Below are positions 1 through 64,000 of a DNA stretch of 64,000 nucleotides, piece by piece. The notes under the pieces were generated by a model. That model searched no databases. It worked only from the letters and a program-made list of their open reading frames with translations, and had not been told where the DNA came from. This DNA is from Octopus bimaculoides (lineage: Eukaryota), in contig NC_068982.1 in NCBI RefSeq assembly GCF_001194135.2, forward strand, positions 50,366,742 through 50,430,741, given 5' to 3'. Every line of letters starts with the position of its first letter. Position 1 is the stretch's first letter. The position numbers were made by a program, and so were the translations under genes.

Positions 1-2549
1 TCTAATGCAAACGACTTTACTGAGCGTACTGAATACTATTTGCAGGACACAAGGCACCAATGAAGTCACCGAGTCACTTGCAAGACAAGACTACTCAATT
101 GAGTAGGATGCAATATTGAGAGAGGTTGCTTTATACCAGTGATGAATTGTTAAAGTATGATAGATGTGCAGAAACAGGTATTCAATGTTTGATAAGTGAG
201 ACTGAAGCTAAAATATTGTGATAAATAAAGAAAAAATCTACCGAGTCTTTTAGAAAATAAGCAGCCAAGCTTTTCAAAGTTCTAGTCTTACCATAATTGT
301 TCTGGGGTTAAAGTACTGAACTATCTACTAACTTGGTCATAAGTTCAAACTTGATCACATCCTCTATGGTTTGCCCTGAGCCAAAGACTATAACTATTTC
401 ATTTCGTCTTACACTTATTTCACAGCTGTATAATTAACATTAAGAATTGGAATCTTGTTGCAATAAAAACTGAAGTGTCCAGCAGAACTTAGTAGAATGA
501 ATAAAAAAGAACAAACAAAACAATATCTAATGTGTAAGAATAAGAAGAGATTTATTCAACTTGAAGAAAGAATGTGTATACGAAGTTGATGCATGCTGTT
601 CCTGTTGGCAAGGCTGCATTTTTTCTCTGCACTGAAAGCTCAATTATACAAACTATACAGTGCTATGATAAAATGTGTACATTTCTGATAAGAAATAAGC
701 TGAGTATGGTTCATTAGATAAATGATGTGTCTGAAAAACAGAATGAGCTCAGATATGGAAAGAAGATGATTGGAAATGAAAGAAAAGAAAATGAGTATCA
801 TTTGATGAAAAAAAGAAAAAGAAAAAGATGAGGTATTGTGAAGCGAGATAGAAATGGGGAAAAAAAATGCAAATGTAGTATTTGCTGAGAATCAAACCAA
901 AATTTTGAGGAGAAAAACAACAACGGTTAAATATGACTGAACTAAGATTGCTGAAATGGATACAGTGAGGACTGCTAGTCTGTTTTGTCTAAGCCAAAAT
1001 GAATGTGGAAACAAAAAGAAAAGAAATATTGGTTACATATCTATGAAGCAAATATTCAGGAAAATGATTTATTTTGTAAGTGCAAATAACTAATAGAAAT
1101 GAAAGAATAAATAATAAAATTTTGGTAGTAGTAAAGATGGTCAGTATTCAAAAAGCCAGTTGTGGAATTCAATAAAATTCTTTCTAAATATGTGTTTGTT
1201 AGGGAGGTTAAAGACTAGATATTTTTAAATATTAAGAAGGATATTATTCCTGTAGTCAACTGGCTTTTTCTTGAGTACTCTATGGTACTAATAAAATAAT
1301 AATCGTTATTGTCATTTCTATATGTATAAGAGTTGACCTGGTCTGTAACATTTTCTCTTTCTATGTATCTCACTTTTATCCCCTATAGTATTGAGTTTAA
1401 TTACTACATTTGAAATTTTTGTTACTTATGTTTACTATCAATAAGAGAGAAAAAAATTGGTCCCTTTGGTTACAGAAACCAAAACACTGTGTGTCTCGAG
1501 GTTTAATGGATAATTCTGTGGAAGCAGTTATTGTAAAAGAGCAGAGGCTGGATTTCGAGATTAAAGAAGGGACTAACTAGTAGTATAAACTTCATTAACA
1601 GAGTGAGAAATAGAGAGCTAGAAGTAGTTATAGTCATCAAGAGTGAAACTGATAATAGCCGAAAGAATTTGGAGAGCAAGAATGGCAGCAACTGAGTTTA
1701 GAAAAATCATAAAGAGAGTGTTTCATCCAATGTTGTGTATGATGAAAGGTAAGACATGTGGAGTCAACATGAGGCTCTAAATTTTAGTTACAAGTTAATG
1801 CATCAGTCAAGGTTGTGAGGAATTGGGATCTGACAAACGATTCGTCCTATGTTTATTTTTTGTCTTAAACATACTTTGGAAAAATCCATTTGTATACTGC
1901 ATCATTGTTACTATATGGTCTCCTTCTGTTCACATACATGTATAAAGTGATTATTTTTATAAAGGTTGTCTTTTTTACTTGAAATGCTGTTCAGTGGTGT
2001 CACCTAATTACTCAAGGTCATTCTTTATTCTTATATTGGTTTCAATTTTTGGCACAAGGCCAGCAATTTCAGGGGAGGGTGTAAGTTGATTACATGACCC
2101 CAGTGTTCAACTGGTACTTATTTTATCGACCCCGAAAGGATGACGGGCAAAGTTGACCTTGGCAGAATTTGAACTCAGAATGTTAAGATGGATAAAATGC
2201 TGCTAAGCATTTTGCCTGGTATGCAAATGGTTCTGCCAGCATAATGCCCTCTTTCATTTTTATATTATGCCTTTCTGACCGTTATTGCAAAACTAGCTTT
2301 TGTTCTTTTTGTATTCTGGATTGCACAACCACCAAAAAATATACGCAACAAAGAATTAGCAACAAAGTTTATTAAAATTAGCTCTGAAGAATTTTCAACA
2401 AAAATGGGCTACAAAAATAATTCTTTAAAAAATTGAAAAAGAATTTTTTTTTTTTTTTCTTTTTTGCAACAAACTTTATATCATTACAAAAGCTGAAGGA
2501 ATCTGGACAAAGATGTTCAGATTATTTTATAGAAAAAAATAAGTTTCCA

Positions 2550-3640
2550 ATAATTTGCTATGGAGAAGATTGTTAAGATTTTACGATCAGAATAGTGATA
2601 TATTTGAGCTGAATAAAATTACCTGCAAAGAAATGGAATAAAATATTTTATTAATGGGACTTATAAAAATGTTTAAACTGGCTAATGCTTTAATGATGCC
2701 AATAGATTATGAAAAATGTAATTCTTTTTGTTTTTGAAGTCATGAAAAAAATCTGATGGTGGAGAAATGTTGTAAATTTGCAATATAATTTTTACAGTTG
2801 CTATGAAAAGAATGGAACCGGAGCTGCCAATTTTTGTGGCAGAATTAAAATAAAAATTGGCTGACTTTTGCTTCAGAGATACAGAGTGTATTATTGAAGA
2901 CTGATTATGAGTGCACACAAGTATGAAAAATGTGCAACAGACAGTTTTGGAAGAAATAGACCCAGTACTAGAAATAAGCATTGAAAATTGCTGAAGCAGT
3001 CGAGAGAGCTATAGCAAACATTTGAAATTTGCCCAGAGGAAAACTTGAGGCTATGCCTGGAAAGAATGATATATTTGATTGGAATCAAAAGGCAAAATTG
3101 CCACAGTTTCCAAGCTAAAAATTGTACAAGTGAAAATCAACAAAGGGAAGAATTAGAGTATAATTTTTGCAATAAAACAGGTAATTTTTGGAATGATTGT
3201 AGATTCAAATTAAACCAAAATAGGGTTGGACAATATCAAAAGTATAATCAAAAGAATTTTTATCGTTAAAATAGAAAATGACCAGTTTTGAGAAATATTA
3301 ACTCTTATCCTTGTGAAATTTTTTTACAAGTCAAAAACTTGATCCTGTAATGATTCTTACAAAAAGAAATGAATGACAAAAGAGAAGATTTCTCTAACAA
3401 GATTAATATGAATCGTGTGATATCCTGTATTTCAGAACTGGATGTCTGATGCAATGCCATCCAGTACTGTCATAGAGAAAGTTAAAAGTTAAATTATTAA
3501 TAGCAAGTGTAATGAAATCAAGCCTATAAAAAATTCCATTAGAAAATACCAGACTATATTCAAATGTGATACTGAAGAGCAATGTCCGAAGCTGGAGCCA
3601 GTGAATGATCATAGGTAAGCAAGCCTGAATCAAAATTCAG
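2550..3640 (+). mobile_element. Decayed Ty3/Gypsy gag(-pol) remnant
   Basis: Fragments FVAELK*KLADFC, VQQTVLEEIDPVLE, AEAVERA and a degenerate zinc knuckle YNFCNKTGNFWNDCR (about 3160-3205), plus LEPVNDHR*AS near 3590. Many stops and frameshifts. Confidence 0.55.
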
Positions 3641-4229
3641 TTTTTTGTGCTATGGGCACAAATCAATTTGACCATTCTGACGAAAAGTACAGTATGCTTT
3701 TAGCTTTATTGTCTCAGATTGTTGTGTACCATTACATTAAGTTGTCTTCCTTTTATGGCCCACTAAAATGTGTTCACAAATGCCCAATGTCTTTCGTATA
3801 TTATCCTATGTGAAGTAAGTTCTACAGGGGAGTTAATTTGTGTATGTAAATGTTCTTATTATCTACACTCCCTTAGTTGTCAAGCTGACAGAATCAGATC
3901 ATCCAACAAATTGCATAGTGCCATTTTTTCCAACTTATTAGATTCTGAGTTCAAATTCTGCCATGGTCAGTTTTGCCTTCAACACTTTCAGTATCAATAA
4001 AATAAATAAGTACCAGCTGAACACTGGCATCAATGTAATTGACTTGCTCTTTCTCTAAAATTGCTGGCCTTGTGCCAATATCTGCAGCCCCCTCATTGCA
4101 TTTTGTTTATATTTAGAGATTGTGTGAAACAGCTAGTTCAAATTACACCCTGAGAGTATTTTGAGTGAAAGTTTTCAGATTGTTTTTATTTTCCAGTGAA
4201 AAATGAAGTTAACTTCAATGAATTTCAAA

Positions 4230-5500
4230 TTATGTATTTAACCCAAGAAAATTTCTGGATGACACCACAGATAATCTCTAGCAAAATAAATGCATTTACT
4301 GGTTCTTGTTTTGTTCATTCTGTAGTTTGAAATATCAAGTTGTTCTGACAGAAGTTTAAATGAACGTTGTACACACTTGATATTAGTACTGAACCAACTT
4401 AACAGTCCATTGTAAATGTCGTCGCCACTGCTGTTATTACTTATTTTTACTGTTAATATTCTTGACATTGTCTGTGGTCTGTGTTTTCATATGTGGGAAA
4501 TTTGAAATCAGAGGCTTCCAGTTTCAATCGATAGTTTGGTGGTTCTTTCAAATTCTGAATCAAACCCTCTGAGTTATCTGTAAAATTCTTTATATTTAAT
4601 ATTTAATAATACTGATAATAATAAATACATTCTGATGAAATTACCAATCCCAAGTTGCAAATATAAATAATATTGGTCAGATGACACTATCTCCTTAGAT
4701 TAGTATAAATCTTTTCCTTAGGGAATGCAATTATCAACTATTATAGTGTTAACTTTCCTGTTGGTGGTGGGTGTCACAGAAATTGAGATATTATCCTATT
4801 AAATGCTAATCTTAGGCATGAGTGTGAAAAGTCAACTTATCATTTATCCATTAAGGTTTCCATGGTGACAGATCAACTAGTAGTGCAAGAACATCAAAAC
4901 TTTTTTTTACATCAGCCATAATCACCCATTTGTTTCTTTTATTTATTTTATTTTCTTATTTACTGTTCTTACTAAGTTAACCAACTGGGAATAAGTCTGT
5001 TGGCCTCTAAATACAGGATAGCAAAATACCATTCATGAAGATGTTAAAATTTATGGTAAAATACTTAAAGGATTTTGTAAAATCACATCTTACTTGCATA
5101 CAAATATTGTGTTTTTGTGATGCTTCCAAGTTTTGCAATCAAGAACTCTTTGTAATGAATTTTATCTTAATTCAATATATAGTCTTGGAGTTTCTTCTCT
5201 TTTTTCTTCTTTACTACTTAGCAGTACCGCTGACAATTTTCAGGGCTCCTGACTCTGATGAGAAGTTATCCTCAGATCAGAAACCTGCCTTGAATGCTTG
5301 CTACCAAATATCTCTACCAAAGGCATTCAAAGACCAAGTGGTAAGGTTCAACCAGATGATGGAGTGAATTTGGTCTATTATACAGTGGAGTTTAGGACTT
5401 GCTTTTGGAAATGTTGATATATTTGTTGAAACTTTTACTGTAGTCTTCCCAGTTATCTTGTACCAATCATAGTGACTAATTTTAAAGCTATCATATCTAA
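4230..5500 (-). mobile_element. Possible decayed Penelope-like RT/GIY-YIG remnant
   Basis: Faint fragments in the expected order: PKLH..II (about 5400), LRR(I)VSSD (about 4700), TSKCIY...C...LG (about 4280). Confidence 0.3.
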
Positions 5501-6316
5501 TGAACCTACAAAAGCACATGCACAGGTTTACCTAACCTGCTGGCTATGAAATCTTAAATCTTAGAACTGCAGAATCAAGACTAACCTGGAGTTAAACAAA
5601 CGTTGTCATTGCTTATTATTTGATAGTTTGGAATTCATGACCCATAAAAACTAATGTTTAATTTGTTTGTGTTTTAATGATTACATCAAAATTACTTGGA
5701 TGAGGGAACAAATACCAAGCATCTTTCTACTTATATTTGAATTAAGAGACTACTTGCTGTGGAATTAAGGTTTAGTTGTCTTGTGAGTTACTTTGTGACC
5801 TCACTAGTACAGGTAGCACGAAAAAAAAAAAAAGCAGCTTGTACATTCTGTAAGATGGTTGGCTTTAGAAAACGCATCCATCTATTGAAGACTGTCAAAA
5901 TTGACTTTAAAGTTTGCCACAGTCTCTAGACTTGATGGATCCTGTTGAAGCTTACCACCCATGCCAGCATGGATGACAGACGTTAAATGATGATGATGAT
6001 ACTATCAGGTTAATGAACTGATTGGAATCATTGTTTCATCATATTTTTTTCTAAATTCATTCTCTGAAATTGAAATTATTCCACATTGTATCAGTTCTGT
6101 GCATTTCCACAATGGTAACTACTTTAACATTCTAAGAATGCAAAACCACCTTACAAATAGGTGTAGACTAGGCTGTATGGTAAGAAGTTTGCTTTCAACC
6201 ACATGGTTCTGGACTCAGTTGCACTGTGTGGTACAATGGGCAAGTATATTATCTGCAAAATAGATTTTATATATGTATGTACAGCCATATAGTTATAGCT
6301 TGCATATGGATATGTA

Positions 6317-7193
6317 TGAGGTCTGATCAATAGGTATCCGGACTGTTCCCATAGTAACGAAGCTAAAGCATAGAGAGAGTGAAGACAATTAACACAAATT
6401 GACCTTGAACTCTGTGCACTAAGTTTTAACAGAGTAGTTCACTTCTGCAGTTTACAGCAGTGCTTGGAAGAAAGGTGTGTTGTATGTGATTGTTGCATTG
6501 ACCATGACAGAGAAAGTTATCATGACAATACCTTCTCAGATGCCTACGCAGAATTGCAGAAAATGTATGGAGAGGAGTGTATGAGCTGCACACAAGTCTA
6601 TGAGTGGTTCAGATGTTTTGAAAATGACCGAAAAAATGTCAATATTGACAAACGTTCTGGGAGACCCACAACCAGCAGAACTGAGAAAAACATCGCAGTT
6701 GTGAGGGGACATCACTGAATCACCATCCGTGGGTGATCAGAGGACATGCAGATTAGTTAGGGTTCAGTTCATACCATTATCCTTGAAGATTTGGGTATGA
6801 GACATGTGTCTGCCAAGTTTGTGCCAAAACTGCTTTCAGCTGACCAAAAGGACACTTGGGTTTCAGTTGCACAAGATCTCTTTGATTGTGTTGAGAACGA
6901 TGAAAACTTTTTGAAAACTTTGTGTAGGCCTCTGAGCAGGTATTGCCAAGCTTTTGGCAAAATTTGATGCAGATTCTCTATTCAACTTTTTCTATCATTG
7001 TCAATGTGATGATCATGCACTGCACCACTTTCCTTCCAAGCACTGCTGTAAACAGCACAAGTGAGCTAGAATGTTAAAACTTAGTGGACCTGCACAACTG
7101 AGTTCAAGGTCAATCTGTACTAAGTGGCTTCACTCTCCATGCTTTAGCTTCATTACTATGGCAACAGTCCAGATACTTATTGATAAGACCACA
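6317..7193 (+). mobile_element. Non-autonomous mariner derivative with fold-back (two 5' ends) structure
   Basis: Starts TA|TGAGGTCTGATCAATAGGTATCCGGACTG and ends with its reverse complement. The left part encodes a frameshifted transposase N-terminus (VYEWFRCF..DKRSGRPTTS..LGMRHVSAKFVPKLL..FLKT). About 6918-7193 is an inverted copy of the TIR, 5'UTR and first ~28 codons. No DDD catalytic domain. Confidence 0.85.
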
Positions 7194-7849
7194 TGTGAAT
7201 GGTAGATTAACTCAAGAAAACAAATTCATAATCTCAATTGAGTTGTTGGATTGATACAATCTAACTCTTGCCTATAATATTTAAAGCAAAAGTAAAGCCA
7301 TATAGTTTGAATACCAAGATAGATGAAAATATATATTTATTCTTATAAATACAGTGGAACCCCAGTTTACATATACCTCTCATCAAGAACAAATCAGTTT
7401 AGGAATAATTTTTCAAACAATTTGTCTCATGTGACAAACGTTGTCTGGAGTAATGAACACATAAGCTGGCAACAAGCTGTGTATCAGCAGGAGAGCATCA
7501 GTTGCTATCTAGCTTTCACTCAGTGCACATCCCTATTTGAATTCACCATGTCTTCTCTTGATTTTCCCCACCGGAAAAATAGTTTTGGTTTACAACCATT
7601 TTCGGTGACAACCTTCAGGAATGAATTAAATTTGTAAACCAAAGTTCCTCTGTACTTTGGCTATATAATAAATCAAGACTGATGAAAATATATTTATACT
7701 CATAAATACCTTGGCTATATTTTATAGTTTTGTTCTCTCTGCCCCCACTCTTCAAATACAGTTTTGTAAGCTTAATAACTTTACTTAAATTGCCTCCCTC
7801 TTTAAAAGCCATGAGAATTTAATATCAATTTGTGGTTGAATTTTTATTC

Positions 7850-8267
7850 TATTTACTCTTTTACTCTTTTACTTGTTTCAGTCTTTTGACTGTGGCCATG
7901 CTGGAGCACCGCCTTTAGTCGAGCAAATCGACCCCAGGACTTATTCTTTGGAAACCTAGTACTTATTCTATCGGTCTCTATTGCCGAACCGCTAAGTTAC
8001 GGGGACATGAACACACCAGCATCGGTTGTCAAGCGATGTTGGGGGACAAACACAGACATACAAACACATACACACACACACATATATATATATACATATA
8101 TACGACAGGCTTCTTTCAGTTTCCGTCTACCAAATCCACTCACAAGGCTTTGGTCGGCCCGAGGCTATAGTAGAAGACACTTGCCCAAGATGCCACGCAG
8201 TGGGACTGAACCCGGGACCATGTGGTTGGTAAGCAAGCTACTTACCACACAGCCACTCCTACGCCTA
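7850..8267 (-). mobile_element. SINE family A, young intact copy
   Basis: GTGTGGTAAGTAGCTTGCTTACCAACCACATGGT head, internal (TA)(TG) tract, (AAAAGAGT)n tail, CpGs retained. At least 12 more copies in the window. Confidence 0.85.
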
Positions 8268-8398
8268 TTTATTTATTTATTTTAGAATTATAAGTGACAT
8301 TTACAAGAATTAAGTTTAACTGCCTGTATATAGTGCAGTAGTAGTATTTTATTCAGTTTTAAAAAGTTTTCCTAACTGAAAACTAAAAATGGATTATT

Positions 8399-8438
<40 letters not shown>

Positions 8439-9287
8439 CCATCCATATATTGACACTGACAAACTAGCTTCACTCGTTGGAAAGATGTCAAGTCTAATCC
8501 AATTAAGAAATATTGGCTTGTACATAGCTTGTTGCTGAGATCCTTATCATGAGATTTAACTTCTCCAAAACAGTCTCTAAAAATTGTTTCTTTTTTTTTC
8601 GTAGCTGAAATTCTCTGCTTGGGGAAAATGGCATTCCTTTTAATTTATTTTATCTTAGATAATAAAAAGAACTACAGGATTACAGTTCCTTTTGTCTTTT
8701 TTTTTTTTTTGTTATTAATTTTCTTGATGACTTCCTTGTAAGTAACTCTGTCAAAACTGTCAGTGCCATTCTTCAGTTCTATACATGCCTTTATGCCTTT
8801 ACCAATAAATTGTCTCATTTTGTCTTGTGACTGTCTTGCAGATACACTGTTTTAGATGGAAATCTTTTAGTATTTTACATTAAATCATTTTTTTAAATCT
8901 TATTTTTGTTTAATTTTTTTGATTTTATGTAACACTTCCTTGAAAATCAGATGACTTGATAAAGTGTAATGATAATAATGATGATAATAATAATAATAAA
9001 TAATAGTAATAATAATAAACATTGTGAAATTATTTAAGCACTAATATGAACATATTTTTTCCATTTACTAATTAATTAATACTATTTAAGCTTAATAATG
9101 TGCAAAATTGATTAAATTCTTTAACAGTTTGTTATATTCAAATTCTTGGCTCGTTAAAAAATACTATTTTCAATTACCAGAATTTTTTTCAAAGAGAATT
9201 AACCAGAAATTCCTGAGATTTAGTAGAAATTTACCAAAATAACTAATTAGTATTATTTTTTCTGTAGTAATATTAGCTTTTCATTTC

Positions 9288-9338
<51 letters not shown>

Positions 9339-10019
9339 AATATGTATTAATTTTTGACATACACAGAACTATGTGTGTCAAAAACTTATAGAATTATCTA
9401 TATTAATAATAATAGTAATAATGATAATAATTTTGCTAGAATATATACACACATATAGTGTATTAGTTTTTGACACCCACATGCATGTTTGTATTTGTGT
9501 TAGAAAACTAATAGAATTATATCTAAAATAATTACACAAATTACTCTGCATCTATACCAATTATTATTTTATTTATTGTTATATTTCAGTGATAAACTAA
9601 TAAATGAAATGCTTCTGGTATTTAGAGAGTAATGCCACAAATATTTGCTATTAAGCTAATAATAACTAATTATGGAGGCGTGTTGCTTAGTGGTTAGGGT
9701 TAGGGTTAGGGTGTTGGACTCAGAGTTGTAAGATTCTGATCTCAATTCCTGGACTGAGTGACGTGTTGTGTTTTTGAGTAAAGCACTAACCTTCAGATTG
9801 AACATATGACCATAGAAAATCTACCTCAGCAAATTCTGTCTAACCCATGCAAGCATGGACATTACATTGTTGATGATGATACCCAAATTAATGAGAATAA
9901 TAAATTATATTATCTGCTTCCTTTGAAGCTGGAAATGGATCAGGAAAGAGAAGTTTTACCTGACAAGTCCCAAGGTAGTATAGAGTAATGATCTCTTGAT
10001 ACTGGGATTAGCAGTGAAT

Positions 10020-10400
10020 ACAGAAATAAGCAATCCTTGACTAAACACAGCCTGTCTTTGTTTGACAAAGACTAACATCAAACACCCAGCAGGTCTGGCT
10101 GTGAGAAACAGCATGGTAAGTGTGCTGTCTTATTGAAAGAGTCATACACCTTCTGATGATCACATTCACAATGATGGGCCAAGATCCTAGCTGTTGACTT
10201 CACAGAGAAATTTTTGTGACGTCAACTACCAGGATCACCCACTACCCCCAAATGTATTTTGGTAACATTTATATGCTTGGTAACTTACACTGGAATCATG
10301 TCTTCATCCTGCATCACCTAACACATGGATTAACCAAGTGTGTGTTCTGTTGTTTCTTATATGTGGGTCAATATTCAAATACTCTGCTACAGAGCCATCT
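10020..10400 (-). mobile_element. Possible RTE LINE 3' remnant
   Basis: Broken fragments resembling W.GHV.RM.D..IP and WRS..EGV..F. Confidence 0.35.
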
Positions 10401-11939
10401 AAAAGCATTCTTTAATGCTACATTTAAAAAGAAAAAAAAATGGAACCTATATAAGATGGCAGTTCTGGTAGATATAACAAGCTACCCCACACCACACAAC
10501 ACATACTTCCACTAACAGAAAAATGCACCTTGGATAATATAGTCCTGGATACACAATGTCTAGAAAAAAAAAAGTAAAAAGATTTTGATGATGAAGTCTT
10601 TACTGATTAGAGGTCTGACCTGTGGCTAAGGAACAAGAAGTATTTCCCTATTGAGATATCTGAGCATATCATTTTACATAGAATCAACTTTGTTATCTGA
10701 TTTTATGTTTTGAACAAAAGCTAATTATCCAAGTAATTTATTTCCTATTGTTTCAAAGTCGCCAGCTTAAAAGTTTTTTGTATAAATACTAGTCTTTTGC
10801 TATCCTACTTACTACATACATATAAAAGGCTGTGAAGCTGTAATCACGTATTGTTTAATATTCTTTAGAATTTACATCTTACTATTAAGAGGGAAAAAAA
10901 ACTATCAAATGGAACAAATATGATTTTATTTCACATTCCACACTTTTGTAAGTTGTTTCACTTTGTAATACATTATTTTGTTTATAAGTATAATTGTATT
11001 TATTTTGATTTTTTTCAGTGCTTATTGCTTTTAAATTAGCATTATTTAATTTGTTCTCTCATTTTCATGTTGCTTTTCTAAGAAATTTAATTTTTGATTA
11101 ATTAAATGATTTGTATGTTTTCATTTGACACAGATTTTATTTCTTTATTTCTTCTGTCTAGTTCTTGTTGTTCAAACCCTGGCTGAGCAGACTTGTGATC
11201 AAAAGAATTCTAACTATAGCCAAATAGTCTTTTCAGACATAGTTTATCTCAAACTACTGTATCCTATACACCTTCTCTGTTTTTTTGAAAGATGTTATAG
11301 AGAGATTTAACTGCTGTTTCTGGTAGGTAGAGCTACCATGTAGAGGTACCCTCACTGGTTTGTTTAAAGGCTAAATATAACAAGCAGTGAGTAAGGAACA
11401 CATTTTACCCTAATATATGAGAAATTGCATAATGCTCAGTAGTTAAAATAATAAATTTAGGATATATTTTTTTGCTCATGAATGCTAATTCTTTCTTCTA
11501 TAGGTACAAGGCCTAAAATTTTGTTGCGAGGAGTTAGTCAGTTACATTCACCTAAATACCAGTTGAGCTCTGGAATCAATATAATCAACTAACCCCCTCC
11601 TGCAAATTAACAGGCCTTGCACCAAATTTTGAAACAAAGGCGGAAGCTGGGAAAAAAGCTTAATGGCATCTCTTCTGGTTTTACTGTCTGAGTTCAAATT
11701 TCACCAAGGTCAACTTGCCCTTTCATCAATTTCAGGGTCAATTTAATACTAGGAACAATGTGATTGACTAGCACCCTCCCCACAAAATTTTAGACCTTGT
11801 GCCTATAATAGAATTATTATCATTATTATTTGGGTGGTTAAGTAGCAAGTTTTTTTTACAGTTAAGAAAGGAAAATGGATTCTCCAAAGTACAAGTGGAA
11901 ATCCATTGAAATTCAAATTGCTTTGTCTTTACACTTTAA

Positions 11940-12129
11940 CCCTTATCAAATGTATTACTTATTTATTTACATTGTTTTGGATTAATTGTGGCTTCAAGAG
12001 ATCAATGATGTGATCATTTATTTTTAGTATGACATTATAGGTTGGGTGTGAGTGGCCAGATCTAAACAATTTGAACATGAAAGAGGTACAATATCTGGGC
12101 TGGATATGGCTAGTTTAAATGATAAAAGA
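11940..12129. mobile_element. piggyBac-type MITE, same family
   Basis: TTAA|CCCTT ... AATGATAAAAGA|TTAA. Body matches 47238-47425. Confidence 0.6.
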
Positions 12130-13049
12130 TTAAGCATTATAAGGAGTTTCAGAAACAGATGCCTATTTGAACCTCCATATGGCAACTGCAGTTGGGTTTA
12201 TAAAGTAAAATAATCCAAGGATTGCAAAAATGTTTGAAATATAGCTACTGGTGCTGGAGTCGAAGCTTGCAGGATAACCAAACATTTGGAGAAATGGTTC
12301 ATAGAGTAAGGTGGAGCAGGCAATATGTGAAAGTATTGAATGTATTGCCCAAGAATGTTGCTGGATTATAAATATTTACATATGTATTTAAGCTGCCAAG
12401 CACTGATGCCATTGGACATTTGAAATGGCTTGCTGTAACTGGTAAATAAGTTCTGTTGTCTAGCTTATGTAATTGGTTCTGAAAGGAGAGTTAGCGATAG
12501 CATAGGGAGTTGAGTTTATAGAGGCTGAAAAAATTAACAAACTGCTGCATATGTTTGAAATAAATGAAAGGGATTCTGTTGCTATTCAAAAGGTTAAATA
12601 TATTAAGAATGTCAGGAGTGTAGTGGAGCATAGCAGATTTGCACTAATTAGAGAGTTAATAACTTCAGTATGATTAATTGAAAATGTAATGGGAACTTGA
12701 GTGGTATGTTTAAGCAAATGAGTTGTCAAAAGTACATAAACATCTAAAGTATCACTTACCATATCCATAAGAGATGACTGTTAATACCAGTAAGATTAAA
12801 TGAAAAAAATCTTGGTAAAGGGTAGGAATCCTAGCTGCTATAAATGCTGGTCTTCGCAATCTCTGAGCAATTTCATAGATATAACTTCATAAACTCATGA
12901 ATTCCTTTGTAGAGCTAGTTCTGATCCATTTGCTCACCTGCAAAGCTCAAGCAAAACCTCAACAGGAGTATTATTCCTATATATATATATATATATATGG
13001 AGGTGGGGGCAGTGTTACTGCCTACATATATTAACATGATAAACTGAAC

Positions 13050-13405
13050 CAGACATTGTTAAGAAGCCTATTTCCCAACCATGTGGTCTTGGGTTCAGTC
13101 CCACAGTGTGGCACCTTGGACAAGTGTCTTCTACTATATCCATAACCAAAGCCTTGTGAATATATTTAGAGGATGGAAACTGTGTGTGTGCATGCATGCA
13201 TGTATGCATATGTTTTGTGTTTGTCCTGCACAACCACTTGACAACAGGTGTTGGTTTGTTTATGCCCCCATAACTTAGTGGTTTATCAAAAAGAAACTAA
13301 TAGAATAAGTATCAGGCTTTAAAAAAGTAAGTACTGGGGGTGGGGTCAAGGCAGTGCCCCAGCATGGCCACACTTCGATGACTGAAACAATAAAAGATTA
13401 AAAAG
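13050..13405 (+). mobile_element. SINE family A
   Basis: Homologous to 7850-8267. Confidence 0.8.
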
Positions 13406-13718
13406 AAAATTTTTTTTTTAAATAACATAGAGATATTCAACTGAAGAGGACAGATTCAGTCACCAACCAGCTTCAGATCTGTTATCTCAGAAGATGCTGT
13501 TTTATCTCTGTTTTGAACCCATGTTTCCTTATAACCATGTCCTTTGTCTCATTTCTCTGGATACTGCACTAAATGCATAGCCCAGTCCTTTCCACTCATG
13601 ACCAACACCTCTAGAATTCCCTCTGTCCTTGTTTTCCCACAGACACTGTTTTACAGATGTTCAAACTCAACATCAACCATATGATTCATTTCATCTGTCT
13701 TGTATAACTTGCAAATGT

Positions 13719-14052
13719 GAAGGTACATGGCTCAGTGGTCAGAGCATCAGGTTAGAGCATGAGGTAGTGAGTTCAGTTCCTGGACTGGGGATGTGTGTTG
13801 TGTTCTTGAGCAAGACACTTTATTTCACATTGCTCACTCAGCTGTAGAAATGAGTTGCGACATCACAGGGGCCAAGCTGTGTCAGCCTTTGCCTTTCCCT
13901 TGGACAACATTGGTGGTGTGGAGAGGGGAGGCTGGAATGCAAGGACGACTGCTGGCCTTCCATTAACAACAGCCTTGCCCAGACTTGTGCTTCAGAGGGG
14001 AACTTTCTAGGTGCAATCCCATGGTCATTCATGACTGAAGGGTGTCTTTACC
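13719..14052 (+). mobile_element. Older tRNA-derived SINE (family B2)
   Basis: tRNA-like head then TGTGTTGTGTTCTTGAGCAAGACAC core. Reverse copy at 54025-54358; heads at 9675-9790, 49780-49970 and 63790-63915. Confidence 0.75.
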
Positions 14053-14131
14053 TTTTATATAGCTTGCAATGGTGAAGAACAATGTCAGTTCTGACTGTTA
14101 TTATTTTTTTTTTAAATCATGAATAAATATA

Positions 14132-15100
14132 GGTGCAAGCATGGCAGTGTAGTAAGAAGCTTGCTTCCCAACCACATGGTTCCAGGTTCAGTCCTGCTGT
14201 GTGGCACCTTGGGCAAGTAGCTTCTGCTATATCTTTGGACTGACCTAAGCCTTGAGTGGATTTGATAGACAGAAACTGAAAGAAGCCTGTCATATAAATA
14301 CATATATATATATATGTCTGTGTGTGTGCATTTGTGTATCTTTGTGTCTGTGTTTGTCCCCCCACCACCGTTCCACAACTGGTGTTGGTTTGTTTGTCCC
14401 TGTAGCTTAGCGGTTTGGCAAAAAGAGTCCAATAGAATAAGTTCCAGGGTCGATTCATCGGATCTATTTTAAAACGGGGGCCACATTTTTCATTAATGTT
14501 TTACGTAGTGTTTTTGGTACCGAAAGACTTTCAAACTTCATATACTTATCTATTTTGTGTTATAGAACAGAAAAATATTTTTGTATTCGAATTTATTTCA
14601 TGTAAAAAATTGTCTTATTTCGATAATTTCAACCAATCACTGACAAGTATTCAGTTGTTTACATTTACTCCTTTGGCTGATTAAGCGATGTAAAGCGTAT
14701 TTAATCTCCATACCTTCGTTTTATTTGCTTTTTTCATTTTAAATTTGCTTTAACCCTAACCCTAACCCTAACCTTAGGGTTAGGGTTAATTGTTTCAGAA
14801 TCGTTTGTTTATGTAGTCGGCACTTAATGTATATCGGCTGAATGGACATCAGTGATTGGTTGAAATTACAGAAATACAACTTTAACATGGAATAACTTAG
14901 GGATTTCTTTTTTTTTTAAGAAGACTAAGAGAAAAAGATGTTTTATATGACGCATTCTACCAGTGTTCCAAGTTTCAAAGTGTTTCGTTAATGAAAAATG
15001 TGGCCCCCCGTTTTAAAAAAGATCCGATTCATCTAACTAAAAGTTCTCCTTGGCAGTGCCCTAGCATGACCACAATCTAATGACTGAAACAGATAAAAGA
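14132..15100 (+). mobile_element. SINE family A interrupted by the telomere-core TIR element
   Basis: Head to GGGGTCGATTCAT at 14132-14458; tail resumes at 15033. Confidence 0.8.
14459..15026. mobile_element. TIR element (MITE-like) with inner inverted repeat and telomeric palindromic core
   Basis: About 38-bp TIRs (CGGATCTATTTTAAAACGGGGGCCACATTTTTCATTAA), 6-bp TSD ATTCAT (14453-58 / 15027-32), perfect 19-bp inner IR at 14625-43 / 14849-67, and (TAACCC)n-(TTAGGG)n at 14750-14789. Inserted into a SINE. Confidence 0.85.
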
Positions 15101-16587
15101 ATATGATTTTTTTTTTGCTTTTCATTTTTATTATCACCTTTTATCTCGTATTTTGAATTTTCTAATAATTCTTAGTAGTTTTTGCACTATTTTACTCAGA
15201 TAGAATGTTAACCTTAGAAATACTACATTATTTAACAAATCCTATCTTGTTCTGTTTGTTTCTGTGGTGATAGTATTTTGTACTAAAAGAAGAGAATAAC
15301 AGTGGAATTTGAGTGACAAAACTGATTATTCATATTCAGACTATGTTAGTTTATGCCCTTGTCAGTTATCAGCAATAATTAACTAAGATTTGTTGCCACA
15401 AAGCATATAATCAGGACAAAATAGTATCAAAAATATATACATAAATACAGTGTAGAGATGGGGCTGGGTTCCCTGAGAAAATCTGCACTTTGCCTGCTGC
15501 AAGGCATCAATTGTCAAGTGATCAATCTTAATTCACACCAGATACATCATAATAACAGGGACTATAAAAGCATTATTGCTTTATTTGATTTTTTTTTCTC
15601 CCTTTCCCTTCCTCTTAGCTATCAGTTCTTCCTCATGTGAGAAGCTTGGTCATACTGGGAGTCAGTGAAACGAGGCTCTCTCAAACTTTCTGTTAACCTC
15701 TTATATAATTTTACTTATTACTGCTTCACTCTTAGTCTAACCTTTCACAAACTGACTGACCCTTTTCTTCCTGCTTAGATAAATTAAGAGACTGTAGTTT
15801 ATCATCTGTATATTCTTTAAAAAAAAAAAAAAAAAAAAAAAAGAAAAGAAAGAAAAAAAGGAATATTTTGTTTTTATGTACTATTAGTTAGGTATGTGTA
15901 CTTTATACAAAAACAAATTAGACATTAATGTATGGGGGCATATGTTTTCATTTAAGATGTCCATATGTTGCGACCTTTTTTCGCTCCTAATGCACTAATT
16001 ATGGAGTAGTTCTTCTCCCTTATTAAGTCTGCTTAATGAGTGTTATCTGTTATTTCTAAATTACGATGCTTGCCTAAAATGAGTTTGTTGATAATAAGCA
16101 GTTTTGTTAAATATATAACACACTTTGTTCACTTGCAATAATTTTTTCCTCATTTTACACACACACACACCAATGGTTTTTGTAAAATGAAACAATATAC
16201 AAAATGTGGGATTTCATATTTTTACTTATTGTTTATTTTTGCTATTCAATTTGTTTTCTAATACCAACTTTGTGTATGTACATGTGTGTGTGCAATAGCA
16301 TATATTTTAACAAGATTTGAATTCAATTAACCAGAAGCTTGTATGCACACACATACACAACACACACACACATCATATGTAACTTGTATTCCTACAAGTT
16401 CTCACTTTTAAGGTATGCATCCTTATTTTCTTAACCACAACTAAGTAAGGTCTTACTGACTGATAATGTAATAAAGTGCTCCGCTTGTTATCGCTCATTA
16501 GATTTATTTATGATATGAACTTGGACACTGCCCATAAATATAATAGAGAGAGAAATAGATATATATATATGTGTGTGTGTGTGTGTG

Positions 16588-16631
<44 letters not shown>

Positions 16632-16646
16632 AATATATATACACAC

Positions 16647-16677
<31 letters not shown>

Positions 16678-17038
16678 AACTGTTATAATTACTGATGCCA
16701 AGGTTTAGGTAATGTTATAAAAAAAAAGTTTTTGAAAAGTGTCATGATAATAATGAATAGTGCTCTCATTTTCAGGAAACTTTTATGAGAATTTTGTGAC
16801 CCATGGATATTTCTCTACCCTGCTCCCTCTTCTTGAAAATCATTTTCAGATGTAATGCTCCAGAAAAGGTTAAAGTAAAATAGGGCAAAAAAAAAAAATT
16901 CTTTAATAAAAAAGAAAAAAAAAAGCATGCTCAGGAACTTCTAAACCAATTTATTTTTGTATTCCTTATGTAATACTTTTCTATTTGTCTTCCCACATCA
17001 TGAGTATTTGCTTTAGCTCTAATTATTTTTCTTTTCAG

Positions 17039-17095
17039 AATCCCTCTCATGTATAAAAAAATATTTACTTGTGTTTTCAACAGTTATTGTTGTTG
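17039..17095 (+). CDS. Candidate signal-peptide exon of the Ly6 gene
   Basis: TTTTCTTTTCAG acceptor (17037-38). 57-nt phase 1-1 exon encoding SLSCIKKYLLVFSTVIVV(V), which joined to 23114 gives KKYLLVFSTVIVVVYINSVQA, a typical n/h/c signal peptide. The donor TTG|GTAGTT is weak and the local ATG (17049) is out of frame. Confidence 0.55.
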
Positions 17096-17487
17096 GTAGT
17101 TATCTCTACGACCATCCAGATTTAAACATTGCTGTATTCATTCATTGTGTAATGAAGGGTACTTTTTGAAATGTGTTTTGTTTTTGTCAGATAACAGATA
17201 GTGTGATTTGAAGGAGATTTTTCTCTTTCTGGCAAATTTCAAAGATTTTGTTTTGGGCTTTATTTAACATCTTCATCATTTAATGTCCACACTTTTCCAT
17301 GCTTGCATAAGCCAGTTGGATGCCTTTCTTGCCTCCAATCCTCACCTGTTTCCAGCAAGGTGAAATGGCCAAACATGCTTTTGTGGAAGACTGGAAGCAA
17401 ACAGCCTCACTTTTATGATGATGATGATGTTCATTTACAACCATCATGTAATGTCAAAACAAGGTTACACACATAAACATATAATGC

Positions 17488-17720
17488 CTGAGAGACCTGC
17501 ATGGTGTGGATGTAACTGTCTTCAAAACAAAACTGGATTTCCTCCTGTCAAGGGTTCCACGTGAGCCTACCTCATGGCAGGAAACAGATGAGGGCAGCAG
17601 CATCAAATTCCCTTATTCACCAAATGTCACATATCAGAGGAGGTTTCAAATATTGGTGTAGCACAACCAGTGGTGGTGCCCCAGCATAACTACAGCTTTG
17701 AAGCTGAAACAATTTAAAGG
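17488..17720 (+). mobile_element. CR1-group LINE 3' end remnant
   Basis: LRDLHGVDVTVFKTKLDFLLSRVP.EPT followed (frameshift) by MRAAASNSLIHQ, resembling CR1/L2-group C-termini (FKxKLD..L..VPDEP). Confidence 0.6.
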
Positions 17721-20700
17721 GTTAAAGATTTATATATGTGTATGTTTGTGTGTGTGACAGTTTCTTTCAGTTTCCATCTATCAAATCCACTCATAAGCTT
17801 TTGGTCAGCCTGGAACTTTAATCAAAGACACTTGTTCAAGGTGCCATACTCTGGGAGTGAACCCAAAACCACGTATTTGGAAAGTAAGCTTCTCAACTAC
17901 ACAACTATAGCTGTACCTATATGTGTGTGTGTGTGTGCGTGTGTGTATGGTGCCACGTAAACACCCATACAGTACTACATGAAAGCACTCAGCTCACTCT
18001 GTAAAGTTGGTATTAAGAAGGGCATCCTGCTGTAGAAACCATGCCAAATCAGACTGGAATCTGGTGCAGCTCCCCAGCTTACCAGCTCTGGTCAAACTGT
18101 CTAACCCATACCAACATGGACAACAGATGTTAAATGATGATGACGACGATGATGAGATATATATTGGAGATATCTGCTTAAAATGTTTGACTTTATCATT
18201 GAGAATATATCAACCAAATAAACATGTGTCATTTCAAAATGATATAGGTAGATGCAGACAGCTATGTGCTTAAGAAGTTTACTTTACTACATGGTTCTAA
18301 ATTTGATCTCATGGTATGGCATCTTGGACAAGTATCTTCTATTGTAGCCTTTAGTTAAGGAAGGTTTTGTAGGTGGAATTTGGTAGACAGAAACTGTGAA
18401 AACCTATCATTTTGTGTGTATGCATGTCTGTTTTTGTATATATTGTAATAAAATACTGACGTTAAGTTGCATCCTTTTATGCCAGAAGTTAACTTAGCCA
18501 TTCAATAAAATAGGTACAGTGAGTGAGGAGTCTGTATTTTATTTCACCTGATATAATATAATCACTTTAATGATGCTTTTGTGATTATTTTCATTTCACC
18601 AACTTTTGATGCTTGAAGACAAGTTACTGAGAGCAGCAAAGAATTCTTCTAACTTGTATCAGTCAGTTGTGATTTCCTGTTGTTTTTCTCAGTTTCATGA
18701 ATGGAAAGTGTTTGTTCACATCAGTACATTGTTGTTAAATGACAGATATGACTATGGGCAAATTTTCTTGGTTCAGAAAAATGTTTATAGAACCTGTGAT
18801 CACCAGAAATTAATCATGTCAGCAACATTTGGAACCGAGAGAAAAACCTCATTAAATCCCATTTTCAATAATGAACTTGTTTGCAAGTCAATAAATTCAA
18901 TTTGTATGCTACCAGGCAGCATTTCATGAATTTTGTTCACTAAGTGAAAATGGATTTTAAACACAAGTATGTGTTGTCTTTTGTAGTAATTCACAAAAGG
19001 GATTTTTGAATGCATCTTCCCAATAACCTGATTTTTTGCAACATGTTTTGTAAAATTACTATTATCCTAGCACATTCACCTTGCTCTTCTTTTAAGTGAA
19101 GAAGCTGGTTCAATTCCTTTATTTTCTAGCTAAGTGATGACCAGTTTTAATATCATCATCCAAACCTTTGCCAATTTGCTGTGCTTGAGAAGACTCATCA
19201 GTCAGTGCCAGTGACAATCTCACCATGCTGGTGACACATAAAAGGCACCCACTACACTCTTGGAGTGGTTGGTGTTAGGAAAGATATCCAGCCATAGAAA
19301 CCAAGGCAAATCAGACCGAAGCCTGGCACAGCTCTTCGGCTTACCAGTCCCAGTCAAACTGTCTAGCTTCTGCCAGCATGGAAAATGGATGTTAAATGAT
19401 GTTGACAATGATGATGACTATCATCTATTAACTTGGGAAACAATTTGTTCTTGCTCTGCAATTTCAAATTTTAGATCATGGAGATGGCTGGTAGCATAAA
19501 CAAAAACTGCTAAACCAAATTGCTGATTGTTATCCATTTCTTCTAATAAATTTTCTTCTAATAAAAAATTTACAAACATACATTTCTTTCAGTTTACCAA
19601 ATCTACTCAGGGGGGCAGATAACAAAGTGTTGCCTTACTCCACAACCAGTGAACTAATGTAACACTCTTCATTCAGATTTTAAGAACTCTAGAGGATTTG
19701 TGCAGTTCCAAGCAACAGTTTTCTATAGATGCTTTATCTTCACATTTACTCTTATTTTCATTATCTTTACATTTACTCCTATCTAATATTATTATTGTTA
19801 TTTTGCTGAACTCCCTATTATCAGTTTGCTGCTCAGGTATTATAGGCATAAATGATTCTTTTCATAAAAAAAGTAGATGGTATAATTTTGTCAGGTCTAT
19901 AAGAATTAATTTTTAAAAATGGAGGAGTGTACAATTTTCTTATTGTATCTGTTTTTATTTAGGTGTGTAATATTTCACATCATCATCATTGTTTAATGTC
20001 TGCCTTCAATGCTGACATGGGTTGGACAGTTTGACAAGAGCCAACCAGGTAGAAGACTACACCAGGCTTCTGTATCTGTTTTGGCATGGTTTTTACCGCT
20101 AGATGCTCTTCTTAACACTAACCACCCCACTGAGTGGACTGAATGCTTTTTACATGGCACCAGCCATCTATTATTGCAAAAATAAACATATACATTGGTT
20201 TGTTTCTAGAAATATTTTGTTTTAGTCTGTACAACCTATATGAAAATTGGCAACTTATTAATCAACTAATAACTCTACTTTGCAGTTTCAATTTTCTTCT
20301 TAAAAAAAAGAAGCCTTTCAGTAATTGTATAGGTCATCTTCTTTTCAGTAATTCCATTCTGTCATCAGTGTTCCAGTAGTCATTCTTTGTTTCTGATTCA
20401 CACTTTTTCCACAATTCTTTCCATTTTATCTCCTACATTTTCTGTCTGTAGAATTCAAAATCTCAAATCTGACAGCCAATCCATCAAAGCAACATTTTTC
20501 TCTTCAAATCATCTTTACTAGTCTTGGCAGCTTGATAGTTGTTGCCTTTATCCATGAAGAATCTTAACACTTCTTTTTTACTTTTCTTATCTTCTCTTTT
20601 CATTCAGTCTGAGATATTTTGATGATTGAGCATCTGTGTGTATTGCTTTTCATAGTTCAGTAAATATTCATTTTGTGATATACATAGCACTATTCTAAAA

Positions 20701-21711
20701 CGGTCAGTAAAATGACTTATCAAGCCCATTTAAAAAAAGAAAAGAAAAAAATTATGAAAATAAACAAGGCCATTCTAATTTTAGATTTCCAAAAATCTTT
20801 GAGGATACTTAAAAATATTTATATATTCCTAAACATTCAATTTGAAGAAGCCAACTGAGTGAAGACCTAGGGGAAGACCATAAACAAGATGGTCAGGTAA
20901 AACTGGTAGTTTCAGTCACTGAAAGAAGCTCACCCTGTATGTATATGTCTATATCTATGTATGTATGTGTACGTTACTGTCTCCTTGCCTTGACATCATA
21001 TTATAGTTGTAAATGAATGTCACCATCGCACCAGCAGTGTCTTTTGTTTCCAATCTTTCATGAAAACATGTCTAACCACAGGGAAATATCAACTTACTTG
21101 GAAATGGGTGGGAGTTGATGACAAGAGAGGTATCCAGCTGTAGAAAATCTACCTCAGCAGATTCCATCCAACCCAGGTGAACATAGAAAAGTGGACATTA
21201 AAACAATGATAGTGTGCTTGTGTGTGTGTGTGTGTGTGTGTGCGAATGCTTATAGTCTGCACTGAGCTATCTCTCTGCATGTTGAATCTCTGTTTGCAGC
21301 TCAGTGACGAATGGTGACATCACTGTTTGTGGGTGGGCTGCAACTTGTGACAATTGTTAAAATATCCTGTCAACAGATCGTCTGCTCACTCTGTACTTGC
21401 AAATTCTTCTGGACTGAAACAGCCCTTGCTTGAAAAACAAGTAATGGTTGACAAGAAGAAGAGCATCTGTCTGTAAAAATTCAGCTTCTATTACTTCAGC
21501 TTCTAAAGCAGTGCTAACATGGAGAAAAACTAGCATTAACTGAATGAATGAACAATTTCAAAGAAAATTAGCAAAGAAAGAGAGAAAAGAGCTAAATTAT
21601 GAGATTTTAACTTACCAAACAAATTTTCAATAAATCTAGTTGTAACAAAAATAAAAATAGTGTACATTATTTACATTTAACAGATATTTGTCCTCATCTT
21701 GTTTGTTGTTA

Positions 21712-21755
21712 ACACAATGTTTTGGCTGATATACCCTCCAGCCTTCTTCAGGTGT
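21712..21755 (-). ncRNA. Degenerate hammerhead ribozyme
   Basis: ACAC CUGAAGA A GGCUG-gagggtatat-CAGCC AAAAC AUU GUGU. G12 and G16.2 appear mutated to A, both at former CpGs. Confidence 0.65.
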
Positions 21756-21950
21756 CATGGGGAAATTTCGAACCTGGGTTCTCATTCCTAAGGTATTTTT
21801 CGATGTTATTATTATTATTGTTCAAGTCACTGCTTGGAATTGAACTCGGAATCTTAGGGTTAGTAGTCCATGCTCTTAATCACTACACCATATGCCCATG
21901 GGCATATGGCATGGTGGTTTGAAATTTCCCAGGTTTGAAATTTCCCCAAG

Positions 21951-21994
21951 ACACCTGAAGAAGGCTGGAGGGTATATCAGCCTGAATGTTGTGT
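21951..21994 (+). ncRNA. Degenerate hammerhead ribozyme
   Basis: ACAC CUGAAGA A GGCUG-gagggtatat-CAGCC UGAAU GUU GUGU. The GAAAC segment is corrupted. Confidence 0.6.
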
Positions 21995-22441
21995 TAACAA
22001 CAAACAAATGAGGACAATTATCCATCGAATGTAAATAATGTACACTATTATTATTGTTGTCATCATCATCATCGTTGTTGTTGTTAGTATTATTGTAATA
22101 TACATTCTGGTAATTGAAAACACTAATTAAGAATTGAAAAAGCAACCCTTATTTTTCAAGGCATGAAAGAAATTTACAAAATTAAAGAATCTGTCTAACA
22201 CAATCTTTAGTTTTATAAGTCAATAGATAAGTTATAGTTCAGTGTTTTGCTTATGGTTTGTAGAATTAACTGACTTTTCACCAAATGTCTGTTAAACTGA
22301 TTCTCAAGACATTTATTTTACTCAATATCTCATTCATCTTCATCTGATAGTCTTTTTAATTTTGGTTATGTCCTTGTGTTTTTTTCTTATTGTTGTTATA
22401 TTTAATTGATTTCAGGACAAAATGATTGATTGCAACTTGTC

Positions 22442-22488
<47 letters not shown>

Positions 22489-22570
22489 ACAAAAACAAAA
22501 TAGAAACTACATGTGGAAATGTAAGGGGAAAGTAAGAAGAAAAATAAGTGAAAATGCACACACACACACA

Positions 22571-22609
<39 letters not shown>

Positions 22610-22719
22610 AAGTAACACCTATGCTTAAAGATAGGTTTTTGCAAGACAAATATCAAAGTGGTCCATGCTATTTGAAATAGTTTCTTTTTCTTCTCTTTTT
22701 TGCTCTCTAATTTACAGTT

Positions 22720-23070
22720 GCAAATATGGCTGTACAGTTAAGAAGCTCTCTTTGGGACCATATGGTTTCAGGTTCAGTCTCATTGCAGGGCACCTTGGGC
22801 AAGTGTCTTGTAGTATAGCTCCAATCCAGCCCTACCAAAGCCTTGTGAGTGAATTTGGCTGACAGAAACTGTATGGAGAAACGGTGTGCATGCTTGTGTG
22901 TGTGTGTGTGTTTCTGCTTATATTTATTCTCCCATACCACTTGACAACCGGTGTTGGTTTGCTTATGTTGGCAAAAAGGACCAATTAAATACAGTACCAG
23001 GCTTTAAAAAAAAACATTTTTTAAGTATTGGGGTCAATGACTGGAATAAGTATAAGGTAAAAAGATAAAC
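22720..23070 (+). mobile_element. SINE family A immediately upstream of the 23114 acceptor
   Basis: Homologous to 7850-8267. Confidence 0.75.
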
Positions 23071-23113
23071 CTTCTCTTACCTTTTCTGTTTTTTTCTCTT
23101 CCTCTCTTTGCAG

Positions 23114-23278
23114 TTTACATTAATTCTGTTCAAGCATTGAACTGCTATGTGTGCAATTCAACATTGGATGACAACTGCAATGCAAAATTTGAAAAGACTG
23201 AGATAAACCCTGTAAAGCCGCAACATTGTAATGTCTACAATGCCAAATATTGCATCAAAGTCTATGGAATGTGGGGAG
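23114..23278 (+). CDS. Ly6/uPAR (three-finger, QVR / U-scoloptoxin(05)-like) protein, internal exon: end of signal peptide plus N-half of the LU domain
   Basis: Long pyrimidine tract + TTTGCAG acceptor (AG 23112-13) and GAG|GTAAGT donor (23279). 165 nt, phase 1-1. Translates (V)YINSVQA|LNCYVCNSTLDDNCNAKFEKTEINPVKPQHCNVYNAKYCIKVYGMWG(G), with the typical LxCYxC start after a V-x-A signal-peptidase site. Confidence 0.93.
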
Positions 23279-23324
23279 GTAAGTTCTTGTTTGAAATTTG
23301 GCACATACATACATACAGATGAGG

Positions 23325-23669
23325 TGGAGGCGCAATGGCCCAGTGGTTAGGGCAACGGACTCGCAGTCATAGGATTGCGATTTCGATTCCCAGATCAGGA
23401 GTTGTGAGTGTTTATTGAGCGAAAACACCTAAAGCTCCACAAGGCTCCGGTAGGGGATGGTGGCGAACCCTGCTGTACTCTTTCACCACAACACTCTCTC
23501 ACTCTTACTTCCTGTTTCTGTTGTACCTGTAATTCAAAAGGCCAGCCTTGTCACACTGTGTCACGCTGAATATCCCTGAGAACTACGTTAAGAGTACACG
23601 TGTCTGTGGAGTGCTCAGCCACTTGCACATTAATTTCACGAGCAGGCTGTTCCGTTGATTGGATCAACT
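23325..23669 (+). mobile_element. tRNA-derived SINE (family B), cut by an assembly gap
   Basis: Closely matches 37394-37778 along its length. Confidence 0.9.
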
Positions 23670-24002
23670 NNNNNNNNNNNNNNNNNNNNNNNNNNNNNNN
23701 NNNNNNNNNNNNNNNNNNNNNNNNNNNNNNNNNNNNNNNNNNNNNNNNNNNNNNNNNNNNNNNNNNNNNNNNNNNNNNNNNNNNNNNNNNNNNNNNNNNN
23801 NNNNNNNNNNNNNNNNNNNNNNNNNNNNNNNNNNNNNNNNNNNNNNNNNNNNNNNNNNNNNNNNNNNNNNNNNNNNNNNNNNNNNNNNNNNNNNNNNNNN
23901 NNNNNNNNNNNNNNNNNNNNNNNNNNNNNNNNNNNNNNNNNNNNNNNNNNNNNNNNNNNNNNNNNNNNNNNNNNNNNNNNNNNNNNNNNNNNNNNNNNNN
24001 NN
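23670..24002. other. Assembly gap; other gaps at 30773-30785, 35400-35565, 36028-36865, 52685-53527, 55116-55457
   Basis: Runs of N. Confidence 1.
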
Positions 24003-24024
24003 CCTCCACCCAGCCTAGCCTGCA

Positions 24025-24067
24025 TTCAGGGACATGTTTCTGAGTCTTTGCTCGTCATCAGCCTGAA
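24025..24067 (-). ncRNA. Minimal type I hammerhead ribozyme, inverted copy
   Basis: UUCAGG CUGAUGA CGAG-caaaga-CUCA GAAA C-AU-GUC^ CCUGAA on the - strand. Core intact, but with a C.A mismatch at the base of helix II. Confidence 0.75.
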
Positions 24068-24541
24068 GTAGCACGACCGGCTAGTTGAAGAAACCTGTTT
24101 AACCTTCGTAAGTATATACTATTTCAGTGAAATACATTCACTGGTAACAAAAATTAGAAATAATGAATTTCTAAATCTCTCAGAGAGACTTAAGCAGTAG
24201 TGATGCGATAAAGTAGTTGTATACTGCCAACTTAACAGGCTAGGCTGGGTGGAGGAGTTTGTCTCCCCTTCGTAAGGATAAGGGCACAGGAAATGTGCCA
24301 AGGCCTAATAGGAAGTGGTCTGGCTTCCTAGGGCTAAACATCAGTAGTATATTCCCTTATTGGGACTGTCACATTAAGTTGGCAGTATACAACTACTTTA
24401 TCGCATCACTACTGCTTAAGTCTCTCTGAGTGATTTAGAAATATATTATTTCTAAATTCTGTAATCAGTGAATGTATTTCACTGAAATAGTATATACTTA
24501 CGAAGGTTAAACAGATTTCTTCAGCTAGCCAGTCATACTAC

Positions 24542-24584
24542 TTCAGGCTGATGATGAGCAAAGACTCAGAAACATGTCCCTGAA
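24542..24584 (+). ncRNA. Minimal type I hammerhead ribozyme
   Basis: UUCAGG [CUGAUGA] UGAG-caaaga-CUCA [GAAA] C-AU-GUC^ CCUGAA. Helix I 6 bp, helix II 4 bp, minimal helix III with self-complementary ACAUGU. Predicted cut after 24578. Base pair 10.1-11.1 is U-A rather than the usual R-Y. Confidence 0.85.
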
Positions 24585-24751
24585 TGCAGGCTAGGCTGGG
24601 TGGAGGAGTTTGTCTCCCCTTCATAAGGATAAGGGCACAGGAAATGTGTCAAGGCCTAATAGGAAGCGGTCTGGCTTCCTAGGGCTAAACAGCAGTAGTA
24701 TATTCCCTTATTGGGACTGTCACGTTAAGTTGGCAGTATACAACTACTCTC

Positions 24752-24833
<82 letters not shown>

Positions 24834-25273
24834 TATACACATAAATGTGTGTGTATGTCTCAGTTTCTCAAGTTATATGTATTTGTGTGTTACTATACAC
24901 ATTAGATGCTCTGTAGCAATGAATCACCAACTTCGCATGGTTAAACACCAGATCATGGATTGAAAGCTTTCCCTTCTGCATGTTTATGCGAACATAACTA
25001 CATTATATATTTCTCATTTTTTTTGTTTTCTGTTACTGCTGGTTTCAGTCATTCAAGGCTGGTAGTGCTGTGACAATGATATTGACACCCTAGTATTTTG
25101 TTTACTATTTACTTAATTGGCCTCAGAAGAGGACAAAATGCACAGTTGATCATATTCATAAAGAAAGGTGAACAAGTTGCATTGAAATGTATCAGGTATT
25201 TTCATTTGACACAACAATTTTTGCCATTGTACACATACACTCTCTCTCTCTCTTTCTCACACACACACATACG

Positions 25274-25307
<34 letters not shown>

Positions 25308-25324
25308 AACTTCACATACATTCA

Positions 25325-25535
25325 CACATGTCAGGCTTCACATACACACACACGTCAGGCTTCACATACACACACACGTCAGGCTTCACATACACACACA
25401 CGTCAGGCTTCACTTACACGCACGTCAGGCTTCACACACACGCACGTCAGGCTTCACACACGCATGCACATCAGGCTTCACGCGCACATACCAGGTTTCA
25501 TACACATACACACACGTCAGGCTTCATACACATAC
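25325..25535 (+). repeat. Minisatellite, about 9 units of 20-26 bp (CACACGTCAGGCTTCACATACACA)
   Basis: GTCAGGCTTCA-type cores at 25330, 25354, 25378, 25402, 25424, 25446, 25470, 25490 and 25516, embedded in (CA)n. Confidence 0.9.
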
Positions 25536-25989
25536 GTTGGATTTCTGCACTGTTCACTGTTTGAAGAACTGTGTCATGAGCTTCTTAGCCACAGCAGATG
25601 AAATGCATGAGGAGAAGATGCCAGTGTTGTTTTCTGGGAAATATTGATTTCAAATTTTGGCACAAGGCCAGCAATTCCAGTTCGATGTGGGTAACTCAAT
25701 TAAATGAACGCCAGTACTCAACTGGTACCTATTTTATTGACTCTGAAAGGATGAAAGGCAAAGTTCACCATGGCAGAATTTGAAATCAGAACATAACAAT
25801 GGATGAAATGCTACTAAACATTTTGCCAGGCATGCTAATGATTCTACCAGCTCACTGTCTTCTTTCTTTTTGGGAAATATTGATTGAAGAAAACTGTTAC
25901 AAATGAAATCTGATAGGTTAAACATCATCAACATTTTCATATCCAATTCTTCCCTGCTTGCATATTTTTCAGCTTTGTGTCTCAAAACT

Positions 25990-26170
25990 TTGTAAAGCAC
26001 CCACTACACTCTTGGAGTGGTTGGCGTTAGGAAGGGCATCCAGCTGTAGAAACATTGCCAGATTGGATTGGAGCTTGGTGCAGCTTTCTGGCTCGCCAGC
26101 CTTCAGTCAAACCGTCCAACCCATGCCAGCATGGAAAGCGGACATTAAACAATGATGATGATGATGTCAC
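25990..26170 (+). mobile_element. SINE/repeat family D with (GAT)n tail
   Basis: CACCCACTACACTC..GGAGTGGTTGGCGTTAGGAAGGGCATCCAGC...CCAACCCATGCCAGCATGGAAAGCGGACATTAAA(GAT)n. Further copies at about 5795-6000, 9800-9880, 17270-17460, 17950-18155, 19195-19425, 19978-20165, 20960-21170. Confidence 0.8.
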
Positions 26171-26420
26171 TTCATTTTTGCAGTTCAGCTTCCTGATATC
26201 AGATTTCATCATATCTTCTCTTGTCATCCTTGGGCTTCTTCTGCAGATTCCTTTCAATTGGATTATTCGACATACAAAAGCGCTTGAAATAGAGGAGGTA
26301 TGCATCTCACAATTTCAAGAAAAATAGTAGATGCTATCTCAGCAGTGGGTACAGTAGGTCAATAGACATGGCTGTGTGGTGAGAAGCTTGCTTCCCAACC
26401 TCATGGTTGTAGGCAAGTAA

Positions 26421-26475
26421 ACTAAGTGACAAATATGGAGGGTTTCTCTGCAGTGATACTGCTCATCAGTTTAGT
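26421..26475 (-). ncRNA. Degenerate hammerhead-like motif
   Basis: ACUAA-A CUGAUGA GCAG-uauca-CUGC aga GAAAC ccuccauauuu GUC^ ACUUAGU. There are 3 extra nt before GAAA and helix I is damaged. Confidence 0.5.
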
Positions 26476-27700
26476 GAAGCTGAGGGGAAGAGTGTCCTAA
26501 AAAGTTGGTGGACATCATTTTGTCAAGGAACCAAAGGGATCAGCTGCAGTTTGACATATGGGATAACTTGAGAGCTACAAGATGCTTGAAGCATTCATGC
26601 GCTGGATAAATGGCCTTACAAATGTTGCATTGTTGGGTAAACATCACCCCATTGTAGGGTGTGGATGAGTTTTGCCAGATGTTATAGGCTTTGGTTTTTT
26701 TTTGCTTGAACAGCCTCACCAAAACTGTAAGGGAACCTCCTTAGAACACTTACAACATTGAAGTTTTGCTGTGTGCAAGTCATAGACAGACAAACTTCAA
26801 AGGATGATTTTAATCAATCACCTAGTTGTTTTGGAGTTTGGATGGAAGCATATATGCTGTTAAAGTTGGTATCAAACTAGCAAAACTCCAATTATTCGAC
26901 TGACTTGAAGTACCATAGTTGGAGAAACTTTAAGGTTTTGTAGTTGCAATGAGGCAGTAGTAGTTGACTTGATAAGCGCAGAGATAGTTATAGTTTAGTA
27001 TTGATTAAGTTTGGAATTAAGAAAAAAAATTAAGGTTGTTTGGAGGTATGTGAGTTTTGCCCTAAAGTGTAAGTTGATGAGACAAGATGATGGAGAAAGT
27101 TAAAGATTGCAATAAATTTGGTTTCTGTTTGTGGCATCAGTGAAGAATGAGTGAGAGAGCTATGAGAAGTTGTGAATGTTTAAGACACTGGGAATGATGA
27201 TTCTACAAAAGGGTAGAGTAAGATATATGTTTTCAATGCTGGATGAGATGTAATCTAAGAGATGCTGGTGGGTCAAGAAGTTAGGAAGAATAGAAGTTAC
27301 AGATGTGTTTACGAGTAGGAGACTTTGATTCAAGGTAAGTGAAAGTCATTATTTATGATATCGAAACAACAGAGGTGACTAACAGGCCGAGTGGTATCTA
27401 TGTAAGTGCAGATGCCTGCCTTTCAAGGTGAAGTTAGAAGAGAGGGTGTAACCTAGGCAACTGTGATGAATTAAAAATCGGGATTAAGAGATTGATATCT
27501 CAGAGAGGAAGGAATACAATGTTTGGTCTGAGATGATGAGCAGCATCTGGATTGGAATGAATTCCATGGATATTGGAGAAGGAGGGGAGATTGTTTACTT
27601 CTGGTGTTTGGCATTTCAAGAAAAGAGTAGGGTGACAGTACATTGAAAGTTTATGGCACTGGTGCTTGTGAAAGCGAACACTTTGACATTTATGTTATAA
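26421..27700 (-). mobile_element. Highly decayed Penelope-like element (RT C-terminus, GIY-YIG, hammerhead)
   Basis: C/T-rich minus strand with stop-riddled fragments resembling YID, SQLL, NSIYA..PKQLG and KAYNIWQ..TPYNG in the expected order, ending at a hammerhead-like motif. Confidence 0.4.
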
Positions 27701-29230
27701 ATTCAATGTTTATTATATTAAAAAATAATCCATTTTAAGTTCATTCTTACGTGATGTATACATGTTTTTCACTAGACATCATGTATAATTGTGATTCATT
27801 TTTATTGCCATATCCTATTCTTATTTTGTTCATTCCTTAATCACCTATAAATTTTCTCTCTTGCTACCACCTATCAACAAAGACAGTTATTTTATATCAA
27901 TTCTTGCTGTTCTTTTCTGTGTACGTACACTGCTAGACTGTTGTTTTTTTCTTTGGAAAACATTTTGTTCTTGAATTTTCTTTTAGATCTCAAGTTTGAC
28001 TTTAATATTTAGATATATAGAGAAAAGCTTTTATCATTTCAAGACTGTTTTGGCAAACAGTCCAGAGAAAAATATTCAACTTTTGCCCTTAAGTATTTAA
28101 GGATAATACTCTCTTCATGAAACTTTATTTCATGTGATTGTTATTTAATCTTGTTTTCCAAATCTCTTTAATGTATAAAAATTTCATGTCTATCATCTAC
28201 ACAGATATGTCAATCTGTCTGAACTTCAAAGTGTTTCATATATATTTATATATATTCATTCATATTATGATTTGGCGACTAAATTCTTCAAAATTGGACA
28301 TCTAACATGAAAGAGTTTGTTCAGATTGTTTGTGATTCTGGTCACAACCTTTATTGATTTTTATCTCAAAAATACAGACAAGAATCTACTAGAATAACAT
28401 TAATCTACCAGAATAACATCTTACCTTCTGAATTCAGTCAAATTCCTCATTCATTCATCTACTGATCATTTTAGTGAAATACACTGTTCTTTTTTGACAG
28501 TGAAGATGTTTACATGTTTTACACCATGTTATTTACTGAATTTAATGTGAACTATAAAGTGTAGAAGTTTCAGTAATGTTGTTATTTTCCGTATTTTATT
28601 AGTTATTAATCCGTTACAAATTCCTTATTTATCTTCAAAGTTTGTTTATTATATTATGTTAACTTATTACATTATACTTCTAAGCAAGGTAAATAACTCC
28701 TGCATACATTTGATTTCCTGACTAACAAGTTGAACTTAGCATTTTTGAGATATTTGGGAAATTGATTAGTGGTTAGAATAGTTATCCTATCAATCAATAA
28801 ATAAATAAAATAAAATTAATTGCTCCAACAATATTTTAGGCTCACAAATATTTAAAATCAATTCCAGTCATGTCTTGATTAAGTTACTCCCAGTACTTAC
28901 CTAGTAGTTTATTGTCTCCAGAAAGATGAAGAGCAGAGTTGACTGACATTGGTAGCATTAAAAATAAGAATGTAATTCCACTATACAATCTAATGCTACA
29001 GGATATTTTGTCTTGTACTTTACAATTCTGATGATAATAATGATTTCAAATTTTGGCACAAGGTCTGCAATTCTGGGAGAAGGGGTAACTCACATTTGAC
29101 CCTGAAAGGATGAAAGGCAAAGTTGACCTTAGCAGAATTTGAACTCAGAACGTAAAGATGGATGAAATGCTACTAAGCATTTTGCCTGATGTGCTAACAT
29201 TTCTACCAGCTAGCTGCCTTAAATAATAAC

Positions 29231-29263
<33 letters not shown>

Positions 29264-29269
29264 CATTTT

Positions 29270-29660
29270 TAAGCCTAGTACTTATTCTATCAGTCTGTTT
29301 GGCTGAACTGCTAAGTTACAGGGACGTAAGCACACCTACATTGGTTGTCAGGTGATGTGGGGGGACAAATAGAGATACAAAGACACACTCATACACACAC
29401 ACACACACACAACAGGCTTTTTTCAGTTTCTGTTTATCAGATCCACTCACAAGGTTTATAGTAGAAGACCCTTGCCCAAAGTGCCATCCATTGGGACTGA
29501 ACCCAGAACCATGTAGTTAGGAAACAAGCTTACACACGGTGGGTTTCTTTCAGTTTCCATCTACCAAATTTACTCACAAGGCTTTTTAGTCAGCACTGGG
29601 TGTAGTAAAATAAAACTTGCTCAAGAATCCATACTGCAAAGTGAACTTCTTACCACACAG
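29270..29660 (-). mobile_element. SINE family A with a partial internal duplication
   Basis: Homologous to 7850-8267. Confidence 0.75.
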
Positions 29661-30424
29661 CCACACCTGAGCCTAAGTGATGATAATGATTTAATAAAAA
29701 AACTGAAAAAAAAACAAAAAAACTATGAATAACTGGAAACTTTTATGGGTGTAACAAATTAAAGTCACCTAAACATCAAGTTTTCAGCAACACACACACA
29801 AACTCATATATAAACACACACACACACACATACACGCACGAGCATGTTCGTGAATCTCAGCACAAATTTCTTGTCTATTTAATAATGAGACATTGTAATA
29901 GAAGTGTTATCATATATGCTATTGATTTCCATGACATATTTAAAATTTCTACCCTGGAAATGATACAGGAAGACATATCTATACACAAGAGAGATTCTCC
30001 CTGAAGCCAAGAAACCAAATCAGTGTCAATTGGCAATATATAATGTTGATGAAGCTTTTATATTTCTGTTCCATTAAATTATACTAAAATATATCATCTC
30101 ACTCAGAAACTGTAACTGAGTAAACCTTATTCTAAGACTTTATATTGAGTTAGCTATTGTAATTCATTTTCAATATTCTTCTCCATTCGGCAATTATTAC
30201 TTCTTCCGCCTTCTCCCACTCCTGTTTCTTCTTTCTTGTTGTATTGTTCTGTTTTTGTAGCCACAATTTTATTTTTCATGCCTTCATTTCTTATTATATT
30301 TTTGTTCTCATATTTCATTTTCTTTCCTGATTGATAATTTCTTGCCTGATTCAAGCTGTTTGTTTGTTTGTTTGTTGTAATGGTGCATATTTATGGGTGA
30401 GTCATTTTCAAATATCTCAATGAA

Positions 30425-31365
<941 letters not shown>

Positions 31366-32659
31366 AATGATTACACTCACAGTCCCCCAACAGAAACAAT
31401 TATTATTTTTTTTATTTTGAATACTTTTCTCAGCTAAACATTTTGCAACATATTTTACTTTCTATTAATAATTTTTCATGTAATCATAAAAGAAAAATTA
31501 AAAAAACAAACATAAAAACATACCTATCTGGGGCTACATTTTAGAAAGTCTTCTGTTTATTACGAAAATAGAAATATGATGAAAGCGAGACAGCTTTGGC
31601 AGATAGAAGCTTTAGCATTTGAGAAAAAAATGCAGGAATGACTTTATTTACTCAAACATTGCAACCATGTTGTGTCTTCTTTCTATCAATGTTTGCTACC
31701 TAATCCCTCAGATTAGCAATATAAACTCTTCTTTTGTCAGTGATTTCAGCAATCTATGCAAACGTTTTTTTTCTTTCTTTTTTTGTTTATTTTGTTCAGG
31801 TACAAAATAAAAACCTATTTTATTGTGCATGAACCAAAAAAATATGTTCAGGTACTCAAAATAAATTTTTGTAATATATGAACATTTATATTGTAGATAC
31901 AAGAAAATTTGTTTATGTTCAGTTCTGTTTTAGCCAATGTTTGTATATTTATATATATATTTCTTCAGTTTTCAATATTTCTGTAGAATTTCCTTGCCTA
32001 TGTTGTACTACAGTAAAAATCTTTTTACTACCATTTGCCCTGGCCATGTTCATAAGTTAGGATTTGGTATGTGAGAAATTTAAAAGTTAGACATTATATA
32101 CCAGAAACCAATGTTAAAAGGGAAGGAACAAAATAAAAGTTTTTAAGGAATCCTCCATTTACATCAGTAAACTAATTTATTGTTTAGCCTCTGTACAGTA
32201 ACAATGATTTAGAATCTTATATTGATTGAATAGTATTTTGACCAACCAAAATCTAAGTTCTAAATTTTGATTACTGAAAAGAAATCTAATAGCAAGGCAG
32301 CTGGATAGATAGTGAGTTCTGTGATGTGAGGAATGCAGGGCTGTGAATGCATCTAATAAATGTATTCTCAGCTGGAAGAGCAGCCACAAATTCTCTAAAT
32401 GTATCTTTGCCAAGAATTTGAAGCAATTCGCCTGCACAATGCTTTGTTTTGTAAAGTTCCTGGAGTGAGTAACATGTTATATAGTTCTGAGATGTGTTTA
32501 CATTGTTATATACTGGAGCAGTATTTAGATGTTTACAAAAGGATTTATTAAGAATTATTACCCTATCACAGTTGTATCATACCAAACATTATTACACACT
32601 ACACCAATAATAAATAGCTGGAGTTATACTCTTAGAGAATAAAAACTAGTAAACTTTAA

Positions 32660-32879
32660 TCCTATAGCATTTAATCTGGCCATATTCAACCCAAATATTC
32701 TATCTGATTTATGTTCAAACCAACTGGCTTTGGCCTCTCACACCATCTCTATAATGTCATATTAAAACTAAACAATTACATCCTTGGAATCTTGAAGTTC
32801 CAAGATAATGCAAGATTAATTCAAAACAATGTGAATAAATAATCATTACATTTGATAGAGTAATCTGAATGCTAAAGGA
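32660..32879. mobile_element. piggyBac-type MITE, same family, opposite orientation to 47238
   Basis: TTAA|TCCTATAGCATT ... AATGCTAAAGGA|TTAA. Body matches the other copies. Confidence 0.7.
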
Positions 32880-35800
32880 TTAATGTTGCTCTACGACAAT
32901 TTTAGGCTCAGTTGTAGAATGAAATGCACACAATTTACTGTTTTTATTTTTCTGTAGTCTAATTGTTAAGTTTTCAACACGTTTTCAAGAATTGACCAAT
33001 CCTCCTCCTCCTCATCATCATCATCATCTTCTTCTTCTCAACAAATTCCATCCAATCCGTGGGTGTGTGTGTGTGTGCATGGGTAAAGTAGATATTAAAA
33101 TAAGGATTTCTAACAATGACCAACCCATACTTTTACTCAGGTATCATGTACCTGAGACTTCATTATTCATTTTGCCCTCTACTTTTCAAGATGGTTCTGT
33201 GTAATTTGAGGGTGATTTGACTACTATTTCTCAGAGCTTCAGCCACATTGAAACTTCCACATTAGCTTGTGTTATTGTTTCTATAGTTCGTTCATTTTAT
33301 ATGGACCATAACTCGCCTTTATTATAAGTATACCATTAAGATAGGTGATAGATTGAGAAATATAAATCAAATGCTGCTTTTCTGTTTGGAAATAGAACTT
33401 AGCAAATGGAACTTCTATTTTAATATCGTATTTAACCTTAGGACAAGATCATATCATAAAACTATGATAACTAATAACTAGATGACTCTTCTGATTGTAA
33501 TTTTCTGTGCCCCCTTTGTTTCTGGAACATCATTTAGTAGGAAAGCTCTCTATCAAATTGAATTATGTTCAAAGTAGATGTGAGTATAGATTGCATAGAC
33601 TTGTAATGCTAAATATCTGAAGAGGATGTTTCATTAGGGAATACAGTCCAATGAAATAAAAATAGTTGTTAGATTACAGTTTTAATGGCATACCTATCAG
33701 AAAATGTTGTCATGGAAATTACTTAGATGAAGTTGCTGTATGGAGATAGATTCAGGCTTTAGATTTTTGCCTTCTGTTTACTGGAAATATTCCGTGGTTG
33801 TATAATTACAAATGACATATCATTTGGGGTTGTCTAATTTTAGTAAATAAAAGCCCTTTTAGCAAAAGCACTCTATTCTATTAGTCTATATTTTGAGATA
33901 GACAGGTTAGGAAAGGCTGCTCAAGCCTAGATATATTCACACTGCAACCTTATCAGAGAAAGAAAAAAAGAAAAAGTTGGCAGAAGTTATTCTAACTCCT
34001 CTTTTACTGTCAGTTCCATTTCAGTTTTCACTGTACTTTTCAATAAGTAAAAACACCCTTATAACTACTTTAAGGAAAATGTGAAAAATTACTGTTTATC
34101 TCAAACATTTTCAATCCTCCTCCTCATTGTATTTTTTTTTTTTTGTGTTCATTTTTCCATGTTGGTAAGGATTGGACAAGACTCTTTGCAAGCTGTGTTT
34201 TATAGCTAGCTGCCCTTTCTGATGCTAACAATTTTAGTCACCTCTTCAAACACAAGGAGACAGTGTATTTATTCTAAAAACTAGGATTTACACACTGCAA
34301 CTGGGAAGTGTTTACAGTACCGAGCCCTCTCAAACAGTCCCTCACCTAAACATCAATGTTGTTTAACATTAGTGATCAGATAAGTTTCTCATGGTATCTT
34401 CTTTTATCATTTATTTATTTCAATCACTGAACTGCATCCTTGCTGGGATGCTGCCCTAAAGGGTTTTGGTCAAGCAAATCAACCACAGTACTAAACTTTT
34501 TAAGTCCAGCAGTTATTTTATCAGTCTCCATTGCCAAACTGTTAAGCTATGGTGATCTACACAAACCAACACCAGTTGTCAAGCAGTTGGTTCATGGGGG
34601 GAACAGGGACAACACACACACACACACACATGAAAGACTTCTGCACAGTTTCCACCTACCAGTTTCACTTTGAAAACTTCATGCTTTTTTCAAAAACAAA
34701 TTCTTCAGTTCTACTTTTACATCAGTTTGTCTGCCACATGTTACTTTAGCTCTTTTCAAACATCACATTCTACCTTAAAACCATCTCTCTTCTCTTAAAA
34801 TGTGTTTGAGTGCTTTCAGAAATTTTCCATTTCTGGTGCTTCTTTCACTGAAAAAATTTCGGTGATTAACAGATTACCAAACTATATCACTGAGCAGATG
34901 GGAGCTTCCGCATTCGCTTGACATGTTAGAAATAGCAGCTAAATATTTTATAAGTCACACACACAAGGAAAAAGGACATATAAGCTATGCAACTTCTGAG
35001 AAAAGAAAACAAAAAGTTGAGTGGGGATATTCACAGCTAGAACATCATAGATTTTAAAAATCTGATTAATTTTTACTGTATTCCAATTTCAAGTCTGTTT
35101 AGTACTATTGCAGCAGGTTGTTATCTCCCTTATCTTACCTGTTTCATTGTCAGGTAAAAGTGTGTTCAATTATTAACACAACACTATAATGTTAGTAGTG
35201 AAATAGAAACTCACAACACTTTGAGTGGAGAAGCCAATATCTTATGATTATCTATTTTTACGCTAAACGTTGTATTACAGGAATGGATGAAACAAAATTA
35301 ATTACTCTTCTAGTTAATACAATATTTAATCAATTTATTCATGCACTATATTAGTATGTGTGCATATATGTGTGCGTGTGTATATATATATATATATATN
35401 NNNNNNNNNNNNNNNNNNNNNNNNNNNNNNNNNNNNNNNNNNNNNNNNNNNNNNNNNNNNNNNNNNNNNNNNNNNNNNNNNNNNNNNNNNNNNNNNNNNN
35501 NNNNNNNNNNNNNNNNNNNNNNNNNNNNNNNNNNNNNNNNNNNNNNNNNNNNNNNNNNNNNNNNNATATATATCTTTTATCTTTTACTTGTTTCAGTCAT
35601 TAGACTGCAGCCATGCTGGAGTAACCCTTTAACCCTTTGAAGAATTTTTAGTCAGATGAATTAACACCCATGACTTCTTTTATGCTTGGTACATATTCTA
35701 TCAGTGTCTTTTGCCAAACCATTAAGTTATGGGGATGCAAACTCACCAGTTGTCAAGCAGTGGTGGGGAGACAAACAGATACACACACATACATATATAT

Positions 35801-35926
35801 ATATATATATGTGTGTGTATATAAGACATTTGCCCAAAGTGCCACACAGTGGGACTGAATCCAGAACCATGTGGTTATGAAGCAAGCTTCTTACCATACA
35901 CCCACACCTGTGTCTCTGTTTCTGTT

Positions 35927-36027
<101 letters not shown>

Positions 36028-36865
36028 NNNNNNNNNNNNNNNNNNNNNNNNNNNNNNNNNNNNNNNNNNNNNNNNNNNNNNNNNNNNNNNNNNNNNNNNN
36101 NNNNNNNNNNNNNNNNNNNNNNNNNNNNNNNNNNNNNNNNNNNNNNNNNNNNNNNNNNNNNNNNNNNNNNNNNNNNNNNNNNNNNNNNNNNNNNNNNNNN
36201 NNNNNNNNNNNNNNNNNNNNNNNNNNNNNNNNNNNNNNNNNNNNNNNNNNNNNNNNNNNNNNNNNNNNNNNNNNNNNNNNNNNNNNNNNNNNNNNNNNNN
36301 NNNNNNNNNNNNNNNNNNNNNNNNNNNNNNNNNNNNNNNNNNNNNNNNNNNNNNNNNNNNNNNNNNNNNNNNNNNNNNNNNNNNNNNNNNNNNNNNNNNN
36401 NNNNNNNNNNNNNNNNNNNNNNNNNNNNNNNNNNNNNNNNNNNNNNNNNNNNNNNNNNNNNNNNNNNNNNNNNNNNNNNNNNNNNNNNNNNNNNNNNNNN
36501 NNNNNNNNNNNNNNNNNNNNNNNNNNNNNNNNNNNNNNNNNNNNNNNNNNNNNNNNNNNNNNNNNNNNNNNNNNNNNNNNNNNNNNNNNNNNNNNNNNNN
36601 NNNNNNNNNNNNNNNNNNNNNNNNNNNNNNNNNNNNNNNNNNNNNNNNNNNNNNNNNNNNNNNNNNNNNNNNNNNNNNNNNNNNNNNNNNNNNNNNNNNN
36701 NNNNNNNNNNNNNNNNNNNNNNNNNNNNNNNNNNNNNNNNNNNNNNNNNNNNNNNNNNNNNNNNNNNNNNNNNNNNNNNNNNNNNNNNNNNNNNNNNNNN
36801 NNNNNNNNNNNNNNNNNNNNNNNNNNNNNNNNNNNNNNNNNNNNNNNNNNNNNNNNNNNNNNNNN

Positions 36866-37063
36866 TTTACTGCCCACGAGGGGCTACACACAGAGGGGAT
36901 AAACAAGGACAGACAAACGGATTAAGTCGATTATATCAACCCCAGTGCATAACTGGTACTTATTTAATTGACCCCAAAAGAATGAAAGGCAAAGTCGACC
37001 TCGGCGGAATTTGAACTGCTAAGCATTTCGCCCGGTGTGCTAACATTTCTGCCAGCTCACCAC
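36866..37063 (-). mobile_element. SINE family C, well-preserved copy
   Basis: GGTGAGCTGGCAGAA...GTTCAAATTCCGCCGAGGTCGACTTTGCCTTTCATT...AAGTACCAG. Further copies at about 2036-2245, 3880-4085, 25650-25855, 29040-29220, 37995-38255, 44380-44760, 46325-46475, 53745-53920, 54540-54750, 61975-62115. Confidence 0.85.
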
Positions 37064-37329
37064 CCAAGTTTCTGTCAACTTTTTGGCTTATTTCTGTTTC
37101 TGTCAACTAAATACACTCACAGAGCTTTGATTGGCCTAAGGCTCTAGTAAAAGACACTTGCCCAGGGTGTCACACAGTGGGACAGAATGTGAAAACCATG
37201 TTATTTGGGAAGCTGCTGTTGGCATTGCCTTTCATTTTCTGAAGGTGTGTGGTTCAATTAAGTTGCATACCATTAAAGTATTTGGTACCAATGGTGCTCT
37301 GTCCAACACTAATAATAGATTGTAGATAA

Positions 37330-37946
37330 CCATTTAGCATGTTAACTGGTCACATCTGACCCAAATATTCTACTTGTTTTATGTTCAAACCAGTGGAGGC
37401 GCAATGGCCCAGTGGTTAGGGCAGCGGACTCGCGGTCATAGGATTGCGGTTTCGATTCCCAGACCGGACGTTGTGAGTGTTTATTGAGTGAAAACACCTA
37501 AAGCTCCACGAGGCTCTGGCAGGGGATGGTGGCGAACCCTGCTGTACTCTTTCACCTCAACTTTCTCACTCTTACTTCCTGTTTCTGTTGTGCCTGTAAT
37601 TCAAAGGGTCAACCTTGTCACACTGTGTCACGCTGAATATCCCCGAGAACTATGTTAAGGGTACACGTGTCTGTGGAGTGCTCAGCCACTTGCACGTTAA
37701 TTTCACGAGCAGGTTGTTCCGTTGATGGGATCAACTGGAACCCTCGACGTCGTAAGCGATGGAGTGCCAACAACAACGTATGTTCAAACCAGCCAGATCC
37801 AGCTTCTCACACCTGCTCTACAGTGTCATTCTACAAACAAAGAGTAACATCATGAAAATCTTGAAGCTATGAGATAATACATGATTAATTCAAAACAATG
37901 TGAATTAATTAGCATTACATTTGGCAGTAATTTGAATGCTAAAGGT
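37330..37946. mobile_element. piggyBac-type MITE interrupted by a SINE
   Basis: CCATTTAGCAT ... AATGCTAAAGGT|TTAA with a SINE inserted at 37394-37778. Confidence 0.7.
37394..37778 (+). mobile_element. Young full-length tRNA-derived SINE (family B)
   Basis: A box (TGGCCCAGTGG) and B box (GGTTTCGATTCC), CpGs retained, (CAA)n tail, 14-bp TSD TATGTTCAAACCAG (37380-93 / 37779-92). Confidence 0.9.
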
Positions 37947-38514
37947 TTAAAGGGTTAATTTACTTAAAATAGTTTGCAATATTTAATGTTGTGTCAGGTG
38001 GTGAGCTGGCAGAATTGTTAGCATTTTGTCTGTCTTTCATATTCCGAGTTCAAATTCCACTATGGTCAACCTTACCATTCATTCTTTCATGGTTGATAAA
38101 ATGAATACTAGCTGAGCACTGGGGTTGAAGTAATTAACTTACCCACTCCCACCAAACTTAATATTCAATTTTACAGTTCTTGATGTTCTGAGTTCAAATC
38201 CAGCCAATGTTCACTTTGTCTTTCATTCTTTTGGGCTTGATAAAACAAAGTACCATTCACAAATAGGATGCATTACAGGGACTATGGCCAATTTATATCC
38301 CAATAATACATCCTGGATGTAAATGGAATTACACTTTTCATTTCCATATCTCTCTATTTCTCTCTCTCCATTTTATTCTCAACTCCATTAATTATTTATT
38401 TGGCTGCATCTTTATCATCATCAACATCAATATCCTCATCATCATCGTCATCATTCACACAGTGATACTAACTTCTTTTTGATCACTACCAATTCTTAAT
38501 TCACTTTATCATTT

Positions 38515-38905
38515 ACTTGTTCCTGTCATTTTGGCAGCAGACATACTGAGGCACCACTTTGAAGAATTTTAGTCAAAGTGACCCCACCACTTACTTTTTT
38601 TTTAAGCCTGGTACCTATTCTATTAATCTCTTACGTTGAACTGCTAAGTTACAGGGATGTAAACACAGCAGCACCAGTTGTCAAGTGGTGGTGATGGTGG
38701 GGGACAGACACACACATATGTGTATATATATATTTATATACATACATACACAACAGGCTTCTTTTGGTTTCCATCTACCAAATCCACTTACAAGGCTTTT
38801 GGTCAGTCCAGGACTATAGAAAATACTTGTCCAAGATGCCACACAGTGAGACTGAACTTGGAACCATGTGGTTAGGAAGCAAGTTTCTTACCACACAGCT
38901 ACCTT
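38515..38905 (-). mobile_element. SINE family A (further - copies at 34420-34670, 35575-35905, 43555-43905; + copies at 18260-18430, 48985-49235)
   Basis: Homologous to 7850-8267. Confidence 0.8.
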
Positions 38906-40261
38906 GCACCTACTATTTTGATTTCAATTATTATGCAAATTTGGGCATTTTATTTGATTTTCTAAAGAACCAATAAATATTTGTTGAGATTTTTTTTTTA
39001 ACACTAATAACTCAATCATGAAGTAAATGAATGTAATTTTTACCTCTCTTTTTTTTTTCTAGAAATTAGATTTGGTAAGATAAGTATTTTAAACACAATT
39101 TAAAAGAAAGTATATGTATGTTGATCAAAGCAAGAACACAATCCTTTTACCAGGACTTTGAATCCATGAACTCTAGAACAAGTATCTAACACTTTAACCA
39201 TTACTTCACATCATCTCATAAAATTCCATCTTTAGAAATGATGCAAATTTATATGTCATCTCCCTCCCAAAAGCTAAGCTGAACAAATTGGTTTTAGTAA
39301 GATGTGATGTAAATGTAATTATTTTTCTTTTTAGTATTAATTGGAAATGGGTAGGATTCTAGCTAGAAGGCTTATAGATTAAAGAAATCTGATTTATCTC
39401 TTCCTTGAAATGCTGCCAGACTTGTGGTAATTGAAACATATACAAGTAATGCATGTTCTGAAAAAAAAAATAGCAAAAATTACCAAAGACAGAAAGAAAA
39501 TCAAAGCAAACATGTAATGTAGAATTAAGGACAAATTTACAATTGTGGTGCTTCAATGAAGTTGAGCATGGCTAGTTGAAAACTTTCAGACATCATATTT
39601 TTTTTTTTAATATTATTTTTTGGAAGAGATAAGAAAAAAGAAGTCAAAATATTGCTTTGAACAAATTCCTAGCTGAAAGGGATTATATAGATTGGGATAC
39701 CAAATATAATGGCTGTACTATGTAGTTAATATTCTTTTCATTGATCTGAGTCAAGATAAGATTATTTCTTCTACAACTGATGCTTCTCAATGAATTTTTT
39801 CATTTTGTTAGCCATTTATTTTCATTTTTTTTCTTCTTCTTAACATTTTTGTTTTTAAATGTAGGTTTGCTATCTTCTCAGTTATTCTATGAAACATTTA
39901 TTTTTGAGACACTTGGGAACCATTATCATTATCTGGATTATTTTGGTGTGGTTTGTACATGCATTCATTTCATTTTGTAAAAGGTTTGACTTAAGTCAAA
40001 AGAGAGATTTGATTTTGTTTCTCTGGATTCTAATCAAATTAATTGGTTTACTAGCTATTACATTCTAAAATCCGTAAATATTATTCTTCAGAAAAATGTT
40101 CATACAAAGAACTGTGATTAGAGAAAGAAATAATGATATTCAATTCTAAGCCTTAAAATTCCTCAGAACATCTTGTAAGTTTTATAAACTATTTTTCTTC
40201 AACACTTGTTTTGTTCTTCTGCAAGGATGGAAAAACTGTTCTGCTCAACAAAAATTCTAGG

Positions 40262-41357
<1,096 letters not shown>

Positions 41358-41949
41358 GCTTAGATACTGATGTCGACATAGATAGCTTCATAAAGTTTTA
41401 GTGCAGCAACAATTTGATATAGAGCTTATTCTGAATGAAATATTCTCCCTGACCATCCATGTTCTCTCTTAGAAGTTTAAAATCTCTCAAGTCACCTCAC
41501 ATTGGAACCATGGAATCATTCTGCCCTTTCAGCTCTAGCTGCAACATTGAAATTCTATTAGGAACCATCACAACAACTACATTTCCATTAATAACAGTCC
41601 TGTACTTAGCATGAAATATTGTCCACATCTTTTTATCATAATTCTGGTATCAATACTTTGTCTCTCTAAGGATAAAACCCTTGAAGCATAGTGTTCTTCA
41701 CAAATCCCTTATAACAAATGTATTGAACATTCAACTAGTTCGGTGTCTCCATGTACTTTACATCTATTCTTTTGTGTCAGGTTGGAAAATTGACCTTTTA
41801 GTTTACCTCCAAAACAAGAATGTTCTTAAAGAATTTAGCTTCCAGACCAGTGAATGCTAAAGCTGATTTTGTTTCCATCAAATAAGCAGCTGTTTATTAT
41901 GTGTGAACCTTGAGAATATTTTTGCTGAAAGTTAAGAAAGGTTGTTTTC

Positions 41950-41998
<49 letters not shown>

Positions 41999-42421
41999 TT
42001 ATTTTAGTGTGTTTTTTTCTCCTGTCCTCCTGCCTTCCTTTTAGCCTTATAAATGCTCAGTTACTGTTTGATAACTTTGCTATTGTCAGATCAGACTGGA
42101 GTCTTCCCTGCTGATTCTTTATTTATCTCCATTTGTGTCCTCAATGCCAGCTGTGGTGAGTTAGGTCTATCAGATGTGTGTGTGTGTGAGTAAATATACA
42201 TATACATACAGAATCAAACTTGTCCCTCAACATTTATGGAAAATGGTAAGGGGATAGGAAATATTTGTCATAACAATATTTGTGATATACTATGTGAACC
42301 ATCTTTGAGATATGTTCCATGGCACTGTGTGAACCCTAAATAAAACTTGCAGTTGATACAATAGCCTAACACTTAGTTTGCTTGTTTAGGCCTGACGATG
42401 TCCTATCATCTTACAGTATTT

Positions 42422-42423
<2 letters not shown>

Positions 42424-42474
<51 letters not shown>

Positions 42475-42496
42475 ACGTGTGTTTGTGTGTATACAA

Positions 42497-42583
<87 letters not shown>

Positions 42584-42670
42584 CACACACATATATATGC
42601 ACATATAAGTATACATATTAATACACTTACACACACACACATATGCACACTTGCATATACACACACACAT
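42424..42670 (+). repeat. Compound (CA)n/(TG)n/(AT)n microsatellite; similar tracts at 8400-8435, 9290-9335, 16560-16680, 22445-22605, 24748-24860, 35925-36027, 63240-63300, 63603-63642
   Basis: Read directly from the sequence. Several such tracts border assembly gaps. Confidence 0.95.
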
Positions 42671-44039
42671 TTTTCTCCTGTTTTTTATTTATCAATTTCT
42701 GTTACTTTCTATTTATATTTCATATCTATTTCCAATCACTGGAAACCTTCTCCATCACCATCTTTTGCTAAGAAAGTCTTAGAAGTTAAGTATATAGATA
42801 CCCTCACCCCAACCTGTTATGTGTGTATGCATCCCATGTACTGTTTATGCTTATCTTTTGTGTGTAGAAATGAATTTTGTGAAAGTATTTGAGAATCATA
42901 AAAATTGTGTAATTGAAATTAAGTTTAATTCTGTGTGCAAATATATTTATATAATATATAGAATACAAAACTGATCAACTAATTTGCAAAAAAAAAAAAG
43001 AAAAACTGATCTGAAAAAAAGATAGACACAAATTAATTTACTACACTAAATTGTATTTGACCGTGAATATTAAATTCTCAAATGCAACCATTCAAAAATA
43101 TTAATAAATATCAACAGAATATGAAGAGTGAATTAAGTAGTAATATTTTCAACATAAAATTATATTACATATTACTAACTACCATACCTGGTCTTACCTG
43201 AGTTTATTGATATTTGATACAAATATAATCTCATGAAATATATTTTGGATAAATTGCTTTAAAGAATTGACACATCCACACCTTCCAAAAGATGGTTCAA
43301 GTTGTCATGTTTCTTCATACTTATCCATTTTGTTATTGCAAAATATGTAGAAATTATGAAATTATGCCCATAAAAGATTATACACCTGTTGGAATTTTAA
43401 AAAGATCCACTTCTTGAAGCCTTTGTTACTATATTTCTTTTGAAACGTACTTCTTTTACGTCAACAAATTTTGAAATTATTGAAGAATTTAGTGAAATAA
43501 CTTAATTGTTATTAAGCTGGTACTTGGAATATAGGTTAACTTGGAATTTTGATCTTCATCTTTTACTTATTTCAGTCATTAGACTGAGGTCATACTGGAG
43601 CAATGCCTTCAAGAATTTTGGTCACAAATTGAACCCAGTACTTTTTTTCCTTTTAAGCTTGATACTTATTCTATTGGTCTCTTTTGATACACTAAGCTAC
43701 AGGGATGTAAACATACTAACACTGATTGTCAGACAATGATGGGACACACACATACAAGTTTCTTTCAGTTTCTGTCTACCAAAGTTACTCACAAGGCTTT
43801 GATCAGATCAAGACTGTAGTAGAAGACACTTGCCCAAAGTGCCATGCAGTAGGAATGAACCCAGAACCATATTGTTTAGAAGTAAACTTCTTACCACGTA
43901 GCTGCAAATTATATATCATAGAACTGGGAGTGATTTTGGGTAGGTTGGTATCAAAGGAGTTAATGTGCTGTATTCTGTAATTTCTACTGTAGTTCGCAGT
44001 ACCTGACAGAAATATGCAATATCCTCTATTCACTCTCTC

Positions 44040-44340
44040 GGAATTGACTATAAAGGAATGGTATCTCACCTCTTGAATGAACTCTTCTTGTGAGGAGATT
44101 ATGGTGGTCTGCTTGCATGTTGCAGCACCTCCATAGTGAACTCATTCAGAAGGCAATAGCACCATATCCTCCCCTGAGCTTGCATAAGTGGAGAGGTGGT
44201 CAGTTGAAGATGTGGCTTACAACAGTCAAAGCAGATGTGGAATTCGTTTCTGGCCCTTGAGTCTTTAGTGTTTGTTGCTGTGGGTGTGGGTTATCATATT
44301 ATAATTCTGCTTGTTACTCAGTAAGTCATGTGTGTTATGC
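44040..44340 (+). mobile_element. RTE LINE 3' remnant
   Basis: RLWW...SELIQKAIAPYPP...KWRGGQLKMWLTTVKADVEF, resembling the RTE C-terminal RGGQxKTW region. Confidence 0.6.
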
Positions 44341-46478
44341 TCTGTAGGACAAGTATCACTAAAAATTGGTATTATTATTAAGGCAGCAACTGGTAGAATC
44401 ATTACCATACCTGACAAAATGCCTAACAGGATTTATTCTGTCTTTACATTCTGAATTCAAATTCCACTGAAGTTGACTTTCCCTTTTATCATTTTAGGGT
44501 CAATATAGTCGACTTTCCACCTCCCCTAAAATTTCAGAACTTGTGCCTCTAGTAGAAGGAATTATCACGACGGTGAGCTGGCAGAATTGTTAGAACACTG
44601 GACAAAATTTTTTGCAGCATTTCTTCCAGTTTTATGTTCCGAGTTCAAATTCCACTGAAGTTGACTTTCCCTTTTATCCTTTTGATGGTTGATCAAATAA
44701 GTACCAGCTGGAGCTTTAGCCCCCTGCCCAACATATCAGGCCTATAGTAGAAAAGGATCATTATTATTATTGTTATTATCATTACTACTAGCAGAAATCT
44801 CACCCTCCAGGCAGTTTTCTGCTGGTTGTTATGATTTCAAAGAATTATTTCTCTGTATAGTTTTTATGCAAATTACTACATTTAGTAACCTCTACGAAAG
44901 ACTTGACTTAATTTTAGAAAATGTGATATTGTCAAAGGAAATTTAGATTCAAAGTAATTTGATCAAACTATAAAAGGTAAGTCTGAAAGATTAGAGAAGG
45001 TTATTTTAACCAATGATGAAGTTTCAATCCTTATCAATCTTATTGCTTTTAAAATTCTTACTGTTTTGGAAAGTTCGGAGTATGTATGTGTATATGTTGG
45101 TATTTTCAAGACAGAAAAGTGATTTTTTAAAAATAATTATATGTATATTCTGAATGAATATGTAAAGTGTATAAGTTTTATCTATGATAATATATTGGCA
45201 AAAGTGACAGAATGCAATCAACTGCACAATTGAAACAAAAATCCAAATAGACATGTATGGGAGATAGGTGCATGCAGCTTATAGACCTCATGCATCAATA
45301 TACTACTTGAAGAGTGCTTATCTACAATTAGCTAGCAAATTGTTTGGTGAGCTGGTGGAAAATGAAATGCATTAATAAATAGAAGATTGCTGAAAATAGA
45401 CACTTTGTCTGAGAATTGGGGGGGAAAAATGAAAAATAAATTGTTTTTCAGAGTGATGAAAATCAGATGGTGAAGTTGCTATAGTGACAAGTTATTTATT
45501 CATTTATTTACTGAATTGTTGATCTCTCTCTCTCTCTCTTTCTCTCTCTCGTTTCCCCTTCTCTGTTTCACACTTATATTCATTTTAAAATCATTTTCAT
45601 GTTTTTCCTTTTTTTCACCTATTCATTTCTATTCATGTGTCTAAGTGCTGTATCAAGTTTGGTTTGGCAGATTTCAGATTTTAAAAGTAAGCCTTACAAA
45701 ATCTGCTTAGTAATATAAGAATGATTTATATATTATATAATTTTATATATATATATACACACATATATATATATATATTATTTTATATTGATGTATGTAT
45801 ATATACACACACATATACAATATAGATAGATAGATAGTTTTATTACTTCCTCTATTTTTCTAATCTATTGTATGAATTTTGTCATTGAATTTTATAGCAT
45901 TTTATTTTCTCTATGTTAAAAGTTACATTATATTTTATGGAGAAATAATTTTATACAGGTGTTATTTGTTGTGGAGAAAATTACACTTTCAGAAAGATGT
46001 TTTCTAAAATAGTACTTTTTTTTTTATTTACGTATATTTATTTATAATAAATGAATAACTTTATATAGGTACAGCCATTGTTGTATGGCTTAGAAAATTT
46101 GCTTCACAACCGCATGAATCAGAGTTCAATTCCTCTATGATGCATCTTAGATGTCAGAAACTAAACCTTAAACTATGTGGTTGGGAAGCACACACATATA
46201 AGTGTGGAAACAAAATTTGCTTAAAGGATGCAAACCCAGGCCCAAAATTCTTTACAAACATGGTCAATTTTTTCAATCTTAATATAAAACAAACACTGTT
46301 ATAATAATTGTTATTATTATTATTATGTTCTGAGTTCAAATTCTACCAAAGTTGACTTTGCCTCTTTTATCCTTTTGGGGTCTATAAATTAAGTACCAGT
46401 GAAACACCGAGGTCGATGTAATCAACTAGTCCCCTCCACCAAAATTTCAGGCCCTATGCCCACAGTAGAAAGGATCAC

Positions 46479-46535
<57 letters not shown>

Positions 46536-47237
46536 ATTTGCACATCAATCGAATCAGATAAATCCAATAATGGAAAAGAAGTGTCTTAAATCAGTCTAAA
46601 AATGTTTATGTTCATTCATTTTGGCATAAAAGATTTTCAGGAGGATGTTCAAAATGTTTTTATTGCTTTGGTTTGCCATTTGCTATTGTAGAAGACAAGG
46701 CACCATTCACTGAAACTGAACAGGAAACCACATGGTTGCAAAACAAGTTTCTTAACTACACAGCCATGCCTGCAGAAAAGTAAGATAAATAGTGGCATTG
46801 CTATGATTGATTAAAACCTTTATTGGCGGTGCTTCTTCCTTATTGCTGTCTAATAACTTTAAACTGGTAAAAGATCACACATACATACGTAAACATGTTC
46901 TTTTCCTGGCTTTAGTCATTTGACTATAAATATACAAGGGAACATTCAATCATATCAACTCCAGTTGATTTGATACTTATTTTGGTACTTATTTTATGAA
47001 TCTCAGAGAGAGATGAAAGGCAAAGTCAACAGTGCCAGCAAGAATTGAATGTGTTTCAACACTAATAGTACACACTGTAAAAAAAAAAAGAAATAAAAAA
47101 AAGATTTATTTTCAAAATTTTTAATTTTACCAAAGCAGTGAGGAAGACTATTAATTAGAGCACTACTTTTCTTAGGGATGAGGATTGAAAAGTGGGTAGA
47201 CAAATTGCCATGACAAATGAAATTAAGACCTTTGTAA

Positions 47238-47425
47238 CTCTTTAGCATTCAAATTCTGTCAAATGTAATGCTTATTTATTCACATTGTTTTTGAATTAAT
47301 CATGCATTGTGCATTATCTTGTAGCTTTGAGATTCCAATGGTTTGATTCTTTATTTTTAGAATGACATCATAGGGTAGGTGTGAGAATATTTGGGCCAAA
47401 TATGACCAGTTTAAATGCTAAAGGG
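47238..47425. mobile_element. piggyBac-type MITE
   Basis: (G)TAA|CTCTTTAGCATT ... AATGCTAAAGGG|TTAA. Related copies at 11940-12129, 32660-32879 and 37330-37946. Confidence 0.7.
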
Positions 47426-50400
47426 TTAAACTTGTCCAGCACCATTGTGGAGAAACTTATAGGGATTTAGATTCTATTTTGTATTCTCCTTAACTGGAGC
47501 TGGGGAGGCAAAAATGCATTACCGTTGGGTGGTAGGGGACTTGGTATTTGGCAGTTTGAAAACTGCTGAATTAGGGGGTATTTTATTTAAATAAATGAAT
47601 TAGCATTGAAAAAAATGTCAACAAAATTTAAATTAAAACAAGAAACCATACCATATCATACATTGCACAAATTTTAAATTGAAATATGAATATTCATAAT
47701 TAAAGGAGATTTAAAATACATAAAGAATATACGAGTAACTGCGTGTAAATAAACAGATAAAAAAAAATATCAAGAAAATACATTTCCATCACATATTAAT
47801 ATAATTAATGTAAAAATATTTCTCTAATGAGAAAATAAAATATTTCAATTAGTTAGTTAATGTACCGAAAAAAAAAAAAAAATATATATATATACATATA
47901 TATATAAAAACCCAGAAAATTTAAGATCAACTCTGCTATTTTTATTCTTTTATTTATTATGTTTACTGGGTTAGTTATAGGACTGTAGTATGCTTAGAGT
48001 TGATTATTTAAGTTAATTATGTTAATATTTTTCAGACATAACTGTTGCTATGACAAATTTTAAAATATATATCTATCAATTGTATTAATAAAACCTAAAA
48101 GTAATTGTGGAAATTCCACAGTTGTTTTGAATACTGTAAGATGGAATAATATATTTTTCTGGAACCTTTGATTCTTGAGCTGGTGTAAAAAGTCCACATT
48201 AGTAGTATCTAAAAGCTATGTTCTTACATCTACTTTGTGACTTGTTTATTATTTTTCACTTTATATCATCAAGAAGTAAGCAATCTTAACTATGGAATAA
48301 AATCAAAAACATTATCCATATTATTATTATTCTGCAATTGTACGATGGTAAAGCTTTAGCAAATTTTGTGTGGTTATTTGGAAAAAAAAACTATATGTTC
48401 TATCTGCCTGTATTTCTATCACTACCTAAATGCCTATCTATATTATCTACCTAGCTTGCCCATCCATTCATCTATCTTCTATCCATCAATGTATCTATCT
48501 TTGTGGATAGATAGATACTTTGACAGTAAAATGATAAAGAAACATCTTGCAATAAAACTTAGAACAACAACGAAATTTTTATTGCCTGTCACACTATCCT
48601 ATTATACTACATTTAAAAATCATGTGACTGCTTTGCATTCCTTTTAATACATAGTGCTCATTTTTAACTATTCTTTCCCACCTTTTAACTATTTCTTTCC
48701 CTCTCTTTTTCGTTAACTATTTAACCATATAACATGATAACGATCCCTTTCTCTTAACTTTCACCACTAACACTCTTCTCTCTTTCTGCCTCTTGCTTCA
48801 ACTAACCACATCACATTTGGCCACAGCATATTTATATATAGATAATTATTAATTCAATATAAGAAGACAGCTGTACCTTAACAGTAATATAACCAGTCAG
48901 ATTGTTTGAGTGTAGAGACAAGGAACTAGAGGTCACATGGTGCTAAATAAATATGTAGAGAAATGGACATTTCTTCGTATTGAAGCAGATTTGGTAGGCA
49001 GAAACTTAAAGAAGCTGGTCATGTGTGTTTGTGTCTGTGTTTTCCCTTATCATTGCTTGACAACCAGTGTTGGTATGTTTATGACCCCCATAACTTAGCA
49101 GTTCAGCAAAAGCGATCAATACATTAAGCACCAGGTCTAGAAAAAATAAGTACTAGAGTTGATTCATTTGAGTAAAATCCCTCAAGGCACTACCCCAGCA
49201 TGGCTACAGTCTAATGACTGAAACAATTAAAAGATAAAATATATATCTCACAGCAGAAGACATTCAAAAACCCTTAAATCAACAACAGTGGTTAGATTTT
49301 CGCATCAAAGGACAATAATAAGGAATTAAGTAATATAAGAAAGATTATACAGATTTATAGAGCTCAGATCATAAAATCATCATCATCATTTTATATTAGC
49401 TTTCCATGCTGGCATGGGTTGGACAGGTTAGCACAGTTCAAGTTAGTTCCCATTTGCAAACTATTGCTTCCAATGACTAGATGCTCACATGTCATCTAGA
49501 ATTTTTCATGCAAATCTCTGGAAGATGTACTCTTTTCTGATCCAAACAGTTTCATTCGGCTTTCATTTATTTTGTTATTTAGAATTTAAAAGATTATACA
49601 ATTGTGCAACTTCCTATCACTTTCTTTTTCATTTTTATAAGATTTACTTTTGTTTCACTCTGCCACAACCACCATTAATTATCATAGGTCTCTCATGAGC
49701 TCTAGGACTCATAAGGCCAAGATCTTAAACTGTTTTTTTTTGTCATATAAGTGGCTGAGATTACAACATTCCCCTCTGGTTGGGATACCAATGCACCACA
49801 AAGTCGATATCCCCATCATTGCTGGAATTCATTTACAGCTAAGTAGACTGGTGCAATGTGAAATGAAGTGTTTTCTTCAAGAGCACAACACACTACCCAA
49901 TCCAGGGATTGAAACCATGAGCTAACAATTGTGAATGCAACACCCTAATCACTAGGCTATGTTCCTTCACATCATTATCATAACTATAACATATTTTTCA
50001 TGCTGGCTTATATAGTGTGAGCCCAACACACCATATATGTCACTCACGTATGTGTCATTCCCCTGTCACTTCATTTGTGGTCCTGGACACCTTCAGACCT
50101 GTCCTCACTATTTTTCCATGTTGCTTCAGTGACATTTCTCTGCTATAGCTTCATTTTATTTTCATCATGTCTCTTTTTTACCTCATGCATTTCTTGTCCA
50201 TTTGCATCAGGAACAGTCATCTTTTTTTGTCTTCAGGCATACAACTTTTCTATTTAAACAGAATTAGTTATTAGAATCTATACTTAAATGTGTACTTTGT
50301 CACTGTACATTAGAGATTTTTTTTTTACAGGATTCCAAAAGTACAGTATAAGAAGGATATTTATCATATACCAAGTTGTTGTTTTTTACATGAGTAAAAT

Positions 50401-50879
50401 AATATTTGATGGAACTAGCACAACAAATTACTGTTTGTACTATAAACTGGAATCCAATAATTTGGTAGGAATATATATATACACACATATGAAATGTGTG
50501 TGCTATGTTTATATGTATATGTGTGTATACCATGACACATCGCTATACATGCAGCCACACACATATACGCTTCTTCACAAATACATGCACACACCTATAC
50601 AAATACTTAGGTATATCTGGTTTCCATCTGTTTTCAACCTTGTGTGTGTTCTGCACCTATATTTTTCTAATCAAAAATATTTTCTTGTGAAGCAGTGTCC
50701 CAAATTATGTTGAGGAAATCAAATTAATGATACCAGCATGGGTTTGGTGATTTTGTTTTGCTAGTATCGTTCACATCTTAAATAGAAGATTATTTCATTT
50801 TTTTCTTTCTTCTGCTTATCTATTTATCTTTGGTTTTCTCTCCAGTATAATATTTCCTTTCATTCTTCTTCCTATCTAG

Positions 50880-51100
50880 GTGTGGTTGGCACTCATCGAT
50901 TTTGTAGTTCCCGTGATATGGGCGAACAATGTCAAGACATTTGGTATGCCGATCATGAGCGTATGTACAGATCCTGCGTATTCACTTGTTCTGGTGACGC
51001 CTGTAATGCCACAGAAAGACTTTCAACAAAATGGTACCATATATCTGCAGGAATGATTTTGAGTCTTGCCTGTATTCTTTTCACTTCAAATTTACATTAG
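50880..51100 (+). CDS. Ly6/uPAR protein, last coding exon: C-half of the LU domain plus GPI-signal-like tail
   Basis: Pyrimidine tract + CTAG acceptor (AG 50878-79). Phase 1 joins G|GT=Gly in frame with the previous exon: GVVGTHRFCSSRDMGEQCQDIWYADHERMYRSCVFTCSGDACNATERLSTKWYHISAGMILSLACILFTSNLH*. The two exons give 10 domain Cys ending in C-x4-CN, then a hydrophobic tail. The RFCSSxDxG and YRSCVFTC motifs resemble arthropod U-scoloptoxin(05)-like proteins as I recall them. Confidence 0.93.
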
Positions 51101-51271
51101 TGTCTGTGAACATTTTTTCTTTTTTTTATAACAGTGCATATTTGAACTCTTCTATTGATTTCATATTACCATAAATGAAGAGGTAAAAATGTATTTTAGT
51201 ATATCAATTTCCGATATACTATTGTCTCTTTTTGTAAATGTAAAGATAAAGTGTGAGCATATAATAACATC

Positions 51272-51277
51272 AATAAA
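51272..51277 (+). terminator. Candidate polyadenylation signal of the Ly6 gene
   Basis: First AATAAA about 170 nt after the stop codon, followed by U/GU-rich sequence. Common motif in AT-rich DNA. Confidence 0.35.
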
Positions 51278-51602
51278 TGATTTAGAGACACCTATGTAAT
51301 GCAAAAAGCATTAAGAGAGATTTCATATATATATATTTTGTATAGTTTGTTATATATGTCTTCTTTTTCTTTAACAATACATATGTTTTATACTTTGCTT
51401 TCTTCATTAGAATCATTTCAGAGAAGCAGTTCATATCAAATATTAAATGATAATTAATCAAGTCAATTTGTAGACTGTTTTGCTACTTTCAAAGATGGTA
51501 GTGAAACCTTCCAAAATACTTCATAGTTTCTATGTTAATACATGAGCAAGACTGAATATTGTGTGTGTGTGTATGAGACATAATAATTCCAATGATCTGG
51601 AT

Positions 51603-52125
51603 CAGTGTTTCCCAAACCTTCTCTCGGGAACCCTTGAAATACATTCTTTATCTGAGGGAACCCCTACATATGATTAGTATTAATCTTTATTAATGTTTTT
51701 TTTTTCCTCTTTCATAAAGTAAAATTTCATAGGAGATTAAGCAAATTATAAAACTGTTTTTGATAGATTTTGCACTGTGAAACCTACCAGTTGTCACAAA
51801 AATATTAGAAATTCCATTTTAATCAAATGCTTGGTTAGAATCCCTTAAAAATTCCTTATTATGAGGTTATTTTCCTCATCAAGTTACCTTACACCTCACA
51901 GCTGCCAGAATTTTCCTGTTTTAGGGAATAATCTTATATGTCCATATAATAATACTACAAACAAGAAGTAAAATTAAATGTAAAAATGATTCAGAAATAT
52001 ATTTGATTACTATTAGCCATTTATTATCACCATTTCTGATGGAACCCCAAGAAACTTCTCACAGAACCCCTAGTATTCTCTCATGGAACCCTAAGGCTCC
52101 TAAGTACCCTAGTTGGGAAACAATG
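51603..52125. mobile_element. Non-autonomous hAT (Charlie-like) element
   Basis: CAGTGTTTCCCAA ... TTGGGAAACAATG with repeated GGAACCCC subterminal motifs. 8-bp TSD degenerate. Confidence 0.65.
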
Positions 52126-52645
52126 ATTTTAATCAATGAATAATGCTCTATTACATCTGTCTATGAATCAAGGACTTCCATTTTTGCTAAACCTTTGTAA
52201 ATTACATCAACACATGTTATGTATGCTTGTGTTTGCATTTTGAATATTAAAATGTTATAATGTAGGAAATCGTATACTATGACTATTTTTTATAGAGTGA
52301 GATATGTGGCCAACAAAACAAATATATTAATGCATTCACATATTTGCCTTAATATTGCACCAAAATATGGTGTTAGTTGAATGTTCTTTTTCTCAAGTTG
52401 TTTATATCCCATTTTTTATTATCATTACAATTATCAATACTCTGATTGTGGATAAAAATTGTCTTGGAAAGTTTGTGTAAATCTTCATTGTATTTCTTTG
52501 ATTGATCTTAAGTCTTAGGGTTTTATAGAACTTGAGCATTTCTTTTGCATAATTTTTGTTAATTTTCTTGCAAGTTCTATGACATTTTTCTTCACATGTA
52601 CTCAACCCTCTCTCTTCCTCTCTCTCCACACACACACACATATAT

Positions 52646-52684
<39 letters not shown>

Positions 52685-54024
52685 NNNNNNNNNNNNNNNN
52701 NNNNNNNNNNNNNNNNNNNNNNNNNNNNNNNNNNNNNNNNNNNNNNNNNNNNNNNNNNNNNNNNNNNNNNNNNNNNNNNNNNNNNNNNNNNNNNNNNNNN
52801 NNNNNNNNNNNNNNNNNNNNNNNNNNNNNNNNNNNNNNNNNNNNNNNNNNNNNNNNNNNNNNNNNNNNNNNNNNNNNNNNNNNNNNNNNNNNNNNNNNNN
52901 NNNNNNNNNNNNNNNNNNNNNNNNNNNNNNNNNNNNNNNNNNNNNNNNNNNNNNNNNNNNNNNNNNNNNNNNNNNNNNNNNNNNNNNNNNNNNNNNNNNN
53001 NNNNNNNNNNNNNNNNNNNNNNNNNNNNNNNNNNNNNNNNNNNNNNNNNNNNNNNNNNNNNNNNNNNNNNNNNNNNNNNNNNNNNNNNNNNNNNNNNNNN
53101 NNNNNNNNNNNNNNNNNNNNNNNNNNNNNNNNNNNNNNNNNNNNNNNNNNNNNNNNNNNNNNNNNNNNNNNNNNNNNNNNNNNNNNNNNNNNNNNNNNNN
53201 NNNNNNNNNNNNNNNNNNNNNNNNNNNNNNNNNNNNNNNNNNNNNNNNNNNNNNNNNNNNNNNNNNNNNNNNNNNNNNNNNNNNNNNNNNNNNNNNNNNN
53301 NNNNNNNNNNNNNNNNNNNNNNNNNNNNNNNNNNNNNNNNNNNNNNNNNNNNNNNNNNNNNNNNNNNNNNNNNNNNNNNNNNNNNNNNNNNNNNNNNNNN
53401 NNNNNNNNNNNNNNNNNNNNNNNNNNNNNNNNNNNNNNNNNNNNNNNNNNNNNNNNNNNNNNNNNNNNNNNNNNNNNNNNNNNNNNNNNNNNNNNNNNNN
53501 NNNNNNNNNNNNNNNNNNNNNNNNNNNAATATTTTCTACAAAGTTTTGTACCAAGCCATGGGTTTGGGTTTCAGTAGTCCTCCCCTGAAGCTTTGGTTTA
53601 TTGTGCTTCTAATTTTTTTTTATGTCATTACAAAATTAATGATTTGGTTAGGGTTTTAAACAATCATCTTACCCAATTAAAATCTGAATTTGTTTTGTCA
53701 TTACATCTCTTCAAACAATGAAAGAAATAAACATTGTAGTGCCACATCAGACAAAATTTTTAGCGGCATTTCTTCCAGCATTATATTCTGTGTTCAAATA
53801 TCATCGGGGTCAACTTTGCTTTTCATTTATTTGGGATTGATAAAATAAGTACCAGGGGTCGATATAATTGACTAACTACACTCCCCAAAAATGCTTATTT
53901 TGTGCCAAAATTTGAGACTAATATCACTATTTTGATAAATGTCTGTGGTTAGAAATATGTGATTTATAAATGCAGCACTATTGTTACTTGCAACTCTATT
54001 AATATTTTTGATAGTGATAGGGTA

Positions 54025-54358
54025 GATGGGTAAAGACCCACTTCAGTCATGAATGACTATGAGATTGCACCTACAAAATAACCCACCTATGCACAAGTCT
54101 GGGCATGGTTGTTTATGGAAGGCTAGCAGTTGCCTATGCTTACCAGCTTCCCCTCTCCATACCACCAATGTTATCCAAGGGAAAGCCTGATACAGCTTGA
54201 TGCTAGTGATGTACTTCATTTCTACAGCTGAGTGAACTGAAGCAACATGAACTAAAGTGTCTTGCTCAAGAACACAACACACACCCTGGTCCAGGAATCG
54301 AACTCATTAATTCATGATTGTGAGCCCGACACTCTAACCACTGAACCATGCACCTTGA
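54025..54358 (-). mobile_element. Older tRNA-derived SINE (family B2)
   Basis: Reverse-complement homolog of 13719-14052. Confidence 0.75.
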
Positions 54359-56384
54359 TAGTGATAGTATATGAATATAATGGGCTAAAGCTTAAATTTT
54401 TTTTTAATTACATAGAACCTAAGTACAAAAATTATAGGATTGTAAAATATCAAATTATGGTTAGTGTTATAATTATTGTAATTATTAGATTTTATTGTAT
54501 TTTAACCTTCATGGTATTTTAATTATTGTAATTATTATTAGGCTGATTAGTAGAATCATAAGAGCATTGGAGAAAGACTCTTGCTGCAGGATTTCTTCCT
54601 GCTGTTGATGTTCTAAGTTCAAATCCTGCTGAGGTTAACTTTTGCCTCTGTGGGTATCAGTAAAATACAATACAGTCAAGTATTAAGGTCAGCATATTTG
54701 ATTATTCCCATTCCATAAATTTCAGACCTTGTTCCTATGTTAGAAACAATTATTATAATTATTATTGTTGTTTATGTTGTGGATGGCAGAATCGGTAGAT
54801 CACCCATCAAAATCTTTCATGCAGTTTTTAGTTATTTCTAGAGTTAGAATAATGTTGAACTTGCTTAATCCCTTAATCATCCTTCTGGGGTTGATGTAAT
54901 TGGTTATACACTTCTCCCAAAATTTTTCTCTTGTACCTCTGTAAAATATATTGGTTTAAGATTATTGTAATTATCAGTACATTAGCTGAAGCGTTTCCTT
55001 TAAACTTTGAAGATTACTTTTATATTACTTTAATAATTGTAAAACTATTTGCATTTTTTAGCCATAAAGCTATCAGTACAATGATTTCTACCATATGTAT
55101 ATGCATTTATATATANNNNNNNNNNNNNNNNNNNNNNNNNNNNNNNNNNNNNNNNNNNNNNNNNNNNNNNNNNNNNNNNNNNNNNNNNNNNNNNNNNNNN
55201 NNNNNNNNNNNNNNNNNNNNNNNNNNNNNNNNNNNNNNNNNNNNNNNNNNNNNNNNNNNNNNNNNNNNNNNNNNNNNNNNNNNNNNNNNNNNNNNNNNNN
55301 NNNNNNNNNNNNNNNNNNNNNNNNNNNNNNNNNNNNNNNNNNNNNNNNNNNNNNNNNNNNNNNNNNNNNNNNNNNNNNNNNNNNNNNNNNNNNNNNNNNN
55401 NNNNNNNNNNNNNNNNNNNNNNNNNNNNNNNNNNNNNNNNNNNNNNNNNNNNNNNNNGTATGTTTTACAATATAATATTGTAAAATTGTATCTTTAAAAA
55501 AAAAATTTTATTCTATATAATATTGTATCTGAAACCAAAACAAACTGAACATCTTCAAGACATTCCAAACTGTATATAAGTAATGAAACAATTAATCCCA
55601 AAAGTTAAAAGGGATTTATATATATAAAAAGTGCTAATATGTTATTTTTGGTACTTAAATGCATAAAATAAAAATGTTTTCCTGTAAAAAAAAATAAATA
55701 AAAATTATTCTTTTAGAAATTTGGTTTTTTCTTTCACTTTTAAATTTCATTGTTTTATGTGTTTGTCTTTTTATGTTAAATTCTGATTGAAAATTCAAAA
55801 CTTAGCATTTTTTGTTTCCTTTTGACTATGTGTCTGTAAGAACTAAAAAAGAATATGTGTAGTATTCGAAAGTAGAATAAAACAGATTTAGCTTATCTTT
55901 TTATTAAAATATCATAAATTACATAATTTTTACATATGTTTCACTAATGAATAATAGTATGCTGTGCAGTAATCATAATGTAAATGATTACAGAATTGCA
56001 TTGAAACACAAGATCTTCAGAAGAAAAGTAGTAATTTAATCCATAGTTATTTAACAGCCTTGGTTGGTTGGCAGTACTAAATGAAAACTATTATATAATG
56101 CATATATGATCATCATTTTGAATCTGCTGTATGTCACTGTAGTCCAGAGATGTCTTATGTGGGGCATCTATTATCTAACAAGGCATTGAAAGGTTCTGGA
56201 TTGGATCCTTAGACAATCAGAAAAACTGCACTGCAGTATTTTTTCCAGTTCTTTACATTTTGAATTCATTCAATTGGTTGGTTGGCAGAAACTTAAAAAT
56301 GCACCTGTAACTTACTTTAAAATGTCTCAAGCAGATTCAGTAAATGGCAAAAAAAGGCTTGGGAATGTCAAGGGAACAGGTCTG

Positions 56385-57118
56385 GCTCAGCAGGTGGTCC
56401 CAGTGTATCACAGACTGGACCCGGTCGTCATCCTGCCACTGTGGTCAAACAATCTTCAAGAAAAAGTAAAAATACACATCCTTTGAATTTTGGTTGTTGG
56501 AATGTGTGCACACTTCTTGATGATAATTTCAACAATAGGCCAGAAAGAGGTACTGCACTTATTGCATGTGAGCTCAAGAAATATTTCCTTGATATAGTTG
56601 CCCTCTCTGAAACTCGTCTCTCTGGTGAGGTTCAAGTAAATGAACCTACTTATGGATATACTGTCTTTTTGGAGAGGCTTACCTAAGGGTCAGCATAGAG
56701 AATCTGGTATTGGGTTTGCTCTCAAGAATACATTAGTATCCTCCATTGCAGAGCTTCCAAGTGGTGTATCTGAACGGATCATGTCATGCTGTATTAAACT
56801 GACAAAAGGTAGGTTTCTTACTGTTGTCAGTATTTATGCACCAACAATGTCCCATTCTGGGGAAACTGTAGGACAGTTTTATGATGATCTGGCACGATTA
56901 TTGATGAAAGTATCAATTTCTAACAAGCTGGTCATATTGAGAGATTTCAATGCAAGAGTTAGAAAGGACTATGTTTCATAGCCTGTTTTAGGTCAACATG
57001 GGATTGGAAAATGCAATAAAATTGGAGTAGTTCTTTTGATGTTTTGTACTGAGAATAATCTAGTTGTTACCAACACAGTTTAAGCAGAAAAATAAATATA
57101 AATCCGCCTGGATGCACA
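56385..57118 (+). mobile_element. RTE-clade LINE 5' fragment (AP-endonuclease domain), pseudogenised
   Basis: FGCWNVCTLLD..RPERGTALIACEL....DIVALSETRL, then frameshift to GIGFA..SERIM..LTVVSIYAPT..FYDDL..LVILRDFNARV, then stop, GQHGIGKCN..G..LL.FC.ENNLVVTNT..WMH. No RT follows. Confidence 0.9.
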
Positions 57119-57350
57119 CAGAATGAAACAGCCCTCCCTTCTTTCAAAAAGAAGGCACTTGTGTGCTATCTTTATAGAGGACTAGAATTACAGCTAAATC
57201 TGTCCTACTCTCAATAACATGTTGGACATAGTCAAAGCCACTGAATGAGCAGCAGAACCCAACTTATTTGCATCACGAAGAAAGTTTTTTTGCGGATCAG
57301 GCGCAGAAGAAAACATAAAGTGCATAATATATAATTTGATTATTACATAC

Positions 57351-57594
57351 ATAATGCAAAAACACCCAGAAGACTGCGATAGTCATAAAAAGAGATTTTA
57401 AAATTTATTCTTTGTGTGGCATTCGGTACCAAATGACCCACGCTCGGGTACTGGTCCGCGGCTAGCTGGTTGGGGATCTCCGGTACATTGGAAAGTCTTG
57501 GCATTCTCCTTACATTTTGGATAAGTCCTGTTGACAATCCAACTGTACCTGCAAAGCTTATTTCGAACTGGTTGCATTTCAACACCAAGAACTT
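57351..57594 (-). CDS. Candidate exon of an unidentified minus-strand gene
   Basis: GC/CpG-rich island in AT-rich surroundings. Two possible acceptors (TTTTCAG at 57596-95; TTTGCAG at 57550-49) and a GTATGT donor after 57351. Two frames are open: ...GTVGLSTGLIQNVRRMPRLSNVPEIPNQLAADQYPSVGHLVPNATQRINFKISFYDYRSLLGVFAL and ...EMQPVRNKLCRYSWIVNRTYPKCKENAKTFQCTGDPQPASRGPVPERGSFGTECHTKNKF*. No family recognised. Confidence 0.4.
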
Positions 57595-60500
57595 CTGAAA
57601 ACTGCCTATAATCCTTAACCTGACTATTCCATAGAAAGATTGGATTTATTGGAATATATTGGCTACAGAATGAAGATTGTGTTGTGCAATTCTTAATTGT
57701 AGGCTACAGATGATTTCATTTCGTCGACAATACACACTAGATTCAGTCTATTTTGAGAATAATTGTTTGAATCACCAAGGGAACAATGAATCGCTGAAGG
57801 ACTGCAAGAATACTAAAGATTCATCACATCTCTAGGGTCGTTGAACAATCGATTCTATCATACAAATTTATCAAAGTAATCAACTCCTTTTGTATCACTA
57901 TGTTTTATTTCTTGTATACAGCTACGATCCAGAGATAATTATCTGTATTATGCGATGTTTATATCCCATTTTCAAATCTTAACTGTTTGAGCATAAATTC
58001 ATCTTATTGCTGTTTCTTTTCTCGTCATAAATAATTTCGCAAATTATACTAGAAAGAATTAACATCAGCAATCAATGAATGAAAAGAAGGACAAAATTGG
58101 CAGGTACTGCTTGACAGCAGACTAAACGCATTACAGTATTTAGTTTTGTTCCTGTGTATTCTGAATTGAAATCCTACCCTAATTGACTTTGTTTTACAGG
58201 CATATGAGGGTACTGTTAAAACAGACACTGGTATTAAAGAGAGGGATCAGATCAATTAACTGCCGCACCTTACTCCCATCAAAATAGCTACTTCCCTTCA
58301 TAAAAGAAATTTAGCACCACATCAGAGTTAAATTTTTCCTGCGATTGTGTGTAATACTATTAAAACAAGATTTTTAAGTTGGCTCCTTAAAAGTGCGCAT
58401 TTTTAAGTCGGTTCCTGCACAGGGCTAATTGGGCCCAAAACTAAAGAGAGATAAATAGCATGATTCTAATACGTCTATAATGACTAAATATACCCCGGTG
58501 GTATTTGATCAGAGGCTAAGGACGGATGAGAATTAATCCTGTAGTGCAATCATTCTATATTGCTCCAGTCCCAAGTTGAATTCAAACTATTGGCCAATTT
58601 GCCCCTAAGTTCTTATCTCGACGTAAAATTTATTTCCTCCTTGATCTTTGACGTCATCTGAGAAACGTTAACCAAGTTGGTGTGAATCAGTTAAGCTTTA
58701 CCTGCTAGAAATAGCAACCTAAATGCTTTTAAATCAGATCACAATGCTGGATGTTCAAGAACCAAATGAAGAGCAGATTTTCAACCCTGGGATCATCCTG
58801 ATTCTAAAATGGTATATGTCTATGTAGAGAAAACGTAGACTGAGATACAGGGGTCCCGGATAGACAGAATTTCGCGTTTATTAATATAGAAGTAATTTTC
58901 GTAAATTTGAAGGAAATGATATACTTCTAACATTACTACCAACCAACAATTACATCAGAGCAAGGATCATAAGTGCGGGACGAAATTCGATTAGTGGGTG
59001 CAAACCCAGTTCTTCAGGTAGATGATCAAAGTGTTTTCACTGCCTCTCGAAAGTCTTAGTGGGTGCGCTGGTATTCCCTATTCTCGAGCCTGCTGGAAGG
59101 ATTGCAATAGATTTAATAGACCGAGTACTAAACATATTTTATTTCATCGACCTCGGAGACAGGAAATGCGAAGTTGACTCTTACGGAATTCCTAATCTAA
59201 ATGTATTAAAAATACATATTATTGAACCCACTTTCCCTTAAAACTTAATATTAATTAGTTTTGAAGTAATGTATTTGTGGCTAGTTAAAAGTGGTTTACA
59301 GCTGCTGACAACGATTCTAAATGAGTGTCGAAACTTATATACGACTGTTCCTTCTTTCTCTGTTCACAAGCATATAAAGATATGTTGTTTACATTCGTCG
59401 TAATAAAATGTTGGCTAACACATATAAACATATGTTCGAGAGTATATTATATAAAAATGAAGAGGAACGTGACTAAATATTCTCATCATATTATTCAGTC
59501 AGTCGATCTACCGAATCTAGTACTCACCTTCATAAAAATATATAAGAAGGAAATGAGTGATTGGTAAACGGGGCAAAATGAGTAATTTCCGATTTCTTGT
59601 TATTTATTTTTTTGTCTATTTGAAACCAATATATTGCAAATACTGCATCGTCATTTTGTACTGTTGCATTTGGGAGTAAAAATTGGTCAGCATAGTTGTT
59701 GCTTAAGTTGAGAAAGTTTGAAACATATTGAAGTGACAGGTCTTCTTTTTTTCAAGAATTTTTTCGTCCAATTTGACGCGATTATAATTGAGATAGCTAA
59801 TTAAATATCTGGATTATCTTTGGTATTTAACAATTAACATTCTTTTCCCTGTTGGATTTCAAGTCAATTTCTTTCACACTAAAATCTATTTTGATCATTT
59901 TCAATTTAAAAAAAAAATGTCTAAATTGGAGTAAAATGAGTAATGACTAATTTCAACAATTTCTTCTCTTTAACTGCACGGTGCGTAAATATATCACGAA
60001 GAGAGCTACTCCAGCAGATCGTGAAGTAGATTTAGTCCAGTTTCGTTAATTTCATATCATATGCCATTTTTCTATGATCTTCCTGATGTCTTAGGACGGA
60101 TAATGATGTGCATGAGTCTTTTTTTCAAATGTAATTCTGGAGAATTGAAAGGGCAGATTTATCCATCTTGTCTTACTCATTCTACCCCAACTAAATTTGT
60201 CTTTTATATGCTCAAAGAGAATGATGATAATTTTTTGAAAATGTGTTCTGAATATTTTGTAATGTTTTTAATGCGTTTAAAGAAGGTCATTTGCTTCGCT
60301 GATATAGTTTTTGCAATGTAGTGAACATTTGTAAAAGGTATATTTTTTCTTTAAGTCAAAAAAATTCAGTAAATCTTATTAATTTTGCTCCATCTCCTAG
60401 AGAAGCTTGTTGTATAACGATCTTCGTTACATAATTATGAAATCAGGGCTTCTTTCTATTACTGTAAGCAATCCAAATGTGGAGAAAAGAAACTGCTCTT

Positions 60501-61135
60501 AAATTGCCAAGATTTTATATTTTTATTGCATATGTAATTTAATCATATAGAAAATTATTGAAACCTACTATTAAGGGATTTAATGGTGTTATAAAAAAAG
60601 TGCTGTTTCATCAAGATTATTAATTCAATCTTTGTTCTTTCCTTATATATGCACGTGGTATATTTATCATCGTCAACATGGCTGCTGTATGAGCAAATGG
60701 ACTGTACATCTGTGCTTTATCTTGTAAACGAACAATCTTAACCCTGTTGATCCGTGTATACGATCAAATTTAACAAAGGCAGCATTACGCCCGAGCCTCA
60801 CGTTCAATCAGAATGGTGTAATAAAACTCACCATACCGCAAAGTTTTTAACACCATTACACCCACTTAATAAACAGTAGGTTTCGTATATTTTGCCCGCC
60901 CTTGTACACACATAGGTCTTCATAATAATCATCTTTATTTGCTCTCATACACGCCTCTGCTTGTTGAAAATTCTTCACAGCAAAGTTATGTAAACAGAAG
61001 ACGAGAAGTTTCGAAATTAGTTTAAAGAATCCAGCCCTTAACCTATGCCATCCACTCATACTCTTTGACATCGTTCCCTTTTAAGAACCAGGTTCTTAAA
61101 CCCAAACTACCCGCACACACTCTAGCATTACTCAC

Positions 61136-61173
61136 CCTTCAATACTTTTTTTCAGAAAGCACGTTGAGACCAT
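61136..61173 (-). CDS. Candidate 38-nt micro-exon of a minus-strand gene (may be UTR)
   Basis: About 70-nt polypyrimidine tract ending CACAG, then 38 nt, then GG|GTGAGT. The only open frame is MVSTCFLKKSIE(G), ending in phase 2, compatible with the 57548 acceptor in the Cys-containing frame. Confidence 0.4.
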
Positions 61174-61319
61174 CTGTGCAGTGAGAAGAAGAAGAAAAAA
61201 AATTCAAGAAAAAAGAAAAAAAAAATCAATGAAAGATAAAGGAAGAAGAGTGCGCCAGTTAAAGAGATATTGAGTGTACGTCAACCTTCTCAAAATAGTT
61301 CAAGTTTGAGGTTACTTAT

Positions 61320-61640
61320 ATTACAGAGAGCACTTTTTCATCTTTAGACACATGTTGTTTACCTGTGTAGCACTGTTGTTATGACAGTGATATTGGTGAT
61401 GGTGTTGAGGATTGTAATGAAAGCATTGGTAGTAATATTGGTGGTGGTGGTGGGGACTAATGGAGGTGTACGTAGTGGTGGAAGAAGTGGTGGATAGAAT
61501 GTAAGATAATGAAGATGACGGCGATGGAAGTGATAACATTGAGAGTAACTGATGATCGTAGTAGTTATAGTGGTAGTATGGGCTAGCGTGGAAGTGGTAG
61601 TTTTGAGGTGGGGTGTTTGTTCATCGTCATCACTATTGCA
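61320..61640. repeat. Degenerate (GTG/GAT/GTA)n trinucleotide low-complexity tract
   Basis: Read directly from the sequence. It produces the His/Ser/Thr-rich spurious ORF 61321-61539. Confidence 0.7.
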
Positions 61641-62231
61641 GTGGTATATATAATATTCCTTTTTATTAGCGACAGAAGTAGTATTAATACTGAGAGGTAA
61701 TATTTATCTCCACTGAAACGTGGCTGTTCTGTTATAACAAACTATACTACGGTAAATACCCCGAGAGAAACTCTCACATTGACTTTTGGTACAAAATACA
61801 CTCATATTTATATCCCTAACAGGCAGATAAATCCCTGCCACCTCCAGCTCCGAGACTACCAGATCATGTGATTTCGACGCCCCTCTTGCTAATATATATT
61901 TTTTAACAAGCTCACCGACTCACTGTAACACCAGCGCCTGTTCTGGCACTATTATTCTAATCATCGCTGGCGGGGAGATGAATCGCTGCTAGCTCTAACA
62001 GTCGAACGATGAAAAGATGAAAGGTAAAGCCGACCGCGATAGAATTTGAACTCAAAACATAGATCCGGAAGAAATGCCGCTAAGCATTTAGTGTGACTTG
62101 CCAATGATTCTGCTAGCTCTTGTGGTATAATTAATATTGGGCCGTTATTGTTTAGTACAGTCTCTACACTTGCCGAACAAACCTATGAGCACAAGCGTTC
62201 CGGTAATGGCCATCTCACATATTTACGACAA

Positions 62232-62475
62232 TAAACTTGCAGAATCGCTAACACATCGGACAAAATGCTCCGCGGCATTTCTTTTGGCTCTTTATGTTCT
62301 GAGTTCGTATTGCGCCAAAGTAGACATTGTCTTTCATCTTTTCGGATTCGATGAAATAAAGGACCAGTCGAGAACCGAAGTTGATAAAATAAAGTATCAA
62401 TCAAGAACTGGGGTCGATGTAATTAACTGCCGTATCTCTTTAAAATTGTTGAATTTGTGCCTAAATTCGAAAGAA
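62232..62475 (+). mobile_element. SINE family C, CpG-retaining copy
   Basis: Same family as 36866-37063. Diverged yet keeps many CpGs. Confidence 0.75.
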
Positions 62476-62543
62476 TATTTAAGACTGCAATATCCAGTAT
62501 GTCCTCTCTTGTAACTTTTTAGAGATCGAGCAATCATGCAGAG

Positions 62544-62888
62544 CAGTGGTTCTCAATCATTTTTTACATGCAGACGGACCCCTTTGATTAAAATTTTGTT
62601 CTGATGAGCTCCAACCTAGCCATTCGATATTTTAAATCTATTTCTATAGATACTTCTTTTAAAATACTTATTTTGCCTTTCTCACATTCACTTGTGTAGG
62701 TTGAAGCATGTAAAACGTTTGGCAAAGAAACCTAGCTGTTTCTTGCTATAAATACATTTAAATTAAAACTTTTCATAGACCTATAAAATATTACTGTGGG
62801 TCTCCAATTTAATATTTTGCTTGCATGGACCATGAACAATCTTATATGGGACCCTAAGGATCATATGAACCAAGGTTAAGAACCACAG
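62544..62888. mobile_element. Non-autonomous hAT element
   Basis: CAGTGGTTCTCAA ... TTAAGAACCACAG. Flanks ATGCAGAG / ATGTAGGG match at 6 of 8 positions. Confidence 0.65.
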
Positions 62889-63244
62889 ATGTAGGGTCTT
62901 CTTCGTTGGTTTATGATTTTAGTCATGATTACAATAGATTGGGGAATAATCAGTTAATGAATTAATATTGCTGGAATAAGAAGGTAATCCATTGCCAAGC
63001 CGAGTCTATCAGTTTTGATTCTTCTTTGAAGACCTTAGTTTTTATCTGTTATGTTCTTCAGAAATGTAAGAATTACTTAAGCACATTTGCACCCCAATAA
63101 TATATAATTATATGTATACATGCCTGCATGTATGTATGTATATATATGTATGTAATTTAACTATTTCTCCGGAGATTGTAAAAGATGATGAACATCTTTA
63201 ATCGATTTTCGGACCTTTTGGGTTCTTATCAAATGTATCATATG

Positions 63245-63300
<56 letters not shown>

Positions 63301-63303
63301 TAA

Positions 63304-63433
63304 ATGAAGAGGCCTAGTGAATCATGTATGTACCCCCATTACATCATTTTCATCTACTAATTACTCCAGCGTACTGGAGTTATATAGATAAAATGGGGCA
63401 TGCCAACACTAGGCCGAAACACCTGTAAGATGT
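63304..63433 (+). ncRNA. Hammerhead-like motif with extended helix II, 5' end eroded
   Basis: (a)UGAAGA GGCCUAGUG ...87 nt... CACUAGGCC GAAA CA-cc-UGUA^ AGAUGU. A perfect 9-bp helix II sits exactly between the two core halves. C3 and the 5' strand of helix I are replaced by (TA)n-like sequence. Confidence 0.6.
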
Positions 63434-63598
63434 TGTCCCTTCTCTAAATGCTAGATGTCCATTAAATTTGAAATCTTAATCGTTGATATGACATGGTATG
63501 TCATGTGTCTGTATATTGTCCTTTTTGTCATTTTGGTTATAAAATAAACAGATTAATCAACGTTGATGAGTACCTCATATTCCCCTCCATTTTCTTAT

Positions 63599-63642
<44 letters not shown>

Positions 63643-63948
63643 TATGGACTCTCCTGTCGAAGACGATGTATGAGCATTTAGCTTTTGCCGAACGACCTGC
63701 ACAAATGTTTTGTTTATAGTGATCAAATGTTTGTGCTGCACTCTCTCCATCAAATCGATATTATACCATGCGTCAGGTGTCAAAGTGATCACACATCAAC
63801 GAACGTGAGATGAAGTGTTTTGCTCAAGAACACAACGTACCACCCGCTCTCGGAATTGAAACCAAGATCTCGCAATCGTGATTGCAGCTCCCTAACCACT
63901 AAGTCATGCGCCCTAACATATATATGTAAGTGTGTGTGTGTATACATC

Positions 63949-64000
<52 letters not shown>

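Follow-up and report, generated by a model that had tools for sequence, protein, structure and literature searches.

An autonomous Penelope-like element has an open reading frame (ORF) with a reverse transcriptase (RT) of telomerase-like type and a GIY-YIG endonuclease, and a type I hammerhead ribozyme is recognized by the conserved core CUGANGA ... GAAA ... UH and by a type I arrangement of its helices I, II and III. The hammerheads of Penelope-like elements are of a minimal kind (min-HHR), in which helix I is short, helix II is 6-8 bp long, one more nucleotide follows A9 and helix III is practically absent (PMC4209133, PMC8557442, PMC11167929). Insertions of these elements share several hallmarks, namely 5' truncation, partial tandems, an adjacent inverted and 5'-truncated copy at the 5' end, and a bias towards microsatellites; they are also noted to cause trouble in short-read assemblies (PMC4209133, PMC8557442, PMC11167929). 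In purified form, a Penelope-like protein cuts the two strands of DNA and extends them both, with reverse transcription starting at an internal AC-rich site, and insertion of a Penelope-like element in vitro proceeded without any need for ribozyme cleavage (PMC4209133, PMC8557442, PMC11167929).

Metazoan non-LTR retrozymes, described by Cervera and de la Pena 2020 (PMC7229834) and exemplified by mussel Mg353 and axolotl Rtz_331 and Rtz_353, are built of head-to-tail units of 150-450 bp, each with a hammerhead, and have a GC content below 45%; they occur as families of many scattered copies, whose expression yields both linear and circular RNA. The form of hammerhead found in them is the canonical metazoan type (PMC7229834), in which helix I has 6 bp and helix II has 4 bp, the loops interact, and helix III is 1-2 bp long with a small palindromic loop. 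In their published cycle, tandem transcripts are cut by the hammerheads, the monomers are circularized and then returned to DNA by a borrowed RT, the favored helper being Penelope-like elements. A 2026 preprint regards retrozymes as non-autonomous Penelope derivatives, arguing from vertebrate co-occurrence and terminal-repeat phylogeny, and reports them as sister to Penelope-like terminal repeats. No description of cephalopod retrozymes or hammerhead repeats was found in the searchable literature, where the only related item was the giant squid genome paper, which counts 235 loci of Rfam 'hammerhead 1'.

The locus considered here lies in a window of 64,000 nucleotides (the whole stretch of DNA analyzed) from an octopod genome. 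We regard it as probably a fossil insertion of a small, non-coding and non-autonomous retroelement of the metazoan non-LTR retrozyme type; that a dispersed, multi-copy family lies behind it is an assumption of this reading. Its parts and immediate neighbors are:

24236-24586, plus strand: complete repeat unit of 351 bp, non-coding and 40.5% GC (repeat coordinates, BLAST).
24587-24748, plus strand: partial second direct unit corresponding to unit positions 1-162 (BLAST, 96.9% over 162 nt).
24003-24235, minus strand: inverted, 5'-truncated arm, 94% identical to the unit and running on into the gap.
23670-24002: assembly gap of 333 N, which covers the minus arm's 3' end together with about 45 nt from the tail of an upstream SINE.
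24749-24860: compound (CT)n(TA)n(CA)n microsatellite, immediately adjacent to the plus arm at its 3' end.

A sequence-only reading of the window had claimed a 351-bp direct repeat beginning at 24237 and 24588. The repeat is real, with starts displaced by one nucleotide (24236 and 24587); a repeat search aligned 24236-24402 with 24587-24753 at a period of 351 nt and 96% identity, and the partial second unit departs from the full one at five positions before the junction. The plus arm ends at 24748, unit position 162, in a final stretch that is AC-rich and unpaired in the predicted fold (AUACAACUACU). The inverted upstream copy reported in the same reading was also recovered: 24003-24235 pairs with 24374-24606 over 233 nt at 94% complementarity, with 13 differences. 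This minus arm covers positions 139-351 of one unit and then 1-20 of a further one (a 20-nt stretch at 100%), crossing the head-to-tail junction from 351 to 1 as the plus arm does, and the two arms are joined head to head, 5' to 5', at 24235/24236. Since both arms cross the 351-to-1 junction with no ORF between units, the template would have been a head-to-tail multimer or a circle.

As assembled, the locus holds 1.46 direct units in all and one hammerhead on each strand. With fewer than two direct copies present, TRF reported no array of 351-nt period, and no further copy of the unit was found by BLAST in the 64-kb window. An exact-pattern search of viral, metagenome and prokaryotic contigs gave no match; cephalopod DNA is probably absent from these collections, so that this result is silent on copy number. 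Five ORFs of the unit likewise had no match in an exact protein look-up.

Hammerhead motifs were sought with a structural descriptor, with a covariance model (R1) made from four published retrozyme ribozymes (coral Amil224, mussel Mg353, and axolotl Ax330 and Ax353, from the supplement of PMC7229834), and with Rfam. The resulting features were:

24542-24584, plus strand: type I hammerhead motif (structural descriptor; R1, with 13 of 13 pairs).
24025-24067, minus strand: second hammerhead copy (Rfam HH9; R1).
24528-24601, plus strand: extended hammerhead, which takes in loop 1 (UAC) as well as the stem that closes helix I (RF02275 HH9, fold).

The hammerheads previously claimed on both strands were borne out by these searches. 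The descriptor matched once in the window, against 0.01 matches expected per randomized window under a first-order Markov (dinucleotide-frequency-matched) null, and both it and R1 recovered the type I core and topology. With filters off and all 64 kb searched, the two best R1 matches were 24542-24584 on the plus strand (26.0 bits, E 2.2e-5) and 24067-24025 on the minus strand (21.8 bits, E 4.2e-4), the next scoring 13.1 bits. In the Rfam hammerhead search that had been proposed as a check, RF02275 (Hammerhead_HH9) aligned over its full length (model positions 1-77) to the plus copy, with 28.3 bits and E 8.7e-6, and again over the full model length to the minus copy, with 23.7 bits and E 2.5e-4; both scores fall well short of the gathering score of 52. 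These HH9 matches appear in 86-nt searches only; a permissive Rfam search of 901 nt did not pick up the hammerhead, and Rfam at gathering thresholds returned no match in the entire window. The single descriptor match against 0.01 expected, together with the selection of both sites by independent covariance models, excludes a chance origin of the hammerhead motif.

It could be argued that the motif is fortuitous, or that the inverted repeat is an assembly artefact beside a gap, given that the locus touches 333 N in a short-read-style scaffold and that nothing passes the Rfam gathering thresholds. We consider this explanation very improbable. Apart from the low expectation of the motif and the agreement of two independent covariance models on both sites, 13 of the 233 aligned positions differ between the arms, which thus are not one sequence folded back on itself, and the junction joins non-homologous positions (139, reversed, beside 1), which a repeat-collapse error would not yield.

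The plus-strand motif reads UUCAGG / CUGAUGA / UGAG-CAAAGA-CUCA / GAAA / CAUG / UC / CCUGAA, and its predicted cut falls after C24578. It has a helix I of 6 bp, a helix II of 4 bp with U10.1-A11.1, the loops UAC and CAAAGA, and a helix III consisting of a single A15.1-U16.1 pair around a palindromic CAUG (GAAACAUGUC). Judged on its sequence, the octopus motif fits the canonical retrozyme hammerhead rather than the Penelope minimal variant, and the earlier description of a 'minimal', Penelope-type hammerhead was therefore mistaken. The match to published retrozymes extends to particulars, as helix III (GAAACAUGUC) is the same as that of axolotl Ax330, and U at position 10.1 is also found in axolotl Ax353. 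Helices I and II depart in sequence from the R1 consensus, yet all 13 pairs form in the plus copy, while one pair of helix II is broken in the minus copy.

The likeness to Rfam HH9 takes the form of a full-length alignment that includes the UAC loop 1, CUGAUGA, the CAAA-A loop 2, GAAAC, GUC and the stem that closes helix I; in the predicted fold this stem runs into the long helix of the unit. The octopus motif differs from HH9 in a helix III shorter by 5 nt and a helix II without G10.1-C11.1, and the two copies score 28.3 and 23.7 bits where 52 are required. HH9, which like the type I hammerheads of Schistosoma and newt satellites is among the closest known counterparts of the octopus motif, is itself a conserved, single-copy intronic motif of amniotes and not a repeat.

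Where helix II begins, the conserved G10.1-C11.1 is replaced by U-A in the plus copy, a difference from metazoan retrozymes, and by C.A in the minus copy, where a T-to-C change at unit position 320 leaves the first pair of helix II mismatched; these substitutions make catalytic competence uncertain. The CUGAUGA/GAAA/GUC core had been called intact; the word is true of the core in both copies and untrue of helix II in the minus copy. Given its palindromic ACAUGU and one-pair helix III, the predicted ribozyme would probably act best as a dimer of neighboring copies. Thermodynamic co-folding of two ribozymes did form the 6-bp ACAUGU helix; the hammerhead was otherwise not reproduced, and we attach little weight to this result.

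The unit taken from cut to cut is a monomer of 351 nt with 40.5% GC, whose predicted fold contains the following feature:

24246-24534, plus strand: long-range helix between a G-rich 5' arm (~24246-24280) and a 3' arm (~24493-24534) (repeat search, fold).

In the predicted structure this helix closes a branched RNA and prolongs the ribozyme's helix I, and the hairpins pointed out in the sequence-only reading are present in the minimum-free-energy fold. For the plus strand, the predicted energy is -124.5 kcal/mol when linear and -120.4 when circular (z about -7.5 against dinucleotide shuffles), with 64% of nucleotides paired; for the complementary strand, it is -98.7 kcal/mol as a circle (z -4.7). 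The stronger plus-strand fold is due to G-U pairs in the long-range helix, and such strand asymmetry is what selection on the RNA would be expected to give. Within the predicted monomer, the ribozyme has its helices I and II formed and not blocked, consistent with most metazoan retrozyme circles, in which the ribozyme is reported to be free to fold.

Even when the unit is repeated in a perfect tandem array, no frame exceeds 61 aa; this longest frame had no homologue in a homologue search, and no Pfam domain was found in the unit. Like published retrozymes, the unit is non-coding, below 45% GC and devoid of LTR features. Its 351 bp compare with 353 for the mussel and 330-353 for the axolotl units, and it shares with metazoan retrozymes the type I hammerhead (helix I of 6 bp, helix II of 4 bp, helix III short and palindromic), extensive self-pairing of the predicted RNA that leaves the ribozyme free to fold, and occurrence in a mollusc. 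The proposed resemblance to metazoan retrozymes is therefore upheld in size, GC content, self-pairing and ribozyme architecture. The differences are an absence of sequence similarity to the mussel and axolotl units beyond the ribozyme, and a layout of 1.46 direct units plus an inverted arm in place of a long same-strand array.

It is this layout that resembles a Penelope-like insertion. A partial tandem, an adjacent inverted and 5'-truncated copy, a microsatellite neighbor and assembly trouble are all found at the locus, as are a type I hammerhead inside the repeat and a palindromic helix III suggesting action as a dimer. The resemblance does not extend to coding capacity or to ribozyme type. 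The locus has no ORF with RT and GIY-YIG, neither domain was detected within ~7 kb on either side (Pfam search of ORF pieces of at least 45 aa, 17-31.5 kb), and no long genuine ORF was found in the entire window; the ribozyme is not a min-HHR, and at this single locus no 30-40 bp 'tail' is recognizable. The earlier suggestion of a non-autonomous element mobilized by Penelope agrees with the insertion layout and, as to non-autonomy, with the lack of RT and GIY-YIG domains within ~7 kb. We infer the Penelope-like link of the retrozyme unit from the layout and the literature.

The same observations bear on whether the unit could instead be a piece of the pseudo-LTR of a Penelope-like element, either autonomous or with an internal deletion, rather than a member of an independent non-autonomous family. 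Penelope-like terminal repeats do bear type I hammerheads and do form partial-tandem insertions with inverted truncated copies, and the report of retrozymes as sister to such repeats makes for a soft boundary between the two. However, unit position 351 passes straight to position 1 in both arms with no ORF between, the RT and GIY-YIG domains are missing from the ~7 kb to either side, and the ribozyme has the canonical retrozyme shape and not the minimal Penelope form with its long helix II and bulged nucleotide. A pseudo-LTR origin is thus unlikely, and we retain the non-autonomous retrozyme-type element as the preferred identity of the unit.

For such a family, the published literature would suggest a life cycle that begins with transcription of tandem copies, after which every unit is cut behind GUC by the type I hammerhead. 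The resulting monomers of ~351 nt would fold into highly paired RNA and might be ligated into circles, and an RT/endonuclease acting in trans, most likely a Penelope-like one, would copy the multimeric or circular template into the genome. The octopus locus may have arisen when cDNA synthesis was primed by both strands of the target on such a multimeric or circular 351-nt template, giving two cDNAs of more than unit length that would have been joined head to head, 5' to 5', at 24235/24236; the 3' end of one cDNA would lie at the microsatellite and that of the other would be lost in the gap. The presence of all hallmarks of the Penelope-like layout is what points to dual-strand priming and head-to-head joining.

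The microsatellite at 24749-24860 is the likely insertion target, and with it the locus displays the full Penelope-like insertion signature of partial tandem, inverted truncated neighbor and microsatellite target. Microsatellites occupy 2.2% of the window, and a random point would fall in or at one in about 3% of cases; the position of the plus-arm end is suggestive, though the adjacency was spotted post hoc. The left junction and any target-site duplication fall within the gap at 23670-24002.

A local rearrangement of a hammerhead satellite at the DNA level, in which template switching or unequal crossover caused duplication and inversion with no retrotransposition at this site, would be another way to produce direct and inverted copies. 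Satellite expansion by unequal crossover has been discussed in the literature for retrozyme arrays, and a locus of only about two units with an unseen left boundary lends itself to this explanation. We nevertheless find it quite unlikely, as arms placed 5' to 5', each longer than a unit or crossing a unit junction, reproduce a specific published pattern of Penelope-like integration, one arm stops exactly at a microsatellite, and the locus stands alone, with a SINE on one side and a microsatellite on the other, outside any long array.

The plus array had been said to start 9 nt beyond the position equivalent to the cut site, and 24236 is indeed the ninth nucleotide of the cleaved unit, 8 nt short of its 5' end. 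The further proposal that self-cleavage set the 5' end of the RNA gains from this proximity (about 1 in 39, noticed post hoc) and loses from the minus arm, which starts at unit position 139. The case for it is weak, given the 8-nt offset of the plus arm, the start of the minus arm at 139 and the dispensability of cleavage for insertion in vitro.

Upstream of the retrozyme lies a tRNA-derived SINE broken by the gap (23324-23669), with a second copy, 93% identical, at 37393-37780; the latter extends ~45 nt further, which places ~45 nt of the first copy inside the gap. The window contains six N gaps (23670-24002, 30773-30785, 35400-35565, 36028-36865, 52685-53527 and 55116-55457), mostly flanked by microsatellites, as is typical of short-read scaffold assemblies. 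A plus-strand frame at 23056-23319 is exon-like; it opens much as a signal peptide would, shows the cysteine pattern LNCYVCNS...C, and weakly resembles the Pfam QVR / Ly-6 / uPAR family (E 0.003, 18.9 bits against a cut-off of 27.3). The retrozyme may lie beside or inside a Ly6-like gene.

The window contains several other repeats. A minisatellite with a period of 22-24 nt (CACATACACACACACGTCAGGCTT) and ~9 copies occupies 25317-25540 within CA-rich simple sequence. A recurrent interspersed repeat, recognized by the translation '...EPGTMWL.SKLLTT' and probably representing an abundant SINE-like family, occurs mostly beside CA/TA microsatellites at ~7.9-8.3, 13.0-13.3, 14.1-14.5, 22.7-23.0, 29.5-29.7, 30.3-30.5, 38.7-39.0 and 43.7-44.0 kb. 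On the plus strand, 56321-56978 is a frameshifted fragment of a LINE AP-endonuclease, the best matches of which (two named) are Octopus bimaculoides proteins with endonuclease/exonuclease/phosphatase domains at 74-79% identity, in keeping with an octopod host, and the frame at 6383-6715 resembles, by eye, the N-terminal DNA-binding part of a mariner-type transposase.

The three copies of the unit at the locus differ from one another by 3-6%. Among the 18 differences, eight are at unpaired positions, five keep a predicted pair and five break one; there is no bias towards keeping pairs, covariation among the copies is uninformative, and they look to have decayed neutrally since insertion. With one ribozyme on each strand as assembled, a transcript of the locus would be cut once at most and would release neither monomer nor circle, and the locus is probably inert. 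Four of the 13 differences in the inverted arm are A-to-G changes clustered at 24069-24091 (unit positions 280-302), on the 3' strand of the long helix. A footprint of ADAR editing in the template RNA was considered as a source of this cluster and dropped, four A-to-G changes being too few to tell from ordinary transitions.

The kind of element that this locus probably represents, the retrozyme, is already known (PMC7229834), and a derivation of retrozymes from Penelope as non-autonomous elements has already been proposed (2026 preprint). The feature of wider use is the combination of a retrozyme unit with a Penelope-style integration footprint. Retrozymes are a natural, ribozyme-based way to circular RNA, and their mode of movement is still unsettled. 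We hold it possible, though somewhat short of probable, that the locus is the footprint of an undescribed cephalopod retrozyme family, of which other arrays yield circRNAs of ~351 nt, and that retrozyme RNA was here integrated by Penelope-like dual-strand priming at microsatellites. An octopus member would extend retrozymes to cephalopods, which would come as little surprise given the many invertebrate phyla, including bivalves, from which they have been reported. The link between Penelope and retrozymes has so far been argued only from vertebrate co-occurrence and terminal-repeat similarity; a Penelope-style footprint on a retrozyme unit supports the proposed mobilization of retrozymes by Penelope at the level of a single integration. 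If this tentative reading is true, the head-to-head, two-arm layout would be direct structural evidence for Penelope-like dual-strand integration of retrozyme RNA.
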